Source of the DNA: Dehalococcoidia bacterium
GTDB lineage: Bacteria; Chloroflexota; Dehalococcoidia; Lucifugimonadales; UBA3495
DNA: 64,000 bases
Assembly (NCBI GenBank): GCA_965232835.1
Contig: OZ247426.1
Span: forward strand, 392,509 to 456,508
Direction of reading: 5' to 3'
Shown: positions 1 through 64,000 of the stretch, piece by piece
Numbering within the stretch: position 1 is the first letter of the stretch
Layout of the letters: every line of letters begins with the position of its first letter
Position numbers and translations under genes: made by a program
The notes under the pieces: generated by a model
Database searches by the model: none
Told to the model about the DNA's origin: nothing
Seen by the model: the letters and a program-made list of their open reading frames with translations, nothing else

Positions 1-548
1 TCGCGGACGCCCAGTTCCAGGAGACCACGGGCGATGCCCGCTGGCATCAGATCAAAGGGACGTGGCAACAGGATCACGTGCCGTCTGCCCTCGTTGATGT
101 AGTGGGCCAGTTCCTCCAGTTCACTTCCGGAATCGGCCCGCTTATGCAGGGTCAGAAATATAGAATCCTCGAGAAAAATTCCTGTGCGGGCCATTGCCAC
201 CTGTACCGAACTGATACCGGGAACCAGATGGACGCTGTCGGCCCGGCGCCGCACACGCTCGAGGAGTTCCCGCGCCGAGACGTTCAGGTCACCCCAGCAG
301 CAGACCACGCACTTCCTGCCCAGCCGGACCTGCTCCCCGGCGTACTCCAGCACCTGTTCCTGGTCCCGGTACGACATCGGGCAGACCTCGGCGTGGTCCA
401 GCAGGGGGCGCACCACGTTCAGCACGGTGTTGAAGCCCAGCACGAGATCGGCGTCCTGCAGTGCCTGGCGACCCTGCAGCGTAAGCATGTCCGGGTCGCC
501 TGGGCCGACCGCAACGAACGTTATCCGGGTGCCGCTATCTTGAGTAAT
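1..548 (-). CDS. cbiE: Tetrapyrrole (cobalt-precorrin) methyltransferase, CbiE-like; 3' end runs off the window; probable ATT start
   Basis: Not in the ORF track. Manual translation is open from 548 to the edge: ITQDSGTRITFVAVGPGDPDMLTLQGRQALQDADLVLGF...WGDLNVS...LVPGISSVQVA...FLTLHK...RHVILLPRPFDLMP. It has the GPGDP and PGISS motifs of tetrapyrrole methylases. AGGAGG lies 7 nt upstream, and the gene sits downstream of a B12 riboswitch. Confidence 0.75.
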   Translation of the reverse strand, partial: MTQDSGTRITFVAVGPGDPDMLTLQGRQALQDADLVLGFNTVLNVVRPLLDHAEVCPMSYRDQEQVLEYAGEQVRLGRKCVVCCWGDLNVSARELLERVRRRADSVHLVPGISSVQVAMARTGIFLEDSIFLTLHKRADSGSELEELAHYINEGRRHVILLPRPFDLMPAGIARGLLELGVR

Positions 549-764
549 GGCGCCGCCTCCTGTGTTCGGTTCGGGCGTTGCTGGCGAGTCTGGAATAGGT
601 AGGGCCTCGCCGGGTCAAAATTGCCCAAAAGTGGCCGTGGGCCTGAGGGTCGCCCCTCGCATAATAGAAAAATCCCCGGCTCAACTGCTGCCGGGGACGA
701 TCCCATTCGGGGTCAGGCGACATCGCCCATGGGTCTCTCTGTCACGCGCAGAAGCAGAGCACCT

Positions 765-926
765 CCACCCGGGCAGGTTTTCTGACTTACGAGTCCCGTT
801 CGGAGACCCGATTACAGTGGCGCAACCGTGGCGGACTCGCACCGCCTTGCCCTGATATATACAGAGAAGTGCGCGCGCCGACACCTATAGCTGGTACGGA
901 CTGCGCACTAGAAGTTCACCGGGTGG
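765..926 (-). ncRNA. Cobalamin riboswitch (leftward)
   Basis: Minus strand reads AGGGCAAGGCGGTGCGAGTCCGCCACGGTTGCGCCACTGTAA...AAGTCAGAAAACCTGCC (B12 box). Closing helix is 765-772 with 919-926. Confidence 0.85.
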
Positions 927-982
927 CAGATTCGATTTTTAAGGGACGCCCACAGCCAATGATATAGCTACAAGGCGAGGGA

Positions 983-1011
983 AGTGTAGATTGATACTAC
1001 TAGCGTGTCAA
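983..1011 (-). promoter_or_regulatory. Sigma70-type promoter for the leftward riboswitch/cbiE transcript
   Basis: TTGACA-17nt-TACACT on the minus strand. Confidence 0.6.
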
Positions 1012-1052
1012 TAGAGTTTTGCGCCTGTCATCCAATTCATTGATGGAAATGA

Positions 1053-1082
1053 TTGACAGCGGAAACAGAGGCTTGATATTAT
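1053..1082 (+). promoter_or_regulatory. Sigma70-type promoter for the btu/cob operon
   Basis: TTGACA-18nt-TATTAT with an extended -10 TG, just upstream of the riboswitch. Confidence 0.55.
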
Positions 1083-1101
1083 CGCGCCAATATCACAGCC
1101 A

Positions 1102-1271
1102 ATCAGCACGGCGTGCCCGACAATCGGGTACAAACAGGGAAAGCGGTGAAAGGCCGCTGCGGAGGCGCCACTGTAACCGGGGAGCCACCCGCTTGAGCCA
1201 CTGTTCAGTAATGGATGGGAAGGCGCGGTAAAGGCGATGATCCGGGAGCCAGGAGACCTGCCGGTGCTGAT
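1102..1271 (+). ncRNA. Cobalamin riboswitch (rightward)
   Basis: AGGGAAAGCGGTGAAAGGCCGCTGCGGAGGCGCCACTGTAA...GCCACTG...GGGAAGG...GAGCCAGGAGACCTGCC; P1 is ATCAGCAC/GTGCTGAT. Confidence 0.92.
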
Positions 1272-1386
1272 CTGAGCGGTCGCTCTTCGTCCAGGGAGTG
1301 CTCAGTTGCGGACCGGAACCCGGAAGGCGCCCCGGTCATTGAATTAGAGCAGTCCCTGTCGCGGCGGAAGCGACAGGGACTTTGTT

Positions 1387-2553
1387 TTGCAGACGGCTAG
1401 CTCCGGGGCGACGAACCTTCGTCCCGAAAAGGAAAAGCGCTCTATCGGCAAGGTACCGGGTTTGAAACTGGGGCAACTCTACCTGGGTTGGTTCAGTCGT
1501 TCTGCCGCCCTGGGATGGTCTCCTGTCCTGTTGAGGCTGGTGGCGGGAGCGGTTCCCCTTTTGCTGATCGGGCTGGCGCTTGTGATCACCGCCGTCGCGC
1601 TCGGTCCCTACAACATCCCCCTGTCCCACACCGTCGACATCCTTCTCAGCCAGGTTGGCATAGGCGAGGCGTCGGCGCCCCAGACCGAACAGGCCATTGT
1701 GGCCTCCGTCCGCATGCCCCGCATTGCCCTTACGCTGGTCGTTGGCGCCGCTCTGGGGGTTGCCGGAGCCGTGATGCAGGGCCTCTTTCGCAACCCCATG
1801 GCCGATCCCGGCATCATCGGCGTCTCCGCCGGAGGGGCCCTTGGCGCGATCATAGCCATCTCCACCGGTGCCCAGGCCGCTTTCGCCCTGGCGCTGCCCG
1901 CCATGTCCTTCGCCGGCGCCGGGGGAACCCTGGCCCTGGTGTACGGAGTGGCCTCCGTCGGCGGGCGTTTCTCCATGTCCGCGCTGCTGCTTTCGGGTGT
2001 TGCCATCGGGGCGTTCATTGCCGCCATCATCTCGGCCATCATCCTGTTCACCGAGAACCTCGAAGCGCAGAGAGACATGCTCTTTTGGCTTGCAGGAGGA
2101 CTGGATGCTTCGCGCTGGAGTGAGGTGCGCCTGTCCCTTCCCTTCGTGCTGTTCGGCGTGGCTATCGCGGTCTTCATGTCCCGGGATCTCAACCTGCTGA
2201 TGATCAGCGAGGACGAGGCTCGGTCCCTGGGTGTCCGTGTTGGACTCACCCGCAACTCGCTGCTGGCCGCCGCCTCCCTCATAACGGGCACGGCAGTTGC
2301 GTTCTCCGGCACCATAGCGTTCGTCGGCCTGATTGTGCCCCACGCCCTGCGGCTGGTCACTGGCGCGGACAACCGCGTACTGGTGCCGCTCAGCGCAGTG
2401 GGCGGCGCAGTGTTCCTGCTGGCCGCCGATACGCTGGCGCGAATGGTGATAGCCCCTGCCGAGGTGGCAGTGGGCATCATCACCGCTCTGGTGGGCGCTC
2501 CGTTCTTCCTGATGCTTCTGGCGCGCAACAAGGCCCGCGCGTCGATGCTGTAG
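1387..2553 (+). CDS. btuC: Cobalamin ABC transporter permease (FecCD/BtuC family); start uncertain
   Basis: RMPRI, QGLFRNPMADPGIIGVSAGG, A-x-SLGV and GTIAFVGLIVPH motifs; controlled by a B12 riboswitch. Confidence 0.88.
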   Translation: MQTASSGATNLRPEKEKRSIGKVPGLKLGQLYLGWFSRSAALGWSPVLLRLVAGAVPLLLIGLALVITAVALGPYNIPLSHTVDILLSQVGIGEASAPQTEQAIVASVRMPRIALTLVVGAALGVAGAVMQGLFRNPMADPGIIGVSAGGALGAIIAISTGAQAAFALALPAMSFAGAGGTLALVYGVASVGGRFSMSALLLSGVAIGAFIAAIISAIILFTENLEAQRDMLFWLAGGLDASRWSEVRLSLPFVLFGVAIAVFMSRDLNLLMISEDEARSLGVRVGLTRNSLLAAASLITGTAVAFSGTIAFVGLIVPHALRLVTGADNRVLVPLSAVGGAVFLLAADTLARMVIAPAEVAVGIITALVGAPFFLMLLARNKARASML

Positions 2554-2630
2554 GCCAGTACCCGGGTTCGTCCCGGGACTCGTGAAGTACCCATCCAAAT
2601 CGATTACCTATCCCGGAGGAAGGAAAAGCA

Positions 2631-3839
2631 ATGAAACTGGATCACGGCATTCGCAATCTTTTGTTGGTTATGGCAATCCTGGCTGTGATTGCCGTTGCCG
2701 CCATTGCCTGCGGAGATGGCGAGGCGACAAGCGAAGCACCCGCCACGGCTCCACAGGCGACGGCCACGCCAGTACCGGCAGAAACACCCGAGGAGCCAAC
2801 CGCCGTCCCCACTTCGGCACCCGCAGCAACTGCTGAGCCGACGTCAGAGCCGGCTGCGACCGAGGCGCCTCAGCCCACGAGCACACCGGAGCCGACGGCC
2901 GCGCCCCAGCCATATCCCGCCGTGCCAGGCATCGTTGACCCGTCCAACACCGGCTGGCCTCGCGACGTCGAAACCCTCGAGGGCGTGGTCACGCTGGAAG
3001 CGCCGCCGGAGCGAATCCTGACGTATTCCCTGGGACACGACGAGATGCTGGTGGCCCTCGTGCCGCCCGAACGGGTGGCCGCTCTGGGGGCGTTCGCCAG
3101 CAATGCCTCCTATTCCAACGTGGCCAACATTGCCTCGGAATACCCCGTATTTGAGAAAGGTGCCGAGAATGTCCTGGCCGCCGAACCGGACCTGTTTATA
3201 GTGTCGGCATTCACGGACGCTGATATAGTCGACCTCGTGAAGGATGCCGGGGTTTCGGTCGTGAGGCCTGCCCTGGAAAGTTCCGCCGAAGGGAATGTCC
3301 CCAACATATTGCTGATGGGATACCTGCTGGGGGTAGAGGAACGGGCCTTGGAGCTGGCCGCGGAAATTGAGGACAGGCTGGCGACGATATCCGACAGAGT
3401 TCCGCCCGTTGGCGATCCTGGGAGACCGGCGGTGATTTCGATATCCCGTTGGTCTGACTCCATCAGCGTGGCAGGGGGCGGTACCACCGGCAACGGAATC
3501 ATCGAGTCCGCCGGTGGCTTGAACGCAGCGGCGCGCGACGGCATTGATGGGTTCCAGACGATCAGCACTGAGTCCGTCGCGGCCATGAACCCTGACTTCA
3601 TCATCATCCCCCAGGGCGGCGAGGGCGGCACCTCGCTGCGCGACGATCTGCTGAACGACCCGGTGCTGGCTGAAGTGCCTGCCATTGCAAACGGCGAGGT
3701 CCACATTATGGATGCCCCGAAGCACATCACCCTGTCTCACTGGAACGTGCGGGGCATAGAAGCAACGGCAGAAATTCTCTTCCCCGACCTGTTTGCCGAC
3801 GTGACTTTTACGGATTTCGAGCCATACCGCGGGGAGTAA
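2631..3839 (+). CDS. btuF: Cobalamin ABC transporter substrate-binding lipoprotein with a Pro/Thr/Glu-rich linker
   Basis: Lipobox AIAC, EPT-rich linker, then a Peripla_BP_2-type domain (PPERI, E-x-VLAAEPDL, VPAIANGEV). Confidence 0.82.
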   Translation: MKLDHGIRNLLLVMAILAVIAVAAIACGDGEATSEAPATAPQATATPVPAETPEEPTAVPTSAPAATAEPTSEPAATEAPQPTSTPEPTAAPQPYPAVPGIVDPSNTGWPRDVETLEGVVTLEAPPERILTYSLGHDEMLVALVPPERVAALGAFASNASYSNVANIASEYPVFEKGAENVLAAEPDLFIVSAFTDADIVDLVKDAGVSVVRPALESSAEGNVPNILLMGYLLGVEERALELAAEIEDRLATISDRVPPVGDPGRPAVISISRWSDSISVAGGGTTGNGIIESAGGLNAAARDGIDGFQTISTESVAAMNPDFIIIPQGGEGGTSLRDDLLNDPVLAEVPAIANGEVHIMDAPKHITLSHWNVRGIEATAEILFPDLFADVTFTDFEPYRGE

Positions 3840-3843
3840 ACCG

Positions 3844-4668
3844 TTGACCCTTTCGACAAGCCCAGGACAGGCTGTAAGCGCAAGCGCGGCGGTCCTGTCC
3901 GCCAGGGACGTATCGGTCCGGCTCGGGGGCAACCCCATCCTGAAATCGGTGTCATTCGAGGCCCGCGCTGGCGAAGTCGCGGGCCTCATCGGCCCCAACG
4001 GCGCCGGGAAGAGCACGCTCCTACGCGTGCTGGCGGGGTTGCTCCGCCCTGAGTCGGGGGACGTGCGCATCGAGGACGAGCCGCTGAAGGGACTCAACTC
4101 CAGCCAGAGGGCGCGACGCATTGCGTTTATGCCCCAGCACGACGCGACACACCCCTTTACGGCCATCGAGACTGTGCTCATGGGCCGGTACGCCCACCTG
4201 GGCCGTTTCGAGCTCGAAGGAAGGCAGGATAGGGAAATCGCGCTGGCCGCAATGGCCCGCACGGATACGGCGCAATTCGAGGACCGGCAGCTCGACCGGC
4301 TCTCGGGTGGCGAGCGCCAGCGGGTCATCTTGGCGCGGGCGCTGGCGCAACAGGCCGGCGTCATTATTCTGGATGAGCCATCGGCCAGCCTGGACCTTCG
4401 CCACCGTCTTTCGATCATGGAAACGCTGAGGGAGGAGGTGGCCGCCAGGCAGGTGGCCGTGGTTGTTGCACTTCACGATGTATCCCTGGCCAGTCGCTAC
4501 TGCGACCGGCTGACCCTCATGTCCGACGGGCGCATCGCTGGGGAGGGGAGTCCTGTCGAGGTCCTAACCACGGAGAATCTCAGAAGCACCTTTGGCGTTG
4601 AGACGGACGTACATATAGACCCCGCTTCAGGATCACCCCAGGTATGGCTGATTGGGCCATCGGCGTGA
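3844..4668 (+). CDS. btuD: Cobalamin ABC transporter ATPase
   Basis: GPNGAGKST, LSGGERQR, LDEP and LHD motifs. Confidence 0.88.
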   Translation: MTLSTSPGQAVSASAAVLSARDVSVRLGGNPILKSVSFEARAGEVAGLIGPNGAGKSTLLRVLAGLLRPESGDVRIEDEPLKGLNSSQRARRIAFMPQHDATHPFTAIETVLMGRYAHLGRFELEGRQDREIALAAMARTDTAQFEDRQLDRLSGGERQRVILARALAQQAGVIILDEPSASLDLRHRLSIMETLREEVAARQVAVVVALHDVSLASRYCDRLTLMSDGRIAGEGSPVEVLTTENLRSTFGVETDVHIDPASGSPQVWLIGPSA

Positions 4669-4720
4669 GTTCATCAGTCAATCTTTAAGGCCGCGAATAC
4701 TTCGAGGCATGGAGTACACC

Positions 4721-5815
4721 ATGGCGTCTGGTGTCAGGGTCACACTCGCGCAGGCTTTGGAACGCACAGGGAGTCTGGATACTGCCGCAATGGCCCGGGC
4801 CGAGGCTAGGCAGGGCAACCTGACCAAGCCGCCTGGCGCCCTTGGTCGCCTGGAGGATCTTTCCATCCGGCTTGCTGGCATCTTTGGCACCGAGAGGCCG
4901 ACCATCGGCGGGAAAGCAGTGATCATCGCCGCCGGAGACCACGGGGTGGTCGCCCAGGGAGTCACCGCCTACCCGCAGGAAGTCACCGCGCAAATGGTGC
5001 TCAACTTTCTTGGCGGTGGCGCCGCCATCAGCGCTATGTGCCGGCACCTGGGAATTCGACAGGTCATCGTTGACGCCGGAGTCGCCTCCGATCTTCCTGA
5101 CAGCCCGGAGCTTCGCACGCTCAAGATCGGCAGGGGCACGGCCGACATGAGCGAGGGTCCGGCGATGTCGCGAGATCAGGCGACGCAGTGCCTGGAGGCT
5201 GGAATCAATCTGGCGGTTGAGGTGATCGAATCGGGCGTTGACCTGCTGGCCACTGGCGACATGGGTATCGGTAACACCACGGCATCCAGCGCCATCACGG
5301 CTGCGGTTACCCAGTTGGATACCGAACAGACTACTGGAGAAGGCACGGGACGCAACCCCGAGGAGCTGCAGCTCAAGGCCGGTGTGGTACGCACCGCGCT
5401 GGAGGTCAACTCACCCGATCCGGCTGACGGTATCGACCTGTTATCCAAGGTCGGCGGATTCGAGATCGGTGTCCTGGCCGGCGTGATCGTCGGCGCAGCC
5501 ATGATGCGCCGCCCGGTGGTGGTGGACGGTTTCATTTCCAGCGCCGCCGCCCTGGTGGCCAGCGCCGTTTGTCCGACTTCCCGGGATTTCATGCTCGGGT
5601 CCCACGTCTCCGCAGAGCGAGGACACCGCGCCGCCCTCGCCGCCCTTGAGCTTGAGCCCCTGTTCGACCTGGGAATGCGCCTGGGCGAGGGAACGGGGGC
5701 GGCACTGGCAATGCCGATCATCGAGGCTGCCGCTGCCACGCTGTCCGAAATGGCCACTTTCGCCGAGGCGGGGGTGTCGGACAGGGAGTCGGAGGACGAG
5801 CCTGACCAGAGTTAG
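4721..5815 (+). CDS. cobT: Nicotinate-nucleotide--dimethylbenzimidazole phosphoribosyltransferase
   Basis: LTKPPGALGRLE, GDHGV, GDMGIGNTT and MRLGEGTGA motifs; ATG at 4721 follows GGAG. Confidence 0.95.
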   Translation: MASGVRVTLAQALERTGSLDTAAMARAEARQGNLTKPPGALGRLEDLSIRLAGIFGTERPTIGGKAVIIAAGDHGVVAQGVTAYPQEVTAQMVLNFLGGGAAISAMCRHLGIRQVIVDAGVASDLPDSPELRTLKIGRGTADMSEGPAMSRDQATQCLEAGINLAVEVIESGVDLLATGDMGIGNTTASSAITAAVTQLDTEQTTGEGTGRNPEELQLKAGVVRTALEVNSPDPADGIDLLSKVGGFEIGVLAGVIVGAAMMRRPVVVDGFISSAAALVASAVCPTSRDFMLGSHVSAERGHRAALAALELEPLFDLGMRLGEGTGAALAMPIIEAAAATLSEMATFAEAGVSDRESEDEPDQS

Positions 5816-5827
5816 GGCGCGAGCCGC

Positions 5828-6697
5828 GTGAACGGACCCTTGGTTGGAATAAAGGCGGCCCTGGGGTTCCTGACCATCCTGCCGGTCGCTCCTCGAGACG
5901 CTGGAGGTCTGGCTTCGGCGAGAGGATGGTTTCCCGTGGTCGGGCTCCTGCTGGGGCTGGTCTTGGCCTGCCTCGACCTCCTGATGCAGTGGGGATACCC
6001 TATCCTCACCGACGAGAACCGCCATTTCCCCCCTGCGTTGTCCGCATCTATTCTCGTCGTGGCCCTGGCCGCTCTCACCCGCGCCCTTCACCTTGACGGG
6101 TTCATGGATTGTTGCGATGCCTTGTTCGGCGGCTTCGACCGCGAGCGACGACTGGCGATACTGCGGGACTCCCACGTGGGAGCCTTCGCCGTGGTGGGAG
6201 CGGTGAGCCTGCTCTTGCTGAAGGTTGCTGCTATCATGGCGCTGCCCATGCCGGTACGCTTCTGGCTTCTCCTGCTGTTTCCCTGCCTGTCACGCTGGGG
6301 AATGCTGCTGGTGCTGGAGTTGTTTCCATACGCCAGGACGCAGGGCATCGGGGTGCCCTTCCAGCCTGACGCCGCCCAGACTGAACGGCACGGCCCGCGC
6401 TGGCGTTCAGTGCTGGTGGCGTGGAAAAAGAGGAGACAACTGCTGGCGGGACTCGTAGTGGCTCTGGTCGCGACGGTTGCCCTTGCGGGACCGGGCGGGT
6501 TGGCCCTGCTGGCGCTGGCGATCGGCGTGGCGGCAGCGCTGGCGTGGTGGGCCTCTCGGCTGCTAGGGGGAGTTACTGGCGATGTTTACGGAGCGGTCAA
6601 CGAGGCAGTGGAGGCAATGGTACTGATAGGGGCGGCCATCCTGGCCTACGCGGTGTCCTCGAACTTTCTGCGACCTCTCCACGAATGGTCGTGGTGA
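5828..6697 (+). CDS. cobS: Adenosylcobinamide-GDP ribazoletransferase (cobalamin synthase)
   Basis: FLTILP, LHLDGFMDCCD, RDSHVGAF and GGVTGDVYGA motifs. Confidence 0.93.
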   Translation: MNGPLVGIKAALGFLTILPVAPRDAGGLASARGWFPVVGLLLGLVLACLDLLMQWGYPILTDENRHFPPALSASILVVALAALTRALHLDGFMDCCDALFGGFDRERRLAILRDSHVGAFAVVGAVSLLLLKVAAIMALPMPVRFWLLLLFPCLSRWGMLLVLELFPYARTQGIGVPFQPDAAQTERHGPRWRSVLVAWKKRRQLLAGLVVALVATVALAGPGGLALLALAIGVAAALAWWASRLLGGVTGDVYGAVNEAVEAMVLIGAAILAYAVSSNFLRPLHEWSW

Positions 6698-6715
6698 GGA
6701 TGACGATCACTGTAA

Positions 6716-7681
6716 ATGGAGTGGCGCTTATTTCCCGGAGAATGGTATCTTGACGCAGGAGCGCTGGTGCTGGCGCTGGTCTTGGACCTCGCACTGCGAG
6801 AACTGCCCAACCGGCTGCATCCGGTGGTCTGGATGGGCCAGACCGTTTCCTGGCTGGAGAGGGTGGGGCCAGCTCCCGAGTCTGGAAGGCTCGCCCTCGG
6901 TTGGGGCGCCGTGATGGCCTTGGCCGTTCCGGCACTGTTCGGTGGGGCGGCCTGGGTGGCAGCCAACGGCCTCCGTGAGCTGGGCACGATACCCTACCTG
7001 GCGGGAGCGACAGTGCTTCTGAGCACCACCTTTGCCGTCAAGGGACTGGCGCAGGCCGGGATTGGCGTCAAGGATGCCATGGACGAAGGCAGCATCGGCG
7101 AGGCCCGGCACGAGTTGCGCAGCCTGGTCAGCCGGGACGCCGGTTCGCTGGATCGATCCCTGGCCTCGGCGGCTGCCATAGAATCCGTGGCCGAGAACAC
7201 GACAGACAGCTACATTGGACCCTGGCTGGCGTTCGCCCTGCTGGGGTTGCCCGGTGCCTTTGCCTACCGGGCGGTGAATACCTTGGACAGCATGATCGGC
7301 TACAGGGGAAAGTACGAATATCTCGGCAAGGCTTCTGCCCGGCTGGACGACGTGATGAACCTGGTCCCGGCGCGCCTGAGCGCAGGGCTCATCGTTCTCT
7401 CCGGTGGCGTGTGCCGGCTGCCCACACGGCGAGGGCTGGGCTGGCTATGGAGAGGAAGGCGACTGACTGCCAGCCCCAATGCTGGCTGGACCATTGGTGC
7501 GATGTCCGGTCTCTTGGGCGTGGCCCTCGAGAAGGCAGGTCACTACCGCATCGGCGATGGGCTGGATGACCCGGCTCCCCGGCACATTAGCCAGTCCGTG
7601 AAGGTAGCCCTGGTGGTGGCGGCCATTGGTGCCCCGCTGGCCCTTGGAGTGCTGGCCTTGCGCGGGGTTGTGGCGGGTTGA
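6716..7681 (+). CDS. cbiB: Adenosylcobinamide-phosphate synthase (CbiB/CobD family)
   Basis: HPVVWMG, LVSRD, ESVAEN, YRAVNTLDSMIGY and SPNAGW motifs. Confidence 0.93.
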   Translation: MEWRLFPGEWYLDAGALVLALVLDLALRELPNRLHPVVWMGQTVSWLERVGPAPESGRLALGWGAVMALAVPALFGGAAWVAANGLRELGTIPYLAGATVLLSTTFAVKGLAQAGIGVKDAMDEGSIGEARHELRSLVSRDAGSLDRSLASAAAIESVAENTTDSYIGPWLAFALLGLPGAFAYRAVNTLDSMIGYRGKYEYLGKASARLDDVMNLVPARLSAGLIVLSGGVCRLPTRRGLGWLWRGRRLTASPNAGWTIGAMSGLLGVALEKAGHYRIGDGLDDPAPRHISQSVKVALVVAAIGAPLALGVLALRGVVAG

Positions 7682-8802
7682 TTCCAGTGGACTTGCCAAG
7701 CAGACAACTGAGGCCGGTGCATGGCGGCCTGAACTATTCTGAACTGGCGGCGCTGGGACTTCGCCCCGAGGAGGTCACGGATTTCAGCGCCAGCATCAAC
7801 CCCTTGGGCCCGTCGCAGGTGGCGCTGGAGGCCGCACAGCGGGTAAACCTCGCCGCATATCCGGATCCCGAATGCCTCGATCTCAGGAATGCCATTGGGC
7901 ACGCCACGGGAGTCAGCCCTCGAAATGTCCTGCCGGGCAACGGGTCCACCGAGCTGATACACCTACTGGCGCGGGCTTTCCTGTCCCCGGATGACACGGC
8001 TTTGATATTTGCTCCAACCTTTGGCGAATATGTGGCGGCCTGTCGCAACGAAGGAGTGGAGCCTGTCTCGTTTCGTCCCTCGGACGAGGGGTCGCCTGAC
8101 GCAAGATTCCTCTGGGACATTCCGAAAGCCATCGACTGCATCGCAGAGCTATCGCCATCCATCGTCTTTCTGTGCAACCCCAATAACCCGACCGGCGTAT
8201 ACCTGGGGGAGGAAGAACTCCGGAGAGTCGCAAGGGCCTTGCAGGGCGTGGGTGTGCTTGTCGTAGACGAGGCCTATCTTCCCTTCGTGGAGGAACGCTG
8301 GGATTCCACTCCCCTTCTGTCGCTGGATAACGTGGTGTTGCTGCGTTCGATGACCAAGGACTACGCCCTGACGGGCCTGCGCCTTGGCTATCTCCTGGCA
8401 TCGAAGGAAGTTGTCGGGCAGGTGCGGCGGTTCCAGTACAGCTGGAGCGTGAACGCGGCCGCCCAGGCCGCCGGCATCGCCGCCCTCTCGGATGGGGAGC
8501 ACGTCGCGAAGGGAAGGCAGGTGGTTGAGCGGGGCAAGGAGTACTTGAGGAAGGTCGCAGTGACACTCGGCATTGGCTGCCCTCCCGCTGCGGCCAATTT
8601 CCTGCTCCTCAACGTGGGATGCGCCAGCGATATCCGTGCCGCTCTACTGTCCGAGCACCGCGTTTGCGTGCGAGACTGTAGTTCCTTCGGCCTTCCTGAG
8701 TACATCAGGGTAGGGATAAGGGCCATGGAGGACAACCGCAGGCTGGCGGACGCGCTGGAGGCAGTGCTCGCCAAAGCGGGGGATCATTGCCCAAGCAGCT
8801 GA
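7678..8802 (+). CDS. cobD: L-threonine-O-3-phosphate decarboxylase (PLP class I/II)
   Basis: HGG, DFSASINPLG, GNGSTE, CNPNNPTG, DEAY and RSMTKDYALTGLRLGY motifs; located in a cob operon. Confidence 0.85.
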   Translation: MIPVDLPSRQLRPVHGGLNYSELAALGLRPEEVTDFSASINPLGPSQVALEAAQRVNLAAYPDPECLDLRNAIGHATGVSPRNVLPGNGSTELIHLLARAFLSPDDTALIFAPTFGEYVAACRNEGVEPVSFRPSDEGSPDARFLWDIPKAIDCIAELSPSIVFLCNPNNPTGVYLGEEELRRVARALQGVGVLVVDEAYLPFVEERWDSTPLLSLDNVVLLRSMTKDYALTGLRLGYLLASKEVVGQVRRFQYSWSVNAAAQAAGIAALSDGEHVAKGRQVVERGKEYLRKVAVTLGIGCPPAAANFLLLNVGCASDIRAALLSEHRVCVRDCSSFGLPEYIRVGIRAMEDNRRLADALEAVLAKAGDHCPSS

Positions 8803-9377
8803 TTTTTGTGCTGGGCGGCGCCCGGTCAGGCAAGAGCACCTTTGCAGAACAGCTCGCCAAGGAAGCCGGCCGAGTGCTCTACGTGGCCACCGCCGAGGCG
8901 TTCGACGACGAGATGCGCCAGCGCATCGACATGCACCGCCGCCAGCGACCAGCCGAATGGGACACGCTGGAGGAGCCTCTGGCACTGCCGTCGGCATTGG
9001 GCCCGGTGCTTGAAGGGTACGACACTTGCCTGCTGGACTGTCTCACCCTCTGGATCAGCAACATGCTCCTGGCCCGGGAAGACAACCCTACCGCCGAGCA
9101 GGAAATTCTGACGGCTGCCTGTGAGTTGCTGGAGGTCTACGATAGTTCATCCGCGACATGGGTAGTCGTGAGTAACGAGGTTGGTCTGAGCCTGGTGCCT
9201 CCATCGCCGCTGGGCCGGAAATTCCGGGATGTCCAGGGCCGTGTGAACCAGATGTTTGCGGCGCGTGCCGACAGGGCCTACATGCTGATCGCCGGGCTGG
9301 CCATGGACCTGAAAGCCATGGGTGCGGCACCCTTCGCCGCCGGCCCCTTCAGCGGCGGAAGGACACCCATTCCCTGA
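8787..9377 (+). CDS. cobU: Adenosylcobinamide kinase / cobinamide-phosphate guanylyltransferase
   Basis: GGARSGKS, EMRQRI-x2-H, DCLTLW and SNEVG motifs. Confidence 0.95.
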   Translation: MPKQLIFVLGGARSGKSTFAEQLAKEAGRVLYVATAEAFDDEMRQRIDMHRRQRPAEWDTLEEPLALPSALGPVLEGYDTCLLDCLTLWISNMLLAREDNPTAEQEILTAACELLEVYDSSSATWVVVSNEVGLSLVPPSPLGRKFRDVQGRVNQMFAARADRAYMLIAGLAMDLKAMGAAPFAAGPFSGGRTPIP

Positions 9378-10279
9378 TGTCCAGACTAGAGGACTCCCGG
9401 ATTGGAACGGCATCGGCGCCGGGCACCTGCGGGGAGCTGGCCCAAGGGATGCTGGACGGCGTGCTGTGCCTGGTCACCTGCCCGATTGATATACGGAGCA
9501 CCGCGACAGTGAGTCTGCTGCCCGGCGACGGGAATGTGGAGGCGCCAACCGACTCTCCCAAGGCCGCCCGAGCCGTGGAGGCGACGCTGGATTTCCTGAA
9601 CGAGACGGGCGTGGATGCCCGGCTCTCGCTGGAATCCGGACTCCCGCGGGGAAAGGGCATGGCCAGCAGCACGGCCGATGTGGTCGCCAGCATCGCGGCG
9701 ACGGCCTCCGCCGTTGGCCAACGGCTGGAGTCGGATCAGATGGCCGAAATCGCCCTGGGCGTGGAGCCCAGCGACGGGATCATGTTTCCCGGAATCGTGG
9801 TCTTCGACCATCGCGAAGGGAAAATTGCCCGTGTCTTGGGTCAGCCCCCACCCATGCGCGTCCTGGTGCTGGATTTCGGCGGAACCGTGGATACCCTGGA
9901 ATACAACAGGGAGTGCAACAGCGATGCACGGGACACGGCCCTGAAGTCCCAGGGGCCCAGGATGTCCGAGGCGGTGTCCTTGATCGAGACTGGGCTGCTG
10001 CGGGGAAATCCCCTCCATATCGGCAAGGGTGCTACCATCAGTGCCATCGCCAACCAGGAGGTCTCATTCAATCCGCGCCTGGAAGATGTACTGGCCTTTT
10101 CCGCCGAGGTCGGCGCCTACGGAGTGAACGTTGCCCACAGCGGGACCGTAATCGGCATACTGCTCCCCGACCAGCCAGCAGCCGTGGCCCAGGCTGCCGA
10201 CTGCGCGAGGAAACGCTTTGACTGCCTGGAATCAACGATGCAATGCCGGGTGGAAGGTGGCGGGATCAGGATTCACTGA
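9377..10279 (+). CDS. pduX: L-threonine kinase (GHMP family, PduX-like)
   Basis: PGTCGELAQG, PRGKGMASSTAD, EPSDG and NVAHSGTVIG motifs. Confidence 0.85.
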   Translation: MSRLEDSRIGTASAPGTCGELAQGMLDGVLCLVTCPIDIRSTATVSLLPGDGNVEAPTDSPKAARAVEATLDFLNETGVDARLSLESGLPRGKGMASSTADVVASIAATASAVGQRLESDQMAEIALGVEPSDGIMFPGIVVFDHREGKIARVLGQPPPMRVLVLDFGGTVDTLEYNRECNSDARDTALKSQGPRMSEAVSLIETGLLRGNPLHIGKGATISAIANQEVSFNPRLEDVLAFSAEVGAYGVNVAHSGTVIGILLPDQPAAVAQAADCARKRFDCLESTMQCRVEGGGIRIH

Positions 10280-10460
10280 CTGCCGCAGCCGTCTTCCTCG
10301 AATCAGGTGGCCGGTGAGCAAGAGTGCACTGCTCCCTGCCTCCGGTCTCCCTGGATCACTAGCTCAAAGCGGCCCAATGACATGATTTGTCATCACTGCG
10401 CCAGGGCACATCGTGTCAATGCCGAGCGTGCGTGGGTCGCTATGAGATGGTTTCCGGCTC

Positions 10461-11132
10461 CTAACCCCGCTTGGGCAGCTTGGGGATGATCCAGCTAAGG
10501 AAATCGTCTTCGCTGCGGGTCTGCATGAAGAATCGCCCGGGGCCCTCCAGCTTGCAAACCAGGCCCTCTCCGCTCAGCAGGGTGGTCTTCCATCCTCCCG
10601 AGCGTCCCACGTCGTACGTGACACTTTCGTCAAAGGCAACCATGTGGCCGTTATCCACCGTGTAGCGCTCTCCCTGTGCCAGGTCAATGCGGTGGATTGC
10701 GCCGTACGATGAAATGAACAGCAGCCCTCGTCCGGAACAACGCAGCAGGAACAGCCCCTCCTTGGAAAAGAAGGACTTTGCGCCTCCCCACTGCGAGTCC
10801 ACCTCGATGTCCATGGTCGCGGCGAGGAAGGAGCCCGACTGGACCATCACTGTCTCGTGCCGCAGCTCCATAACCTCAATGTCGCCCGGGAGGGATGGCG
10901 CGACGGACACTTCGCCCGGCTCCTCTGCGGTGAATGTGTTTACGAAAAAGCTCTCCCCTCCTAGGACCGACCGCCGAAGACCGCCGAAGATTCCACCTCG
11001 CGTGCCCGTCTCCATTTTGATGGTGTCCGACATGCTGACCATGACACCGGTTTCGGCCTGGAGTTGCTCTCCGCGATTCATCCTGATCATAGCCAGCGCA
11101 TAGGATGGTTTGTGAAGGATTTCGTAGTCCAT
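10461..11132 (-). CDS. AIM24/TIGR00266-family protein
   Basis: AETGVMVSMS, GGESFFVNTF, SSYGAI, VDNGHMVAF and SGEGLVC motifs. Confidence 0.85.
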   Translation of the reverse strand: MDYEILHKPSYALAMIRMNRGEQLQAETGVMVSMSDTIKMETGTRGGIFGGLRRSVLGGESFFVNTFTAEEPGEVSVAPSLPGDIEVMELRHETVMVQSGSFLAATMDIEVDSQWGGAKSFFSKEGLFLLRCSGRGLLFISSYGAIHRIDLAQGERYTVDNGHMVAFDESVTYDVGRSGGWKTTLLSGEGLVCKLEGPGRFFMQTRSEDDFLSWIIPKLPKRG

Positions 11133-11358
11133 AAGCTGGTGTCCTCCCTAGTGTTGGCCCGACCGCGGGGCTCGGGCGAAAGCTGGGTTCAGTCGCGACA
11201 TCGTAATGGGCGACATTAACAACTGTGGCCTGAATAAATTATACAGTCGGTGTTGCGGTAGAGCAGAGGTATTCCGTTACAGGTTTGACCCTCATCCTGC
11301 TCGCGGGTATATTAGCCACCTGAACGATGGTCTGCTGACACCAAGGGTGTGCTTTGGT

Positions 11359-12087
11359 ATGTATGCGTTAGTTCTCGCCGGCGGAAAGGGAGAGCGCCTT
11401 CGGCCACTTACCGACAGGGTGCCGAAACCCATGGCTCCCGTTGCCGGACGACCGATCCTTGAGCACCAGATTGAGTGGTTGAAGGAGGCGGGCGTCGAGA
11501 GCGTGGTGTTCCTCGTGGGCTACCGTTGGGAATCCATCAGGTCTCATTTCGGCGACGGCTCAAGGTACGGGGTAAATATAGCCTACAGCATTGAGAGCTC
11601 CCCTCTCGGCCGGGGCGGGGCAATCAAGCAGGGCATTCCCTTTGTCGGCGACTGGGACGAGCCCGTAGTGGTCACCAACGGCGACATCATCACTCGCCAA
11701 CCGCTGTCGGAGATCATCGATTTCCATCGTGCCTCCCCGGCACGCGGCAACGGGTCCTGCGCCACACTGCTGGCGGTTCCCATGATCAGCCCGTACGGAA
11801 TCGTGGACATGGATGACAGGGGAGGCGTGGTCGGCTTCCGTGAAAAGGTTGAACTGCCGCATTGGATCAACGGTGGCGTTTACGTGATAGACCGGGACGT
11901 TTTCGCGGAATTTCCCGATCTGGGAGACCACGAGGTTTCGACCTTCCCGCACATGGCGGAGTCCGGGAGGATAGCCGCATTCCGTACCAGGTCCTACTGG
12001 ACCAGCATCGACTCGTTCAAGGACCTCAGAGAAGCCGAGGACTTTGTGGCCCGCGAGAAAGCGGGCCATTCCGCTGATCTTGCTTGA
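11359..12087 (+). CDS. Sugar-phosphate nucleotidyltransferase family protein
   Basis: LAGGKGERLRPLT-x3-PKPM, PLGRGGA and NGD motifs; start moved to ATG 11359. Confidence 0.85.
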   Translation: MYALVLAGGKGERLRPLTDRVPKPMAPVAGRPILEHQIEWLKEAGVESVVFLVGYRWESIRSHFGDGSRYGVNIAYSIESSPLGRGGAIKQGIPFVGDWDEPVVVTNGDIITRQPLSEIIDFHRASPARGNGSCATLLAVPMISPYGIVDMDDRGGVVGFREKVELPHWINGGVYVIDRDVFAEFPDLGDHEVSTFPHMAESGRIAAFRTRSYWTSIDSFKDLREAEDFVAREKAGHSADLA

Positions 12088-12165
12088 TGATTCCGGACAC
12101 GGGCGGCGAGCTCCTAGGTGTCCCTGCGAACTTCAGTCATGATTCGAAGTGACACCGGGGAATCA

Positions 12166-13137
12166 GTGGCTGATTCCACCTCAGTCGGTACCGGGACAGC
12201 AACGCCCGACGTCGCCTCGATGGCAGCAACTGTCAGGGCCAGCATGGAGAAGGTTCTGGTCGGAAAAGGCCAGGTTATTGAGCTCTTCCTGGCGGCGGTA
12301 CTGAGTGGCGGGCACATACTCGTCGAAGACGTCCCGGGCATCGGAAAGACCACTCTCGCCCGCAGCCTGGCTGAATCCCTCAGCTGCAGTTTCCGGCGCA
12401 TTCAATGTACCCCGGACCTGATGCCATCGGACATCACCGGGGTGCACTTTTACAACCAGAAGCTGAGTGAGTTCGAGTTCCGGCCCGGCCCCATCCTGGC
12501 CCAGGTCGTGCTGGCCGACGAGATTAACCGCGCCACGCCGCGCACCCAGTCGGCACTGCTGGAGGCGATGGCGGAGGGGCAGCTGACCGTGGACGACCGG
12601 ACCATTACCCTTCCTCAGCCGTTTCTTCTGGTTGCGACGCAGAATCCCATCGAACTGGAGGGGACTTTCCCCCTGCCCGAGGCCCAGTTGGACCGGTTCA
12701 TGCTTCGCCTGCGTATGGGATATCCGGATGAGGACGAAGAGGTGCAGATGCTGGCCCGCTTCAATTCGGGCAATCCCATCGACTCGTTGCAGCCGGTTGC
12801 CGATGGCAGCGGTGTTACGGAAACGCAGGCGGCGGTCAGGCAGGTATACGTCGACCCCGTCCTGAGCAACTACATTGTGAGGTTGGCCCAGGCGACCCGT
12901 CGCCACGAGGATGTGGAGTTGGGCGTGAGCCCCCGGGCCACCCTGGGGTTGTACCGCTGTTCCCAGGCCTATGCCGCCATCCGGGGCCGGGAGTATGTTT
13001 CCCCCGATGACGTTAAGGTCCTGGCGCCCTACGCCCTGGCCCACCGAACAATTCTCACCTCCCAGGCCCGGCTGAGGGGCCGCACGCAGGAGGATGTGGT
13101 GCATGAGCTGCTTTCTCGAGTGGAGGTGCCCGTTTAG
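12166..13137 (+). CDS. moxR: MoxR-family AAA+ ATPase
   Basis: EDVPGIGKT, RIQCTPDLMPSD, DEINRATPRTQSALLE and PLPEAQLDRF motifs. Confidence 0.92.
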   Translation: MADSTSVGTGTATPDVASMAATVRASMEKVLVGKGQVIELFLAAVLSGGHILVEDVPGIGKTTLARSLAESLSCSFRRIQCTPDLMPSDITGVHFYNQKLSEFEFRPGPILAQVVLADEINRATPRTQSALLEAMAEGQLTVDDRTITLPQPFLLVATQNPIELEGTFPLPEAQLDRFMLRLRMGYPDEDEEVQMLARFNSGNPIDSLQPVADGSGVTETQAAVRQVYVDPVLSNYIVRLAQATRRHEDVELGVSPRATLGLYRCSQAYAAIRGREYVSPDDVKVLAPYALAHRTILTSQARLRGRTQEDVVHELLSRVEVPV

Positions 13138-13152
13138 GCCGGGCCGGGCGGT

Positions 13153-14472
13153 ATGAGGCACGAGCTGTGGCCGGTGATCAGCGGGCTGCTTGTGGTTGTT
13201 GGCCTGCTGGCCAGCAGCGGCCTCCTGCTGGTGGTAGGCTCAATGGTCGTAGTGGTCTGGATGACGGCACGGCTGTGGGAGCGGTACTGTTTTCGGAAGG
13301 TCTCGTTCGAACGTAATATGGGCCGACGTCGTGCCTTCATCGGCGACACCGTCGACTATTCCGTTTCCCTGACCAACGACAAATTGCTCCCACTGATCTG
13401 GGTGGAGGCGCAGGACCCGTTCCCGGAGGGACTGGAACTCCCGGGTGCGGTTGTACGCGGCGCCAGTCTCGAGACCAACCGCCACTACAGCATCACCACC
13501 TCCCTCCTTCCGTACCAGCGGGCCACCTGGAATTTCAGGATGCACTGTGCCCGCAGGGGATACCACCGCATCGGCCCGGTCCGGATGCGAAGCGGCGACA
13601 TTTTTGGATTCGCTTCGACGGAAACCCGCCAATCGAGCGTCAGCGACGTGCTGGTGTATCCGCGGGTGATCGACCTTGACAGCCTGGTCCCTCCCCCGCA
13701 ACACCCCTTCGGTACGTCCCATGGCGGCTTGCCGCTCTTTCACGACACCACCAGGTTTCGTGGCACCAGGGACTATCTTCCCGAGGACCCCATGAAGCAC
13801 ATCGACTGGAAGGCCACCGCCAGGGCCAGGAGATTGCAAACACGGATCTTTGAACCTTCAGTGTCAATGAACATCGTCGTGGCCCTGAATGGCTCGACCA
13901 GCGACTATGTATGGCTGGGCACCAACAGGCGGCTGTTTGAGCGCGCCGTCACTGCCGCTGCCTCCGCCATGGTGCTGGCCGACCGGCGAGGTTACAGCTA
14001 CGGCCTCATTTCCAACGCCGTGGCCTCCTACTCCGGGAAATGGCTGAGCATTCCAGTGGGAGCCTCATCGCAGCAACTGACTATGACCCTCGAGGCGCTG
14101 GCCATGGCGGCGCCCTACGTGGTCTCGATGCTGCCCAGCGTGTTCCGGGCGGAACGGGACAACCTGCCTCCGGGCGCCACCGTGGTTTTCATAACTGCCG
14201 CCCTGACCGACTCCATCCCCGCACAGCTGTCTGCCTTTTCCGAGAGTGGATACCGGCTCAGCGTGATCTATGCCGGGGATGGCGAGGCGCCGGAACGAAT
14301 TGCCGACATTCCCGTATTCAACATCGGCCATCTCCTCGACCAGTTGCCCGAGGACCGCACTGACTGGAATGACGATCCGAATGTACTGGGTGAAGCAATG
14401 GATCAAGCCAGCCCAAGTCCTGGCTTTCCCGACGCGCGCATCGGCGAGAACGACGGATCAATGTCCGTGTGA
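13153..14472 (+). CDS. DUF58 domain protein (MoxR partner)
   Basis: N-terminal TM segments, RRGY...GP, LVYPR and RDY-x-PEDPMKHIDWKATAR motifs; follows moxR. Confidence 0.85.
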   Translation: MRHELWPVISGLLVVVGLLASSGLLLVVGSMVVVVWMTARLWERYCFRKVSFERNMGRRRAFIGDTVDYSVSLTNDKLLPLIWVEAQDPFPEGLELPGAVVRGASLETNRHYSITTSLLPYQRATWNFRMHCARRGYHRIGPVRMRSGDIFGFASTETRQSSVSDVLVYPRVIDLDSLVPPPQHPFGTSHGGLPLFHDTTRFRGTRDYLPEDPMKHIDWKATARARRLQTRIFEPSVSMNIVVALNGSTSDYVWLGTNRRLFERAVTAAASAMVLADRRGYSYGLISNAVASYSGKWLSIPVGASSQQLTMTLEALAMAAPYVVSMLPSVFRAERDNLPPGATVVFITAALTDSIPAQLSAFSESGYRLSVIYAGDGEAPERIADIPVFNIGHLLDQLPEDRTDWNDDPNVLGEAMDQASPSPGFPDARIGENDGSMSV

Positions 14473-14505
14473 AGTTATGAATCAGATACCGGAACGAGGG
14501 CAAGG

Positions 14506-15897
14506 GTGAGGCCATACTGGCGCATCAGGTCGGTGACTGCGGTGGACCTCTTCCTGGAGAGCTGCGTCCTGTACCTGGTATTCTCGACAGTTTCCAGCCT
14601 GGTCAGGCTGGAACAGCTGCATTTGCCCTTCTGGCTGGTATTTGTGGCCCTTGCCTGGGGTTATGGCCTGTCCCTCTGGGTGCTGGGACTCAAGATCACT
14701 CCTGTGCTCAGAGGGGTGATTGGAATGGCCGTCGGGGTGCCGTCGTTGCTGGTCCTTGTCGCCTGGAATGCTGGTCTTCCCCTTCTCCCCTTTGGGCTTC
14801 TTATTCCGCTGGAGCCAGGCGGTCTGGGCCTGTTCGTTGGCTCGGTCATTTTTCTGCTCATCACCTGGTGGCGAGGGGTGCAGGTCTCCCGCGAGGAGGC
14901 AACTCTCGATTCAGTACGTACTGCCTTTCAGATAGGGATGGTCACCCTGCTCGCTGCAGCCCTGATCGATGCTGCCACCGAGGGCCGGATTGTCAGCGGG
15001 TTCTTCGTAATCGGTTTCTTCACCGTGGGGCTCATGGGAATGGCCCTGGCCAGGTTCTCTGCGGACGGAGGCGAGAATCGCGAAATGCCACGTCAGTGGC
15101 TCTGGCCCATCGTGGCCTGTGTGGCGGGCGTTTTGCTGCTGGGTCTGCTGATCAGCGGCCTCGGCCTGGGCGGGCTTGACGACGTCAGCAGGGCGGTTAC
15201 AGGCCTGATTGGCGCGGTTGGCCTGAGGATCCTGGAGCCGGTGCTGATGCTGGTAGGGCTGATCGCCGGGGGGCTGGTCAGCGTGGGAAACTGGTTCTCC
15301 CAGCTCATGGGCGGTGGCGATTTCGATGGACTCCTGGAGGCTCAACGACGGATCAATGAGTTTCACGAAAGCCTGAGGGAGGCCGAAGCCGATACTGATG
15401 GGAACCTGCTCCTTACCGTTCTGCAGTGGACCGCAGTCGCCTTCGGTTCTCTTGCCGCGGTGGGCATCGTCTATTGGCTCTTTCGGAGTCGTCGCCGGCA
15501 GGGCGGAGGCGGCCAGGTTGTCGAGGTCCGGGAGTCGCTGTTCAGCCTGAGCCGGGCCGGGGATGACGTTAACGAGGCGTTGGGCGGTATATTCGCCGGC
15601 AGGTGGGGAGGGTCGCGGAGACGGAATCGCATATTTGCCACACCGCGCGACTACTACCACGCCCTGCTGGAGATGGCGAGACGGGCCGGCCGCCCCAGGG
15701 ACTCGTCGGCGACACCGAGGGAGCACCAGCGCGACCTTTCGGGGATCCTGCCAGCCGACCCTGTCTCCCGGATCGTTGATGAGTTCCAGGACGCCCACTA
15801 CGGCGCCGCTATCGCCGATTCGGAACGGATGGGCAGGCTGGAGCAAGACCGCCTGGCATTGGAGGAGTTCCTGGACCAGCGCAAAAAGGACCGTTGA
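14506..15897 (+). CDS. Multi-pass membrane protein with a C-terminal DUF4129-like domain
   Basis: About 9 TM segments; C-terminal YHALL...GRPR...TPREH...AHYG; typical third gene of moxR-DUF58 clusters. Confidence 0.7.
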   Translation: MRPYWRIRSVTAVDLFLESCVLYLVFSTVSSLVRLEQLHLPFWLVFVALAWGYGLSLWVLGLKITPVLRGVIGMAVGVPSLLVLVAWNAGLPLLPFGLLIPLEPGGLGLFVGSVIFLLITWWRGVQVSREEATLDSVRTAFQIGMVTLLAAALIDAATEGRIVSGFFVIGFFTVGLMGMALARFSADGGENREMPRQWLWPIVACVAGVLLLGLLISGLGLGGLDDVSRAVTGLIGAVGLRILEPVLMLVGLIAGGLVSVGNWFSQLMGGGDFDGLLEAQRRINEFHESLREAEADTDGNLLLTVLQWTAVAFGSLAAVGIVYWLFRSRRRQGGGGQVVEVRESLFSLSRAGDDVNEALGGIFAGRWGGSRRRNRIFATPRDYYHALLEMARRAGRPRDSSATPREHQRDLSGILPADPVSRIVDEFQDAHYGAAIADSERMGRLEQDRLALEEFLDQRKKDR

Positions 15898-15935
15898 AAC
15901 GCCAGTCGCCGGCCAGGTTGCCCAGTTCTTGGAAA

Positions 15936-16038
15936 CTATCTCAAATCGAGTGTTTGCTTGCCCTGCACCTTTCTTTTGACAACCATTTCACCGCCACCCT
16001 AACCCTTCCCCTCAAGGGAGAGGGGACTCTTGAGATAG
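15936..16038. repeat. MITE/REP-like element with terminal inverted repeats and an internal hairpin
   Basis: CTATCTCAA (15936-44) and TTGAGATAG (16030-38) are perfect inverted repeats; internal CCCTTCCCCTCAAGGGAGAGGGG hairpin; lies between convergent genes. Confidence 0.55.
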
Positions 16039-16167
16039 CTGCTTAGTTGCACCCGCTCTGAGGCATGCCGGAGGATATCCGATCAAGGCGCCGTTTGTCT
16101 GGCAGCCTCACTGGGAGCCAGTGGAAAGTGTCTCCGGAATCGTCCTGGACCGAAAGGGCACTGCAGT

Positions 16168-17070
16168 CTAGCGAAAGGCTGGCAGCACCTCGTCGGCGAT
16201 GAGCGCCATGAGCCGGCGGAGCGCGGGAATGTCCCCAGAATTCAAGGCCAGAACCATGTGCTCCACCCCCGCCTCACGGTAGGCCTCGATGCCTGCCCGC
16301 ATGGCTCCGGGATCATCGCCGGGCAGCCGTGAGCGCGACGAGGCGCGCTGGCTCGACGGGCCACCATTCACTTCGACCTCGACTCGCGTTGACATGGTGA
16401 TGTCGGATACGTCCCGGCCCGCCGCTTGCGCCAGGGAGGCTAAATCAGCTTTGCCGATGGCGAAGTCCTCGGGTGACAGGCCTGTCGGGTGCCATCCGTC
16501 GCCCACCCGGGCAGTCCGGCGCATCGCTCCGGGAGAGGAGCCCCCGATCCAGAGCGGAATCGAAGGCTGCACCGGCTTGGGGGAAAAGTACAGGTCCTCA
16601 AAATCCCAGCGGCGGCTGTGGTATTCCGGCCAGTTGTTGCTCCACAGCTCCTTCATTATGGCGATGGACTCGTTTGTGAGCGATCCGCGCTCACGCATCG
16701 GGATGCCGAGAGCTTCGAATTCCTCGGTCATGGCGCCGGCGCCCACTCCCAACCTGACCCGGCCCCCGGACATCTGGTCCAGCGTGGCGGCATACTTGGC
16801 CAGTTCCACCGGGTTGTGGTAGGGGAGCACCAGAACCGACGTGCCCAGGGCAACCCTGCTGGTGGTCGCCGACATGTACGACAGCATGGCCATTGGGTGA
16901 TAGTAAGGACGGTCCTCGAGCCTCTCCCGGATGTAGCCGGTGTTGAACAGGTGGTCCATCACCCAGATGGAGTCATACCCCTGCTGTTCCGCCTCCGGGC
17001 CCAGGTTGAGGACTTCATTTGGGTCCGAAACTCCCCAGTTATTGGGGATGGTAACTCCGAATTGCGTCAT
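16168..17070 (-). CDS. Luciferase-like (LLM) flavin/F420-dependent oxidoreductase
   Basis: GYDSIWVMDH, LGTSVLVLP, ATLDQMSGGR, PKPVQ and WIGGSS motifs. Confidence 0.9.
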   Translation of the reverse strand: MTQFGVTIPNNWGVSDPNEVLNLGPEAEQQGYDSIWVMDHLFNTGYIRERLEDRPYYHPMAMLSYMSATTSRVALGTSVLVLPYHNPVELAKYAATLDQMSGGRVRLGVGAGAMTEEFEALGIPMRERGSLTNESIAIMKELWSNNWPEYHSRRWDFEDLYFSPKPVQPSIPLWIGGSSPGAMRRTARVGDGWHPTGLSPEDFAIGKADLASLAQAAGRDVSDITMSTRVEVEVNGGPSSQRASSRSRLPGDDPGAMRAGIEAYREAGVEHMVLALNSGDIPALRRLMALIADEVLPAFR

Positions 17071-17203
17071 AACTCGTCCGATGAAAATTCACGCTTGACT
17101 TGACCGGCAGCCCTCATTTGACCGCCTCTGGTAGACCTCTGCCGCCGGGACGTTGCATTGAGAGATGCCGCTCCCACAGCACCGGGCACGCGCTCGGAGG
17201 CAG

Positions 17204-17677
17204 TTACGCCGTATTGATGGCGGTGAGCACCGATGCCGTTTCCACCGCAGCGAGGGCTGCGTTGGTCCCGATGTTGCCGGACTTGCCGCCGGCGCGGTTC
17301 AGGGCCTGCTCCATGTTTTCGGTGGTCAGCACGCCGAAGATCGTGGGCACACCGGTGTCCAGGCTGACGGATCCCGCGCCGCCCTGTGCCTGACCGGCCA
17401 CCATGTCGTAATGCGTGGTCTCACCACGGATTACGGCGCCGAGACATATCACCGCGTCAAAGCGGCCACTCTTGGCAAAGGCTCGGGCCACCACGGGCAG
17501 CTCGAATGATCCCGGGACCCAGGCCACAGTGATGTCCGAGTCGCGCACGCCGCAGCGACCAAGGGTCTCCAGCGCCCCGTCGAGCAGTTGCTTGGTAATT
17601 ATCTCGTTGAAACGGGCAACCGCGACTCCGACTCGCAGGCCCTGCCCGTTCATGTCGCCCCTGAGTTCGTTGGGCAC
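17204..17677 (-). CDS. ribH: 6,7-dimethyl-8-ribityllumazine synthase
   Basis: [29 protein letters not shown] and FGVLTTE motifs. Confidence 0.97.
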
Positions 17678-17773
17678 GGTAAGTTCTCCTAGTCTTGGAA
17701 TGAATTGAATTCGCCCCTTGCGGCCGCGGGAGTCCTCATCATTGCGTGAGAGACTGTCGCTCCGGCGGTTCGA

Positions 17774-18475
17774 TCAGGAGTCGCCAGGAGTTTCCAGTCC
17801 CACCAGGAGCACCTTGTCCAGCAATTCGGCCTCAGAGACCATTCCGGCCACGGTGCTGAATTCGTTGATTACAGTGAGCGGCACCTGGCGTACCCCGTAT
17901 CGACGGGCGAGGTCGGGAAACTCCTCCGCCTCAATCACGTCGGTATGGATGTTTGCGCTCTCCACGGCCATTGATTGCGCCAGAAGCGCCATCCCCGCCG
18001 AGGTCTCGCTGCCCGGCGTGACGAATACCTGGAGGTGTACCGGCTTCTCCACCCGTCGCAGCTGCTTCCGGGAGTTGACGGAAAGGCGGGTGCTGCCCCG
18101 GGAAAGCGCCTTGGTAATTCCAACCAGCACCGGTAGCTGGTATCCAAGGGGCAGGCCGTAGTATCTCACCCACTTCCCGGTGCCTGCTCCAATCACCACC
18201 GCTGGAATGCGGGTGATGCTGTCCTCCTGCGCTTTTTCCCTCTCGAGGTGAAATTCCACGGTTTCCAAGGCCAGCTTGGGCGAAAGGGAGACCAGTTCCT
18301 CCATCAGTTGCTGCGTCTGAGGACAGTAGCGGCATTCACGACCCGGAATCGCGATGGGCGACGGGCGTTGCGTGTACATCCGCAGAAGCACGTCAGCCTT
18401 GAGGTGCTTGCGGAATTCCCGCTTCAGACGTGGCTTTTCCTGTGGCGGAATCAGGTCCTGTTGCGCGGTAGCCAT
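17774..18475 (-). CDS. Two-domain thioredoxin-fold protein-disulfide oxidoreductase (PDO/AhpF N-terminal-domain-like); second CxxC lost
   Basis: N-terminal ECRYC, VRYYGLPLGYQ; second site VFVTPGSETS; EFPDLARRYGVRQVP. Confidence 0.8.
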   Translation of the reverse strand: MATAQQDLIPPQEKPRLKREFRKHLKADVLLRMYTQRPSPIAIPGRECRYCPQTQQLMEELVSLSPKLALETVEFHLEREKAQEDSITRIPAVVIGAGTGKWVRYYGLPLGYQLPVLVGITKALSRGSTRLSVNSRKQLRRVEKPVHLQVFVTPGSETSAGMALLAQSMAVESANIHTDVIEAEEFPDLARRYGVRQVPLTVINEFSTVAGMVSEAELLDKVLLVGLETPGDS

Positions 18476-18589
18476 GGATTCAGGTCCCCTGCGGCAGTGG
18501 ATGGGGCCAGTTTACACGGCCCGCAAAGGCTTAGCCACCCCGCTGGCCGTCCTGTTCCGGCACCGGGTGTGCCAAGATCGGACCGAACG

Positions 18590-19213
18590 CTAGCCTTCCT
18601 TGTCCAGCATGTCCCGGATGGTGAACATGCGCTGGAAGAGGGTGAAACAGGACACGGCGGCAATGGCGACCAGAATTCCCATAAGCAACCAGGGGATCCA
18701 GGACAGCAGGAGGGCGGCGCCCAGCAGGATCACTCGCTCCGTGCGAGTCATCACACCGGCCCGGGTGAAGACCCCTAGACCCTCGCCACGGGCCCGGAGG
18801 TAACTGACTCCTTGCGAAAAAACAAGGGCCAGCAGCAGGGCGATGAGGAAAAATGCCCTGTAGTCCTCAGCCACGTCGGCCCTGAGTATGTAGACTCCAA
18901 GGCCCACGAAGAGCGCGGCCTCTCCCAGCCGGTCGAACACCGAGTCCAGGAGCGCGCCGAAGGGTGTTGCCTTGCCGGTCAGACGGGCCAGGGCCCCATC
19001 GAACAAGTCGAGGATTCCGCCGGCCAGGAACACCGCGCCGCCCCAGACCAGCCAGCCGTAAGCCACCAGGCAGGCAGAGACTACGCAGACCGCGAAGCCC
19101 AGCAGGGTGATGCCATTGGGGGAAAATCCGACGGCCCTGAATGCGCGCGCGCCGGGCTCCTCGAGGTAGCTGCGCAGTGCGCCTCTAAGCTGTTCTCTGC
19201 CCAGTAGTCGCAT
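18590..19213 (-). CDS. pgsA: CDP-alcohol phosphatidyltransferase (phosphatidylinositol-phosphate synthase type)
   Basis: SPNGIT, DLFDGALAR-x-GALLDSVFDR and VSYLRARGE motifs; overlaps the pimA stop (TAATG). Confidence 0.82.
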   Translation of the reverse strand: MRLLGREQLRGALRSYLEEPGARAFRAVGFSPNGITLLGFAVCVVSACLVAYGWLVWGGAVFLAGGILDLFDGALARLTGKATPFGALLDSVFDRLGEAALFVGLGVYILRADVAEDYRAFFLIALLLALVFSQGVSYLRARGEGLGVFTRAGVMTRTERVILLGAALLLSWIPWLLMGILVAIAAVSCFTLFQRMFTIRDMLDKEG

Positions 19214-20361
19214 TAGGCCGCATTGTATCCGGAAGCGCCATGTACCTCTTGCAGGCAGGCCTCGTAGTACTGTTCAACGCGTTCGGCCACCACCTGCCAC
19301 CGGTGCTTCTCGGCCGTTGCCCGGCCTCGCTGTCCCATGAGCGCCCGCCGCTGGGGGTCGCGAACAAGATCCTCCAGGGCTGTGGCCAATGATCCCACAT
19401 CCTTGTTCCTGAAGAGCAAGCCCTCCTCTCCGTCGGTCAGTACACCACGGTAACCCTCGATGTCGGAGGCCACCACGGGTTTGCCAGCTGCCATTGCTTC
19501 CAGCAGAACAATGCCGAAGCTTTCGGCACCCGTAGCCGGTGAACAGAAAATGTCGGCGGAGGCATAGTAGCGGGGCAGGTCGTCGTAGGGCACCCGCCCC
19601 ACAAACTCCACCTCAGGCAGGTTCCGGGAGCTGAGGACCTGGTAAGAGTCCTTGTCCGGGTTACCCGGTCCCACCACGATGAGGCGCAGGTTGGGAGTGT
19701 CCCAGCGGAGCTGCCCATAAGCCTCCAGCAGGTAACGCAGACCCTTTCGTTTTTCCAGCCGGCCAACAAAGATGATGTTTGTCTTGCCATCCTGGTACTG
19801 CGGCCAGGGTTCCGCCTTCTGGGAGAAATGGTCCACGTCAATACCGTTGGGAATGATCTCGTAGTTGCCGGGGAAGGTGGATTGAACATAATGCCGGGCT
19901 GCCGGCGAGACGGCGATGTTGCCATGGAGGCGCTGGTGCCATCTCTTGATGAACGGCTGGCTCATCCGGTAGAGGTGGTGCCGGTTGTGGCAGGCGTGGA
20001 ATGTGCCCACATTCACCGTGTTCGAATACTCGAGAACGGTGAGCGGAAGGATGGGCGCCATGGGCTCGTGGAGGTGAATGATATCGTACTGCTCCCTCTC
20101 CAGAAGAGCCCTGACCTTCCGCGCCAGCCACCAGGAAAGGGAGACGCGGGCGATGGAGCCTCCACTGGGCAGGGGCACGGAGCGGCCCAGGGGCACCAGC
20201 AGGTCGCTGTCCTGGCATTCCCGGGAGGGCGAATGGGGCGCCAGTACCTGGACCTCATGGCCCAGCTTGCCCAATTCCCTCGCCAACTGGGACACGTGGA
20301 TGGTTACGCCACCGGGCCAGGTGAAGTCGTAAGGCGACACCAAGGCTATCTTCAATGGCAC
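19213..20361 (-). CDS. pimA: GT4 glycosyltransferase, phosphatidyl-myo-inositol mannosyltransferase PimA-like
   Basis: VSPYDFTWPGGV, GSIAR, HLHEP, RKGL and ESFGIVLLEAMAAG motifs; lies between ino1 and pgsA. Confidence 0.72.
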   Translation of the reverse strand: MPLKIALVSPYDFTWPGGVTIHVSQLARELGKLGHEVQVLAPHSPSRECQDSDLLVPLGRSVPLPSGGSIARVSLSWWLARKVRALLEREQYDIIHLHEPMAPILPLTVLEYSNTVNVGTFHACHNRHHLYRMSQPFIKRWHQRLHGNIAVSPAARHYVQSTFPGNYEIIPNGIDVDHFSQKAEPWPQYQDGKTNIIFVGRLEKRKGLRYLLEAYGQLRWDTPNLRLIVVGPGNPDKDSYQVLSSRNLPEVEFVGRVPYDDLPRYYASADIFCSPATGAESFGIVLLEAMAAGKPVVASDIEGYRGVLTDGEEGLLFRNKDVGSLATALEDLVRDPQRRALMGQRGRATAEKHRWQVVAERVEQYYEACLQEVHGASGYNAA

Positions 20362-20411
20362 ACCTCCCGGCCCCGCCTTGACACGGGTGTCCGGGGCATC
20401 CCTGTTCTGCT

Positions 20412-21527
20412 CTAACCCGACGGCTCCTCCACCGTTTGAGGAGTTCTCTGCCGGTTCCCGTCTCCGGCTATGAAGGAATCCGTGAGATCACGGGCTGCGT
20501 CGTCCGTGTACTGGATGGGCGGGGACTTCATGAAGTAGGAGCTGGGCCCCACGACGGCACCGCCCTCACCCCGGTCCATGGCCAGCTTGGCGCAACGGAT
20601 GGCATCGACCACCACGCCGGCGGAGTTGGGGCTGTCCCATACCTCCAGCTTGGCCTCCAGGCTGATGGGGGCCCCGCCGAAGATCCTCCCCTCCATGCGG
20701 ATGTAGCACCACTTCCGGTCCTTGAGCCAGGGAACGTGGTCGCTGGGGCCGACATGGATACTGTCGGGATCGATTTCCTCGTCCAGCTGGGAGGTGACCG
20801 CCGAGGTCTTGGATATCTTCTTGGATGTGAGACGCTCACGCTCCAGCATGTTGAGGAAGTCGGTGTTGCCGCCGAAATTCAGCTGGTAGGTGTGGTCGAG
20901 GGTGACACCGCGGTCCTCGAACAGGCGGGTGAGTACGCGGTGTGTGATGGTGGCTCCCAGCTGCGACTTGATGTCGTCGCCGATAATGGGAACGCCGCGC
21001 TCTTCGAACCGATTGCGCCAGTATTCCTCGCGGGCCAGGAACACCGGGATGCAGTTGACCATGGCGCAGCGAGCGTTGAGGATGTGCTCCACGTACCACT
21101 TGGTGGCCTGCTCGCTGCCTACCGGCAGGTAGTTGATCACCACGTCCACTTCTCGGTCACGGAGGATACCCGTAATGTCGGACGTAGAGTGAGGTGATTT
21201 CCTGACCAGATGAGAGACGTACCGGCCGATGCCATCATGGGTCATTCCCCGGTCGACCTTGACGCCGGTCTCGGGTACCTCGGCGAACTTCAGGGTATTG
21301 TTCGGCTCGGTAAAAATGGCTTCGGAGAGATCCTTGCCGACCTTGTTCTCGTCGATGTCGAAGGCGGCAACGACTTCAATGTCCTCAATGCGATAGCCGC
21401 CGATGGTGTTGTGCATCACGCCGGAGACCGCGTCATCGGGCGGAATCTCCACGTACCTGTGAAGGCCCTGTACCAGAGATGAGGCGCAGTTCCCCACGCC
21501 AATGATGGCTACGTTGATTTTGCCCAC
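20412..21527 (-). CDS. ino1: myo-inositol-1-phosphate synthase
   Basis: [37 protein letters not shown] and WDSPNSAG motifs. Confidence 0.96.
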
Positions 21528-21768
21528 TTAGTGGCTCCTTTGCGACGGCTATTGTGTCTGTCCGGACAATCGTACGTCGGCGTCCGGCCCGCCCGTCCTC
21601 CGCGCGCACCGCAACGAATTGGGCTCAGGACGCCTGATGGCGTGAGTCTACAGCGCTCGATTTTATCAATCAGCGGCCCTTGCTAACAAGTTGTAGTCCA
21701 AATCCCTACACTCAGTTTGCACAGGCCCGGCCGATAGGAGCCGTCCTCGCACGCCGGTTGAAGGGCAA

Positions 21769-22446
21769 TTATTCGAAAAACCGGATGATGGCCGTTCGGT
21801 CGTCGCGGCGAAACCTGACTCCCAGTTTTTCAGGTACGCGGCCCTCGACCAGGCGCCCGGCGATGATTTCCTCGATGCGCCCGGCGGCCTCTTCAGGAGT
21901 TGATGAAGTCCTGACTATGTCCGCCAACTCGTCGACGTCCATGTTGTCGGTAACGCCATCGGTAGCGAGGACGAGCTTGACTCCGGGCTCGATGGTAACG
22001 TCTTTCTGTACCATCTGACCCAATTCAGCGGCAGCGCCGACGGCACGGGCCACTCCAACATGCAGGAACCCTCCCAGGCGCCCACAGAGTCTTTCATGGG
22101 AGTCAGGGGTGACGAGGAAGATGGGGCTGTCCCCGGCGGCAGCAACGTACAGACGCCCGCCCCGGTACAGGGCGACGGAAACCGTGGTCAACAGAAAGCG
22201 CCCGGCTCCGACGTCAAAAAAGTCCCGGTTGACGTCCGTAATGGTGGTGGAGACCTCATCGATATTGCCTGTAGGACTCTGCTCCAGTGCTTCCCTCAGT
22301 TCACGGCTGGCTTCGGCGCCGCCGTGGCCGGTGACCCCGTCCATGACCACATCCAGGAAGTCCCCGTTTCCAAGGTCGCGGGTCAGCAGACTGTCCTCGC
22401 CGTGAGCTGAATTGTCCTGCAGCGTCGAAAAAGTGCTGGCAACCAT
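21769..22446 (-). CDS. PP2C/PPM-family protein phosphatase
   Basis: GEDS, MDGVTGHGG, AGDSP, LATDGVTD and DDRT: all metal-binding Asp motifs present. Confidence 0.82.
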   Translation of the reverse strand: MVASTFSTLQDNSAHGEDSLLTRDLGNGDFLDVVMDGVTGHGGAEASRELREALEQSPTGNIDEVSTTITDVNRDFFDVGAGRFLLTTVSVALYRGGRLYVAAAGDSPIFLVTPDSHERLCGRLGGFLHVGVARAVGAAAELGQMVQKDVTIEPGVKLVLATDGVTDNMDVDELADIVRTSSTPEEAAGRIEEIIAGRLVEGRVPEKLGVRFRRDDRTAIIRFFE

Positions 22447-22530
22447 GGCGGTATCCTCTGTTTGTCTCCCGTAGGATTTTCCCTCTAGCCAGGGAATAAT
22501 TTGGCTACTATTTTAACTGATGCCGGTCGA

Positions 22531-23547
22531 TTATCGGGAGTATGCGGCCAACTCGGTCTCCGCATCGAAAATGAAGCGGGTCCAGTAAGCGCCGCGCAAC
22601 CAGTCCAGTGCCTCCCGCCAGGCCGCCAGTGCTCCCTCCCAGTCGGCAAGGACTCTGTTCCTGTCCTGCAGGGCTGCGAGGTAGGCTGCCAGGTCTGTGC
22701 GGAACTGTTCGAAATCCGAATATGACCGTGCGTCGATTTTTTCCAGTATCGAATTGGCGGCGGCTGCCACCTCGTCACCGGCGCCCAGCAGGCCCCTGCG
22801 GACCTCGTTCAATTCTTGCTGCACGTTGACCACGGGCCTTACGCCGTGGGCATCACGATATCCGGAGGCGTCGAGGGGCGGCTCATCGGGTGTGGTGTAA
22901 AACTTGAGCAGTTCGAGGCATGCATCATTCACGTCCAGTGGAGGCCGCCCCCTGGGAGCCGGATCGTCGATCCCGGCGAGGGCGCCGGTGTCGATGACCT
23001 GCACACCACCCGTTCCCGGCTGATAGAAAACGTTCTGGGGCCGGAGATCCAGCACTATGAAGCCGGCACCGAGGTAATGCTGCTCCAGGTCTATGAGCTG
23101 GTTATGCACCGGAAAGAGACGGTTCCCATCCGCATGGACCAGGGGATACACGGCAAAGAGATTCTGGCCAGCACCTATGGGGACGCCGGTAATGCGGGAC
23201 ATCATATCGCCAAGTAGTGGTATCCCGGGTGCCCTTCCCTGGACGAAAACCGTGTATGGCTCTGCCAGGTCATCGCCATAAAATTCGTCGTGGACGGCGG
23301 AATCCGTGTAACCCAGGATCGGCGCCAAGAGCCCATCGGCGTCGCCGGCGAGGTCGTAGGCCATCAGGAGGCGCTCCGTACGCGCCTCGATAGCGCCATG
23401 CTGCTTCCTGCTGACCGCCTGAGGTACGGGACGCTTCAACGCCACTTCCGCGCCCGTCTCGCGGTCGATGGCGGCCCGCACATCATAGTCCGCGCCGGAC
23501 CCGAGGCGGCCGGTAATTTCATAGCGCTGAAGGTCTACCTTTTCCAC
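22531..23547 (-). CDS. Atypical Ser/Thr protein-kinase-like protein
   Basis: YEITGRLGSGA, VALKR, catalytic-loop-like VLDLRPQN and DFG-like IDTG motifs. Confidence 0.65.
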   Translation of the reverse strand: MEKVDLQRYEITGRLGSGADYDVRAAIDRETGAEVALKRPVPQAVSRKQHGAIEARTERLLMAYDLAGDADGLLAPILGYTDSAVHDEFYGDDLAEPYTVFVQGRAPGIPLLGDMMSRITGVPIGAGQNLFAVYPLVHADGNRLFPVHNQLIDLEQHYLGAGFIVLDLRPQNVFYQPGTGGVQVIDTGALAGIDDPAPRGRPPLDVNDACLELLKFYTTPDEPPLDASGYRDAHGVRPVVNVQQELNEVRRGLLGAGDEVAAAANSILEKIDARSYSDFEQFRTDLAAYLAALQDRNRVLADWEGALAAWREALDWLRGAYWTRFIFDAETELAAYSR

Positions 23548-23727
23548 GAAAAGCGGCCTCCCGACCGCCGTATGTCAGCCTGCTGCCAGATCCCCAAGGC
23601 GAACCAGCGCTCGAACAGGCTACGAAATACGGTACAAACCGAGCAAGATGTTACGACGCTGTCTGGACATTTGCAACTTGAGCGGGACGCCGACCCAAGC
23701 CACAGGGCGCCGGATTCAACCTCGGCT

Positions 23728-24600
23728 TCAGCTGCATGGAGCCCGGTATCCCAAGGTCACCCATTCATCCCGGGGCCACTCCATATCGGGGATGAAACCA
23801 AGTGCCAGCAGTGCATCCTCGACCTCGGGTCTCTGGGTGGCCAGCAGGCCCGAGGCAACTAGCACGGCGCCCGGTTTCAGCGCCTTTAGCAGGAACGGAG
23901 ACCGGTCGGCCACGCCGCGAGCCGAGATGTTCGCCACCGCCAGGTCAATGGTGCCATCCGCGGCGGCGGGGTGGGGCACGGAACCCTTGGCCAGGGTAAC
24001 CCGGTCCTGGAGACGCAGGCGCCTGAAATTTCCGCGGGCGGCAGTGACGGCCTGACCATCGATGTCCAGCGCCACCGCCGACCCAGCCGACAGTTTCAGG
24101 GCGGTGATGGTGAGAATTCCTGAGCCCGTCCCCAGATCAAGAACGCGCATGTCCGGCTCCACCAGTTCCTCCAACGCCTCCATGCAGGTGTAGGTGGTGG
24201 GATGGTATCCGGTGCCGAAGGCGATGCCGGGATCAAGGTCAATGACAACCCTTCCCTGGGCCTCACCGGGCTCCAAGTCGACCCACGATGGCTTGATGAT
24301 CAGCCGTTCGCCGACAGGGAGCGCCGCGTAGTGCTGCTTCCAGCTGTTCTGCCAGTCCTCGTCGTCGTCCAGGTCCCGGGTAACCATCTCTCCGAGCTCT
24401 CCCACCGAACTGATGAGCCGGATTCCGACGTCGATGCGCGCCAGCCGTTCCCTGGATGCCGTCTCCAGGTAGGTCCGCAACAGCACTCGGCCGGCACCCT
24501 GGGGCTCAGTGCTGAGGCCCTTTCCGTAACGTCCGAAAAGGTAGGAGACAGGCTCGACATATTCGTGGGGGACGGAGATGCTGAGTTCTTGCCAGGGCAT
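23728..24600 (-). CDS. prmA: Ribosomal protein L11 methyltransferase
   Basis: DWQNSWK, DPGIAFGTGYHPTT, VLDLGTGSGIL and VANI motifs; follows dnaJ. Confidence 0.95.
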   Translation of the reverse strand: MPWQELSISVPHEYVEPVSYLFGRYGKGLSTEPQGAGRVLLRTYLETASRERLARIDVGIRLISSVGELGEMVTRDLDDDEDWQNSWKQHYAALPVGERLIIKPSWVDLEPGEAQGRVVIDLDPGIAFGTGYHPTTYTCMEALEELVEPDMRVLDLGTGSGILTITALKLSAGSAVALDIDGQAVTAARGNFRRLRLQDRVTLAKGSVPHPAAADGTIDLAVANISARGVADRSPFLLKALKPGAVLVASGLLATQRPEVEDALLALGFIPDMEWPRDEWVTLGYRAPCS

Positions 24601-24698
24601 TTGGACTCCAGGGCAATATGCCGGAAATGATGGTGGCGACAGGCTCAGAGATACGTCGGTGCGTTCGGTATGCGGACAGAAGTCTAGGGCAGGCGTGG

Positions 24699-25928
24699 CT
24701 AGAAGGCGTCCTTGATGCGATCAAACAGGCCTTTTTCGTCGCCGTCCGCGTCTTCCTCCGGTTTCTGCTCCGGTTCCTTCTCGGCCTTGCTGGGGCCCTT
24801 CGAGCTTTTCTTACCGGAGCGGCTCGACTTCTTCTTGCGCCCGCTCTTAGTCTGTCCCCCTCCATTGAGCGAGAGCGCCAGTTCTTCCATCAACTCTTTC
24901 TGGTGACTGGAGAGGGATGTGGGGATGCGCACGTCGGCGTACACCCGCATGTCGCCGCGACGGTTGGAGTGAAGGTGAGGGACGCCGCGGTTGCGGATGC
25001 GGAACTCCGTGCCCGGCTGGGTGCCCTGGGGCAATTTCAGATCCTCTTCGAAACCATCCACAGTGGGGATGAGCTTGTCGACTCCCAGGGCTGCCTCGGC
25101 AATATTCAAAGGAAGGGTGTATACGATGTCGGTACCATCCCGCTGGAACATATTGTGCTCCTGCACGTTTACGCCGACATAGAGGTTGCCGGAACCTCCT
25201 CCGTCGCTTCCGACATCGCCCTCGCCATTGATTCGCACCTGCATGCCGTGATCGATGCCGCCGGGGATCTTGACCTCGATCTTGCGTTTCCGGCGTTCCC
25301 GCCCTGCCCCGCGGCAGACGCTGCACGGCGAGTTGATGATGCTTCCGCGTCCTCGGCAGCTGTGGCAGGGCGCAACCTGCGTGAACTGTCCGAACACACT
25401 GCGCTGAGAGCGACGCACCTGGCCGCTGCCGCGGCAGTCAGCGCACGTGTCCACCGAGGTGCCCGGTTCGTTGCATGCTCCGGAACAGTGGTGGCACATT
25501 TCCAGCCGGTTGATCTCGATTTCTCGGCTGGCCCCGAAAACGGACTCCTCGAAGCTCAACATGACCTGTTGCTGCAGGTCCCCGCCGCGCCGTGGCTGCC
25601 GAGCCGCGCGAGTGGAGGCTCCACCAAAGAATGAATCAAATATGTCGCCGAACCCGCCGAAACCCTCAAAGCCGTCGAATGGACTGCCCGCGCCTTGTGC
25701 GCCGCCGTTCACTCCGGCTTTGCCGAAGCGGTCGTATTGGCCGCGTTTCTTTGAGTCGGAAAGGACCTGGTAGGCCTCGTTGATCTCCTTGAATTTTTCC
25801 TCTGCGTCCGGGTTCTTGTTTCTGTCCGGGTGGTACTCCATGGCCTTCCTTCGGAAGGCCCGGCGTACTTCTTCCTCGCTGGCGTTGCGGGAAACGCCCA
25901 GCAACGCATAGTAGTCCTGGTCGGCCAT
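24699..25928 (-). CDS. dnaJ: Chaperone DnaJ
   Basis: J domain with HPD, G/F-rich region, four CxxCxGxG-type zinc repeats. Confidence 0.97.
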
Positions 25929-26078
25929 TATCAATCACTCAGTAACATTGGGCAGTATGGTTGAGCGACCGTGAGACACAGTCTTGACCATTGTAATTGA
26001 GCATGCGCTAGCGCTCAATAGCGACGGATTATTGCTAAGGGAGAGACGGTTTTCGTAACGCATGCGGGGTGCCCATTC

Positions 26079-26107
26079 TTGACACTTTGAGGGCCGCTGG
26101 TTACGAT
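26079..26107 (+). promoter_or_regulatory. Sigma70-type promoter of rny
   Basis: TTGACA-17nt-TACGAT. Confidence 0.55.
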
Positions 26108-26184
26108 GCACAATAGGAGCAAAGTCCAATGACCGGAAAGGTATTGCTCTATTTTGGGCGTAACAGGCGGAAAGGGAAGGTGGT

Positions 26185-27714
26185 ATGACTACCGTTATCA
26201 TCGCTGTTCTCGCCGTCCTTGCGGCCCTAGGGTTAGGGATAGCAACTTGGCTGGTGTTCCGGCAGAGAGTACAGGCGTCGCGGCTGGCGACAGCCAACGA
26301 GACTGCTGGGGACCTTACCGCTCAGGCCAAAGAGGAAAGCAGGACCATTCTACTGGCGGCCCAGGAAGAGACCCTGAAACTCAAGAATGAGGCCGAAGCG
26401 GAAATCAAGGAGCAACGCCGGGAGCTCACCCGCCTGGAAGACAGGCATGTGCAGCGGGAAGAGCAACTGGAACGCAAGATCGAGGCGCAGGACAACCGGC
26501 AGGCTGAACTTGCCGACAGGGAATCTCAAATCGAGGAGTCTCGAAAAGAGGTAGAGGAACTCAGATCGGAGCAGACGAAAGCGCTGGAAAGGATTGCCAA
26601 CCTCACCGTCGACGAGGCCCGTGAGGCCATTGTAAGGCGCGGTGAGGAGGACGCCCAGCACGATTTGATGCGCCGCTACTACGAACTGGAGCGGGACTAC
26701 AAGGACAGAGCAGATGAGAACGCCCGCAAAATCATTGCGGTCGCTATCAACAGGCTTGCCTCCGACGTCGTCTCCGAAAGCACTACATCCGTGGTATCCC
26801 TGCCCAATGATGAGATGAAGGGACGTCTCATCGGCCGCGAAGGACGCAATATCAGGACCCTGGAATCGCTGACCGGAGTTGACGTAATCATCGACGACAC
26901 TCCGGAGGCTGTTACCGTTTCGTGCTTTGACCCGGTTCGACGGGAAATCGCACGACTGGCCTTGGAAAAGCTTGTCTCCGACGGGCGCATCCAGCCTGCC
27001 CGTATTGAGGACATGGTGAACCGGGCCCAACACGAGATTGATCAAACAATCATGAAGGCCGGGGAAGAGGCCACCTTCGAAGTCGGAGTCAGTGGGCTCG
27101 ACCGCGAACTGGTCCGGCTGCTGGGACAGTTGAAGTATCGTTACAGCTACGGCGAAAACGTGCTGCAACACTCAGTGGAAGTGGGTCTCCTGGCGGGCAT
27201 GTTGGCCGCTGAGTCGGGGGCCAACGTGCAGGTTGCCAAGGTAGGCGGCCTACTGCACGACATCGGCAAGGCCCTCACCCACGAGGTATCAGGTCCCCAC
27301 GCGGAGATCGGCGCGGAAATCGCCAAGAGGCACGGCATCAACCACAGCTCCTACCGGGGTATACTTGAGCACCACTGGGATGAGCACGAGACCGTGGAGT
27401 CGTTCCTCGTGGCCGCAGCCGACGCCATCAGCGCCGCCCGGCCCGGGGCCCGAAAGGAGTCGCTGGAACAATACGTCAAGCGCCTCCGGGACCTTGAGGG
27501 GGTGGCAGCCGGATTCGAAGGTGTCGAACGCACCTTCGCCATCCAGGCGGGTCGTGAGGTGCGGGTCATGGTCAAACCGGAAGACATGGACGACGTGAAG
27601 GCCGCGTCTCTGGCGCGGGACATTGCCCGCAAGGTGGAAGAGGACCTCGTCTTCCCAGGCCAGATTAAAGTTACTGTCATACGGGAAACCCGCAGCGTAG
27701 AATTTGCCCGCTAG
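26185..27714 (+). CDS. rny: Ribonuclease Y
   Basis: N-terminal TM, coiled coil, KH domain (MKGRLIGREGRNIR), HD domain (LLHDIGK) and ADAISAARPGAR. Confidence 0.97.
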   Translation: MTTVIIAVLAVLAALGLGIATWLVFRQRVQASRLATANETAGDLTAQAKEESRTILLAAQEETLKLKNEAEAEIKEQRRELTRLEDRHVQREEQLERKIEAQDNRQAELADRESQIEESRKEVEELRSEQTKALERIANLTVDEAREAIVRRGEEDAQHDLMRRYYELERDYKDRADENARKIIAVAINRLASDVVSESTTSVVSLPNDEMKGRLIGREGRNIRTLESLTGVDVIIDDTPEAVTVSCFDPVRREIARLALEKLVSDGRIQPARIEDMVNRAQHEIDQTIMKAGEEATFEVGVSGLDRELVRLLGQLKYRYSYGENVLQHSVEVGLLAGMLAAESGANVQVAKVGGLLHDIGKALTHEVSGPHAEIGAEIAKRHGINHSSYRGILEHHWDEHETVESFLVAAADAISAARPGARKESLEQYVKRLRDLEGVAAGFEGVERTFAIQAGREVRVMVKPEDMDDVKAASLARDIARKVEEDLVFPGQIKVTVIRETRSVEFAR

Positions 27715-27815
27715 GAGCATGGGCTGAAGCCTTCAGGCTACCAGCCTAAGGAAAGACTTACTCAGGACCGGCCTGCCGCTCCGCCCGGCGGGCTCTGGGT
27801 CAAACGGGAAACACG

Positions 27816-27860
27816 AAAGGACTCAGGAGCGGGATCTGCCCGGCTGCTGAGTCCTTTTTT
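27816..27860 (+). terminator. Rho-independent terminator after rny
   Basis: AAAGGACTCAG...CTGAGTCCTTTTTT. Confidence 0.7.
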
Positions 27861-27916
27861 CCGCACTGAATATTCGAGATCAACCCGAGTCAACCTTTGA
27901 AGAGGAAACGCAGCCA

Positions 27917-28699
27917 TTGCGAATTTTGATGATCGGCGACGTGATCGGGAAGCCGGGCCGAGAGGCCGTGCGCCGGATTCTTCCCGACCTGCGCACCGAA
28001 AAGAGCATTGACCTGGTTATTGCCAACGGCGAAAACGCGGCCGGAGGCTTCGGCCTGACCATGGATACCGCCTCGGAACTGCTCGATTCAGGCGTTGATG
28101 TCCTCACGTCGGGGAATCACATCTGGGACAAGAAGGAATTCATTCCCTACCTGGATGACGTGGCGGGAGAAGGTCTTCCGGTCGTTCGCCCCGCCAATTA
28201 TCCCAGCGCTCCCGGCGTGGGTGTCATTGAGCGAAAGGGAGTGGCCGTGGTCAACCTGATGGGGCGGGTGTTCATGACACAGCTGGACTGCCCATTCCGC
28301 ACCGCCGACCGCCTGCTGGAGGAGTTGCAGGAGGAGCACGATACCCCCATGATCGTGGTTGATTTTCACGCCGAGGCAACGTCCGAGAAGCAGGCCATGG
28401 GCTGGTACCTGGACGGGCGGGTAAGCGGCGTCTTCGGCACCCACACCCATGTGGGCACAATCGATGCCCGCATTCTGCCGGAAGGTACTGCCTACTTGAC
28501 GGATGTCGGCATGACTGGTCCGGTGGACTCGGTGATCGGCAGTGATACCCGGGCGGTGCTGGACCGCTTCCTCACCTCGATGCCCCAGAGGCTGGAGGTT
28601 GCCAAGGGACCCTGCACCATGAACTCGGTGCTGGTGGAAGTTGATGAACAGACCGGGCGCTCCATTCATTTGGAGCGCGTCGACAGGATGATCGCCTGA
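27917..28699 (+). CDS. ymdB: YmdB/TIGR00282-family metallophosphoesterase
   Basis: GDVIG, NGENAAGG, SGNH, DFHAEATSEK, GTHTHV and DVGMTGP motifs. Confidence 0.92.
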   Translation: MRILMIGDVIGKPGREAVRRILPDLRTEKSIDLVIANGENAAGGFGLTMDTASELLDSGVDVLTSGNHIWDKKEFIPYLDDVAGEGLPVVRPANYPSAPGVGVIERKGVAVVNLMGRVFMTQLDCPFRTADRLLEELQEEHDTPMIVVDFHAEATSEKQAMGWYLDGRVSGVFGTHTHVGTIDARILPEGTAYLTDVGMTGPVDSVIGSDTRAVLDRFLTSMPQRLEVAKGPCTMNSVLVEVDEQTGRSIHLERVDRMIA

Positions 28700-28700
28700 T

Positions 28701-29552
28701 ATGAGCGCAGAAGTAGACCTGCACCTTCACACCCTGGCCTCCGATGGCAGGCTGACACCCACACAGCTGGTGCAATTGGCGGCGCGCCAGGGCCTGAAAA
28801 CGGTCTCGGTTTCCGACCACGACACCACGGACGGTCTCGCGGAGGCATTTGAAGCGGCCAAGGAGTTCCCGGGTCTGCGGATCATTCCGGGCATCGAGTT
28901 GAGCGCTGACGTGCCGGGAGATGAGGTCCACGTGCTGGGGTACTTTATAAACCCCGCCGACGATGAACTTCAATCGGAGTTGACCAGGTTCCGCGAGGGC
29001 CGTGTTGGTCGGGCGAAGGCCATGGTGGAGAAACTGGGGGAACTGGGAATCCAGGTGGAGTGGGAGCGCGTACAACATTTTGCGGGGGACGGCGCCGTAG
29101 GCCGCCCACATATCGCTCTGGCACTGGTGGAGGCCGGATACTGCAAGGAACCGAAGGACGCCTTCCCCGAATACCTGGGCCGCAACGGCCTGGCCTATGT
29201 GGAACGGGTCAAACTGACGCCAGCAGAGGCCGTCGGCATGATCCGGCGCGCCGGCGGGGTCGCCGTGTTGGCTCATCCGGCCTACATGAACGACATGGAG
29301 GCGGGCATCGCCAATCTGGCCGGGATCGGTCTGGCGGGCATGGAGGTCCACTACGCCAAGTACCGTGATGACACCATCCGGCAACTGGCGCGCCTCGCCC
29401 GGGAATACGATCTCATCCCCTGCGGAGGCAGTGACTACCACGGCTTGGGAAATGCGGACGAATGCCTTCCGGGCGAAAACGGCCCGCCGTTGGAAACGGT
29501 CGACCGACTTGAGTCCGCTGCGCTGGCTGCCAGGGACAGCCACACTCCATAG
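28701..29552 (+). CDS. PHP-domain phosphoesterase (TrpH/YciV-like)
   Basis: DLHLHT-x-SDG, DHDT, GRPHIA, LAHP and GGSDYHG motifs. Confidence 0.9.
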   Translation: MSAEVDLHLHTLASDGRLTPTQLVQLAARQGLKTVSVSDHDTTDGLAEAFEAAKEFPGLRIIPGIELSADVPGDEVHVLGYFINPADDELQSELTRFREGRVGRAKAMVEKLGELGIQVEWERVQHFAGDGAVGRPHIALALVEAGYCKEPKDAFPEYLGRNGLAYVERVKLTPAEAVGMIRRAGGVAVLAHPAYMNDMEAGIANLAGIGLAGMEVHYAKYRDDTIRQLARLAREYDLIPCGGSDYHGLGNADECLPGENGPPLETVDRLESAALAARDSHTP

Positions 29553-29597
29553 CTTGACACTCCGCGCGACGTTCAGGAATTTAAGCACGAGCAGCCG

Positions 29598-30290
29598 ATG
29601 GAAATTGTCGCCCTGTACGTAGCTGCCTATCTGCTGGGTGCCATCCCCACGGCCTATCTCCTGGGTAAACTGGCAAAGGGAATCGACATTCGCCAGTATG
29701 GGAGCGGAAACGTCGGGGGCGGAAACGTCATCCAGCACGTTGGCAAGAAATGGTTTGTTCCCCAAATGGTTTCCGACTGCCTGGTAAAGGGAGCAGGCAC
29801 CATCTGGTTCTCGGTTTATGTGGCGGGTATCGACTGGAACTCGCCATGGGTGATAGGGCCACCACTGCTGGTACTCGCCGGAAACAATTGGTCTCCCTTC
29901 CTCAAGCTGCAGGGAGGCAGGGGCCTCGGAGTTGCTGCTGGTGCGTTGCTGGCGTTCTCACCTGTGATCCTGGCAATAGCATTGTTGACCTATTTCGGTG
30001 GATATCTCCTGAGCAAAGAGGCGGGGATCTGGGCACTGATCACGCTGGTCTCCCTGCCCGTCCTGGCGCTGGTGATTCCGGCAGAGTTTAAAATGGCAGA
30101 CGGCGGGACAATGGCGTGGTTCTGGTTGGGCGTGCTGGTGTTGGTGATCCTCAAACGCCTGTCCTCAAACTGGGGGCCATTACCCGATAATCTGCCGCGA
30201 GGAAAGGTGTTTATCAATCGCCTGTTCCGGGACAGGGATGTGGACGACCGCAGCAAGTGGGTTGAACGAATTCCCGAAGCGAGCAACTGA
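29598..30290 (+). CDS. plsY: PlsY-family glycerol-3-phosphate acyltransferase homolog (divergent)
   Basis: YLLGAIP, DIRQYGSGNVG and GGRG motifs; lacks the motif-3 His. Confidence 0.7.
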   Translation: MEIVALYVAAYLLGAIPTAYLLGKLAKGIDIRQYGSGNVGGGNVIQHVGKKWFVPQMVSDCLVKGAGTIWFSVYVAGIDWNSPWVIGPPLLVLAGNNWSPFLKLQGGRGLGVAAGALLAFSPVILAIALLTYFGGYLLSKEAGIWALITLVSLPVLALVIPAEFKMADGGTMAWFWLGVLVLVILKRLSSNWGPLPDNLPRGKVFINRLFRDRDVDDRSKWVERIPEASN

Positions 30291-30313
30291 CCATCCGCCA
30301 ACAGGAGCAGATT

Positions 30314-30844
30314 ATGGCCACGGAACCGCGAAGGGCGGGCCAGGAGGCCAACGCCAGTTACTGCAACTGGCATCCCGACACTGAGACACGGTTATTCTGC
30401 AGCCAATGCGGCAAGAGCATCTGCACTCTGTGCATGGTGCAGGTGCCTGTTGGAATTCGTTGCCGGGAATGTGGGCGCGCCGAGCGTTTGCCGACCTACG
30501 ACGTCCAACCTGCGTTCATGTTGAGAGCCGTTGGGGTGGCGGTCGCTGTTGCGCTGGTGGGAGGGCTGCTTTGGCTGGGACTGAATTCGCAGTTTGGCGG
30601 AGTGCCCCTGGTATCTTCGATTTTTGGCCTGGCGGTCGCCTATGCCATTGGTGAACTAATCAGCAGGGCTGTCAATCGAAAACGAGGCGTGACCCTCGCC
30701 TGGATCGCTGGCAGTGCGATGGTGGTTGCCTACCTGATTTCCGGGGGATTCATTTATCTCCTGAGTGGCAACTTTCTCACCGTGATCTTCAGCCTGCTTT
30801 TCCTTGCCATCGCCGTCTACACGGCATCTTCCCGGCTTCGCTGA
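30314..30844 (+). CDS. B-box-type zinc-finger membrane protein
   Basis: CNWHP...CSQCGKSICTLC...CREC followed by about 4 TM helices. Confidence 0.75.
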   Translation: MATEPRRAGQEANASYCNWHPDTETRLFCSQCGKSICTLCMVQVPVGIRCRECGRAERLPTYDVQPAFMLRAVGVAVAVALVGGLLWLGLNSQFGGVPLVSSIFGLAVAYAIGELISRAVNRKRGVTLAWIAGSAMVVAYLISGGFIYLLSGNFLTVIFSLLFLAIAVYTASSRLR

Positions 30845-30884
30845 ACCGGGATTATTTACGACCCTAGTTGCTTTGCGGCCAGCC

Positions 30885-31466
30885 TTATACGCTGTCGTCC
30901 GAAGGGTTGTCGACTTCCAGTTCCTCTCTGAGTTCCTGCAAGACTTGCCGGATAACTGAGGGTTCGAATCCTCGCCGGGCAAGAAAGGCACCGACTCTGC
31001 GGTCAAATGCAGTGCGACCGGCGCCAGATTGTCTGGAGGCGTAGCGTTGAGCCGCCCGCCGGGCCGCGTCTGAGGAGTCGTATCCCTCAAGGGCGTCTTC
31101 AATCAGGTCGTCGGCAACGCCTCGAGTCTTGAGCTCCCTGGCAATCATTCCCCGGCTTCGCGGCTTGTGGCGCTCCCTGCTCTGGCGCCACTGGTTGGCA
31201 TAGTCCGCATCGTCCAGAAGCCCCTCGCTCAGCAGACGCCCTACGGTTTCTTCAACGGCATCCTTACCGAAGCGGCGGCCCAGCTGCTCTCGAATCTCCA
31301 ACACCGTGCGGGGCCGTAGAGCCAATAGTCGCAGTGCCGTGCCGCGAGCACGGTCGGATTCCTTTTTTAATGAGAGGACGGCCTGGACCGTTGACATTGC
31401 GTGCTCTAGGGAGGGGACGGCCTGGAAAGAGCGGTTGGCGTCTTCGATTTGTGCTTCGCGGCTCAT
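30885..31466 (-). CDS. recX: Regulatory protein RecX (start uncertain)
   Basis: ALRLLALRPRT-x2-E, GLLDDADYA, ELKTRGV and FLARRGF motifs; downstream of recA. Confidence 0.9.
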   Translation of the reverse strand: MSREAQIEDANRSFQAVPSLEHAMSTVQAVLSLKKESDRARGTALRLLALRPRTVLEIREQLGRRFGKDAVEETVGRLLSEGLLDDADYANQWRQSRERHKPRSRGMIARELKTRGVADDLIEDALEGYDSSDAARRAAQRYASRQSGAGRTAFDRRVGAFLARRGFEPSVIRQVLQELREELEVDNPSDDSV

Positions 31467-31484
31467 TGATCATGTCCTCACAGC

Positions 31485-31526
31485 AAAAAATGAAAGGGCT
31501 GCCGATGTAAACGGCAGCCCCCTTCA
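31485..31526 (-). terminator. Terminator/attenuating hairpin between recA and recX
   Basis: GGGCTGCCG/CGGCAGCCC stem with a U-tract on the minus strand. Confidence 0.65.
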
Positions 31527-31532
31527 GTCCTG

Positions 31533-32624
31533 CTAGTCGCCAGAGGAGGGTTCGGAGCCGTTGAGGGAGGGAGCTCCGCTAATTTCCAGGGCGTCGTCTT
31601 CTTCGGGCAAGGGTGCGTTGATATCGCTGCCCGCTCTGATGCGGTTTTCCACGGAGTCCGCGATTTCCGGGTGCTGCTGCAGGAACTCCTTGGAGTTCTC
31701 CCGGCCCTGCCCCAGGCGGGTTTCGCCGTAGGAGTAAAAGGCACCGGATTTCTTGATGATGCCCTTGGCGGTGCCGATTTCCAGCAGGTCTCCCATCTTG
31801 CTGATGCCCTGGTTAAACATGATGTCGAATTCCGCGACCCTGAAGGGAGCGGCGACTTTATTCTTGACCACACGGGCCCGGACTCGGTTGCCGATTATCT
31901 CCGAGCCCTGCTTGATGGACTCGATGCGGCGCAGGTCGATGCGGACCGAGCTGTAGAATTTCAGGGCGCGGCCACCGGGCGTGACCTCCGGGCTGCCGTA
32001 GGTTACGCCCACTTTTTCTCGGAGCTGGTTGATGAACACAACGGCGGTCTTGGACTTGTGGATTGTGCCGGTGAGCTTGCGCAAGGCCTGCGACATCAGC
32101 CTGGCCTGTAGGCCGACGTGCGTGTCGCCCATGTCGCCTTCGATTTCCGCCTGCGGTACCAGGGCCGCGACGCTGTCGACGACTATGGCGTCGATGGCGC
32201 CGCTGCGTACCAGCTGCTCGGTGATATCCAGGGCCTGCTCGGCGCTGTCGGGCTGGGCTATGAGCAACTCATTGAGGTCCAGACCGCAGCTGGCCGCGTA
32301 TGTCGGGTCGAGGGCGTGCTCCACGTCGATGTAGGCGGCGACCCCGCCTGCTTTCTGGGTCTCGGACATCAGGTGAATCGCCAGGGTGGACTTCCCGGCC
32401 GATTCTGCGCCAAAGACTTCGGTGACCCGTCCCCGGGGTATTCCCCCGGTACCCAGGGCGATGTCCACCGCTAGGGAGCCCGTGGAGATGGACTCGGTGG
32501 TGAGCGAGTTACTCAGTTCGCCCAGGCGCATGACCGCGCCCCTGCCGTGGTCCTTCTCGATGCTGCTGAGGGCGATATCCAGCGCAGCTTTCTTGTCGGT
32601 TGTCATCTTGTCCTTTTTCATCAC
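31533..32624 (-). CDS. recA: Recombinase RecA
   Basis: [28 protein letters not shown] and [12 protein letters not shown] motifs; no intein. Confidence 0.99.
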
Positions 32625-32658
32625 CCTGCACTTGCCTCCCTTTGGAATAGGCCAAGAC

Positions 32659-32671
32659 TAACATTTGTTCT
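32659..32671 (-). promoter_or_regulatory. Putative LexA (SOS) box
   Basis: Minus strand AGAAC-AAAT-GTTA, one mismatch to the GAAC-N4-GTTC box used by Gram-positives and Dehalococcoides; just upstream of recA. Confidence 0.6.
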
Positions 32672-32781
32672 AATATGTCTACAACAGCCAACTGTCATCA
32701 ATTTAAAACTTCTGATAAAACGCACTTGCACTCTTCAGCAAAGTCCGCTGAGGCAGGGATACCGAGGGCCGGGACGTAGAT

Positions 32782-32797
32782 CGGGCCAACTGGCCCG
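32782..32797 (-). promoter_or_regulatory. Candidate SECIS hairpin for the UXX-star gene
   Basis: CGGGCC-AGTT-GGCCCG starting 12 nt 3' of the UGA. Confidence 0.55.
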
Positions 32798-32800
32798 GAG

Positions 32801-33034
32801 CTAGAACTCTCAAGTACCGCCCTTGAACCCGATGGTTACCGTGCCGTTTTCAACGATCACCGGAGTCACCCGCTCGCCGTTGGTGAGGCCGAGCAATTCG
32901 GGTATTCTGTCTTCCTGTTTGGACAGGTCCACGTCTTCGTAGGCCACCTTGCGCTTTCGGTAGTCCATCTTGGCCGCCGCCGAAAAGGCGCAATCGGGAT
33001 GGGTGTAGAGGATTACCTGGCTGTCTTGCGTCAC
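32801..33034 (-). CDS. UXX-star glutaredoxin-like selenoprotein (Sec at TGA 32810-32812)
   Basis: Glutaredoxin fold (CAFS, TPVIV, IGF) ending GGT-TGA-GAG-TTC-TAG = U-E-F-stop; hairpin 12 nt after the UGA; selD is in the window. Confidence 0.8.
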
Positions 33035-33240
33035 GTAGCACCCCTGTGTACATGTTTGTCAGGGAAGAGCAATACGCCTCCCCATTTTCAGGAATTGTAC
33101 GCGGCCACGCACTTTTGTTCAACGAAGGGATGTTCTTTGTTTGCCTCCCGAATCAGACCGCAATCGCGGATTGAGCGTTCGGATGTTATGCTAGGGAGGC
33201 CCCGAAAACGACTATAGTTTCCCGCAAGGCTCCGTTTCCG

Positions 33241-34428
33241 ATGCAATCATCCAACGACCGCCCGGCTATCGACACCGTCTCTACACTGCTTGACGCATTC
33301 TCGGTGGGTGTTGGCCGAATCACCCCCGGACCCCGGGGCTCTCGTCTTAGTGGTGAGCCCCGACTGCTGTTGGAAACGGCCGTGGATGCCCTCACCAGCG
33401 CCGAGCTTGACGGCAACGAATTGGTGTACGGGAATGCCTGCTACGCCCTGGGACGGCACGAGAATGCTTCGGAGTTCTACCGGACGCTGCTGGACAGGGA
33501 GCCTGCCAACGTCGACGCTCGGTTCAACCTGGGGCTGGCGTACCTGCGCCTGAGGCAGCCGGAAGAAGCAGTGCGGGAATTCACGGAAACACTGGTTCGC
33601 TCTCCCCAAATGGCTGAGGCATACTACCAGAGGGGCAACGCTCACGATGATCTGGGGGAGTTCGAGCGTGCGCTCTCGGATTATCAGCGCGCCATTGATC
33701 TCTCACCGGGGTATGTCCAGCCCATGTATAACAGGGGCATTGTGCTGGCCAGCGCCGGACGGCACCAGGAGGCGGTTGCCCAGTTTGACCGGGTGATCGA
33801 AGTCCGTCCGGACATCGGCAACGCCCACCTGAACCGGGGAGCGTCACTGGACGAACTGAGCCTGCACGACGAGGCCATTGACAGTTACGCTCGTGCCGCC
33901 GAGTTGAACCCCGAAGACCCTCGTGCCCTCTTCAACCGCGCTCGCACCTGCTATTACCTGGGGCGGTTGCAGGATGCCCTGGATGACTATACCCAGGTGC
34001 TGCGGCTTGACCCGGAAGATGCCGAGGCATACAACAATCGCGGCCTGGCCTATGACGCGCTGGGAGACTACGAGTCGGCAGTGGCCGACTACGAGCAGGC
34101 GCTGACGGTGCGCCCCGATTTCGCCGAGGCCCACAGCAACCGGGGGGCCGTGCTCGAAGCCCAGGGTGATGTGGAGGAGGCGCTGGAAGCCTATCGCCAG
34201 GCCCTGGCCGCCAATCCCATCCTGGCCTCCGCCCACTACAACGCGGCGCGGGTGTATGCTCAGCTCGACGATCTGGAATCATGCCTGGGACACATGGACA
34301 GCCTGCTGGCGCTGTCTCCCGAGATGGCCGAGGACGCCGCACAGGACGAACACCTGCGCTGGGCCCTTCGCATGCGGGAAATGCGGGACACTCGTGGACC
34401 TGGAGAGGGCACTAACAGCGCAGGTTAG
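33241..34428 (+). CDS. Tetratricopeptide-repeat protein
   Basis: About 9 tandem 34-aa repeats of the AYxNRG...A...Y..A..L.P pattern. Confidence 0.9.
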   Translation: MQSSNDRPAIDTVSTLLDAFSVGVGRITPGPRGSRLSGEPRLLLETAVDALTSAELDGNELVYGNACYALGRHENASEFYRTLLDREPANVDARFNLGLAYLRLRQPEEAVREFTETLVRSPQMAEAYYQRGNAHDDLGEFERALSDYQRAIDLSPGYVQPMYNRGIVLASAGRHQEAVAQFDRVIEVRPDIGNAHLNRGASLDELSLHDEAIDSYARAAELNPEDPRALFNRARTCYYLGRLQDALDDYTQVLRLDPEDAEAYNNRGLAYDALGDYESAVADYEQALTVRPDFAEAHSNRGAVLEAQGDVEEALEAYRQALAANPILASAHYNAARVYAQLDDLESCLGHMDSLLALSPEMAEDAAQDEHLRWALRMREMRDTRGPGEGTNSAG

Positions 34429-34445
34429 CTGCCGCCCTATCAAGG

Positions 34446-35090
34446 CTACGGTAATTCCGGCTCTGTCTCCAGATCGTCGATAATGTCAGCATCGTCGGAG
34501 GAACTGATACGGCGGCGGACGATCAGGCTCCGAAGCAGGACCAGCACCGCCAGGATGGTGAGCCCCGTAACCAGATCCAAGTCCACGCTGTAGGCAATGC
34601 TCAGACCCAGCATCAACAAGAAGCCAGTGCAGATGCCCCACGAGGACCGCAGGTAGTGATTTCGCAGCAGCAGCACCGTTGCCACTCCCGCCACCGCCGC
34701 CAGCAGGGTCAGTTCGGGAACCAGCGCGAAACTGACGCCGATCAGCGGAGTCATGGCGTCTCCGCCCCTGAATGAGGAGAATACCGATACCCAGTGGCCC
34801 ACGATGGCTGCCGAGGCGGCCACCAGGGTAAGCGGCGCCTCGACGCCCAGTCCCCAGGCGACAATAACCGCCAGGGAGCCCTTGCCGACATCGCAAATAA
34901 ACACCAGGAGGGCGCTGCGCCGACCGACATTCCAGAAAACGTTGGCCGTGCCAGCGAGAGTGGTCCCGGTGTTGAAAATGTCCACGCCCTTGACGTAGCG
35001 GCTTACCCACTGGGCGAAGGGCAGGGCTCCGAGCAGATATCCGATAATTCCGGATGCGACCAGGAGGGTAATCTCCATCGGGCCGTCCAT
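34446..35090 (-). CDS. Second PlsY-family membrane protein (divergent)
   Basis: GYLLGALP, GTANV, DVGKG, GHW and FRGG motifs. Confidence 0.7.
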   Translation of the reverse strand: MDGPMEITLLVASGIIGYLLGALPFAQWVSRYVKGVDIFNTGTTLAGTANVFWNVGRRSALLVFICDVGKGSLAVIVAWGLGVEAPLTLVAASAAIVGHWVSVFSSFRGGDAMTPLIGVSFALVPELTLLAAVAGVATVLLLRNHYLRSSWGICTGFLLMLGLSIAYSVDLDLVTGLTILAVLVLLRSLIVRRRISSSDDADIIDDLETEPELP

Positions 35091-35362
35091 CTATCCTCGT
35101 CCGCTACGGATGTGAATGGCTGATTCAGTAGGCGGGTCATTGCGAACCCGTCATCAATTACAAATATAACAGCCGGTACCTCGGTATGGTAGGGTGCTTA
35201 ATCCAGGGATCAACGAGTTATCACCGGCCACCAACTTTCCAGCCAGGGAGGCCCAGGATGTAGCGGCTGCTGTCCGCTATACTCTGGTGGGTTGCCGGGC
35301 TCGCTTGGCCTGGCGCCTGACATACCGGCGAGACAGGCCGAAACCGGTGAGGATAGAAAAGA

Positions 35363-36595
35363 ATGACCTCAGCTCAGACGACCGGCCCTCTGGCCGGTAT
35401 GGTGGTACTCGATCTCACGCAGATCCTGGCCGGGCCAATGTGCACCATGGTACTGGGGGACATGGGCGCCGACGTGATCAAGATCGAGAAGCCCAACGGC
35501 GGCGATGACAACCGGCGCATGGGTCCCCCGTTCATCAAGGACTGGTCCGCCGGCTTCCTGGCGGTCAATCGCAACAAGCGCAGTCTGGTCCTGGACCTTC
35601 GCAGCGAGCAAGGACGCGAGGTCTTCCGCCGGCTGGTCAAGGGCGCTGATGTGGTGGTGGAGAATTTTCGCCCCGGCGTGATGGAACGCATGGGCCTGGA
35701 CTATCCCGCGCTGCGCGACGTCAAGCCCAGCCTGGTCTACTGCACTATTTCCGGGTTCGGCAGCACGGGTCCCGCCCGCAATCGCGGCGGATTCGACCTG
35801 GTGGCCCAGGGCGTCAGCGGACTGATGAGCATCACCGGCCATCCCGATTCCCCGCCGGCCAAAGTCGGAGTACCCATTACCGACCTCACTGCCGGCCTGT
35901 TCGGGGCTAACGGCGTGATGGCGGCCTATGTGCATGCCCTCAAGACAGGCGAAGGGCAGATGGTGGACACGTCGCTGATGGAGGCCGGGGTGGCATACAC
36001 CGTTTGGGAGTCCTCGGTGTACTTCGCGGAAGGGGAGATCCCCGGGCCGCTCGGCTCCGCTCACCGTGTGTCGGCCCCTTATCAGGCCCTGCGGACGAAG
36101 AACGGCTACCTGAACCTCGGAGCAGCGACGCAGCCGACCTGGGAGCAGCTTTGCCGGGCCATTCATCGTGAGGACCTAATGGACGATGACCGGTTCCGGA
36201 ACCCGTGGGACCGCAAGGCACGGGAAGAGGAGCTTGCGGCCCTGTTGGAGGAGACCTTTTCCACCGAGGACACCGAGCACTGGCTGGAGTTGCTGGACGC
36301 CGCAGGGGTGGTTGCCGGGCCGATCTACAACATGGAACAGGTCTACCAGGATCCGCAGGTCCTGGCGCGGGAGATGCTGGTGGATACGGACGACCCAGAG
36401 CTTGGCACCTTACATAATATCGGCGTGCCGGTGAAGCTCTCAGCCACGCCGGGCAGGATTCGCAGACGGGCCCCGGCTCTTGGCGAACACTCCGGCGAGG
36501 TACTGCGGGAACGCGGTTTCACCCAGGATGAGGTGGATGACCTGCTGGCCGAGGGAGTCATCCTGGGCAGCCAGGGCAGCGGCAGCAGGAGGTAG
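35363..36595 (+). CDS. CoA-transferase family III (CaiB/BaiF)
   Basis: PLAG-x2-VLDL, GADVIKIE, NRNKRS, ENFRPG and GFDLVAQ motifs. Confidence 0.93.
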   Translation: MTSAQTTGPLAGMVVLDLTQILAGPMCTMVLGDMGADVIKIEKPNGGDDNRRMGPPFIKDWSAGFLAVNRNKRSLVLDLRSEQGREVFRRLVKGADVVVENFRPGVMERMGLDYPALRDVKPSLVYCTISGFGSTGPARNRGGFDLVAQGVSGLMSITGHPDSPPAKVGVPITDLTAGLFGANGVMAAYVHALKTGEGQMVDTSLMEAGVAYTVWESSVYFAEGEIPGPLGSAHRVSAPYQALRTKNGYLNLGAATQPTWEQLCRAIHREDLMDDDRFRNPWDRKAREEELAALLEETFSTEDTEHWLELLDAAGVVAGPIYNMEQVYQDPQVLAREMLVDTDDPELGTLHNIGVPVKLSATPGRIRRRAPALGEHSGEVLRERGFTQDEVDDLLAEGVILGSQGSGSRR

Positions 36596-36604
36596 GCGGC
36601 CCGG

Positions 36605-37816
36605 CTACTCCTCGCCGAAGTAGCGCCGCCGCTCGGCTTCCCCCAGCGGGCCGCCGGGTCCGCTGAGGAACGTGTCCGGATTCCTGGTGCGGTCGTCGCG
36701 CCAGCTGCGGAAAGCGCGTGCGCGCACTGCGTCGGCGTCGGGTCCCGTGTCCATCAGAAGCTGCGTTTGCCAGTTTTCCATGGAGTGGACCACGTTGAAA
36801 TATTCGCTCCGCGCCTCCGCGTATGCCCGGCCGGCAGCGTCCCAGTCGTCATCCTCCAGCAACAGTCCCTTCAGGACGCGAGCGTCGCGCAGGGCCATGG
36901 AGAGTCCCTGGCCCCAGGTGGGATCGGTGTTTGCGGCGGCGTCGCCGACCAGCGCCACACCGTCGCGGTAGGCCGACTTGGCCCAGGTGGTGCGACCCTC
37001 GAACGTTGCCAGCGGCCCGGCGGGAACAGCGGTTGCGTACACCTCGGCGGGCACGCCGGAGGCAATGCACTCGCCCAGCACCACAGGTATGTCGTCCGGC
37101 CCACTGTACCGAGGGGCGCTGCCCTCGGCGTAGCAGAGATACACGCGCGCCCGTCCATTCCCCTGTGGAAAGTTCAGTATGAAGTGGCCCGTTTCGGTGT
37201 CCAGCCATGCGTGGGTGGCGTCGTGGGGCAAGGCAACATTATCCAGGAGGAGTCCGGCGACCAGGTTGCGCTCGGTGTCGCGAGCGACGGGGAACCCGGC
37301 CCAGCCGCGAGTCGGGGAGCCCCGGCCATCGGCGCCCACTACCAGCCTGCACCTGAGTTGAGTTGGAGACCCGTTTCTCTCGACCGACACAGTTGGCGGC
37401 TCATCGTTTTCGGCACCGGACACGCCACTGACTCGAGTCGACCCCCACACGTCCGCTCCCGCGCTCTCGGCGTGTTCCAGCAGTGCGGCCTGCAGCGCCG
37501 GGTGGTAGCAGGCCATTACCGGCTCGCCGGCGCGTGTGGTCTTGGTGAGGTCCCTGTGGCCAGAGCGGTCTGGGCCGACGTAGGAGTCCCAGTGCGTCAG
37601 GGGATTGGCGCCGGCTTGTTCCAGGACGCCGTCGAGGCCGAGCAGTTTGGCCTCAGCAACGCCCCAGGGCATGATCGCTTCTCCACGCACCCGGTCGCGG
37701 AAGGATCCTTCAGCTTCGATCACGAGTGTGCGGGCCCCGGCAGCAGCCATGCCAGCCGCGAGGGCCGAGCCAGCCACGCCACCACCGACGACGATCAGGT
37801 CGTAATCCTGGTTCAA
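36605..37816 (-). CDS. FAD-dependent monooxygenase/oxidoreductase
   Basis: GGGVAG, VGADGRGS and LVGDAA-x3-DP-x2-GQG motifs. Confidence 0.88.
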   Translation of the reverse strand: MNQDYDLIVVGGGVAGSALAAGMAAAGARTLVIEAEGSFRDRVRGEAIMPWGVAEAKLLGLDGVLEQAGANPLTHWDSYVGPDRSGHRDLTKTTRAGEPVMACYHPALQAALLEHAESAGADVWGSTRVSGVSGAENDEPPTVSVERNGSPTQLRCRLVVGADGRGSPTRGWAGFPVARDTERNLVAGLLLDNVALPHDATHAWLDTETGHFILNFPQGNGRARVYLCYAEGSAPRYSGPDDIPVVLGECIASGVPAEVYATAVPAGPLATFEGRTTWAKSAYRDGVALVGDAAANTDPTWGQGLSMALRDARVLKGLLLEDDDWDAAGRAYAEARSEYFNVVHSMENWQTQLLMDTGPDADAVRARAFRSWRDDRTRNPDTFLSGPGGPLGEAERRRYFGEE

Positions 37817-37858
37817 GGCAACTCCGAGAATCCGGACGTGTCGATGGCCAGCATCACG

Positions 37859-38689
37859 TCAGGTGGCGGTGCGCCAGGGCAGCCCATCGGTGGCCGAGAG
37901 AAATCCATCAATCAGCACGGGGCTGGAGCAGATCACGCTGGGTGTGAACAGGGTGGCGTCATTGCCCTGCCGGTCGACGACCCTGCCTCCCGCTTCCTGG
38001 GCGATGATCAGCCCGGCGGCGATGTCCCATGGGGACAGCGAGTGGTGGAAGAACAGGTCGACGCGTCCCGAGGCGGCGTAGGCAACGCCCAGGCCAGCGG
38101 AACCCATGAGCCGCACGCTGTACATTCCGGGCCAGAGGGAACGCAACAGGTCGATGGCCAGCCCTGCCTTTTCGTCCACGTAACCGAGGTCGAAGCTGAG
38201 CAGGGACCGGGAGAGCTCGGTGGTCTCAGAAACCGAAATGGCCGAGCCGTTGAGGAATGCCCCCTGCCCTTTTGCAGCGGTGAAGGTTTCCTCCCGCACC
38301 GGATCGTAGACTACCCCGGCGATGACTTCGTCTTCTTGTGCCAGGGCAACGATGGTGCAAAAGTGGGGGATGCTCTGGGCATAGTTGCGGGTGCCGTCCA
38401 GCGGGTCCACGACCCAGCGATAGGGCGAGGCGCCGGCGACCGGTTTTGACTCCTCGGCCAGGATGCCGAAGTCCGGGAATGCCCCTGTGAGGATTTCCAG
38501 CACGGCCTGTTCGGCCTTCACGTCGATGTCCGTAACGATATCGGCCCGGCCCTTGAAGGTGATCTGCCGGTCCGAGTTCCATCCGCCTCGAATAATCTCG
38601 CCAGCGGCCCGGGTGGCCGCCAGTGCCACGTCCATGGCGCTTCGCCCGTCGGCGGTCGTCGGGAGAGCGCCTGTCGAATTTTCTGTCAT
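37859..38689 (-). CDS. suhB: Inositol monophosphatase family protein
   Basis: VT-x2-D, EE, WVVDPLDGTRNY and WDIAAG motifs. Confidence 0.85.
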   Translation of the reverse strand: MTENSTGALPTTADGRSAMDVALAATRAAGEIIRGGWNSDRQITFKGRADIVTDIDVKAEQAVLEILTGAFPDFGILAEESKPVAGASPYRWVVDPLDGTRNYAQSIPHFCTIVALAQEDEVIAGVVYDPVREETFTAAKGQGAFLNGSAISVSETTELSRSLLSFDLGYVDEKAGLAIDLLRSLWPGMYSVRLMGSAGLGVAYAASGRVDLFFHHSLSPWDIAAGLIIAQEAGGRVVDRQGNDATLFTPSVICSSPVLIDGFLSATDGLPWRTAT

Positions 38690-38791
38690 GCTTTGGGGAT
38701 ACTTCCTTGTCCAAAAGTTCAATGGTCGCAGGAGAAGGGTGGTCACCTCTGCCGGCTTATCGATGACTCGCTTGATTGTTATTTGTAGCCG

Positions 38792-39460
38792 CTACCGCCA
38801 AGCGACGTCGTTTCTTCCCTTGTACAACGTCCTCGAGAAATTGGCGAATTCTACGTCCTGCTGCTCTTTCACGATAATCGAGTAGACCTCATCCGGCATG
38901 AGTTCAGTAAGAGCAGTGATGTCGGAAGCATCGGGAATCTCCATGCCGGGAGGAAGGGGGATGTCCTCCGGCTTGAAGTTGCCTGAGGGGTCGTAGACCT
39001 GCCACGTCTGGGTCGCCCTTTTCAAAAAGGCGACGAACAGCAGGTTGTCGCCCAGAGGCGCGAGATCGACCGCTATGGGAAGTTCCGGCTCCTCTGTCGG
39101 TTCCGGTGTTGGCTCGGGCGTGTTGGTCGGCAGAGTGGTCGGCTCGGGCGTGGGGGTGTCCGTTGGCGCTACCGTGGGCTCGGGCACCTGTGTCGGCTCC
39201 GGTGCCTCGGTCGGCTCGGCTGTGGGCGGCGCAGGCGGCTCCGTCGGCTCGGGAACTGCGGTAGGTTCGGGTGTACCGGTTGGCGCCGCCGTCGGTTCGG
39301 GTGCATCGGTCTGCGGCGGGGCAACTGTTGGCTCTGCAGTCGGCTGGGTCGTCGGTTCTGCCGGGGGCGGGGTGGCTGTGGATTCGGCAGTCTCGCCCCC
39401 GCAGGCGAGAATCCCGACAGTTATCAGGCCAATGAATACCAGGAGCGCGAGTGATTTCAT
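38792..39460 (-). CDS. Lipoprotein with a long Pro/Thr/Glu tandem-repeat linker and a small C-terminal domain
   Basis: Lipobox ILAC, many EPT repeats, C-terminal LAPLGDNL...W-x2-YDP...LYKGRNDVAW. Confidence 0.8.
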   Translation of the reverse strand: MKSLALLVFIGLITVGILACGGETAESTATPPPAEPTTQPTAEPTVAPPQTDAPEPTAAPTGTPEPTAVPEPTEPPAPPTAEPTEAPEPTQVPEPTVAPTDTPTPEPTTLPTNTPEPTPEPTEEPELPIAVDLAPLGDNLLFVAFLKRATQTWQVYDPSGNFKPEDIPLPPGMEIPDASDITALTELMPDEVYSIIVKEQQDVEFANFSRTLYKGRNDVAWR

Positions 39461-39496
39461 GATTCCTCTGTGTGGTGGTGGGAATTCCGGGCTCTG

Positions 39497-40522
39497 CTAT
39501 CGGTCGGAAAGGCCCATTTTTTCATAGACTTCCTCGATGGTACGGATGGCGATAGCCCGTGCCTTCTTGCCACCCTCGTCGAGGATCTCGCGGACGTAGC
39601 CCGGCCGGGACTCGTACTCCCGGCGCCGTTCCCGCATGGGCTTAAGGAACTCGTTGATGCTGCCGGCGAGCTGGCGTTTGCAGTCGACGCATCCGCGGGC
39701 CGCCGTGGTGCATTCACTGTAGACCGTGCTCACATCTGACGCAGCACCGAACATCTGGTGCATGGAGTACACGTTGCAGACCTCGGGCCGCCCGGGGATG
39801 TTCCGAGTGGTGCGCTGCGGGTCGGTGAAGGCCGTCATTACCCGCTTGGTTGTGTCCTCGGTACTGGCAGCCAGGTCCAGGTGGTTGTCCAGGGTCTTCG
39901 ACATCTTGGCCTGTCCGTCCAGGCCCACCAGCAGGGGCGCCTCGGTGAGCTTCACCTGCGGCTCCGGGAAGGTGTCTCCGAAAGTGCTGTTGAACCGGCG
40001 GGCTATCTCCCGCGACAGCTCGATGTGCGGTATCTGGTCCTGTCCGACTGGAACGGTGTCCGCCTTGTACAGGATGATGTCGGCCGTCTGGAGCACCGGG
40101 TAGCCGACGAGGCCGTAGTTGACGGTCTCCTCGGTCTCGTCCATCTGCCGCACCTTCTCTTTGAAAGTGGGGACGCGCATCAGCCAGCCGAGGGGGGTGA
40201 CCATGCTCAACAGCGTGTGGAGCGTCATGACCTCGGGCACGTGGGACTGGACGAACACGATACTCCGCTCCGGGTCGATGCCAGCGGCCAGCCAGTCCAG
40301 GATCATGTCCTCGATGTTGGATTGGATGGCGTCCGTGTCAGCCCGTGATTCCACCGTCGTGAGGGCGTGGATGTCCACGGCACAGTAGATGCAGTCGTAT
40401 TCGTCTTGCAGAGCGACCCAGTTCTGGAGTGCTCCGATGTAGTTGCCAAGGTGCAGCAGGCCGGTGGGTCGCATCCCGGAGAATATGACGCCTCGCCTAC
40501 TGCCGTTGCTGTCTGAGGCCAT
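39497..40522 (-). CDS. trpS: Tryptophan--tRNA ligase
   Basis: SGMRPTG-x-LHLGNY, YPVLQTADI, VPVGQDQ and KMSKT motifs. Confidence 0.97.
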   Translation of the reverse strand: MASDSNGSRRGVIFSGMRPTGLLHLGNYIGALQNWVALQDEYDCIYCAVDIHALTTVESRADTDAIQSNIEDMILDWLAAGIDPERSIVFVQSHVPEVMTLHTLLSMVTPLGWLMRVPTFKEKVRQMDETEETVNYGLVGYPVLQTADIILYKADTVPVGQDQIPHIELSREIARRFNSTFGDTFPEPQVKLTEAPLLVGLDGQAKMSKTLDNHLDLAASTEDTTKRVMTAFTDPQRTTRNIPGRPEVCNVYSMHQMFGAASDVSTVYSECTTAARGCVDCKRQLAGSINEFLKPMRERRREYESRPGYVREILDEGGKKARAIAIRTIEEVYEKMGLSDR

Positions 40523-40641
40523 AAGTCCTGTCCAAAATCAGAATCGATAAACAGCGGAAGCCGCATTCAATCTTACACCACGCCAGATAGGGTGCAAGTA
40601 CACCCTTCCGAAGGTGCCAGGGCCAGTCTCTCTTGCAGAAA

Positions 40642-41364
40642 CTATGCGGACTGAACGTCGGTCCACTTGAAGTGCTTGGAAATAAGCCGGTAGAAGCCCC
40701 AGCCGAAATTGCGGGCGTGCACGGCCCCATAGGCCTGCCAGCGGTCAAGCTCAGCCTGCGCCTCCGGGTGGATCCGGTCGCCGGGGACCAGGGTGGGCAG
40801 AATCTCCTCGCTGTCGCACTCGTAAATTGCCAGATACCTGGGGCCCGTATTGAAGCCGGCGAGGGCTGGGTGATCCAGGATGCGAAAGCGGGCCCCACGG
40901 GCATAGCCGGGCACGTTGAGTACACCGGGCAGGTGAGACTCGGTGTACCAGCGGTCCCACTCTGCCTCGTGAGCGGGATCAACGTCGGCGCTCACGATGC
41001 TGAGCGGCGTGTCGGACAGCAACAGCGGGTCTCGCAGTGGCGCGCCGCTGATCTGCTCGTAGACGTTGGCCACGTGGTCGCTCATGCCCTCCAGCGTGCT
41101 GAATACCGAAAATTCGGATGACGCGATTGGGTGCAGGTCCGGCCCGCCGAACTGGAGCATCGAGGGCAGGTCGTCGGCACTTCGGATGCCATAGAGCGCC
41201 GTGAACCGGTTGCTTCCATCGAGGTTCACATATCTCTGGGCCCACTGGTAACCCGGAATGCGCAACAGGTTGGGCAGGTGGCTGTTGTACCAGGTAGTGA
41301 ACGGATCGAGATGTTCCTTTGCGCAGGTCATCTGAACCATGAGCAGGAGCTGACTGTCAGCCAT
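40642..41364 (-). CDS. Tandem EthD/DUF4286-like dimeric alpha-beta barrel protein
   Basis: Two repeats of W-Y-x3-H-L-P-x2-L-x2-PG-Y...A-x-Y. Confidence 0.7.
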   Translation of the reverse strand: MADSQLLLMVQMTCAKEHLDPFTTWYNSHLPNLLRIPGYQWAQRYVNLDGSNRFTALYGIRSADDLPSMLQFGGPDLHPIASSEFSVFSTLEGMSDHVANVYEQISGAPLRDPLLLSDTPLSIVSADVDPAHEAEWDRWYTESHLPGVLNVPGYARGARFRILDHPALAGFNTGPRYLAIYECDSEEILPTLVPGDRIHPEAQAELDRWQAYGAVHARNFGWGFYRLISKHFKWTDVQSA

Positions 41365-41935
41365 TGCCTGCCTCCCGGGCCGCCAGGCCTTCCAGCAGGC
41401 CGCCGCTGAATCCCGGGTCCTCCAGGCCTCGCTGCATGCCCCGCAAGTAAGCGATCTGCCCGCCGTGCTGGTTGAATTCCCACAGTAGTTGCTGGCACAT
41501 GTTGGCCAGGGTCATGGTGCCCCCTCGCGGATTTTGGACCTCCATTCCGTCGAATGCCGGGTCGTCGACCGAGTCCAGGTAACCGTTGGCTGCCTCCAAA
41601 GTCGCCGCGGCATATTCCAGCAGGCCCGCGGCGTTGGGAACCCCGAAGGACGCCAGTTGTTCGGGGCCGTACCCGTAGCCCGTATCGTCGGTGCCGATGT
41701 CCTGCTGGCCCAGTCGCTGGGCCCATCCCTGCTCCCACAGCTGCGGGACATCCTGGAGTCGCGAGTGGACCCAGCGGTCCAGAGTCCTGCCGTAATGCCA
41801 TACCAGGAAACCTATGGATGAGCATTCGGGAGTCGGCATCCACGCCAGTTCCTCCTCGGACAGGCCGCTGACGGAACGGACCATGGCGTTGTAGTGGTGC
41901 TCCAGGCATCCCTTTACGAATTCGCTCAGTTGCAT
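41357..41935 (-). CDS. DinB/YfiT-family protein
   Basis: GLSEEEL-x-W, SIGFLVWH and QHGGQIAYLR motifs. Confidence 0.82.
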   Translation of the reverse strand: MQLSEFVKGCLEHHYNAMVRSVSGLSEEELAWMPTPECSSIGFLVWHYGRTLDRWVHSRLQDVPQLWEQGWAQRLGQQDIGTDDTGYGYGPEQLASFGVPNAAGLLEYAAATLEAANGYLDSVDDPAFDGMEVQNPRGGTMTLANMCQQLLWEFNQHGGQIAYLRGMQRGLEDPGFSGGLLEGLAAREAGNG

Positions 41936-42070
41936 TCTATTTCTCACTGCGGCCGTAATTTGAACCGTTTGCATGCCAGTTATGTTGGGGTGCAAAAGCA
42001 ACGGCCACGCTGGTCAAGGCGTGGCCGGGCATGTTTTCTGATGGCACAGTCGGATTGGATACGCGACGGA

Positions 42071-42991
42071 TTACTCGTCCTGCTCCGGATCGCCGTCCAG
42101 CCGGTCGCCGAGTTCGCTGAGAAAGGCCTCAATCTCCGGTGACAATGCTGGCGCCGGGCTGCCGCTTTCCTCCGAGGTTGCCTGGGCCTCGGCGGTAAGC
42201 TGGGAGTCGTAATACTGTTCCATCTGCTGGATGAGGGTCTTCAGTTCTGAGTTCCGGTCGACGGAGGCGTTCAACTCCCGGTATTGACGCTGGCCACGGC
42301 GCACCGGAGCCAGGTCGGCGGGTATGTTGTCGTACACCGATGAAAGGACCTCAATCATTCGCGATGTTCCAGCATAGTCCTCTTCCAGCTGGACATACTG
42401 GGGAAGGTGGACCATGAAGTTGATGGTCTCGATGCTTTCCTTCTCTATTCCCTCGGAGAGAAGGTTCATTATGGTGGTCGGACCCTGGTATGTGCTCTGC
42501 GACAGCTTGAAATTGGGTACCGTCCGTTTCTGCTCCACCTCGCCCAACGAACCCGTGACCAGCAGCGGACGGGTGTGGGGTACGGCGTCGTACATCGCCC
42601 CGACACGGCAGTAACGCTTGACGCCGAAATACTTCACCACCTCCATAATGGAGTCGGTGTAGTCTTCGCCGTTGGAGTGAGGCTCCAGCAGGTGGAAGAA
42701 AAGATAGTCCGGGCCGTTTTCCGTGGTGGCATACCGGATGGTGCTGTTGGGGATCTTGACCTGCCGTGCCCCGTCTACCAGGCGCATATTGGGCCGGTAG
42801 CGGGTGAAGTCGAAAAATGTCCCGGGTCGGTGCAGCCGACCAAGCTCCTTCGACCCCATGAATCGTTCCAGCCGATTGAGGGTCAGGGTGCCCACGCTGC
42901 CCACGTCCACCCACGGGCGGATCATGGCGAACACGTGCGGGTCCTTCAGTTCAGGAACCGGATCTGTTAATTCAAATGCCCCTACTCGCAT
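42071..42991 (-). CDS. PAC2 (proteasome assembly chaperone-like) family protein
   Basis: PWVDVG, FFDFTRYRP, EPH, VPHTRP, YQGPT and LPQY motifs. Confidence 0.85.
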   Translation of the reverse strand: MRVGAFELTDPVPELKDPHVFAMIRPWVDVGSVGTLTLNRLERFMGSKELGRLHRPGTFFDFTRYRPNMRLVDGARQVKIPNSTIRYATTENGPDYLFFHLLEPHSNGEDYTDSIMEVVKYFGVKRYCRVGAMYDAVPHTRPLLVTGSLGEVEQKRTVPNFKLSQSTYQGPTTIMNLLSEGIEKESIETINFMVHLPQYVQLEEDYAGTSRMIEVLSSVYDNIPADLAPVRRGQRQYRELNASVDRNSELKTLIQQMEQYYDSQLTAEAQATSEESGSPAPALSPEIEAFLSELGDRLDGDPEQDE

Positions 42992-43060
42992 AGCCTCATA
43001 TTGCCAGAATGACTCTTGCTTTTCAAGTCTGGACTGTCAGGCCTTCCCTCAGGAAAGGCC

Positions 43061-43828
43061 CTATTGCTGGCGCAGGAGCGAGTCCGCGGACCCCAGTCCT
43101 TCAAGCGCCAGACCATACCCCAGGAGGTCCTGCATCAGTCGTTTGATGTACTGCGTGGTAGCGACCCTGGTGTAACGCAGCACCAGGTCGGACTTTTCGG
43201 CAAGTTGCTCTGCCAACTCCCAGGCCCTGGCAACCAGGACATCCTGCGCCATCACCTCGCCAACGAGGCCGAGGTTGAGCGCTTCCTGGGCTCCTATGGA
43301 CTGGCCCGTAAGCAGGAAATAGCGGCCCCGGTTGGCCCCCAGCAACATGGGATAGACGATGTGAACGCCGTCGCCGGGTACCAGGTTGCTCATGAAATGC
43401 CCCGAGTCCTGGAAGGCAGCAGTATCAGCCGCCAGCACTATGTCGCACAGCAGAGGGATCTCGGAGTGGCGCAGTGCGGGGCCGTTGACCGCCGCGATCA
43501 TCGGAACTTCGATGTCCAGCAGGTTGCCGAGGAGTTTCTTGCCCTCCCAGTAGGTGCTGTCCCATTGCTCGGGAGTGCGCTTGGGGGCGCCCGCCGCGGT
43601 TCCCTGGGGACCGGAGAAGGCGTCACCCGTTCCGGTCATGATGATCACCCGGTTCTCCCTGTCGCTGCCGACATCGGCAAAAGCGCGGGGGAATTCCTCG
43701 TGGGGTCCGCCGCCCCACTGTAGCGGTCCGCCGTTGGTGTGGAACGTCATCTGCAGAATTCCATTGCGGCGCTCGAACCGGATATTTTGGTAGTTGTTCG
43801 CGTACTGGTCCAGCGTGGCCACAGTCAC
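43061..43828 (-). CDS. Crotonase-superfamily enzyme, 6-oxocamphor/beta-diketone hydrolase-like
   Basis: HTNGGPLQW...H, AVNGP and FQDSGHF-x3-VPGDG motifs. Confidence 0.75.
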
Positions 43829-44021
43829 CTCTCTGGGTTCGGGTTGGCGAGAGTCTATATCGGGAGAACGGGGTGGTCAACGAGCGTTACAGCGGTCAAG
43901 GGCTACCATCTGACCGGTTCGCTTGTTTTGATTTGCGGATTGAATTTGCCGGAAATGCTCGAACAAGTAAAGGGCGCCCTGGATGGGCGCCCCTCAGAGT
44001 TTCCTTCGCGGTGGACGGTGA

Positions 44022-44672
44022 CTACTCGCTGGTGGCCATCTCCACTTCCATGTCCTGCTCCCTCTGGACCACCGTGGTCTTGAGGAAGGTGGCCGGCTTG
44101 ATCCCGGGCTTTTCCTTGGCGTTGACGTGTTCCAGCACGAAGTCCGAAACGTCGCGATGCAGGGCGTCGTGCATGTTGCAGTTCTTGAGCAGGTCGAAGC
44201 CGGGGTCCATTTCCTCCAGCATGTGCTGGACCCTGGACTCACCGTGGCGGGCGGCCAGAGCGTATGCCAGGCCCCGCGGGTCGCGGTCGTACTGGCGCTG
44301 CTCCTCGCCAACCTCCTCCAGCTCGATGTCATAATCGACGCGGTCGACGACGGCCAGCGCCTCGGCGGCGCGGCGGCGGCGGCTCTTGACGTCTTTCATG
44401 GCAGCGAACAGGGCGGCGACGGCCTGGGACGCGTTGTTCAGCAGATCAGGGATCTCTTCCTGCCTGGTGCTGGCCGATTCCACCATTTGCTGGGCCTCGT
44501 CAAGGCACTGTTCCCGGCGGTGGAGGCTGTCCTCGAACTTCATGGCCCGCTCCTGTCTGGTCCGCAGCTCGGGAGCCTCTTCGGCGAGGGGCTGCAGGCG
44601 CGCCAACTCCCGCTCCGCCATCTCGGCCTGCTTGAGCCGCTGTTGCATGGATTCGTCGAACTCTATGGGCAT
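44022..44672 (-). CDS. Hypothetical coiled-coil protein
   Basis: AGGAG RBS, host-like codon usage, E/Q/R/A-rich helical sequence. Confidence 0.7.
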   Translation of the reverse strand: MPIEFDESMQQRLKQAEMAERELARLQPLAEEAPELRTRQERAMKFEDSLHRREQCLDEAQQMVESASTRQEEIPDLLNNASQAVAALFAAMKDVKSRRRRAAEALAVVDRVDYDIELEEVGEEQRQYDRDPRGLAYALAARHGESRVQHMLEEMDPGFDLLKNCNMHDALHRDVSDFVLEHVNAKEKPGIKPATFLKTTVVQREQDMEVEMATSE

Positions 44673-45302
44673 GGCAATCTCTCCTCAGACTAAGATGTTC
44701 TATGGAAGGCGCACGTTACAGTCCAATGGCAAAATAAACAGAAAAATGAGCCAATGGCCTGCCTGGTTCTGCTCCCGGGCTCGATGCAACGGGCTGATTG
44801 GCTGAGGTCCCCGGTCTGAGGCAGCCTGGAATCGCGAGCCCCCGGGCTGAAACGGCGTTTGGCCGTTCTATACGCTTACCCCCATGTCTTCTATTGAGGC
44901 CCCGGCTCTTTTGGCTGTCGGGGCAAGTTGGGCCGAAACCTGGCGATCCGGCGCGATGTCCGCCCTGAGGGCGGTAAATAGTGCGTAACGGTCATCCCGT
45001 TGCGTTATCTAATATAACCCCACCCACCTTGCCATTACATTCATCTGAGATGCAATTTTCACCCAATTTTTAGAAAAAGAAAAATTCGGTACGGTTGCAT
45101 CACTGTGGCAGATGCAGTTTGCCGTTGCCCGTGCTCCCATGGGTCTGCCGGCGGGTGTATTCTGGACAACGGAATCTGAATCGCTCCAGTCAGGCAGTCA
45201 ATTGTCCCGAATCGGCCTGCCCGAGGCACTGTAAGCCAAACGTAAAGGCAGGCTATCGAGGTTACGAGACCGGCAGAAACCCACTGTTTCAGGAGGGAGG
45301 CC

Positions 45303-46430
45303 ATGCCGCGGGCAGCGTTTGTATACGATGATCTGATGTCGCAGCACGAGCTGAGAGGAGACCATCCCATGCGCCCGGTCAGGTTGCGCTACACGTACGA
45401 ACTGCTGCGGGGCTATGACGCTTTCGAACATGAAAACGCCGTTCTGGTCAGCCCGCGGGCTGCGGTCGAGGATGAGCTCGGCTGGTTGCATACACCGCAG
45501 TACATTGAGGCAGTGAGGCGCCTGAGCGCAGGAGAGGGGACCCAGGAGGCGCAGAGGTTCAACTTCAGCCTCCAGGGGGACAACCCGTATTACACGGGAA
45601 TGTACGAGGCCGCGACCCTGAGTTCGGGCGCCACTCTCCTCGCCGCGGAAATGATTGCCAACAGGTCTGTCGACGTCGCCTTCAACATCTCCGGAGGGCT
45701 GCACCACGCGGCGGCGGGCCATGCCTCCGGGTTCTGCGTCTTTAATGATCCAGCCCTGGCCGTCCATTACTTTCTCCGCCGGGGCATGCGAGTGGTGTAC
45801 ATAGATGTCGACGCTCACCACGGCGATGGTGTGCAGGATGCCTTCTTCGACGACGATAGGGTGCTGACTATTTCGGTGCACGAGTCGGGCAGATACCTGT
45901 TCCCCGGTACCGGATTTGTCGGCGAACAGGGACAGGGGCGAGGCAGGGGGTATTCGGTAAACCTGCCGCTGTTCCCATACACCGGGGACGATGTGTACCT
46001 GGACGCCTTCAAGCAGATCGTTCCGCCACTGGTCCGGGCCTTCGCTCCGGACGTGCTGGTCACGCAGCTGGGGATCGACAGCTATCATTCGGATCCCCTT
46101 ACGCATCTGCAATTGACCACGATGGGATTCGTGGAGGTGATACGTGAGTTCGCGGGCCTCGGCCTGCCCTGGCTGGCGACGGGCGGGGGCGGCTACGATC
46201 TGATGGCGGTAGCAAGGGCCTGGACTCTGGCATACGGCGTAATGCTTGGAGAGGAGTGGCCGGACGCGCTACCGAGGGATTTTGCGCTGGAACACGGGAT
46301 TGGCCATCTCAGGGACAGCGGATCACCGGAGGTTCCGGCGAACCTGCGGCTCGACATTCGGCGCCATGCCGGAGAGACGGTGTCCGCCCTGAAGGGACAG
46401 GTGTTTCCTGTCCATGGCGCAACTGCCTGA
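45303..46430 (+). CDS. acuC: Zn-dependent deacetylase (AcuC/HDAC family)
   Basis: HPMRPVR, GGLHHA, SGFCVFND, DVDAHHGDG and GGGGY motifs. Confidence 0.88.
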   Translation: MPRAAFVYDDLMSQHELRGDHPMRPVRLRYTYELLRGYDAFEHENAVLVSPRAAVEDELGWLHTPQYIEAVRRLSAGEGTQEAQRFNFSLQGDNPYYTGMYEAATLSSGATLLAAEMIANRSVDVAFNISGGLHHAAAGHASGFCVFNDPALAVHYFLRRGMRVVYIDVDAHHGDGVQDAFFDDDRVLTISVHESGRYLFPGTGFVGEQGQGRGRGYSVNLPLFPYTGDDVYLDAFKQIVPPLVRAFAPDVLVTQLGIDSYHSDPLTHLQLTTMGFVEVIREFAGLGLPWLATGGGGYDLMAVARAWTLAYGVMLGEEWPDALPRDFALEHGIGHLRDSGSPEVPANLRLDIRRHAGETVSALKGQVFPVHGATA

Positions 46431-46519
46431 CGAGATTTCAGGTGACCGCTGCTGCTGGCAGTTCCCGGCAATCCCGAAGCGCTGAAGGGCAGCACATTGC
46501 GCGATTCCGAAGCAAAGCA

Positions 46520-46545
46520 ATAGCCCTCCCAAGTAGGAGGGCTAT
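46520..46545. terminator. Hairpin between convergent genes
   Basis: ATAGCCCTCC-N6-GGAGGGCTAT. Confidence 0.55.
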
Positions 46546-46597
46546 CCTCAAGACCAGGCTATTAATCGGGAAGTCTTGGCAGAATTAGCAGGTTCTG

Positions 46598-46915
46598 CTA
46601 CACGCGCTGCTGGGGATGAATCAGGTCCTTGGCCTCGTCACCCACGCTGGCCTCGATACAGTCGCGCAGAGTAGAGAATATTGACTTGTTGATGGCTGAC
46701 ATCAACCATTCCTCGTGGTCGGCATCTACCTGGTAGCGGTCCTTCAGACTAATCAAACGCTGCATCAGGCTCAGGTAGTGGTACTGCAGGGGAGTCAGAT
46801 CGCGGTGCACTCCATCCACCCGCCACTCACTGATGTCCGGCGTTCCTATAACCGGGGTAAATTCGCCTTCGGAACCCAGTACTTCTTGGTCTGCATGTTC
46901 TGGTTGCGCGTTCAT
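46598..46915 (-). CDS. Hypothetical protein
   Basis: GGAG RBS, plausible globular sequence, fills the gap downstream of dnaK. Confidence 0.6.
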   Translation of the reverse strand: MNAQPEHADQEVLGSEGEFTPVIGTPDISEWRVDGVHRDLTPLQYHYLSLMQRLISLKDRYQVDADHEEWLMSAINKSIFSTLRDCIEASVGDEAKDLIHPQQRV

Positions 46916-47085
46916 GATGAACTCCGTCCGCTCTCAACCAAAGGGTTACCCAGATGATTGCGTGCGTTTGATTTATTCGCCCTACGGGTCGACTAAAGCC
47001 CAATTATATCAGAGCGTGAAAATTGACGTAATCGTTTGAGAGACTGCCTGGCGTTCGGTTTTGAAAGATCGTCGCTGTTTCGGAA

Positions 47086-47119
47086 GGGGTGAGGGACGTT
47101 TCGGGAGACCCCTCACCCC
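47086..47119 (-). terminator. Hairpin downstream of dnaK
   Basis: GGGGTGAGGG...CCCTCACCCC. Confidence 0.5.
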
Positions 47120-47153
47120 GGTCTCAAGGTCTCAGCTGGGCGGGTTGCTCGCC

Positions 47154-49052
47154 CTATACCTCCCGGAACTCGCCCTCCACGGTCCCCGCGTCGTCGGGCG
47201 GGCCGTCCGTTGGGCCCCCGGGTCCGCCAGGGCCCGGCGCCGCAGCCTGGCTGTACACCACCTCGCCCAGCCTTTGCAGTGCCTCATTCAGCTCGTTGAT
47301 AGCCGTCTGCATCTCGGCGACGCTCCCCGAGGCCGACGCGGCGCGCAGAGCGTCGATCTTGGTCTGGACCTCGGCGCGCAGCTCCTGCGGCACCTTGTCG
47401 GCATTGTCGTTCAGCAGCTTTTCGGCCTGGTAGACCATGGAGTCGGCCTGGTTGCGGGTGTCGACCTCCTGGCGGCGCTGTTGGTCCTCTGCCTCATACT
47501 GCCGGGCCTCATCCACCATCCGGTCAATATCGGACTTGTCCATGCCCGACCCGGACTGTATCACGATGCTCTGGGCCTTCCCGGTACCCTTGTCCTGGGC
47601 CGAGACGCTCAGGATGCCGTTGGCATCGATGTCGAAAGTGACCTCAATCTGGGGAATCCCTCGGGGTGCCGGGACGATGCCATCCAGCTTGAACATGCCG
47701 ATGGACTTGTTGTCGCCGGCCATACTACGTTCGCCCTGCAGCACATGGATGTCCACGGCCGGCTGGCTATCGGCGGCGGTGGTGAACATCTCGTTCTTCT
47801 TGGTCGGGATCGTCGTGTTTCTTGGGATCAGGGTGGTCATCACGCCACCAAGTGTCTCCAGCCCTAGCGTCAAGGGGGTGACGTCCAGGAGGACGATGTC
47901 GCCAACCTCACCCGCCAGAACGCCGGCCTGGATCGCGGCACCCAAGGCCACCGCCTCGTCCGGGTTGACGTTGCGGTTGGGTTCCTTGCCGAATATCTCC
48001 TTGACCTTCTCTTGCACCGCCGGCATGCGGGACATGCCGCCCACCATAATTACCTCGTCAATCTGGCTGGTAGAAACGCCAGAATCAGCGATGGCCCGCT
48101 GGCACGGACCCGCCGTGCGGTCGATGAGGCCCCGGACCAGCTGCTCGAATCGCCCGCGGGTGAGCGATTTGACCAGGTGCTGCGGCCCGCTGGCGTCGGC
48201 GGTAATGAAGGGCAGGTTGATCTCCGTCTCGACCACGCTGGACAGCTCCACCTTGGCGCGCTCAGCGGCGTCCCGCAGCCTCTGCAGCGCCATGCGGTCG
48301 TTGGCCAGATCAATGCCGGTTTCGCGGCGGAACTCCGCGATCAGCCACTCCAGGATGGCCTGGTCGAAGTCGTCGCCGCCAAGGAACGTATCGCCATTGG
48401 TGGACTTGACCTCGAACACTCCGTCTCCCATCTGGAGGATCGTGATGTCGAAGGTGCCACCACCGAGGTCAAATACGGCAACGTTGGCATCAGTCCGGGT
48501 CTTGTCGAGGCCGTAGGCCAGGGATGAGGCTGTCGGCTCGTTGATGATGCGCAGCACGTCCAGCCCGGCTATGGTGCCGGCGTCCTTGGTGGCCTGGCGC
48601 TGAGAATCGTTGAAGTAGGCCGGCACTGTGATCACCGCCTGGGTGATGCGCTCTCCCAGCTTGGCCTCCGCGTCCTGCTTGATCTTAGCAAGCACAAAGG
48701 ACGATATCTGTGGCGGCGCGTAGTTCTGGTCGCCCATCCTGACGTGAGCGTCGCCGTTGTCAGACCTTACGACCTCGTAGGGCAGCTTGGTGGCAGCGTT
48801 CTGCACCTCGGCATCGTCAAACCTGCGTCCCATCAGCCGCTTGACGGAAAACAGGGTATTCTCAGGATTGGTGACCGCCTGGCGCTTCGCCACCTGTCCC
48901 ACGTACCGCTCACCGGTGCGGGTATTCAGCGCCACCACCGACGGGGTCAGTCGCGCGCCCTCGGCGTTCTCAACTACTCCCGGTTCGCCCGCTTCAATTA
49001 CTGCTGCTACCGAGTTGGTGGTTCCCAGGTCTATGCCCAAGACTTTAGGCAT
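47154..49052 (-). CDS. dnaK: Chaperone DnaK
   Basis: [25 protein letters not shown] and [11 protein letters not shown] motifs. Confidence 0.99.
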
Positions 49053-49152
49053 GGTTGTTCTCCTTCATTCAAAACTCGTTCAAAACTGATTTATTCGCTA
49101 TGGATAGTGCCGATTGTTATGTATGTTGCGTTGCGCCTACCGGGGGGACCGG

Positions 49153-49743
49153 CTATGACGCGGGTTCTCGCGCCACGATTACCTGGGCAGCTCGCAACAG
49201 CCGGTCGTGGAGCCGGTAACCGGGGCGGACCATCTGGACCACGTGGTCCGGCTGGTGATCCGATGATTCCTGGTAAGCCAGCGCCTCGTGTTCGTTGGGG
49301 TCGAAGGGTTGCCCCTCTGCCCCGTCTATAAGGGTGACCCCACGCATTTCCAGTCGACGCTTCACTTCCCGCACCGCCAGCTTCACGCCGTCTCCCCACT
49401 GGGGGCTCACCTCGGCGTTCAGTGCCAGCTCCAGCCCCTCGATCACCGGGAGCAGGTCCTGGAGCAGGTCCTCGTCCCGGTATTTGGCCAGAGATGCGCG
49501 CTGCTCGGCGAACCGCCTTCTTTCGGTTTGAAGCTCCGCCTCCCTGTACTGCACCTCGTTCCGGAATTTCTCGGCATCCGCCTCTGCGGCTTCCAGCCGC
49601 TCGGTCAGTGCCGCGATCTTCAGCTCCGGCGGCAACTGCGAGAAATCCATCGCATCCTGCGGAGCTTCCCCGTCTGCGGGTGCCGCGTTCTGGTCGTGGC
49701 GCCCTGGCTCGTTCGTTGGTTCCCTGTCGTGTTCTGTAGACAT
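49153..49743 (-). CDS. grpE: Nucleotide exchange factor GrpE
   Basis: LLPVI-x2-LE-x-AL, FDPNEHEA and GY-x-L-x2-RLLRAA-x-V motifs. Confidence 0.93.
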   Translation of the reverse strand: MSTEHDREPTNEPGRHDQNAAPADGEAPQDAMDFSQLPPELKIAALTERLEAAEADAEKFRNEVQYREAELQTERRRFAEQRASLAKYRDEDLLQDLLPVIEGLELALNAEVSPQWGDGVKLAVREVKRRLEMRGVTLIDGAEGQPFDPNEHEALAYQESSDHQPDHVVQMVRPGYRLHDRLLRAAQVIVAREPAS

Positions 49744-49805
49744 CAACCGATCCCTGTGTAAGTTTGCTCTGGTTCCTTCCCCTCGTACGGGGTCCACACG
49801 TTCAG

Positions 49806-50315
49806 TTAGTGGTCAACGGGCAGGTTGAGGCTGTGAAAGAGTAACTCAAGCTCCTCGGCCACCGCTTCGCCCGCCTCCGGTCCCAGCCTCGCGGTCAGCC
49901 TCTGCTGCATGGTGATAAGGTTCTGAACCGCCGTCAGGACGAATTCCACACCAGCGAGATTCAGGCCCATTTCGTCCGACAGGTGGCGTATTAGTCGCAG
50001 CTTGCGAATGTCCTCAGTGGAATACAACCGCAGCATGCCCAAGGTCCTCCCGGGCCGGATCAGCCCCAGCCGCTCGTACTTGCGCAGGGTCTGGGGGTGC
50101 ATATCGAGGATACGGGCCGCAACGCTGATGATGTAGACCCCCTCCATCTGCAGAGCGGCCTCGCTTTCCACGGTCTGGTCCATCTCCTGGCCGACTGCAG
50201 AGTTGTCCTGGACCTGTGCTTGAGACGGGTCAGCGTCGCCAGACGCAACTTCCGGGACAGGAGGGACGCTCCTGTCCTGGATGTGTTGTGTTTGGACTCG
50301 ACGCTGCTGGGTCAT
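49806..50315 (-). CDS. hspR: MerR-family heat-shock repressor HspR
   Basis: YIISVAARILDMHPQTLRKYERLGL-x2-P-x-RT...RLYS and GLNLAGV motifs. Confidence 0.85.
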   Translation of the reverse strand: MTQQRRVQTQHIQDRSVPPVPEVASGDADPSQAQVQDNSAVGQEMDQTVESEAALQMEGVYIISVAARILDMHPQTLRKYERLGLIRPGRTLGMLRLYSTEDIRKLRLIRHLSDEMGLNLAGVEFVLTAVQNLITMQQRLTARLGPEAGEAVAEELELLFHSLNLPVDH

Positions 50316-50354
50316 GGTTTTCTCCCGCCAGTCTGTTGACCTGTGCTGATACGT

Positions 50355-50383
50355 ATGATAGGGTTTGATACGTGGCGTGTCAA
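50355..50383 (-). promoter_or_regulatory. Sigma70-type promoter of hspR-grpE-dnaK with an overlapping imperfect palindrome
   Basis: TTGACA-17nt-TATCAT; TTGATAC-N5-GTGTCAA at 50365-50383. Confidence 0.6.
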
Positions 50384-50540
50384 TAGTAGTGTAGCGAGAG
50401 GGATAAAGAATCCGAAAGAAAGGTACTGGCGTATTAAAGGAAACTACGCCAGCCTGATGAGCCAGCCTGGTGGAGTATCTCAGGGTTCACCTGCCGTCTT
50501 AATGGCCGGCAGGGGGCCGAAAAATGAGAGGAGGTGTTCC

Positions 50541-50741
50541 ATGGTGTACTTGAAGTCCTGCCCCAAGTGCCTCGGAGACCTGACCGTAGCCCAGGATGGG
50601 TACGGCACCTTCATCAGCTGCCTGCAGTGCGGATTCATGAAAGACCTGGAGGTCAAGGGCGCCTCGCGGACGGCGACCTCGCCAACAGCGGCGGCTGCCG
50701 CGTGGCAAAGAGAGCAGGAAGCGCTGCCAAGGGCCGCTTGA
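50541..50741 (+). CDS. Small zinc-ribbon protein
   Basis: Strong RBS (GAGGAGG); CPKC-x-GD...CLQCG; followed by a terminator. Confidence 0.75.
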   Translation: MVYLKSCPKCLGDLTVAQDGYGTFISCLQCGFMKDLEVKGASRTATSPTAAAAAWQREQEALPRAA

Positions 50742-50775
50742 CTGCGCCTACAGTCGAATTCCACAGTCCAGAATG

Positions 50776-50802
50776 AGGGGCGGCCGATCGGCCGCCCCTT
50801 TT
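50776..50802 (+). terminator. Rho-independent terminator
   Basis: AGGGGCGGCCG-AT-CGGCCGCCCCTTTT. Confidence 0.75.
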
Positions 50803-50849
50803 GCTTGTGTGGTGTGAAATTGCTCGCCCTAAAATGAGAGTGATCTTTT

Positions 50850-50996
50850 CAATGTAGTTGCCGACCACAATTGTCTGAATCAGGATTCCCAGGCCTCCGG
50901 GTGCCATCCGGCAGCCGGGTTGCGACCCGGAGGGATGTTCAGGATTGAGGTCGCATCAGTGAAATCCTGAAATCCCACGAATCACAGTTCAGACGA
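50850..50996. repeat. MITE-like intergenic repeat (copy 1)
   Basis: TTGTCTGAATCAGGATT...AATCACAGTTCAGACGA imperfect terminal inverted repeats with internal CAGGATT/AATCCTG units; 19 bp identical to 63982-64000. Confidence 0.65.
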
Positions 50997-51051
50997 CGAC
51001 TTTGCGGGCGTCCTGTTCCCAGAGAAAGAGGGAATTGATCCCTCACCCCCC

Positions 51052-51699
51052 CTAACGCATCAATTCGGGCCAGAAGCGCTCCTCCTTCCAGGGGTCGCCG
51101 TTGTTGTGGTAGCCGCGCTGCTCCCAGAAACCCGGGGCGTCCTCGGCCAACAGTTCGATGCCGTTGACCCACTTGGCGCTCTTCCAGCCGTAGAGGCTGG
51201 GCACGATCAGGCGCAGGGGCCAGCCGTGGCTCTTGCCGATGGGCTCGCCGCCCTGCTTGTGGGCCAGGAATCCCTCATCCAGTGCGATCTCCAGCGGCAG
51301 GTTGGTGGAATAGCCGCCGAAGCAGTGGGCCATCAGGTACTTGCTTTCCGGCGAGATCCCCGAGAGTTCCAGCAGGTCAGACACCGCCACGCCTTCCCAT
51401 GTCTGGTCCAGGGCGCTCCACTGGGTTACACAATGGAAGTCGGCCTCCAGGACCTGCCATGGCAGCTCGGTAAACGCCTTCCAGTCCAGGGTGATTTCTC
51501 TCTCGACCAGCCCGGACACCCGAAACAGCCAGGCGTTGATGTCGATCTTGGGCTCGGGGCCGTAGGTGAGCACCGGGAACTTGGTGGTAACGAACTGGCC
51601 CGGCGGCACGCGTTCGCCATAGCCCTGGTCGGGCGCCTTCTTTACTCGGTCGGGTCGCTTCAAGCCCCACCTCACATTGGGGAATAGTTTGGACAGCAT
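51052..51699 (-). CDS. Sulfite-oxidase-like molybdopterin oxidoreductase (YuiH/MsrP-like, no signal peptide)
   Basis: RVPPGQ, DFHCVTQWS, HGWPLRL, WKSAKW and GFWE-x2-GYH motifs. Confidence 0.88.
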   Translation of the reverse strand: MLSKLFPNVRWGLKRPDRVKKAPDQGYGERVPPGQFVTTKFPVLTYGPEPKIDINAWLFRVSGLVEREITLDWKAFTELPWQVLEADFHCVTQWSALDQTWEGVAVSDLLELSGISPESKYLMAHCFGGYSTNLPLEIALDEGFLAHKQGGEPIGKSHGWPLRLIVPSLYGWKSAKWVNGIELLAEDAPGFWEQRGYHNNGDPWKEERFWPELMR

Positions 51700-51714
51700 T
51701 TTACCGCCCTATGC

Positions 51715-52761
51715 TCACTGAATCACCCTGGCAATCCCCGCCGTGCCATCGTTGATATGGCCCACGATGGAACGGGTCTCGACCCCCCTGCCCTCCAGCG
51801 CAGTCAACAGCTGCGACAGCCGATCCTCCGGCACGGAGATCAGCAGCCCGCCCGAGGTCTGGGCATCGCACAGGATCAGGCGCTGGTCGGAACTGACCGT
51901 GTCGTCCCACTCGACATAATCCGCCACCCCCGCCTCGTTCCGGTGAGTGCCGCCGGGAGCGACGCCCTGGGCAAGCAACTCGTCCACGCCGGGCAGCACC
52001 GGAGCGGACGCGGCCCGGATCTCGGCGCCCACTCCGCTTGCCCGCAGCATGCCGGTCAGGTGTCCCATCAGGCCGAAGCCAGTGACGTCGGTGCAGGCGT
52101 TGACGCCCACCTCCATCATCGCCTCCGAGGCGGCGCGGTTCAGCGTGGCCATGGTCTCTACGGCAATCTCAACCGAGCCGGGCGGCGCCACGCCTGCCTT
52201 GCAGCCGGTGGTCACGATGCCGGTGCCCAGCGGCTTGGTAAGCACCAGGACATCGCCGGGCTGGGCGCCTGCGTTGGTCACATGGCGGCCGGGCTCCACG
52301 AGGCCGACGACGGACAGGCCGTACTTGGGCTCGTTGTCGTCGACGGTGTGGCCGCCGACGATGAGGCAGTTGGCCTCGGCGGCCTTGTCGTACCCGCCGC
52401 GCAGCACGTCGCCCAGCATCTCACCGGCCAGGGCAGCGGGGAAGCCGACCACGTTGAGGGCCACCAGCGGACGCCCGCCCATGGCGTAGACGTCGCTGAG
52501 GGAGTTGGCCGCAGCCACCGAGCCGAACTCGTATGGGTCATCGGTGATGGGCGTGAAGAAATCCACCGTCAGCACCAGGCCGAGCCTGTCATCGAGGCGG
52601 TACACGGCGGCGTCGTCGCCCGTCGAGGACCCGACCAGGAGGTCGGGGTGCTCCACCTGGGGAAGCTTGCTAAGGACCTGCACGAGGTCCTGCTGGCTGA
52701 GCTTGGCGGCTCAACCGGCGCAGTGGGAGAGTTCGGTCAGCCGGACCGGTGCATTGACCAT
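51715..52761 (-). CDS. selD: Selenide, water dikinase (selenoprotein, Sec17 at TGA 52711-52713)
   Basis: MVNAPVRLTELSHCAG-U-AAKL is in frame with DDAAVY, TVDFFTPI, GGHT, DVTGFGL and DAQTSGGLL. Confidence 0.95.
52663..52704 (-). promoter_or_regulatory. Candidate SECIS element of selD
   Basis: AGGACCT-CGTGC-AGGTCCT perfect upper stem plus an AAGCT/AGCTT lower stem, just 3' of the UGA. Confidence 0.65.
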
Positions 52762-53095
52762 TGCCGCGCTCCTGTGTCCTGTTCGGTGCCGGGGGGTGTT
52801 GCCGCCATTATAGCGCAGCAAGGGTCGGTGGGGAGGGCCTAGCTTCGGGATGTCGAACTCCGGTAGCATGAGTACCAGACTGAAGGGCTCCATTACCGAA
52901 GGGCGCCATTGTTGATTGGGAGCGGGGAATATTGGCGGAGCTATGGTCGCTGTCTCCTCGACTATTAGAGATTTCCCCACCTTCTGGATAGGACTGAAAA
53001 TACATTACGACCTGCAGATAGCGGAGGGACGGCTGGGGGAGCGAGGATGTTGCGGGTTATAATGTCATTTTGTTTGCCATTTGGAGCGAGAAGCC

Positions 53096-54223
53096 ATGAC
53101 CGACAGCGCTAGTGGTTTTGATCTACAGACGACTGAAGATGACCTCGAGGTTGAAAACGAGGTTCAATTCGACTTTGCAGAACACCGCCGCGTCGCCGTG
53201 GAGGAGTATCTTCGCATACGGACTCGATATGAGGCATTTGCCTACTCGGTGAGGGAAATCTTGTACCAAGCTCTGAAGACTGCCGGTATTCTTGTAAATT
53301 CTGTGGATGCTCGAGCAAAAGACCCTGAGAGTTTCGGCGCCAAAGCTGAGACACCTGCCGAGGATGATCCGCAAGCACCAAAATACCCACAGCCTTTGCA
53401 AGATATAACCGATCTAACTGGTGTGCGAGTCATTACGTTCTTCCCTGGCACTCTGCAGAATATCGGAGACTGCATACGACGAGAGTTCGAAGTACTTGAG
53501 CACACGGATCTCAGTCGGGCACTCCTTCAAGAGGAGCGATTCGGGTATCAGAGCGAACATTATCTCGTTAGGTTGGGCAGCGGAAGAACGGTACTACCAG
53601 AGTACGAACCTCATCAAGGTCTAGTCGCTGAAATCCAAGTACGCACCATACTTCAACATGCTTGGGCAGAAATCGAACATGATATCCAGTACAAATCGAG
53701 TATTACTATACCCAACTCAATTCGACGGCGGTTCATGTCTCTCGCTGGATTGCTCGAAATCGCAGATAGGGAATTCCAGGCTATTCAAGATGAGGATGAA
53801 ATACTAAAGCAACATACTGGAACTTCAGTTGAAGAGGGAGCGCTTGATCAGATAGAGATAACTGCTCATGCATTGCGATCGTATCTCCACAAGAAGTTCG
53901 AATCGGTTGGACGCGGACATGATTATAGCTCCGAATATTACGCTAGATTACTTCGTAGATTGGGGTTCACGACCATTGATCAGTTAGACACCTGCATTAA
54001 GGATTACGATGTCACTGAATTCACTAAAATAGTCCGTCGAGGGCGCGAAGGTCCCCCTATAAGATTGCAGGATCTTCTCCTCGCTGGAATGGGATCAGTC
54101 TTTGTTGAGAGTCGAGCCAAAGATCCAGTAAGAAAAGACAGCTTAAGGGCAAGGCTTTCCAGATACGAACGCTGGGGCATCCCAGTCGGGGAGTATGATC
54201 CGAATAAAGATGTCCGGAACTAA
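53096..54223 (+). CDS. Stand-alone RelA/SpoT (alarmone synthetase-like) domain protein, lower GC
   Basis: RAKDPESFGAK, DLTGVR, GYQSEH and EIQVRTILQHAWAEIEHDIQYK motifs; no HD hydrolase domain. Confidence 0.88.
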   Translation: MTDSASGFDLQTTEDDLEVENEVQFDFAEHRRVAVEEYLRIRTRYEAFAYSVREILYQALKTAGILVNSVDARAKDPESFGAKAETPAEDDPQAPKYPQPLQDITDLTGVRVITFFPGTLQNIGDCIRREFEVLEHTDLSRALLQEERFGYQSEHYLVRLGSGRTVLPEYEPHQGLVAEIQVRTILQHAWAEIEHDIQYKSSITIPNSIRRRFMSLAGLLEIADREFQAIQDEDEILKQHTGTSVEEGALDQIEITAHALRSYLHKKFESVGRGHDYSSEYYARLLRRLGFTTIDQLDTCIKDYDVTEFTKIVRRGREGPPIRLQDLLLAGMGSVFVESRAKDPVRKDSLRARLSRYERWGIPVGEYDPNKDVRN

Positions 54224-54763
54224 GGCATAAGCTAACCTACGCATCCGCAATGGTTATGCCACAGTTACTGATATTGCTATGACAATTGGCTATGCTAACA
54301 ATTGGCGATAAAAAACCTATAGGGTCTGCTGATTAGCTTTGAACCGGCTAGCACGTCGGCTTTTCGCATGGGGTTCCAAGTGCTAAATTTCGCTCATCCA
54401 GCAGGCAATGTATGGAATAGCCGTGATAATTCAAGAGGGTATCTTCAAACTTGTGCCCTCATCCCTACACAGGCAGGAATCCAAGGGTTCCCGCAACCTG
54501 TTCGACCTACACTGGGCTTCTGAATTTCGGCTAAAACGGGAAAGACGACTCGGGTGTGGATGACGGGTATAAGTCCGAGAGACATGCATGGTTTGACAGG
54601 CTCACCATCGGCGGAAAATTAGGCCCTGCTGATCCAGCCGTCGTGTTTGGGTCTGCCCCCGCGGGAGTGATGATGGAGCGGGCGGAGGTGATATTGAAGT
54701 GGCACGCCATCAGCCCTCGTGATAGAGTAGGCGGGCTGGTATTGACTGGCGCAGGGGTAGTGC

Positions 54764-56287
54764 ATGCCCGGATTTATCTCCAATTACAGGGAAGTCGTGA
54801 ACTCGGTGGAGCGCCGCCAGGTGCTGATCGCCATGACGGGCGGGCAGCTGCTGGTGCAGCTCTCCAGCCTGCCGGTGACCTTGGCGCTGCCGAGCATCGC
54901 CCGCGACTTCGGCTACTCCGTTGACGCCGCCGCCTGGATAGTCATCGCCAACCTGCTGGTGCTGGGCAGCACCGTGTTCCTCGGCGCCCGTCTGGGCGAC
55001 CGGTTCGGCCACCCACGGGTGTTCTTCATCGGCACGATCATCATCACCGTTGGCGCAGTGGGGATCGTGGCGGCCCAGGACCTGACCCAGGTTACGGTCC
55101 TGAGAGGTTTGCAGGGGTTCGGCGCCGGATTGATACACGGCAACGGGAACGCCATGCTGGCCTTCGCCTTCCCGCCCAGCGAGCGGGGCCGGGCCTACGC
55201 CTTCCCCATCACCGGCTCACGCGTCGGGACCTTTATCGGCGTGGCCTTCTTCGGGGTCCTGCTGCAGTGGGCCAACTGGGAAAGCTTCGCTGGCTGGCGG
55301 CTGGTGTTCCTGACCATGCTGCCCATCGGCCTGATCGTCATCAAGACGTGCATGCCAGTGGTGCGGCGGAACAACGAGTCCATCGTCGACAAGGAGAACC
55401 CCATCGACTACCTGGGGGCGATCCTGCTGGTGGCGGTTTCGGCGGTGTTCATCCTGTCGGGCAGCCACATCCACGGCGGCGAGGAGTCGTACACGTCGCC
55501 GGACGCGCTTACGTACCACCTGCCGATGCACGGGTTGACCATCGCGCTGCTGGTGGTGTTCATCTTCGTGGAACGGAGGGTGTCGCACCCCTTCGTCGAG
55601 TTCCAGCACTTCAAGGAGAAGTACTTCACGCTGGCGATCATCTCCAACGTGATGTTCCACCTGTCGATGATGGCGACCATGATCCTGGTGCCGATCATGA
55701 TCGAAGAGGGACTGGGGATGTCGCCAATATTCGTTACCTACGTGTTGCTGCCGCACCAGTCCTTCGGCATTTGGCTGCCGGCCATCGCCGGGTTCATTCA
55801 CGACAAGTTCAACCCCCGGATGCTGCGGACGGCGTGCATGCTGTCCATCGCGTCGGGGTTCGTGCTGCTGGCGCTATTCGCGGGGACGGTCTCCATCTGG
55901 TTGCTGCCGCTCCTGCTGTTCCCGATTTCGGTGGGCACCAACATCTTCAACACGGTGAACAACGCCACAGTGATGAGCACGCTGCCGACGGAGAACCGGG
56001 GCTTCGCCTCCGGGATGCTGGAGACGACGCGGGACATGGGACACGCGACGGGCGCGACGATTTCGTCGTTCATCGTGGCCATGATCGTGCCGGCTACCAT
56101 CGGGCTGATGCTGCCTGCTGAGTCGCAGCGGCTGCACCTTGAGGGCTTCCAGGTCTCGGCGCTGGCGGTGGTCGGAATCATGACCATCGGAGCCATCATC
56201 GCGGCGTTCCACCGGCCGTACAGGCCGCCGACGGCACAGACAGGTGACGGCGGGCAGCAGGCGCGGGCGGGTGCCGCGGCCGACTGA
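54764..56287 (+). CDS. MFS transporter (DHA2/EmrB-like)
   Basis: ALPSIARDF, RLGDRFG and RGLQGFG motifs; about 14 TM segments. Confidence 0.88.
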   Translation: MPGFISNYREVVNSVERRQVLIAMTGGQLLVQLSSLPVTLALPSIARDFGYSVDAAAWIVIANLLVLGSTVFLGARLGDRFGHPRVFFIGTIIITVGAVGIVAAQDLTQVTVLRGLQGFGAGLIHGNGNAMLAFAFPPSERGRAYAFPITGSRVGTFIGVAFFGVLLQWANWESFAGWRLVFLTMLPIGLIVIKTCMPVVRRNNESIVDKENPIDYLGAILLVAVSAVFILSGSHIHGGEESYTSPDALTYHLPMHGLTIALLVVFIFVERRVSHPFVEFQHFKEKYFTLAIISNVMFHLSMMATMILVPIMIEEGLGMSPIFVTYVLLPHQSFGIWLPAIAGFIHDKFNPRMLRTACMLSIASGFVLLALFAGTVSIWLLPLLLFPISVGTNIFNTVNNATVMSTLPTENRGFASGMLETTRDMGHATGATISSFIVAMIVPATIGLMLPAESQRLHLEGFQVSALAVVGIMTIGAIIAAFHRPYRPPTAQTGDGGQQARAGAAAD

Positions 56288-56311
56288 GTAGAATCGCTGG
56301 GAATGACAACG

Positions 56312-56347
56312 AAAAAGGGGCGCACCGCTGTGCGCCCCTGCTTTTTT
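56312..56347. terminator. Bidirectional terminator
   Basis: AAAAAGGGGCGCAC-CGCT-GTGCGCCCCTGCTTTTTT between convergent genes. Confidence 0.75.
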
Positions 56348-56404
56348 GTCCGGGAAATCGCCCCTTCCCTGCTCCTCCAGAGAGAAGATTGGACGCGTGG
56401 GCGG

Positions 56405-56620
56405 CTAGATGTTCAGCATGATGAAGCGGCCAGTCTCGGCCTGGTAGTAGTAGGTCTTGCCGTCGTCGATCTTCACTCCGATCAGCGAGTAGGAGATATG
56501 CGACTCTGCATAGTGCTCTAGGATGCGGACGTTGCGCCACTCGCTGTCGCCCATTGTTGCCATTACCGTTTCGAGGTTCAGTTCTGCCTGGCTCTTTTCC
56601 GTTGCCACAGCCGTCTCCAT
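56405..56620 (-). CDS. Small hypothetical protein
   Basis: GAAGG RBS, host-like codon usage, ends just before the terminator. Confidence 0.55.
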   Translation of the reverse strand: METAVATEKSQAELNLETVMATMGDSEWRNVRILEHYAESHISYSLIGVKIDDGKTYYYQAETGRFIMLNI

Positions 56621-56762
56621 TCGGTTGGATACACCTTCCGGACTTCGACAGACTCAAGCCCTTGAGCTTGCTCAGGACGGGCTGATGACGAACGGATGGC
56701 GCGCGGGAATTCACTGGCCTCCCCGGCTTCCACAGGGGCGGCCAGTGCGCCTATGACTGTTA

Positions 56763-57638
56763 CTACCCCTCGCGGACGTACTTGTCGATGGCGTCGGGGA
56801 CGCCGGCGAGGTAGATGTCGCCGCGGGAGTCGATCCAGCTGCCGTGTCCGGAGCCGCGGCAGTCGAAGCGGGCGAGGACGCCGCCTTGGGGATCGAGGAT
56901 GCTGATTCGCGCGGAGCTGTCTCCGACCGTGCCTTCGCTGACAAGGAAGTTGCCCTCGGGGTCGCGGGATATGTCCATGGGCCGCTGAATGTCGTTCCAG
57001 AACTCGATGAACTCGCCGTTGAGGGTGAAGAGCTGAATGCGGTGGTTCTCGCGGTCGCAGACGATGATGCGGTCGCCGTCGATGATCAGGCTGTGGGGCA
57101 GGTGGAAGTGGTTGGCCTCGGACTTGCCGGGCTCACCCCAGGACTGGATCAGCTCGCCCTCGGCGGTGAAGCGGTGGACCCGGGAATTGCGGTAGCCGTC
57201 GGCAACATACAGCTCGCCGGAAGGCGACGGGACCAGCTCGGCCGGGTAGTTGAAGGGCCCGGCGGCACGTGGCACGAGGTCGCCCGCGACCTCGCAGCCA
57301 GTGTCGGAGTGGCGGCCATGGCGCCCCAGCATCTGCACGGGCTTGCCGTCGAGGGTGTAGACGAGGCAGGTGGAGGCGTCGCGGTCGGTCACGTAAACGA
57401 CGTCGTCCTCAATGTAAAAGCCGTGGGCGAATAGGAAGGAGCCGTTGCCCCAGGAGTCCTGGAGGTTGCCGTCGCGGTCGAAAATGAGGACGGGCGGCTC
57501 CTTGCGCTGGAAGGCGTAGACGAGGTCCTGGGAGTCTGTGGCGATGGCCGAGACCATGGCAAAGGTCTCGCCCTCGGGCAGCTTTGCCCAGTTTTCCTCG
57601 AGGGTGTAGGTGTAGTGGCCGGAGCCAAGGGTGGTCAT
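56763..57638 (-). CDS. NHL-repeat beta-propeller (peptidyl-alpha-hydroxyglycine lyase-like)
   Basis: AHG, FNYP, YVADGYRNSRVH, FHLPH and DRENHRIQ motifs. Confidence 0.85.
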   Translation of the reverse strand: MTTLGSGHYTYTLEENWAKLPEGETFAMVSAIATDSQDLVYAFQRKEPPVLIFDRDGNLQDSWGNGSFLFAHGFYIEDDVVYVTDRDASTCLVYTLDGKPVQMLGRHGRHSDTGCEVAGDLVPRAAGPFNYPAELVPSPSGELYVADGYRNSRVHRFTAEGELIQSWGEPGKSEANHFHLPHSLIIDGDRIIVCDRENHRIQLFTLNGEFIEFWNDIQRPMDISRDPEGNFLVSEGTVGDSSARISILDPQGGVLARFDCRGSGHGSWIDSRGDIYLAGVPDAIDKYVREG

Positions 57639-57807
57639 GGTGGCCTCCTGTAGGGGGTTGAAGTAGTGGGGCTATTGTACACGGTGGAGGGAGGATACTG
57701 GTTAGGGAGTTGTTGTTAGAGAATCGTAGACGGGCTCTTCGACTGCTACGGATTCAGACCGTGAGCGGAGCCTGCGGCGAGTCTAGAAGAGGCCGATGTT
57801 CGGAGCT

Positions 57808-58395
57808 CTACTCCGGAGTGCCCTGCGCCAGAAATGCCTTGATTGCGGCCATAATTTCCTCCGCCGTCTCTCCTCTATCTTGAAGGTTGAATGCCCAGTC
57901 GCGGCCGGGGTGCAAGGTATCCCATCGGGACCGCCGCTGATTCCGTCGCCCCGCACCCGGGACATGGTTGCCAAATCCGTCGACCACCACGTTCCATATC
58001 GGTTGGTACGTTGATATCAGTACCTGTTCGGTAAGGCCAATCCACACTGGGTCAAGAACGAGCCACCGACAGCGAAAGTCAAGCAACTCTAAGTTGGTCG
58101 TCGCTTCGATAGATTCGGCATGTTCCTGCAAACGTCGGCTGAGGACATTCGTTGTTGAATTCGTTGAAATGGTCCGGCCTTGTCGCCTTCCCGGAGGGTC
58201 TGCCTTGCCTACATATATGGGCGCATCCCCCTCGATATTGTCATAAGGAGAAGAGTTTCCTATGTAGTGCACCGTGTAGACGCCAGCCCCTGAGAAAGTC
58301 ACGCTTGGTGGCAACGGGTCGGCGGTGTAGTCCATCAAGGCCCGAGCCGCATTTCGCCCTAACTCCTCCACACTGAGAGGATTGTAAGCGCGCAT
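57808..58395 (-). CDS. Eco29kI-family GIY-YIG restriction endonuclease
   Basis: GAGVYTVHY, PIYVGKA, RLQEH, E-x2-LI-x4-PIWN, DGFGNH-x-PG and WDTLHPGR-x-WA motifs. Confidence 0.9.
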   Translation of the reverse strand: MRAYNPLSVEELGRNAARALMDYTADPLPPSVTFSGAGVYTVHYIGNSSPYDNIEGDAPIYVGKADPPGRRQGRTISTNSTTNVLSRRLQEHAESIEATTNLELLDFRCRWLVLDPVWIGLTEQVLISTYQPIWNVVVDGFGNHVPGAGRRNQRRSRWDTLHPGRDWAFNLQDRGETAEEIMAAIKAFLAQGTPE

Positions 58396-58398
58396 GAA

Positions 58399-59235
58399 TC
58401 AGCGCTCGCACTTCGTACTATTGCGGCAGACTATCCAGAAGCAGTGTCGTTTCCTGGCGTGATGGGCGGTTGACCACTTGGTTGAAACCATCGGACCAGT
58501 GCGTACTTTGACAATTAGGTCGCAGACTGTGAACCCTGCGTCTTCTGCCATTCTAATGAAGTCGCAATGGCTCCACTTTGAGCGGTGGCTGTTCACCATG
58601 TCCGTTATCTTAGCTAGCAACAAGCCATCTGGTTTCAGCACCCGCTTGGCCTGCTCCAGGAAAGGCGGATAGAGATAACTCAGGCTCCAGTCGTGCTCCT
58701 TGCCGCAGGCAACAGTTGCGCCAAAATCCTCGTCGAACCTTTTGCTGCTCTTGTCTCTCCCCTGCGGACCGACATGAGGAGGGTCGTAAACGACTGTACT
58801 GAAGGCACTATCGGGGACTCCATCCATTATTCGGTTGTCCCCCAATATCATCGGTTCGAACTTGGGGTTGATGTCCATTGAGACGACCTGCCGCGTAGAA
58901 CCCTTCCAAAACCGTCCCCTGTTGTACGTGGCATCCAATATCGGTTCTGGAGCAATAGACGGATAGAATCGCAACATGTTCTCAATTAAGTCTACGTCGT
59001 TGCCTTCCCACACACTACTAATGGGGGAGTATTCCCCCACGACAGCCAACTCTGTCTGGATCAACCCAGGTACCTCCACGGAACGGGTACCACCACAGAA
59101 AGTACCCGAATTTTCGGACGGATTCAGCATGAGAGCTTCCGTCCAACCGGCCTCTGGTGTGGCCAGTTCAGAATCGGAGACTCTACCATCCACCAATTGG
59201 TGTGCATTTTCAGCCACTCTGGACCTGGAGCGCAA
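58399..59235 (-). CDS. Small SAM-dependent DNA amino-methyltransferase-like protein (DPPH type); start may be ATG 59130
   Basis: Motif I-like ILDATYNRGRFW, motif IV-like VVYDPPH, RVLKPDG and C-terminal HARK. Confidence 0.75.
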   Translation of the reverse strand: MRSRSRVAENAHQLVDGRVSDSELATPEAGWTEALMLNPSENSGTFCGGTRSVEVPGLIQTELAVVGEYSPISSVWEGNDVDLIENMLRFYPSIAPEPILDATYNRGRFWKGSTRQVVSMDINPKFEPMILGDNRIMDGVPDSAFSTVVYDPPHVGPQGRDKSSKRFDEDFGATVACGKEHDWSLSYLYPPFLEQAKRVLKPDGLLLAKITDMVNSHRSKWSHCDFIRMAEDAGFTVCDLIVKVRTGPMVSTKWSTAHHARKRHCFWIVCRNSTKCER

Positions 59236-59358
59236 CTCACAACTGTCAGCAGATTATGACCAGTCTAGATGAGGTAGCTCCAATCCTCCTGGCCCTCTTC
59301 GACAAAAGGGTGAGTTTCTGATGCAGGTTAACGGACCGGAATCCGGTGCATTTACCCC

Positions 59359-60477
59359 TCAGTACCGCACGGTGTCCCAGGGCTGGGGGAACATGCCGAG
59401 CAGCGGCGACACGGTGCCTATGATGTCGCGGTTGATGTCGGCTATGGTGGGGCGGCCGCACATGCCCATGGTGGCGTCCATCTCGTCGCGCAGCATCTCC
59501 AGCACGGAGGTCAGGCCCTCTTCGCCGTTGACCGCCAGGCCCCAGAACAGCGGGCGGCCGATGAGCACGGCGCGGGCGCCGAGGGCGAGAGCCTTGACGA
59601 TGTCGGTGCCGCGGCGGATGCCGCCGTCCATGTAGACCTCAATGTCGCCGTTGGCCGCCTCGACGACCTCGGGCAGGACCTCGATGGTTGTAAATGTGGT
59701 GTCGAGGTACCGGGTGCCGTGGTTGGAAACGATGACCGCCTTGGCACCGCTGTCGGCGGCGTGGCGTCCGTCCTCGCCGACCATCACACCCTTGATGACC
59801 ACGGGCAGGCTCTGGGCGCCGGCCAGCCAGTCGACGTCGTCCCAGGTGGCGCCGGGGTCGCGGATGTCCATCACGCCGGCAGGGGCGTCGGCGGCGAAGC
59901 GCCAGGAATGCTCGGAGAGCTCAATCTGGTCGTAGTTGGGCGAGGAGGCGCCTACGTAGTCGTTGCGGATGTTGCGCTCGCGCTTGGGCTTGATTTTGGC
60001 GTCGACGGTGATGCAGAGGGCGGAGTAGCCGGCCTCGGCGGCGCGAGCGGCCATCTCGAGAGTTAGGCCGCGGTCCTTGAAGAGGTACTGCTGGAACCAC
60101 AGCGGGCCGGAGGCGGCGCCGGCCACATCCTCCATGGTGCGGGCGGCGTGGGAGCTGACAACCATGACGGTACCGGCCTTGCCGGCGGCGCGGGCGGTGG
60201 CCAGCTCGGCGTCGGGGTGGGCCGCCTCGTGATTGCCCGCCGGGTCGAGCATCACCGGGAAGCTGATGCGCTGTCCCAGCACGGTGGTGCTGAGGTCGCG
60301 CTGGCTGATGTCGGTCAGCATCTTCGGGCGGAGCTGAATGCTGTCGAGGACGGCGCGGGTGCGCCTGAGGGTTATCTCGTCGGTGGCCGCGCCGGCGATG
60401 AAGTCGTAGTGTCCCTTTTCCAGCTTCTCGCGGGCGATGGCTTCGTATTCAAATATGTTGACGGGCTCGTTGGCCAT
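59359..60477 (-). CDS. FMN-dependent alpha-hydroxy acid oxidase/dehydrogenase
   Basis: LWFQ-x-Y, PVVIKG, SNHG-x-R, DGGIRRGTD and GRP motifs. Confidence 0.92.
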   Translation of the reverse strand: MANEPVNIFEYEAIAREKLEKGHYDFIAGAATDEITLRRTRAVLDSIQLRPKMLTDISQRDLSTTVLGQRISFPVMLDPAGNHEAAHPDAELATARAAGKAGTVMVVSSHAARTMEDVAGAASGPLWFQQYLFKDRGLTLEMAARAAEAGYSALCITVDAKIKPKRERNIRNDYVGASSPNYDQIELSEHSWRFAADAPAGVMDIRDPGATWDDVDWLAGAQSLPVVIKGVMVGEDGRHAADSGAKAVIVSNHGTRYLDTTFTTIEVLPEVVEAANGDIEVYMDGGIRRGTDIVKALALGARAVLIGRPLFWGLAVNGEEGLTSVLEMLRDEMDATMGMCGRPTIADINRDIIGTVSPLLGMFPQPWDTVRY

Positions 60478-60598
60478 GATTCTTCCTCCTGACTGCCGTT
60501 GGTGGCGGCGAAGGCAGTCTACGGCGGCGCGGGCGGGAGCGTCAAATCATCGGGTAAGATGTCTGTACGAAGCAGCACGAATACCGCAGAGGTCAGGA

Positions 60599-61060
60599 AT
60601 GCCAATCACCAACAAGATCACGCCGTTCCTGTGGTTCGACGGGCAGGCCGAGGCTGCGGCGCGGCATTACGTGTCGCTGTTTCCCAACTCGAGGCTGCTG
60701 GGCGTGAATCCCCTGCCGTCGGGCCCTGGCGAGGGCGCCGCGCTGGTGGAGTTCCAGTTGGAGGGACTGAAATTCACGGCCCTGGACGGCGGCCCGATGT
60801 ACCAGCTGACACCGGCGGTGTCGTTCGTGGTGTCCTGCGAGTCGCAGCAGGAGATCGACCACTACTGGGACGGCCTGCTGGAGGGCGGCGGAACGGAGCA
60901 GCAGTGCGGATGGCTGGTGGACCGCTTCGGCCTATCGTGGCAGATCGTCCCGGCAGAACTGCCGGAGCTCCTCGAGCGAGCGCCGGAGGCGGTGATGGAG
61001 GCTCTTCTGCCGATGGTCAAGATCGACCTGGGGAGCCTGCGGGAGGCGGTGGGGAGTTAG
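60599..61060 (+). CDS. VOC/PhnB-like (3-dmu-9 3-methyltransferase family) protein
   Basis: KITPFLWF, AVSF-x-V-x-C and CGWL-x-DRFGLSWQIVP motifs. Confidence 0.9.
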   Translation: MPITNKITPFLWFDGQAEAAARHYVSLFPNSRLLGVNPLPSGPGEGAALVEFQLEGLKFTALDGGPMYQLTPAVSFVVSCESQQEIDHYWDGLLEGGGTEQQCGWLVDRFGLSWQIVPAELPELLERAPEAVMEALLPMVKIDLGSLREAVGS

Positions 61061-61120
61061 ATGATAATCCGGATGAAGTATCGTTTCACTCGCAGAATAA
61101 GCACATTTCGGTGCGGGAAT

Positions 61121-61858
61121 TTAAAACGCTGAAATAGCTATGACAATTGCCACGATCACCATAATTGCGAGGAAGCTTATATTCTTGAATCGCTTGTATC
61201 GTCTACCCCATCGATTTCGGTTGGCTCTACGTTTGTTGGCTGTAACTAATTGATCATTGGGACTGAGTGAAAGGGCATGGTCGAGATCCCGAAAGGCTTC
61301 ATTAAATTTGTTCAATCCCTGGTAGGCCATTCCCCTATTGTTCCAGGTGCCAGAAATGTTGGGGTCGATTTCGATTGCCTGATTGCAATCATCTATGGCC
61401 TGCTGATAGTTTCCAACGTTGAGATGCAACCAGCCTCGGTTGTGCCAGGCGGTGTGGTTCAGAGGGTCGAGACGGAGTGAGTTATCGATGTCGGAAAGGG
61501 CCTGATTGTTAAGGGAATTTACATCCCCACGGTCTACAACCCATCTCCATTCTCCGACCCAGTCTCTCGTCATTACGTAATCGGGGTCATAGAGCGCAAT
61601 GTTATGGAACGCCCATCCCCGGTGAAGCCAGAATATGGCACGGTTGGCGTCTAAATTGATAGCGCGATCATAGTCGTCTATGGCATCGCCGTAGTCTCCT
61701 TTGGCGAAATGTGCCTCACCACGACGATGGTATACGTCCGGATTGTTGCTGACGAAATTGATGGAGTTTGTAAAGTTGGCAATGGCAAGGTCCCAGTTGC
61801 CGCCCTCGAAGAATTCCATTCCAATCTCATAGGAATCTTGAGCTGCACGAGAGGTCAT
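61121..61858 (-). CDS. TPR protein with a C-terminal transmembrane anchor, lower GC
   Basis: About 5 TPRs (YHRRG, WHNRG, WNNRG); basic patch then a hydrophobic C-terminal tail. Confidence 0.8.
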   Translation of the reverse strand: MTSRAAQDSYEIGMEFFEGGNWDLAIANFTNSINFVSNNPDVYHRRGEAHFAKGDYGDAIDDYDRAINLDANRAIFWLHRGWAFHNIALYDPDYVMTRDWVGEWRWVVDRGDVNSLNNQALSDIDNSLRLDPLNHTAWHNRGWLHLNVGNYQQAIDDCNQAIEIDPNISGTWNNRGMAYQGLNKFNEAFRDLDHALSLSPNDQLVTANKRRANRNRWGRRYKRFKNISFLAIMVIVAIVIAISAF

Positions 61859-62117
61859 GAGGGCTTTCTCCTTACAGCAAATGGTTTGTCCAGTTTACTC
61901 CCCTAGGACTGGAGAAATTCTGCACAACTCAGTGGCGAGGCCGATTGAACAATCGCGAAGTGAACCAGTACGTTTGCACCGAGTTTAGGCAGGTCTCGCC
62001 CTTTCCGATGGATTGGATGCTACTCTAGCACTTGGGTGTATGCTGTCAACACTGTTCCTCTTGATCAACAGCTACTGTTTGGTCTAGAGAGTTCCCAAAG
62101 GTGGAGCGAGATAAAAA

Positions 62118-63131
62118 ATGACCGACTACAACATCTTCGACCTTGGCAACCTGCGGCTGCAGGGCGGGGCTACGTTGCGGGGGGCATGGATCGCGTACAA
62201 GACGTATGGGACGCTAAACGCGGCCAAGGACAACGCCATCGTGTTCCCCACCTTCTTCGGGGGGCAGCACTATGCCAACGAGGCAATCATCGGGCCGGGC
62301 CAGGCGCTGGACCCGGACAAGTACTTCATCGTCGTGCCCAACATGATGGGCAACGGGCTGTCTTCGTCGCCGTCGAACACGCCGATGCCCTACGACCGGG
62401 CCCGGTTCCCGTGGGTGTCGCTGTACGACAACGTCAGCAGCCAGCACCGGCTGGTCACCGAGCTGTTCGGCCTCGAGCGCATCGCCATGGTCGTCGGCTG
62501 GTCCATGGGCGCACAGCAGACCTACCAGTGGGGCGCGCTGTACCCCGACATGGTGGAGCGCATCGCGCCCATCTGCGGGTCGGCGCGGACATCGAGGCAC
62601 AACTTCGTGTTCCTCGAGGGAGTCAAGGCGGCGCTGACAGCCGACGACGCTTGGAACAACGGCTGGTACGATTCCCCGCCGTACAAGGGGCTGCGCGCCA
62701 TGGGGCGAGTGTACGCCGGCTGGGCTGTGTCGCAGGCCTTCTATCGGGAGGAGGTTTACCTGGACATCGGGTACTCGTCGCTGGAGGACTACCTGGTCGC
62801 CTTCTGGGAGGGGCGGAGGCTGTTCGCCGACGCCAATAACTTCCTGGCCATGCTCCGGACGTGGCAGAATGCCGACATCAGCCTGAACGACACCTACAAC
62901 GGCGACTTCGCCAAGGCGCTCGGCGCTATAAAGGCGCGAGCCATCGTGATGCCGGGTCGGACCGATCTGTACTTCCCGCCGGAGGACAACGAGATTGAGG
63001 TGTCGATGATGCCCAACGCCGAATTCCGGCCCATCGAGTCCATCTGGGGCCACCTGGCTGGCAGTCCGGGGCTCAACCCGACGGACGCGGCCTTCGTCGA
63101 GGCCGCGCTGCGCGATTTGCTGGCGAGCTGA
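62118..63131 (+). CDS. Alpha/beta hydrolase, homoserine O-acetyltransferase-like family
   Basis: YKTYGTLN, GNGLSSSPS, GWSMG nucleophile elbow, DLYF and WGH. Confidence 0.85.
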   Translation: MTDYNIFDLGNLRLQGGATLRGAWIAYKTYGTLNAAKDNAIVFPTFFGGQHYANEAIIGPGQALDPDKYFIVVPNMMGNGLSSSPSNTPMPYDRARFPWVSLYDNVSSQHRLVTELFGLERIAMVVGWSMGAQQTYQWGALYPDMVERIAPICGSARTSRHNFVFLEGVKAALTADDAWNNGWYDSPPYKGLRAMGRVYAGWAVSQAFYREEVYLDIGYSSLEDYLVAFWEGRRLFADANNFLAMLRTWQNADISLNDTYNGDFAKALGAIKARAIVMPGRTDLYFPPEDNEIEVSMMPNAEFRPIESIWGHLAGSPGLNPTDAAFVEAALRDLLAS

Positions 63132-63140
63132 GGTGTAGCG

Positions 63141-63929
63141 ATGGCGGACCTGCGATACGATCGATTCCCCGAGGGCCACTACGCGGTCTTCACAATGGAC
63201 CGCCCGGACCGTCTGAACGCGCAGGGGGCGCAGATGCGGGCGGAGCTGCGGGAGGCGCTGGCCGAGTTTTCCCACGATGATGAGATGCGAGTCGGCATCG
63301 TGACCGGAGCTGGCCGGGCGTTCTCGGCCGGGGCCGATCTGCGGGAGATGGCCGAGGGCGGCGGCACCACCCGGGCCAGCCAGACCGAGGAGGAGCGCAT
63401 CGAGGCCTACCGGGGCAACCAGCCCTTTGGCCGCAACCCCAAGCCGTTCATTGCGGCGGTCAACGGGCTGGCCATTGGCGCCGGGATGGAGCGGGCCGCC
63501 GACTGCGACGTCCGCATCGCTTCAACTGAGGCGTATTTCGGCCTGTTCGAGGTAAAGCGCGGCATCCTGGCCAACTACGCCATCAACCACCTGGCGAGGC
63601 TGATGCCCTACGGCGAGGCAGTGTACCTCATGCTGACCGGCGACACGCTGAGCGCAGAGAAGGCCCACAGTATTGGGTTCCTACACGAGGTGCTGGAGCC
63701 CGAGTCGCTGATGCCCCGCGCCGTGGAGATCGCGGAGATGATCGGCGCCAACGCGCCGCTGGCGGTGCAGGGCACCAAGGCAGTGGCGCAGTTCTGGCGT
63801 CGCTACGGCCTGGAGGAGTCGTACCGGCTCAACGCCGCGTGGGGCCAGCGGGTCCTGAACTCGGAGGACGCGAGGGAGGGCCCCAGGGCCTTCGCCGAGA
63901 AGCGCCCGCCGGAGTGGCAAGGGCGGTAG
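63141..63929 (+). CDS. Enoyl-CoA hydratase/isomerase family protein
   Basis: RPDRLNA, AFSAGADL, IAAVNG, EVKRG and EGPRAFAEKR motifs. Confidence 0.9.
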   Translation: MADLRYDRFPEGHYAVFTMDRPDRLNAQGAQMRAELREALAEFSHDDEMRVGIVTGAGRAFSAGADLREMAEGGGTTRASQTEEERIEAYRGNQPFGRNPKPFIAAVNGLAIGAGMERAADCDVRIASTEAYFGLFEVKRGILANYAINHLARLMPYGEAVYLMLTGDTLSAEKAHSIGFLHEVLEPESLMPRAVEIAEMIGANAPLAVQGTKAVAQFWRRYGLEESYRLNAAWGQRVLNSEDAREGPRAFAEKRPPEWQGR

Positions 63930-63961
63930 GTCGGTACCCAGCGGGAGTGAAAGGGCGATTG

Positions 63962-64000
63962 CAATTTAGTTGCAACATGCCATTGTCTGAATCAGGATTC
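63962..64000. repeat. MITE-like repeat (copy 2, truncated by the window end)
   Basis: CAATTTAGTTGC...ATTGTCTGAATCAGGATTC matches 50850-50888 with identical spacing. Confidence 0.65.

Follow-up and report, generated by a model that had tools for sequence, protein, structure and literature searches.

The window, a 64,000-nucleotide stretch of contig OZ247426.1 from a Dehalococcoidia bacterium, carries a two-gene module that encodes a nuclease and a methyltransferase (MTase) and lies in a low-GC islet. The features of the locus are as follows.

56763-57638: NHL-repeat gene, neighbour of the islet
57689-59358, no strand assigned: low-GC islet of 1.67 kb, at which flank matches in same-genus genomes break off and then resume
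57808-58395, minus strand: nuclease gene, Eco29kI family (GIY-YIG), 195 aa, ATG start, intact
58396-58398, minus strand: 3-nt spacer between the MTase stop codon (58401-58399) and the nuclease ATG (58395-58393)
58399-59130, minus strand: gene of the compact, putative DNA amino-MTase, starting with the ATG at 59130 and 243 aa long, with LDATYNRGRFW as motif I, DPPH as motif IV, and HARKRH at the C terminus; member of the DPPH clade related to M.NruI/M.Sbo13I
59131-59235, minus strand: possible N-terminal extension of the MTase back to a TTG, probably an untranslated leader, without conservation
59359-60477: FMN-dependent dehydrogenase gene, neighbour of the islet

Both minus-strand ORFs are intact and the junction reads ...cgc TGA ttc ATG cgc..., which agrees with an earlier sequence-only reading of two co-oriented genes 3 nt apart. 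The same spacing of stop codon, 3 nt, and ATG was found again at 21 of the 37 loci with both genes on one strand (a distance of 7 from end to start in tblastn), which argues against a chance adjacency of MTase and nuclease, and the translation of the two genes is probably coupled. At full length, the MTase ORF in the ORF list covers 58399-59235 and encodes 278 aa from a TTG. Because its conservation starts only near residue 66-69, with the similarity of homologues and DNA beginning near 59025-59040, the ATG at 59130 (243 aa) is more likely to be the true start than the TTG at 59235. A promoter scan, which may not suit this phylum, returned 0 sites of the sigma-70 type.

The two-gene module was acquired horizontally. 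The visibly lower GC content that had been noted by eye was borne out in 400-nt windows, with values of 0.52-0.565 over 57800-59199 against 0.60-0.71 in the flanks. Flank matches from same-genus genomes end at query position 2184-2195 and restart at 3851-3888, and the islet is absent from all 11 same-genus genomes compared. Its insertion site is a defence hot spot at the level of the genus, empty in three genomes (G302, G305, and G309) and occupied by other defence cargo in sister genomes.

The nuclease is clearly an Eco29kI-family GIY-YIG restriction enzyme with an intact active site. It matched PF09517 (RE_Eco29kI) with 1.1e-58 and 198.1 bits (cut-off 30.8) over profile positions 2-163 of 164, the PADLOC model REase_II with 2.1e-51, and the PDB entry of Eco29kI, 3mx1, with 2.3e-40. 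Its sequence is 45.5% identical to Eco29kI of pECO29, 47% (partial) to R.DraR1, and 40.6% to a gonococcal homologue, which we take to recognize CCGCGG. Eco29kI and R.DraR1 are characterized as CCGCGG cutters in PMC1952068 and PMC10855626. The active site of Eco29kI consists, according to PMC1952068, of Y49, Y76, R104, H108, E142, and N154; the counterparts in the window are Y40, Y61, R88, H92, E123, and N135, and all six positions are invariant across an 11-sequence alignment (A2). Both the family assignment and the expected catalytic positions had been claimed from the letters of the sequence.

The partner is a class-I SAM methyltransferase of ~210-240 aa with a conserved core of ~210 aa, in which motif I (residues 64-75 of the 243-aa form) precedes DPPH (116-119). 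The core residues of LDATYNRG and DPPH are invariant in 41 homologues (alignment A1), and a Pfam search gave no match to PF00145 (C5) at E≤1, in line with the earlier description of an amino-type rather than a C5 enzyme. The sole Pfam match is weak (PF01555, N6_N4_Mtase, 19.9 bits vs a cut-off of 26.7, which DPPY-clade relatives clear with 30.9-37.2 bits), and the protein stays below all curated thresholds, with the best PADLOC MTase_II model at E 0.012 and NCBIfam models far under cut-off. An AF2 model of middling confidence (pLDDT 73.8) has a class-I MTase fold with unpermuted strand order. Two stretches of the 243-aa form, residues about 120-155 and 209-229, combine high conservation with low confidence in this model. 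Fold searches with this model (Foldseek against pdb, VIA against pdb_via_wide) returned generic class-I MTases (VIA Z 12-14), including small-molecule and RNA methyltransferases; M.TaqI appeared at Foldseek rank 50, and no specific DNA-MTase relative was prominent in either search.

MTase and nuclease form a real conserved unit, and the pairing seen in the window holds across genomes whichever gene is used to choose the loci. In a sample of 80 genome loci chosen by the MTase, an Eco29kI-type nuclease lies directly downstream at 61, either in tandem (29 intact, 8 broken or partial) or convergent (22 short, 1 long, 1 partial); it is absent at 19, two of them without contig room. No synteny exists between the window locus and these 80 loci outside the two genes. 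When the loci are chosen by the nuclease, the compact MTase is directly upstream at all 5 metagenome loci where the nuclease reaches at least 66% identity, and likewise in both genomes of the window's nuclease clade (G000 and G218) within a 301-genome sample of the class, which makes 7 of 7 close relatives. Neither the metagenome loci nor the 301-genome sample contained a nuclease of this clade without the compact MTase, and one genome of the sample (G060) has the MTase without the nuclease. The pattern of decay, in which the nuclease is lost or broken and the MTase kept, fits type II restriction-modification (R-M).

Among the other metagenome loci, 13 whose nuclease is 40-49% identical pair it with a C5 MTase resembling M.Eco29kI, and 2 have an alpha-N4 MTase like that of pCP1, a 434-aa protein which we took as M.DraR1; 3 loci were not judgeable. 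The survey thus indicates three MTase classes for Eco29kI-type nucleases, C5, alpha-N4 (DraI), and compact, the last being a third, structurally minimal addition. In a quick tree the nuclease of the window, Eco29kI, and R.DraR1 fall into one 43-row clade (SH-aLRT 100), within which the partner classes are interleaved.

The generic fold matches, the failure of any DNA-MTase model to exceed its cut-off, and the presence of 12 other DNA MTases in the genome would also suit an enzyme that acts on RNA, protein, or a small molecule, or a true protective MTase elsewhere, in which case the adjacency would not reflect R-M. We consider this very improbable in view of the strict two-way co-occurrence of the MTase with the nuclease clade, its homology to an R-M plasmid methylase (pSB13, described below), and the invariance of the DPP[HY] motif of exocyclic-amino DNA MTases. 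The predicted substrate of the MTase is DNA.

The only C5 MTase of the genome is 3.3 Mb off, in a separate operon of the form MTase-244 aa-Vsr. Its identity to M.Eco29kI is 25%, compared with the 49% shared by two genuine Eco29kI partners, and it was rejected as a cognate enzyme. Another 11 MTases match PF01555 above its cut-off, and a search of the genome with the pCP1 MTase found nothing except a gene of 21.6% identity at a distance of about 1.05 Mb. The host genome contains 1836 CCGCGG sites, so an active CCGCGG enzyme would need protection. Depletion of the site is mild (O/E 0.64, rank 6 of 64 palindromes) and not distinctive, and palindrome avoidance was uninformative as evidence of specificity.

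We compared the module with known systems. The Eco29kI system of the E. coli plasmid pECO29 and its isoschizomer Cfr42I have the nuclease family and the six active-site residues in common with the window, and in the Eco29kI system the two genes are likewise adjacent and co-oriented and the site CCGC/GG is probably shared. Its MTase, however, is a C5 enzyme of the PF00145 type with about 380 aa, and the nuclease gene comes first; in the window the MTase gene, which encodes an amino-MTase of about 240 aa, precedes the nuclease gene. The DraI system of Deinococcus radiodurans consists of R.DraR1 and M.DraR1, with m4C in CCGCGG (PMC10855626). Like the window pair it has an Eco29kI-type nuclease guarded by an amino-MTase, and it establishes that this nuclease family works with non-C5 protection. 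M.DraR1 differs from the DPPH enzyme of the window in being an alpha-class, SPPY protein of about 430 aa with motif I near the N terminus, and the pCP1 MTase gave no matches to the window MTase or the 80 compact-MTase loci at the search level used. The nuclease and pCP1 MTase genes of D. radiodurans are about 10 ORFs apart; at 8 Dehalococcoidia loci, homologues of the pCP1 MTase are directly beside Eco29kI-type nucleases. Hpy188I, too, is a GIY-YIG restriction enzyme (PMC4081073). Its partner, an adenine MTase, is likewise not a C5 enzyme. Hpy188I belongs to another GIY-YIG family than the window nuclease and recognizes TCNGA.

Judged by sequence comparison, the window MTase is remotely related to M.NruI and M.Sbo13I, which form a compact gamma-type family. 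PMC2890505 describes these as DPPY methylases of R-M systems, about 250 aa long, that act on TCGCGA, M.NruI forming m6A and M.Sbo13I probably m4C, with the motif order X-I-II-III-IV...VIII, G-x-G in motif I, and the extra motifs IVa and Xa. The window MTase aligned with the MTase of pSB13 in hhalign (96%, E 3.6e-9, 185 columns, 26% identity) and in tblastn (25% identity, E 1e-7), and is 22-24% identical to the family in alignment A3; judging by the names of plasmid and species, Sbo13I is presumably encoded on pSB13. Common to both are the size, motif I before motif IV, the lack of a large target-recognition domain (TRD), a type II nuclease as partner, and the blocks D-x-T-x-x-x-G-x-F-W, DPP-, RVL-x-x-G, and HARK-x-H. 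The window MTase differs by DPPH (41 of 41 and throughout the wider clade) in place of DPPY and by N-R-G in place of G-x-G in motif I, its partner belongs to another nuclease family, and its site is likely CCGCGG rather than TCGCGA. Conserved blocks are also present in its family at the N terminus and following DPPH. We found no paper on the pairing of an Eco29kI-type nuclease with an NruI/Sbo13I-type MTase in the openly searchable literature.

From these comparisons, the pair is likely to be an ordinary, horizontally acquired type II R-M module with CCGC/GG as the most likely site and protection by N4-methylcytosine. The upstream MTase, a minimal enzyme whose motifs follow a gamma-like order, with DPPH in the place of motif IV and no separate TRD, would methylate the host copies of the recognition site and in this way protect the host, and the downstream Eco29kI-family endonuclease would cut unmethylated copies in incoming DNA. 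The site CCGC/GG contains no adenine, hence the protective mark would be N4-methylcytosine, and the window system is probably specific for CCGCGG with this modification. The sequence-only reading had offered an undescribed type II variant with m4C/m6A protection or a different defence or toxin-antitoxin logic. The first proposal stands as far as the pairing with an amino-MTase is real, but it has precedents in DraI and in M.NruI/M.Sbo13I (PMC10855626 and PMC2890505). The second was rejected, since nothing points to it: both proteins belong to R-M enzyme families, and their linkage and decay are those of type II R-M.

Adenine enzymes more typically have D-P-P than S-P-P-Y (PMC10855626 for the latter), and motif IV of the window MTase starts with D, not S. 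Together with m6A formation by M.NruI, this makes an adenine-containing site possible. A type II system with another recognition sequence and/or N6-adenine methylation, for example at an outer A/T site like the TCGCGA of the nearest characterized MTase relatives (PMC2890505), could have come about if the nuclease clade had changed its site or if the MTase modifies adenine. The nuclease is only 40-47% identical to characterized CCGCGG enzymes, and its short convergent variant is altered in the DGFGNH region of alignment A2. We nevertheless regard another specificity as rather unlikely. The characterized Eco29kI-family enzymes covered by PMC1952068, PMC4081073, and PMC10855626 all cut CCGC/GG, the window nuclease nests among CCGC/GG enzymes in the tree, and it has kept the C-terminal block DGFGNH-PG-GR-W-HPGR in common with Eco29kI. 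In addition, M.Sbo13I of the same MTase family is the one reported as a probable m4C enzyme (PMC2890505).

If CCGCGG specificity with m4C protection is correct, the MTase would be among the smallest sequence-specific DNA methyltransferases and a compact model of how six base pairs are read by an enzyme that has no separate recognition domain. Automated R-M and defence annotation would then under-call what uncultured lineages contain, and a sampling effect would account for the 'rarity' that has been published for non-C5 CCGCGG systems.

Clustering at 90% identity groups the MTase homologues into 916 clusters; of 1343 clusters found at E≤1e-3 in the 50% library, 126 reach E≤1e-30. Within the subfamily, protein identities of 63-89% occur at 68-77% DNA identity, and the nuclease partners go down to 28%. 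Among 10 family members whose names were checked, 5 have an NCBI name, which is 'hypothetical protein' in every case, and one of these 5 is also named 'DNA methylase N-4/N-6 domain-containing protein' in UniRef. This large, highly conserved protein family gains a name and a testable function. With a REase_II match and no MTase_II match in PADLOC, an automated R-M finder would probably call a lone nuclease in the window. Proteins of 427-2000 aa included no nuclease fusion or other long form of the subfamily, which is weak evidence. The wider DPPH clade contains clusters labelled viral as well as proteins fused to ParB_N or to a second MTase, and 8 records of a phage collection encode an Eco29kI-type nuclease, with identities of 41-46%. 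The subfamily itself occurs in only 7 among about 2.9 million viral contigs and has its nuclease at 61 of the 80 loci, so the earlier label of a phage-like orphan does not apply, and a phage origin is unsupported.

In some genomes the module is the cargo of an IS1595-type element. An IS1595-family transposase adjoins it at 14 of the 80 loci. One genome carries three 2.45-kb Tnp-M-R units that are 99.9% identical and have 30-nt terminal inverted repeats, and another has five copies with 35-nt repeats. Such multicopy units could mean that the pair is mainly a selfish addiction or stabilization module, which serves its carrier element through post-segregational killing rather than host defence; this kind of killing by type II R-M systems, Eco29kI included, has reportedly been the subject of a study, which counts for this view. 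For the window copy we find it quite improbable as the main role. The window islet has no transposase, an inverted-repeat search found no convincing terminal inverted repeats around it, and the copy resides in a chromosomal hot spot with defence genes in sister genomes. Moreover, addiction would use the same biochemistry as defence and is compatible with it.

Going beyond the ordinary R-M module, we tentatively put forward a broader reading that we see as possible though short of probable. The DPPH subfamily would be a ~210-residue, TRD-less N4-cytosine MTase for CCGCGG that, together with its GIY-YIG nuclease, forms IS1595 cargo, a self-transposing R-M unit that has spread among mostly uncultured bacteria from at least six phyla, with an MTase that R-M finders and NCBI annotation have missed. 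The high conservation of the MTase would then reflect catalysis and sequence reading in a single small domain. Likewise, some of the 'solitary' CCGCGG nucleases of database surveys, one of which left 129 unassigned (PMC10855626), would actually be paired. The copies borne by IS1595 elements show cleanly how insertion sequences carry R-M genes as cargo.

The nuclease and methyltransferase (MTase) genes lie side by side on the minus strand, between two ordinary genes.

56763-57638, NHL-repeat protein gene, ordinary flanking gene
57808-58395, minus strand, nuclease ORF, 195 aa from ATG
58399-59235, minus strand, MTase ORF, 278 aa from TTG
59359-60477, FMN-dependent dehydrogenase gene, ordinary flanking gene

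The ORF listing and the junction sequence (TGA-ttc-ATG, a spacer of 3 nt) bore out the coordinates and motifs that the sequence-only reading had given for both genes. The GC content in 400-nt windows was 0.52-0.565 across the pair versus 0.60-0.71 in the surroundings. Because conservation of the MTase begins only at about residue 66-69 of the long ORF, the ATG at 59130 (243 aa) is the likelier start.

The nuclease gene is intact. Its product matched the whole RE_Eco29kI profile (PF09517; 1.1e-58, 198 bits, cut-off 30.8), the PADLOC REase_II models (2.1e-51) and the sequence of the solved Eco29kI structure (2.3e-40). By tblastn it was 45.5% identical to the enzyme of the Eco29kI plasmid pECO29, 40.6% to a Neisseria gonorrhoeae homologue and, over a partial match, 47% to the enzyme of D. 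radiodurans plasmid pCP1. Mutagenesis of Eco29kI showed that Y49, Y76, R104, H108, E142 and N154 matter (PMC1952068); these align to Y40, Y61, R88, H92, E123 and N135 of the window's enzyme and are invariant in all 11 family members aligned. Judged by its sequence, the nuclease looks active.

No curated model of Pfam, PADLOC or NCBIfam accepted the MTase, which scored 19.9 bits against PF01555 (cut-off 26.7), E ∼0.01 with the PADLOC MTase models and far under the NCBIfam cut-offs; a PDB sequence search gave no significant match. Its homologues form 916 clusters, the best 120 of which are 69-94% identical, stem from many phyla and almost all lack Pfam domains. Of ten members whose naming was checked, five have an NCBI name, in each case 'hypothetical protein'; one of these five also bears the UniRef name 'DNA methylase N-4/N-6 domain-containing protein'. 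Within the conserved core of ∼210 aa, the D-x-T-x-N-x-G-R-x-W core of LDATYNRGRFW, the acidic D86, D-P-P-H and, near the C terminus, H-A-R-K-R-H are invariant in 41 sequences. An AlphaFold2 model (pLDDT 73.8, pTM 0.74) had the unpermuted strand order of class-I methyltransferases, and Foldseek and VIA-align retrieved generic class-I SAM methyltransferases (Z 12-14), M.TaqI reaching no higher than Foldseek rank 50. The class-I fold is thereby confirmed, and the structural comparisons do not discriminate between sub-classes.

We searched plasmids with the MTase by tblastn and found four small 'DNA methyltransferase' genes with 24-28% identity. One of them, on Shigella boydii pSB13, encodes a 253-aa MTase that is convergent with a 224-aa gene and sits beside a helix-turn-helix gene. 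An alignment of homologues of the window's MTase matched it in a profile-profile comparison (96% probability, E 3.6e-9, 185 columns) in motif I, DPP-, RVLK-x-x-G and HARK-x-H. From the names, we infer that pSB13 is the Sbo13I plasmid. According to Zhu et al. 2010 (PMC2890505), M.NruI and M.Sbo13I form a separate subgroup of gamma-class amino-methyltransferases marked by DPPY and the extra motifs IVa and Xa, and in their common site TCGCGA the former probably makes m6A and the latter m4C. With the MTase as query, a search of 1.84 billion representatives gave 1343 clusters at E≤1e-3, of which 603 reached ≤1e-10 and 126 reached ≤1e-30. The 22 mid-range matches aligned share 32-47% identity with the window's MTase and belong with it to a broad clade of proteins 200-250 aa long; all 22 have DPPH, whereas NruI/Sbo13I-like sequences have DPPY. 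Some members of this clade are fused to ParB_N or a second MTase, and some neighbouring ESM-Atlas clusters carry a viral label. Therefore, the statement of the sequence-only reading that such compact methylases are of phage type fits the wider clade but not the window's subfamily. At five loci of the same bacterial class (L106-L110), NruI/Sbo13I-like DPPY-type relatives of ∼250 aa are followed by a conserved ∼150-170-aa gene, which is probably their cognate nuclease and which, in the copy at L106, has no Pfam family.

We next asked whether the two genes co-occur. In 80 genome loci with MTase homologues 63-89% identical, a local profile search detected an Eco29kI-type nuclease directly downstream of the MTase in 61. 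It was on the same strand and intact in 29 loci, on the same strand but broken or partial in 8, convergent and shorter (∼150 aa, still above the PF09517 cut-off) in 22, and convergent and long or convergent and partial in one each; the other 19 loci had the MTase without nuclease, two of them without room on the contig. The order MTase then nuclease with a 3-nt spacer was kept in 21 of the 37 same-strand loci. From the nuclease side, we analysed 23 metagenome loci, leaving three at contig ends out of the partner judgement. All five nucleases at least 66% identical to the window's had the compact MTase directly upstream, 13 with 40-49% identity adjoined an M.Eco29kI-like C5 MTase, and two with ∼43% identity a pCP1-like alpha-N4 MTase. 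PF09517 was present in 11 of 301 evenly drawn genomes of the same class, with the compact MTase as partner in two (the window's genome G000 and G218), a C5 MTase in one and a pCP1-like MTase in eight; one further genome, G060, had the compact MTase alone. Thus, each nuclease is adjoined by one of three MTase classes, and in the sampled loci the partner in the window's nuclease clade is always the compact MTase. The pair is conserved as a unit. A nuclease without MTase was not seen in the samples, while the MTase does survive alone, which is the signature of a restriction-modification (R-M) pair. The reading of a non-canonical R-M pair hence stands, and that of a new defence logic gives way to known R-M families and this signature. 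The pair is very likely a type II R-M module that works or did so until recently.

The short nucleases of the 22 convergent loci (within L028-L078, e.g. L039:4644-5111 and L055:4638-5147) adjoin the same conserved MTase, are ∼30% identical to the window's nuclease, lack the C-terminal tail, have SGFGSK in place of the DGFGNH block and group in a long-branched clade of their own. The pCP1-like MTases beside Eco29kI-type nucleases (L093-L095, L098-L102, L155 and L156; the eight class genomes and two metagenome contigs) have 430-490 aa and are 41-47% identical to the pCP1 MTase, presumably M.DraR1. DraI-type pairing is therefore less rare than was concluded from REBASE (PMC10855626).

Which site might the module recognise? 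Eco29kI and Cfr42I (PMC4081073; for Eco29kI also PMC1952068) and R.DraR1 (PMC10855626) cleave CCGC/GG, the sole characterised activity of the nuclease family in these sources. We built a quick maximum-likelihood tree from 66 nucleases, many forks of which are unsupported; in it, the window's enzyme shares a 43-row clade (SH-aLRT 100) with Eco29kI and R.DraR1. Across the tree the partner classes are intermingled, with 8 label changes where 3 would be the minimum, suggesting that MTases of equal specificity were swapped. As CCGCGG contains no adenine, an exocyclic-amino MTase acting on it would have to make N4-methylcytosine, as M.DraR1 does in CCGCGG (PMC10855626) and M.Sbo13I probably does in its own site (PMC2890505). 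The main rival, changed specificity or adenine methylation, has a precedent in the probable m6A of M.NruI and has the shared clade and its CCGC/GG cleavage against it; on these sequence comparisons we lean towards CCGCGG with N4-methylcytosine. CCGCGG occurs 1836 times in the host genome, so that an active nuclease requires protection. The compact MTase would act on host DNA, in CCGCGG, at cytosine N4, and would thereby protect it; gene order and the 3-nt spacer would let the MTase be made first. Taken together, a type II R-M module, probably with CCGCGG specificity and N4-methylcytosine protection, is the likely reading.

We also considered a cognate C5 MTase elsewhere. The only one in G000 shares 25% identity with M.Eco29kI, the variable region being gapped, versus 49% throughout for two true Eco29kI partners, and sits in its own operon, so it was rejected. 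This second R-M-like operon (L001, G000:C1:3755472-3759344) follows the same layout principle: an IS1595-like transposase, then the C5 MTase (PF00145), a 244-aa gene that overlaps it, matches no family in Pfam or PADLOC and may encode a new nuclease, and lastly Vsr. G000 is rich in DNA methylases, with 11 further PF01555 MTases above cut-off (some in ORFs of 650-945 aa). None of these is linked to the window's nuclease, and a second protector may be among them.

Type II R-M as a kind and the Eco29kI nuclease family are already known, an Eco29kI-type nuclease working with a non-C5, m4C-forming MTase was published in 2024 (DraI, PMC10855626), and compact gamma-type MTases belonging to R-M systems have been on record since 2010 (PMC2890505). 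In the literature searched, which did not include REBASE or the PMC10855626 supplements, we found no description of the DPPH subfamily or its pairing with an Eco29kI-type nuclease; those two sources may hold an earlier putative listing. The 2024 REBASE survey counted 310 CCGCGG systems, all m5C, in addition to three putative m4C systems, and left 129 nucleases unassigned (PMC10855626), which is consistent with such partners going unrecognised. Judging from our small samples of class genomes and metagenome loci, partners other than C5 MTases seem to be common in uncultured lineages. The pair is useful for annotation and offers a minimal enzyme, and no new defence principle.

DNA similarity of the window to all 80 MTase loci was limited to 57823-59040, the two genes. 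The flanks are kept in 11 same-genus genomes (75-94% identity), and the stretch 57689-59358 is in none of them (G301-G311). Between the flanking genes, three (G302, G305, G309) have an empty site of 21-87 bp and seven have other cargo, 1.1-4.7 kb long; the remaining genome is rearranged. At these sites (L121-L130), the cargo differs between genomes and is low in GC. It includes FRG-domain/pentapeptide proteins that match PADLOC candidate PDC-S15 (E to 4e-74), a type IIG restriction-methylase of 1085 aa (9e-70) and a protein with weak likeness to REase_II, besides unknowns; the L124 cargo and an L123 transposase-like ORF were assigned by eye. Given this varied defence cargo, the NHL-repeat/FMN-dependent dehydrogenase intergenic site is a defence-gene hot spot in the genus. 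Elsewhere, the module travels as cargo of insertion sequences: an IS1595-family transposase adjoins it in 14 of the 80 loci. A Terriglobia genome has three 2.45-kb units of transposase, MTase and nuclease (L069, L070, L072, about 3094-5539) that are 99.9% identical and end in 30-nt inverted repeats. A Thalassobaculaceae genome has five copies (L057, L060, L063, L067, L082, about 2893-5462) with 35-nt repeats, a frameshifted transposase, decayed nucleases and the MTase kept. The window's copy has neither the transposase nor terminal inverted repeats of this kind.

Two other low-GC stretches lie in the window. An islet at 53081-54223 (plus strand, GC 0.44-0.54) encodes a stand-alone protein of 380 aa with a RelA_SpoT domain (PF04607, 1.2e-16) and a weak match to PADLOC candidate PDC-S33 (1.5e-8); this could be a toxin or defence gene of the small alarmone-synthetase type. 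The other, 61121-61858 (minus strand, GC 0.47-0.52), holds the gene of a TPR-repeat protein of 245 aa that has a hydrophobic tail at its C terminus.
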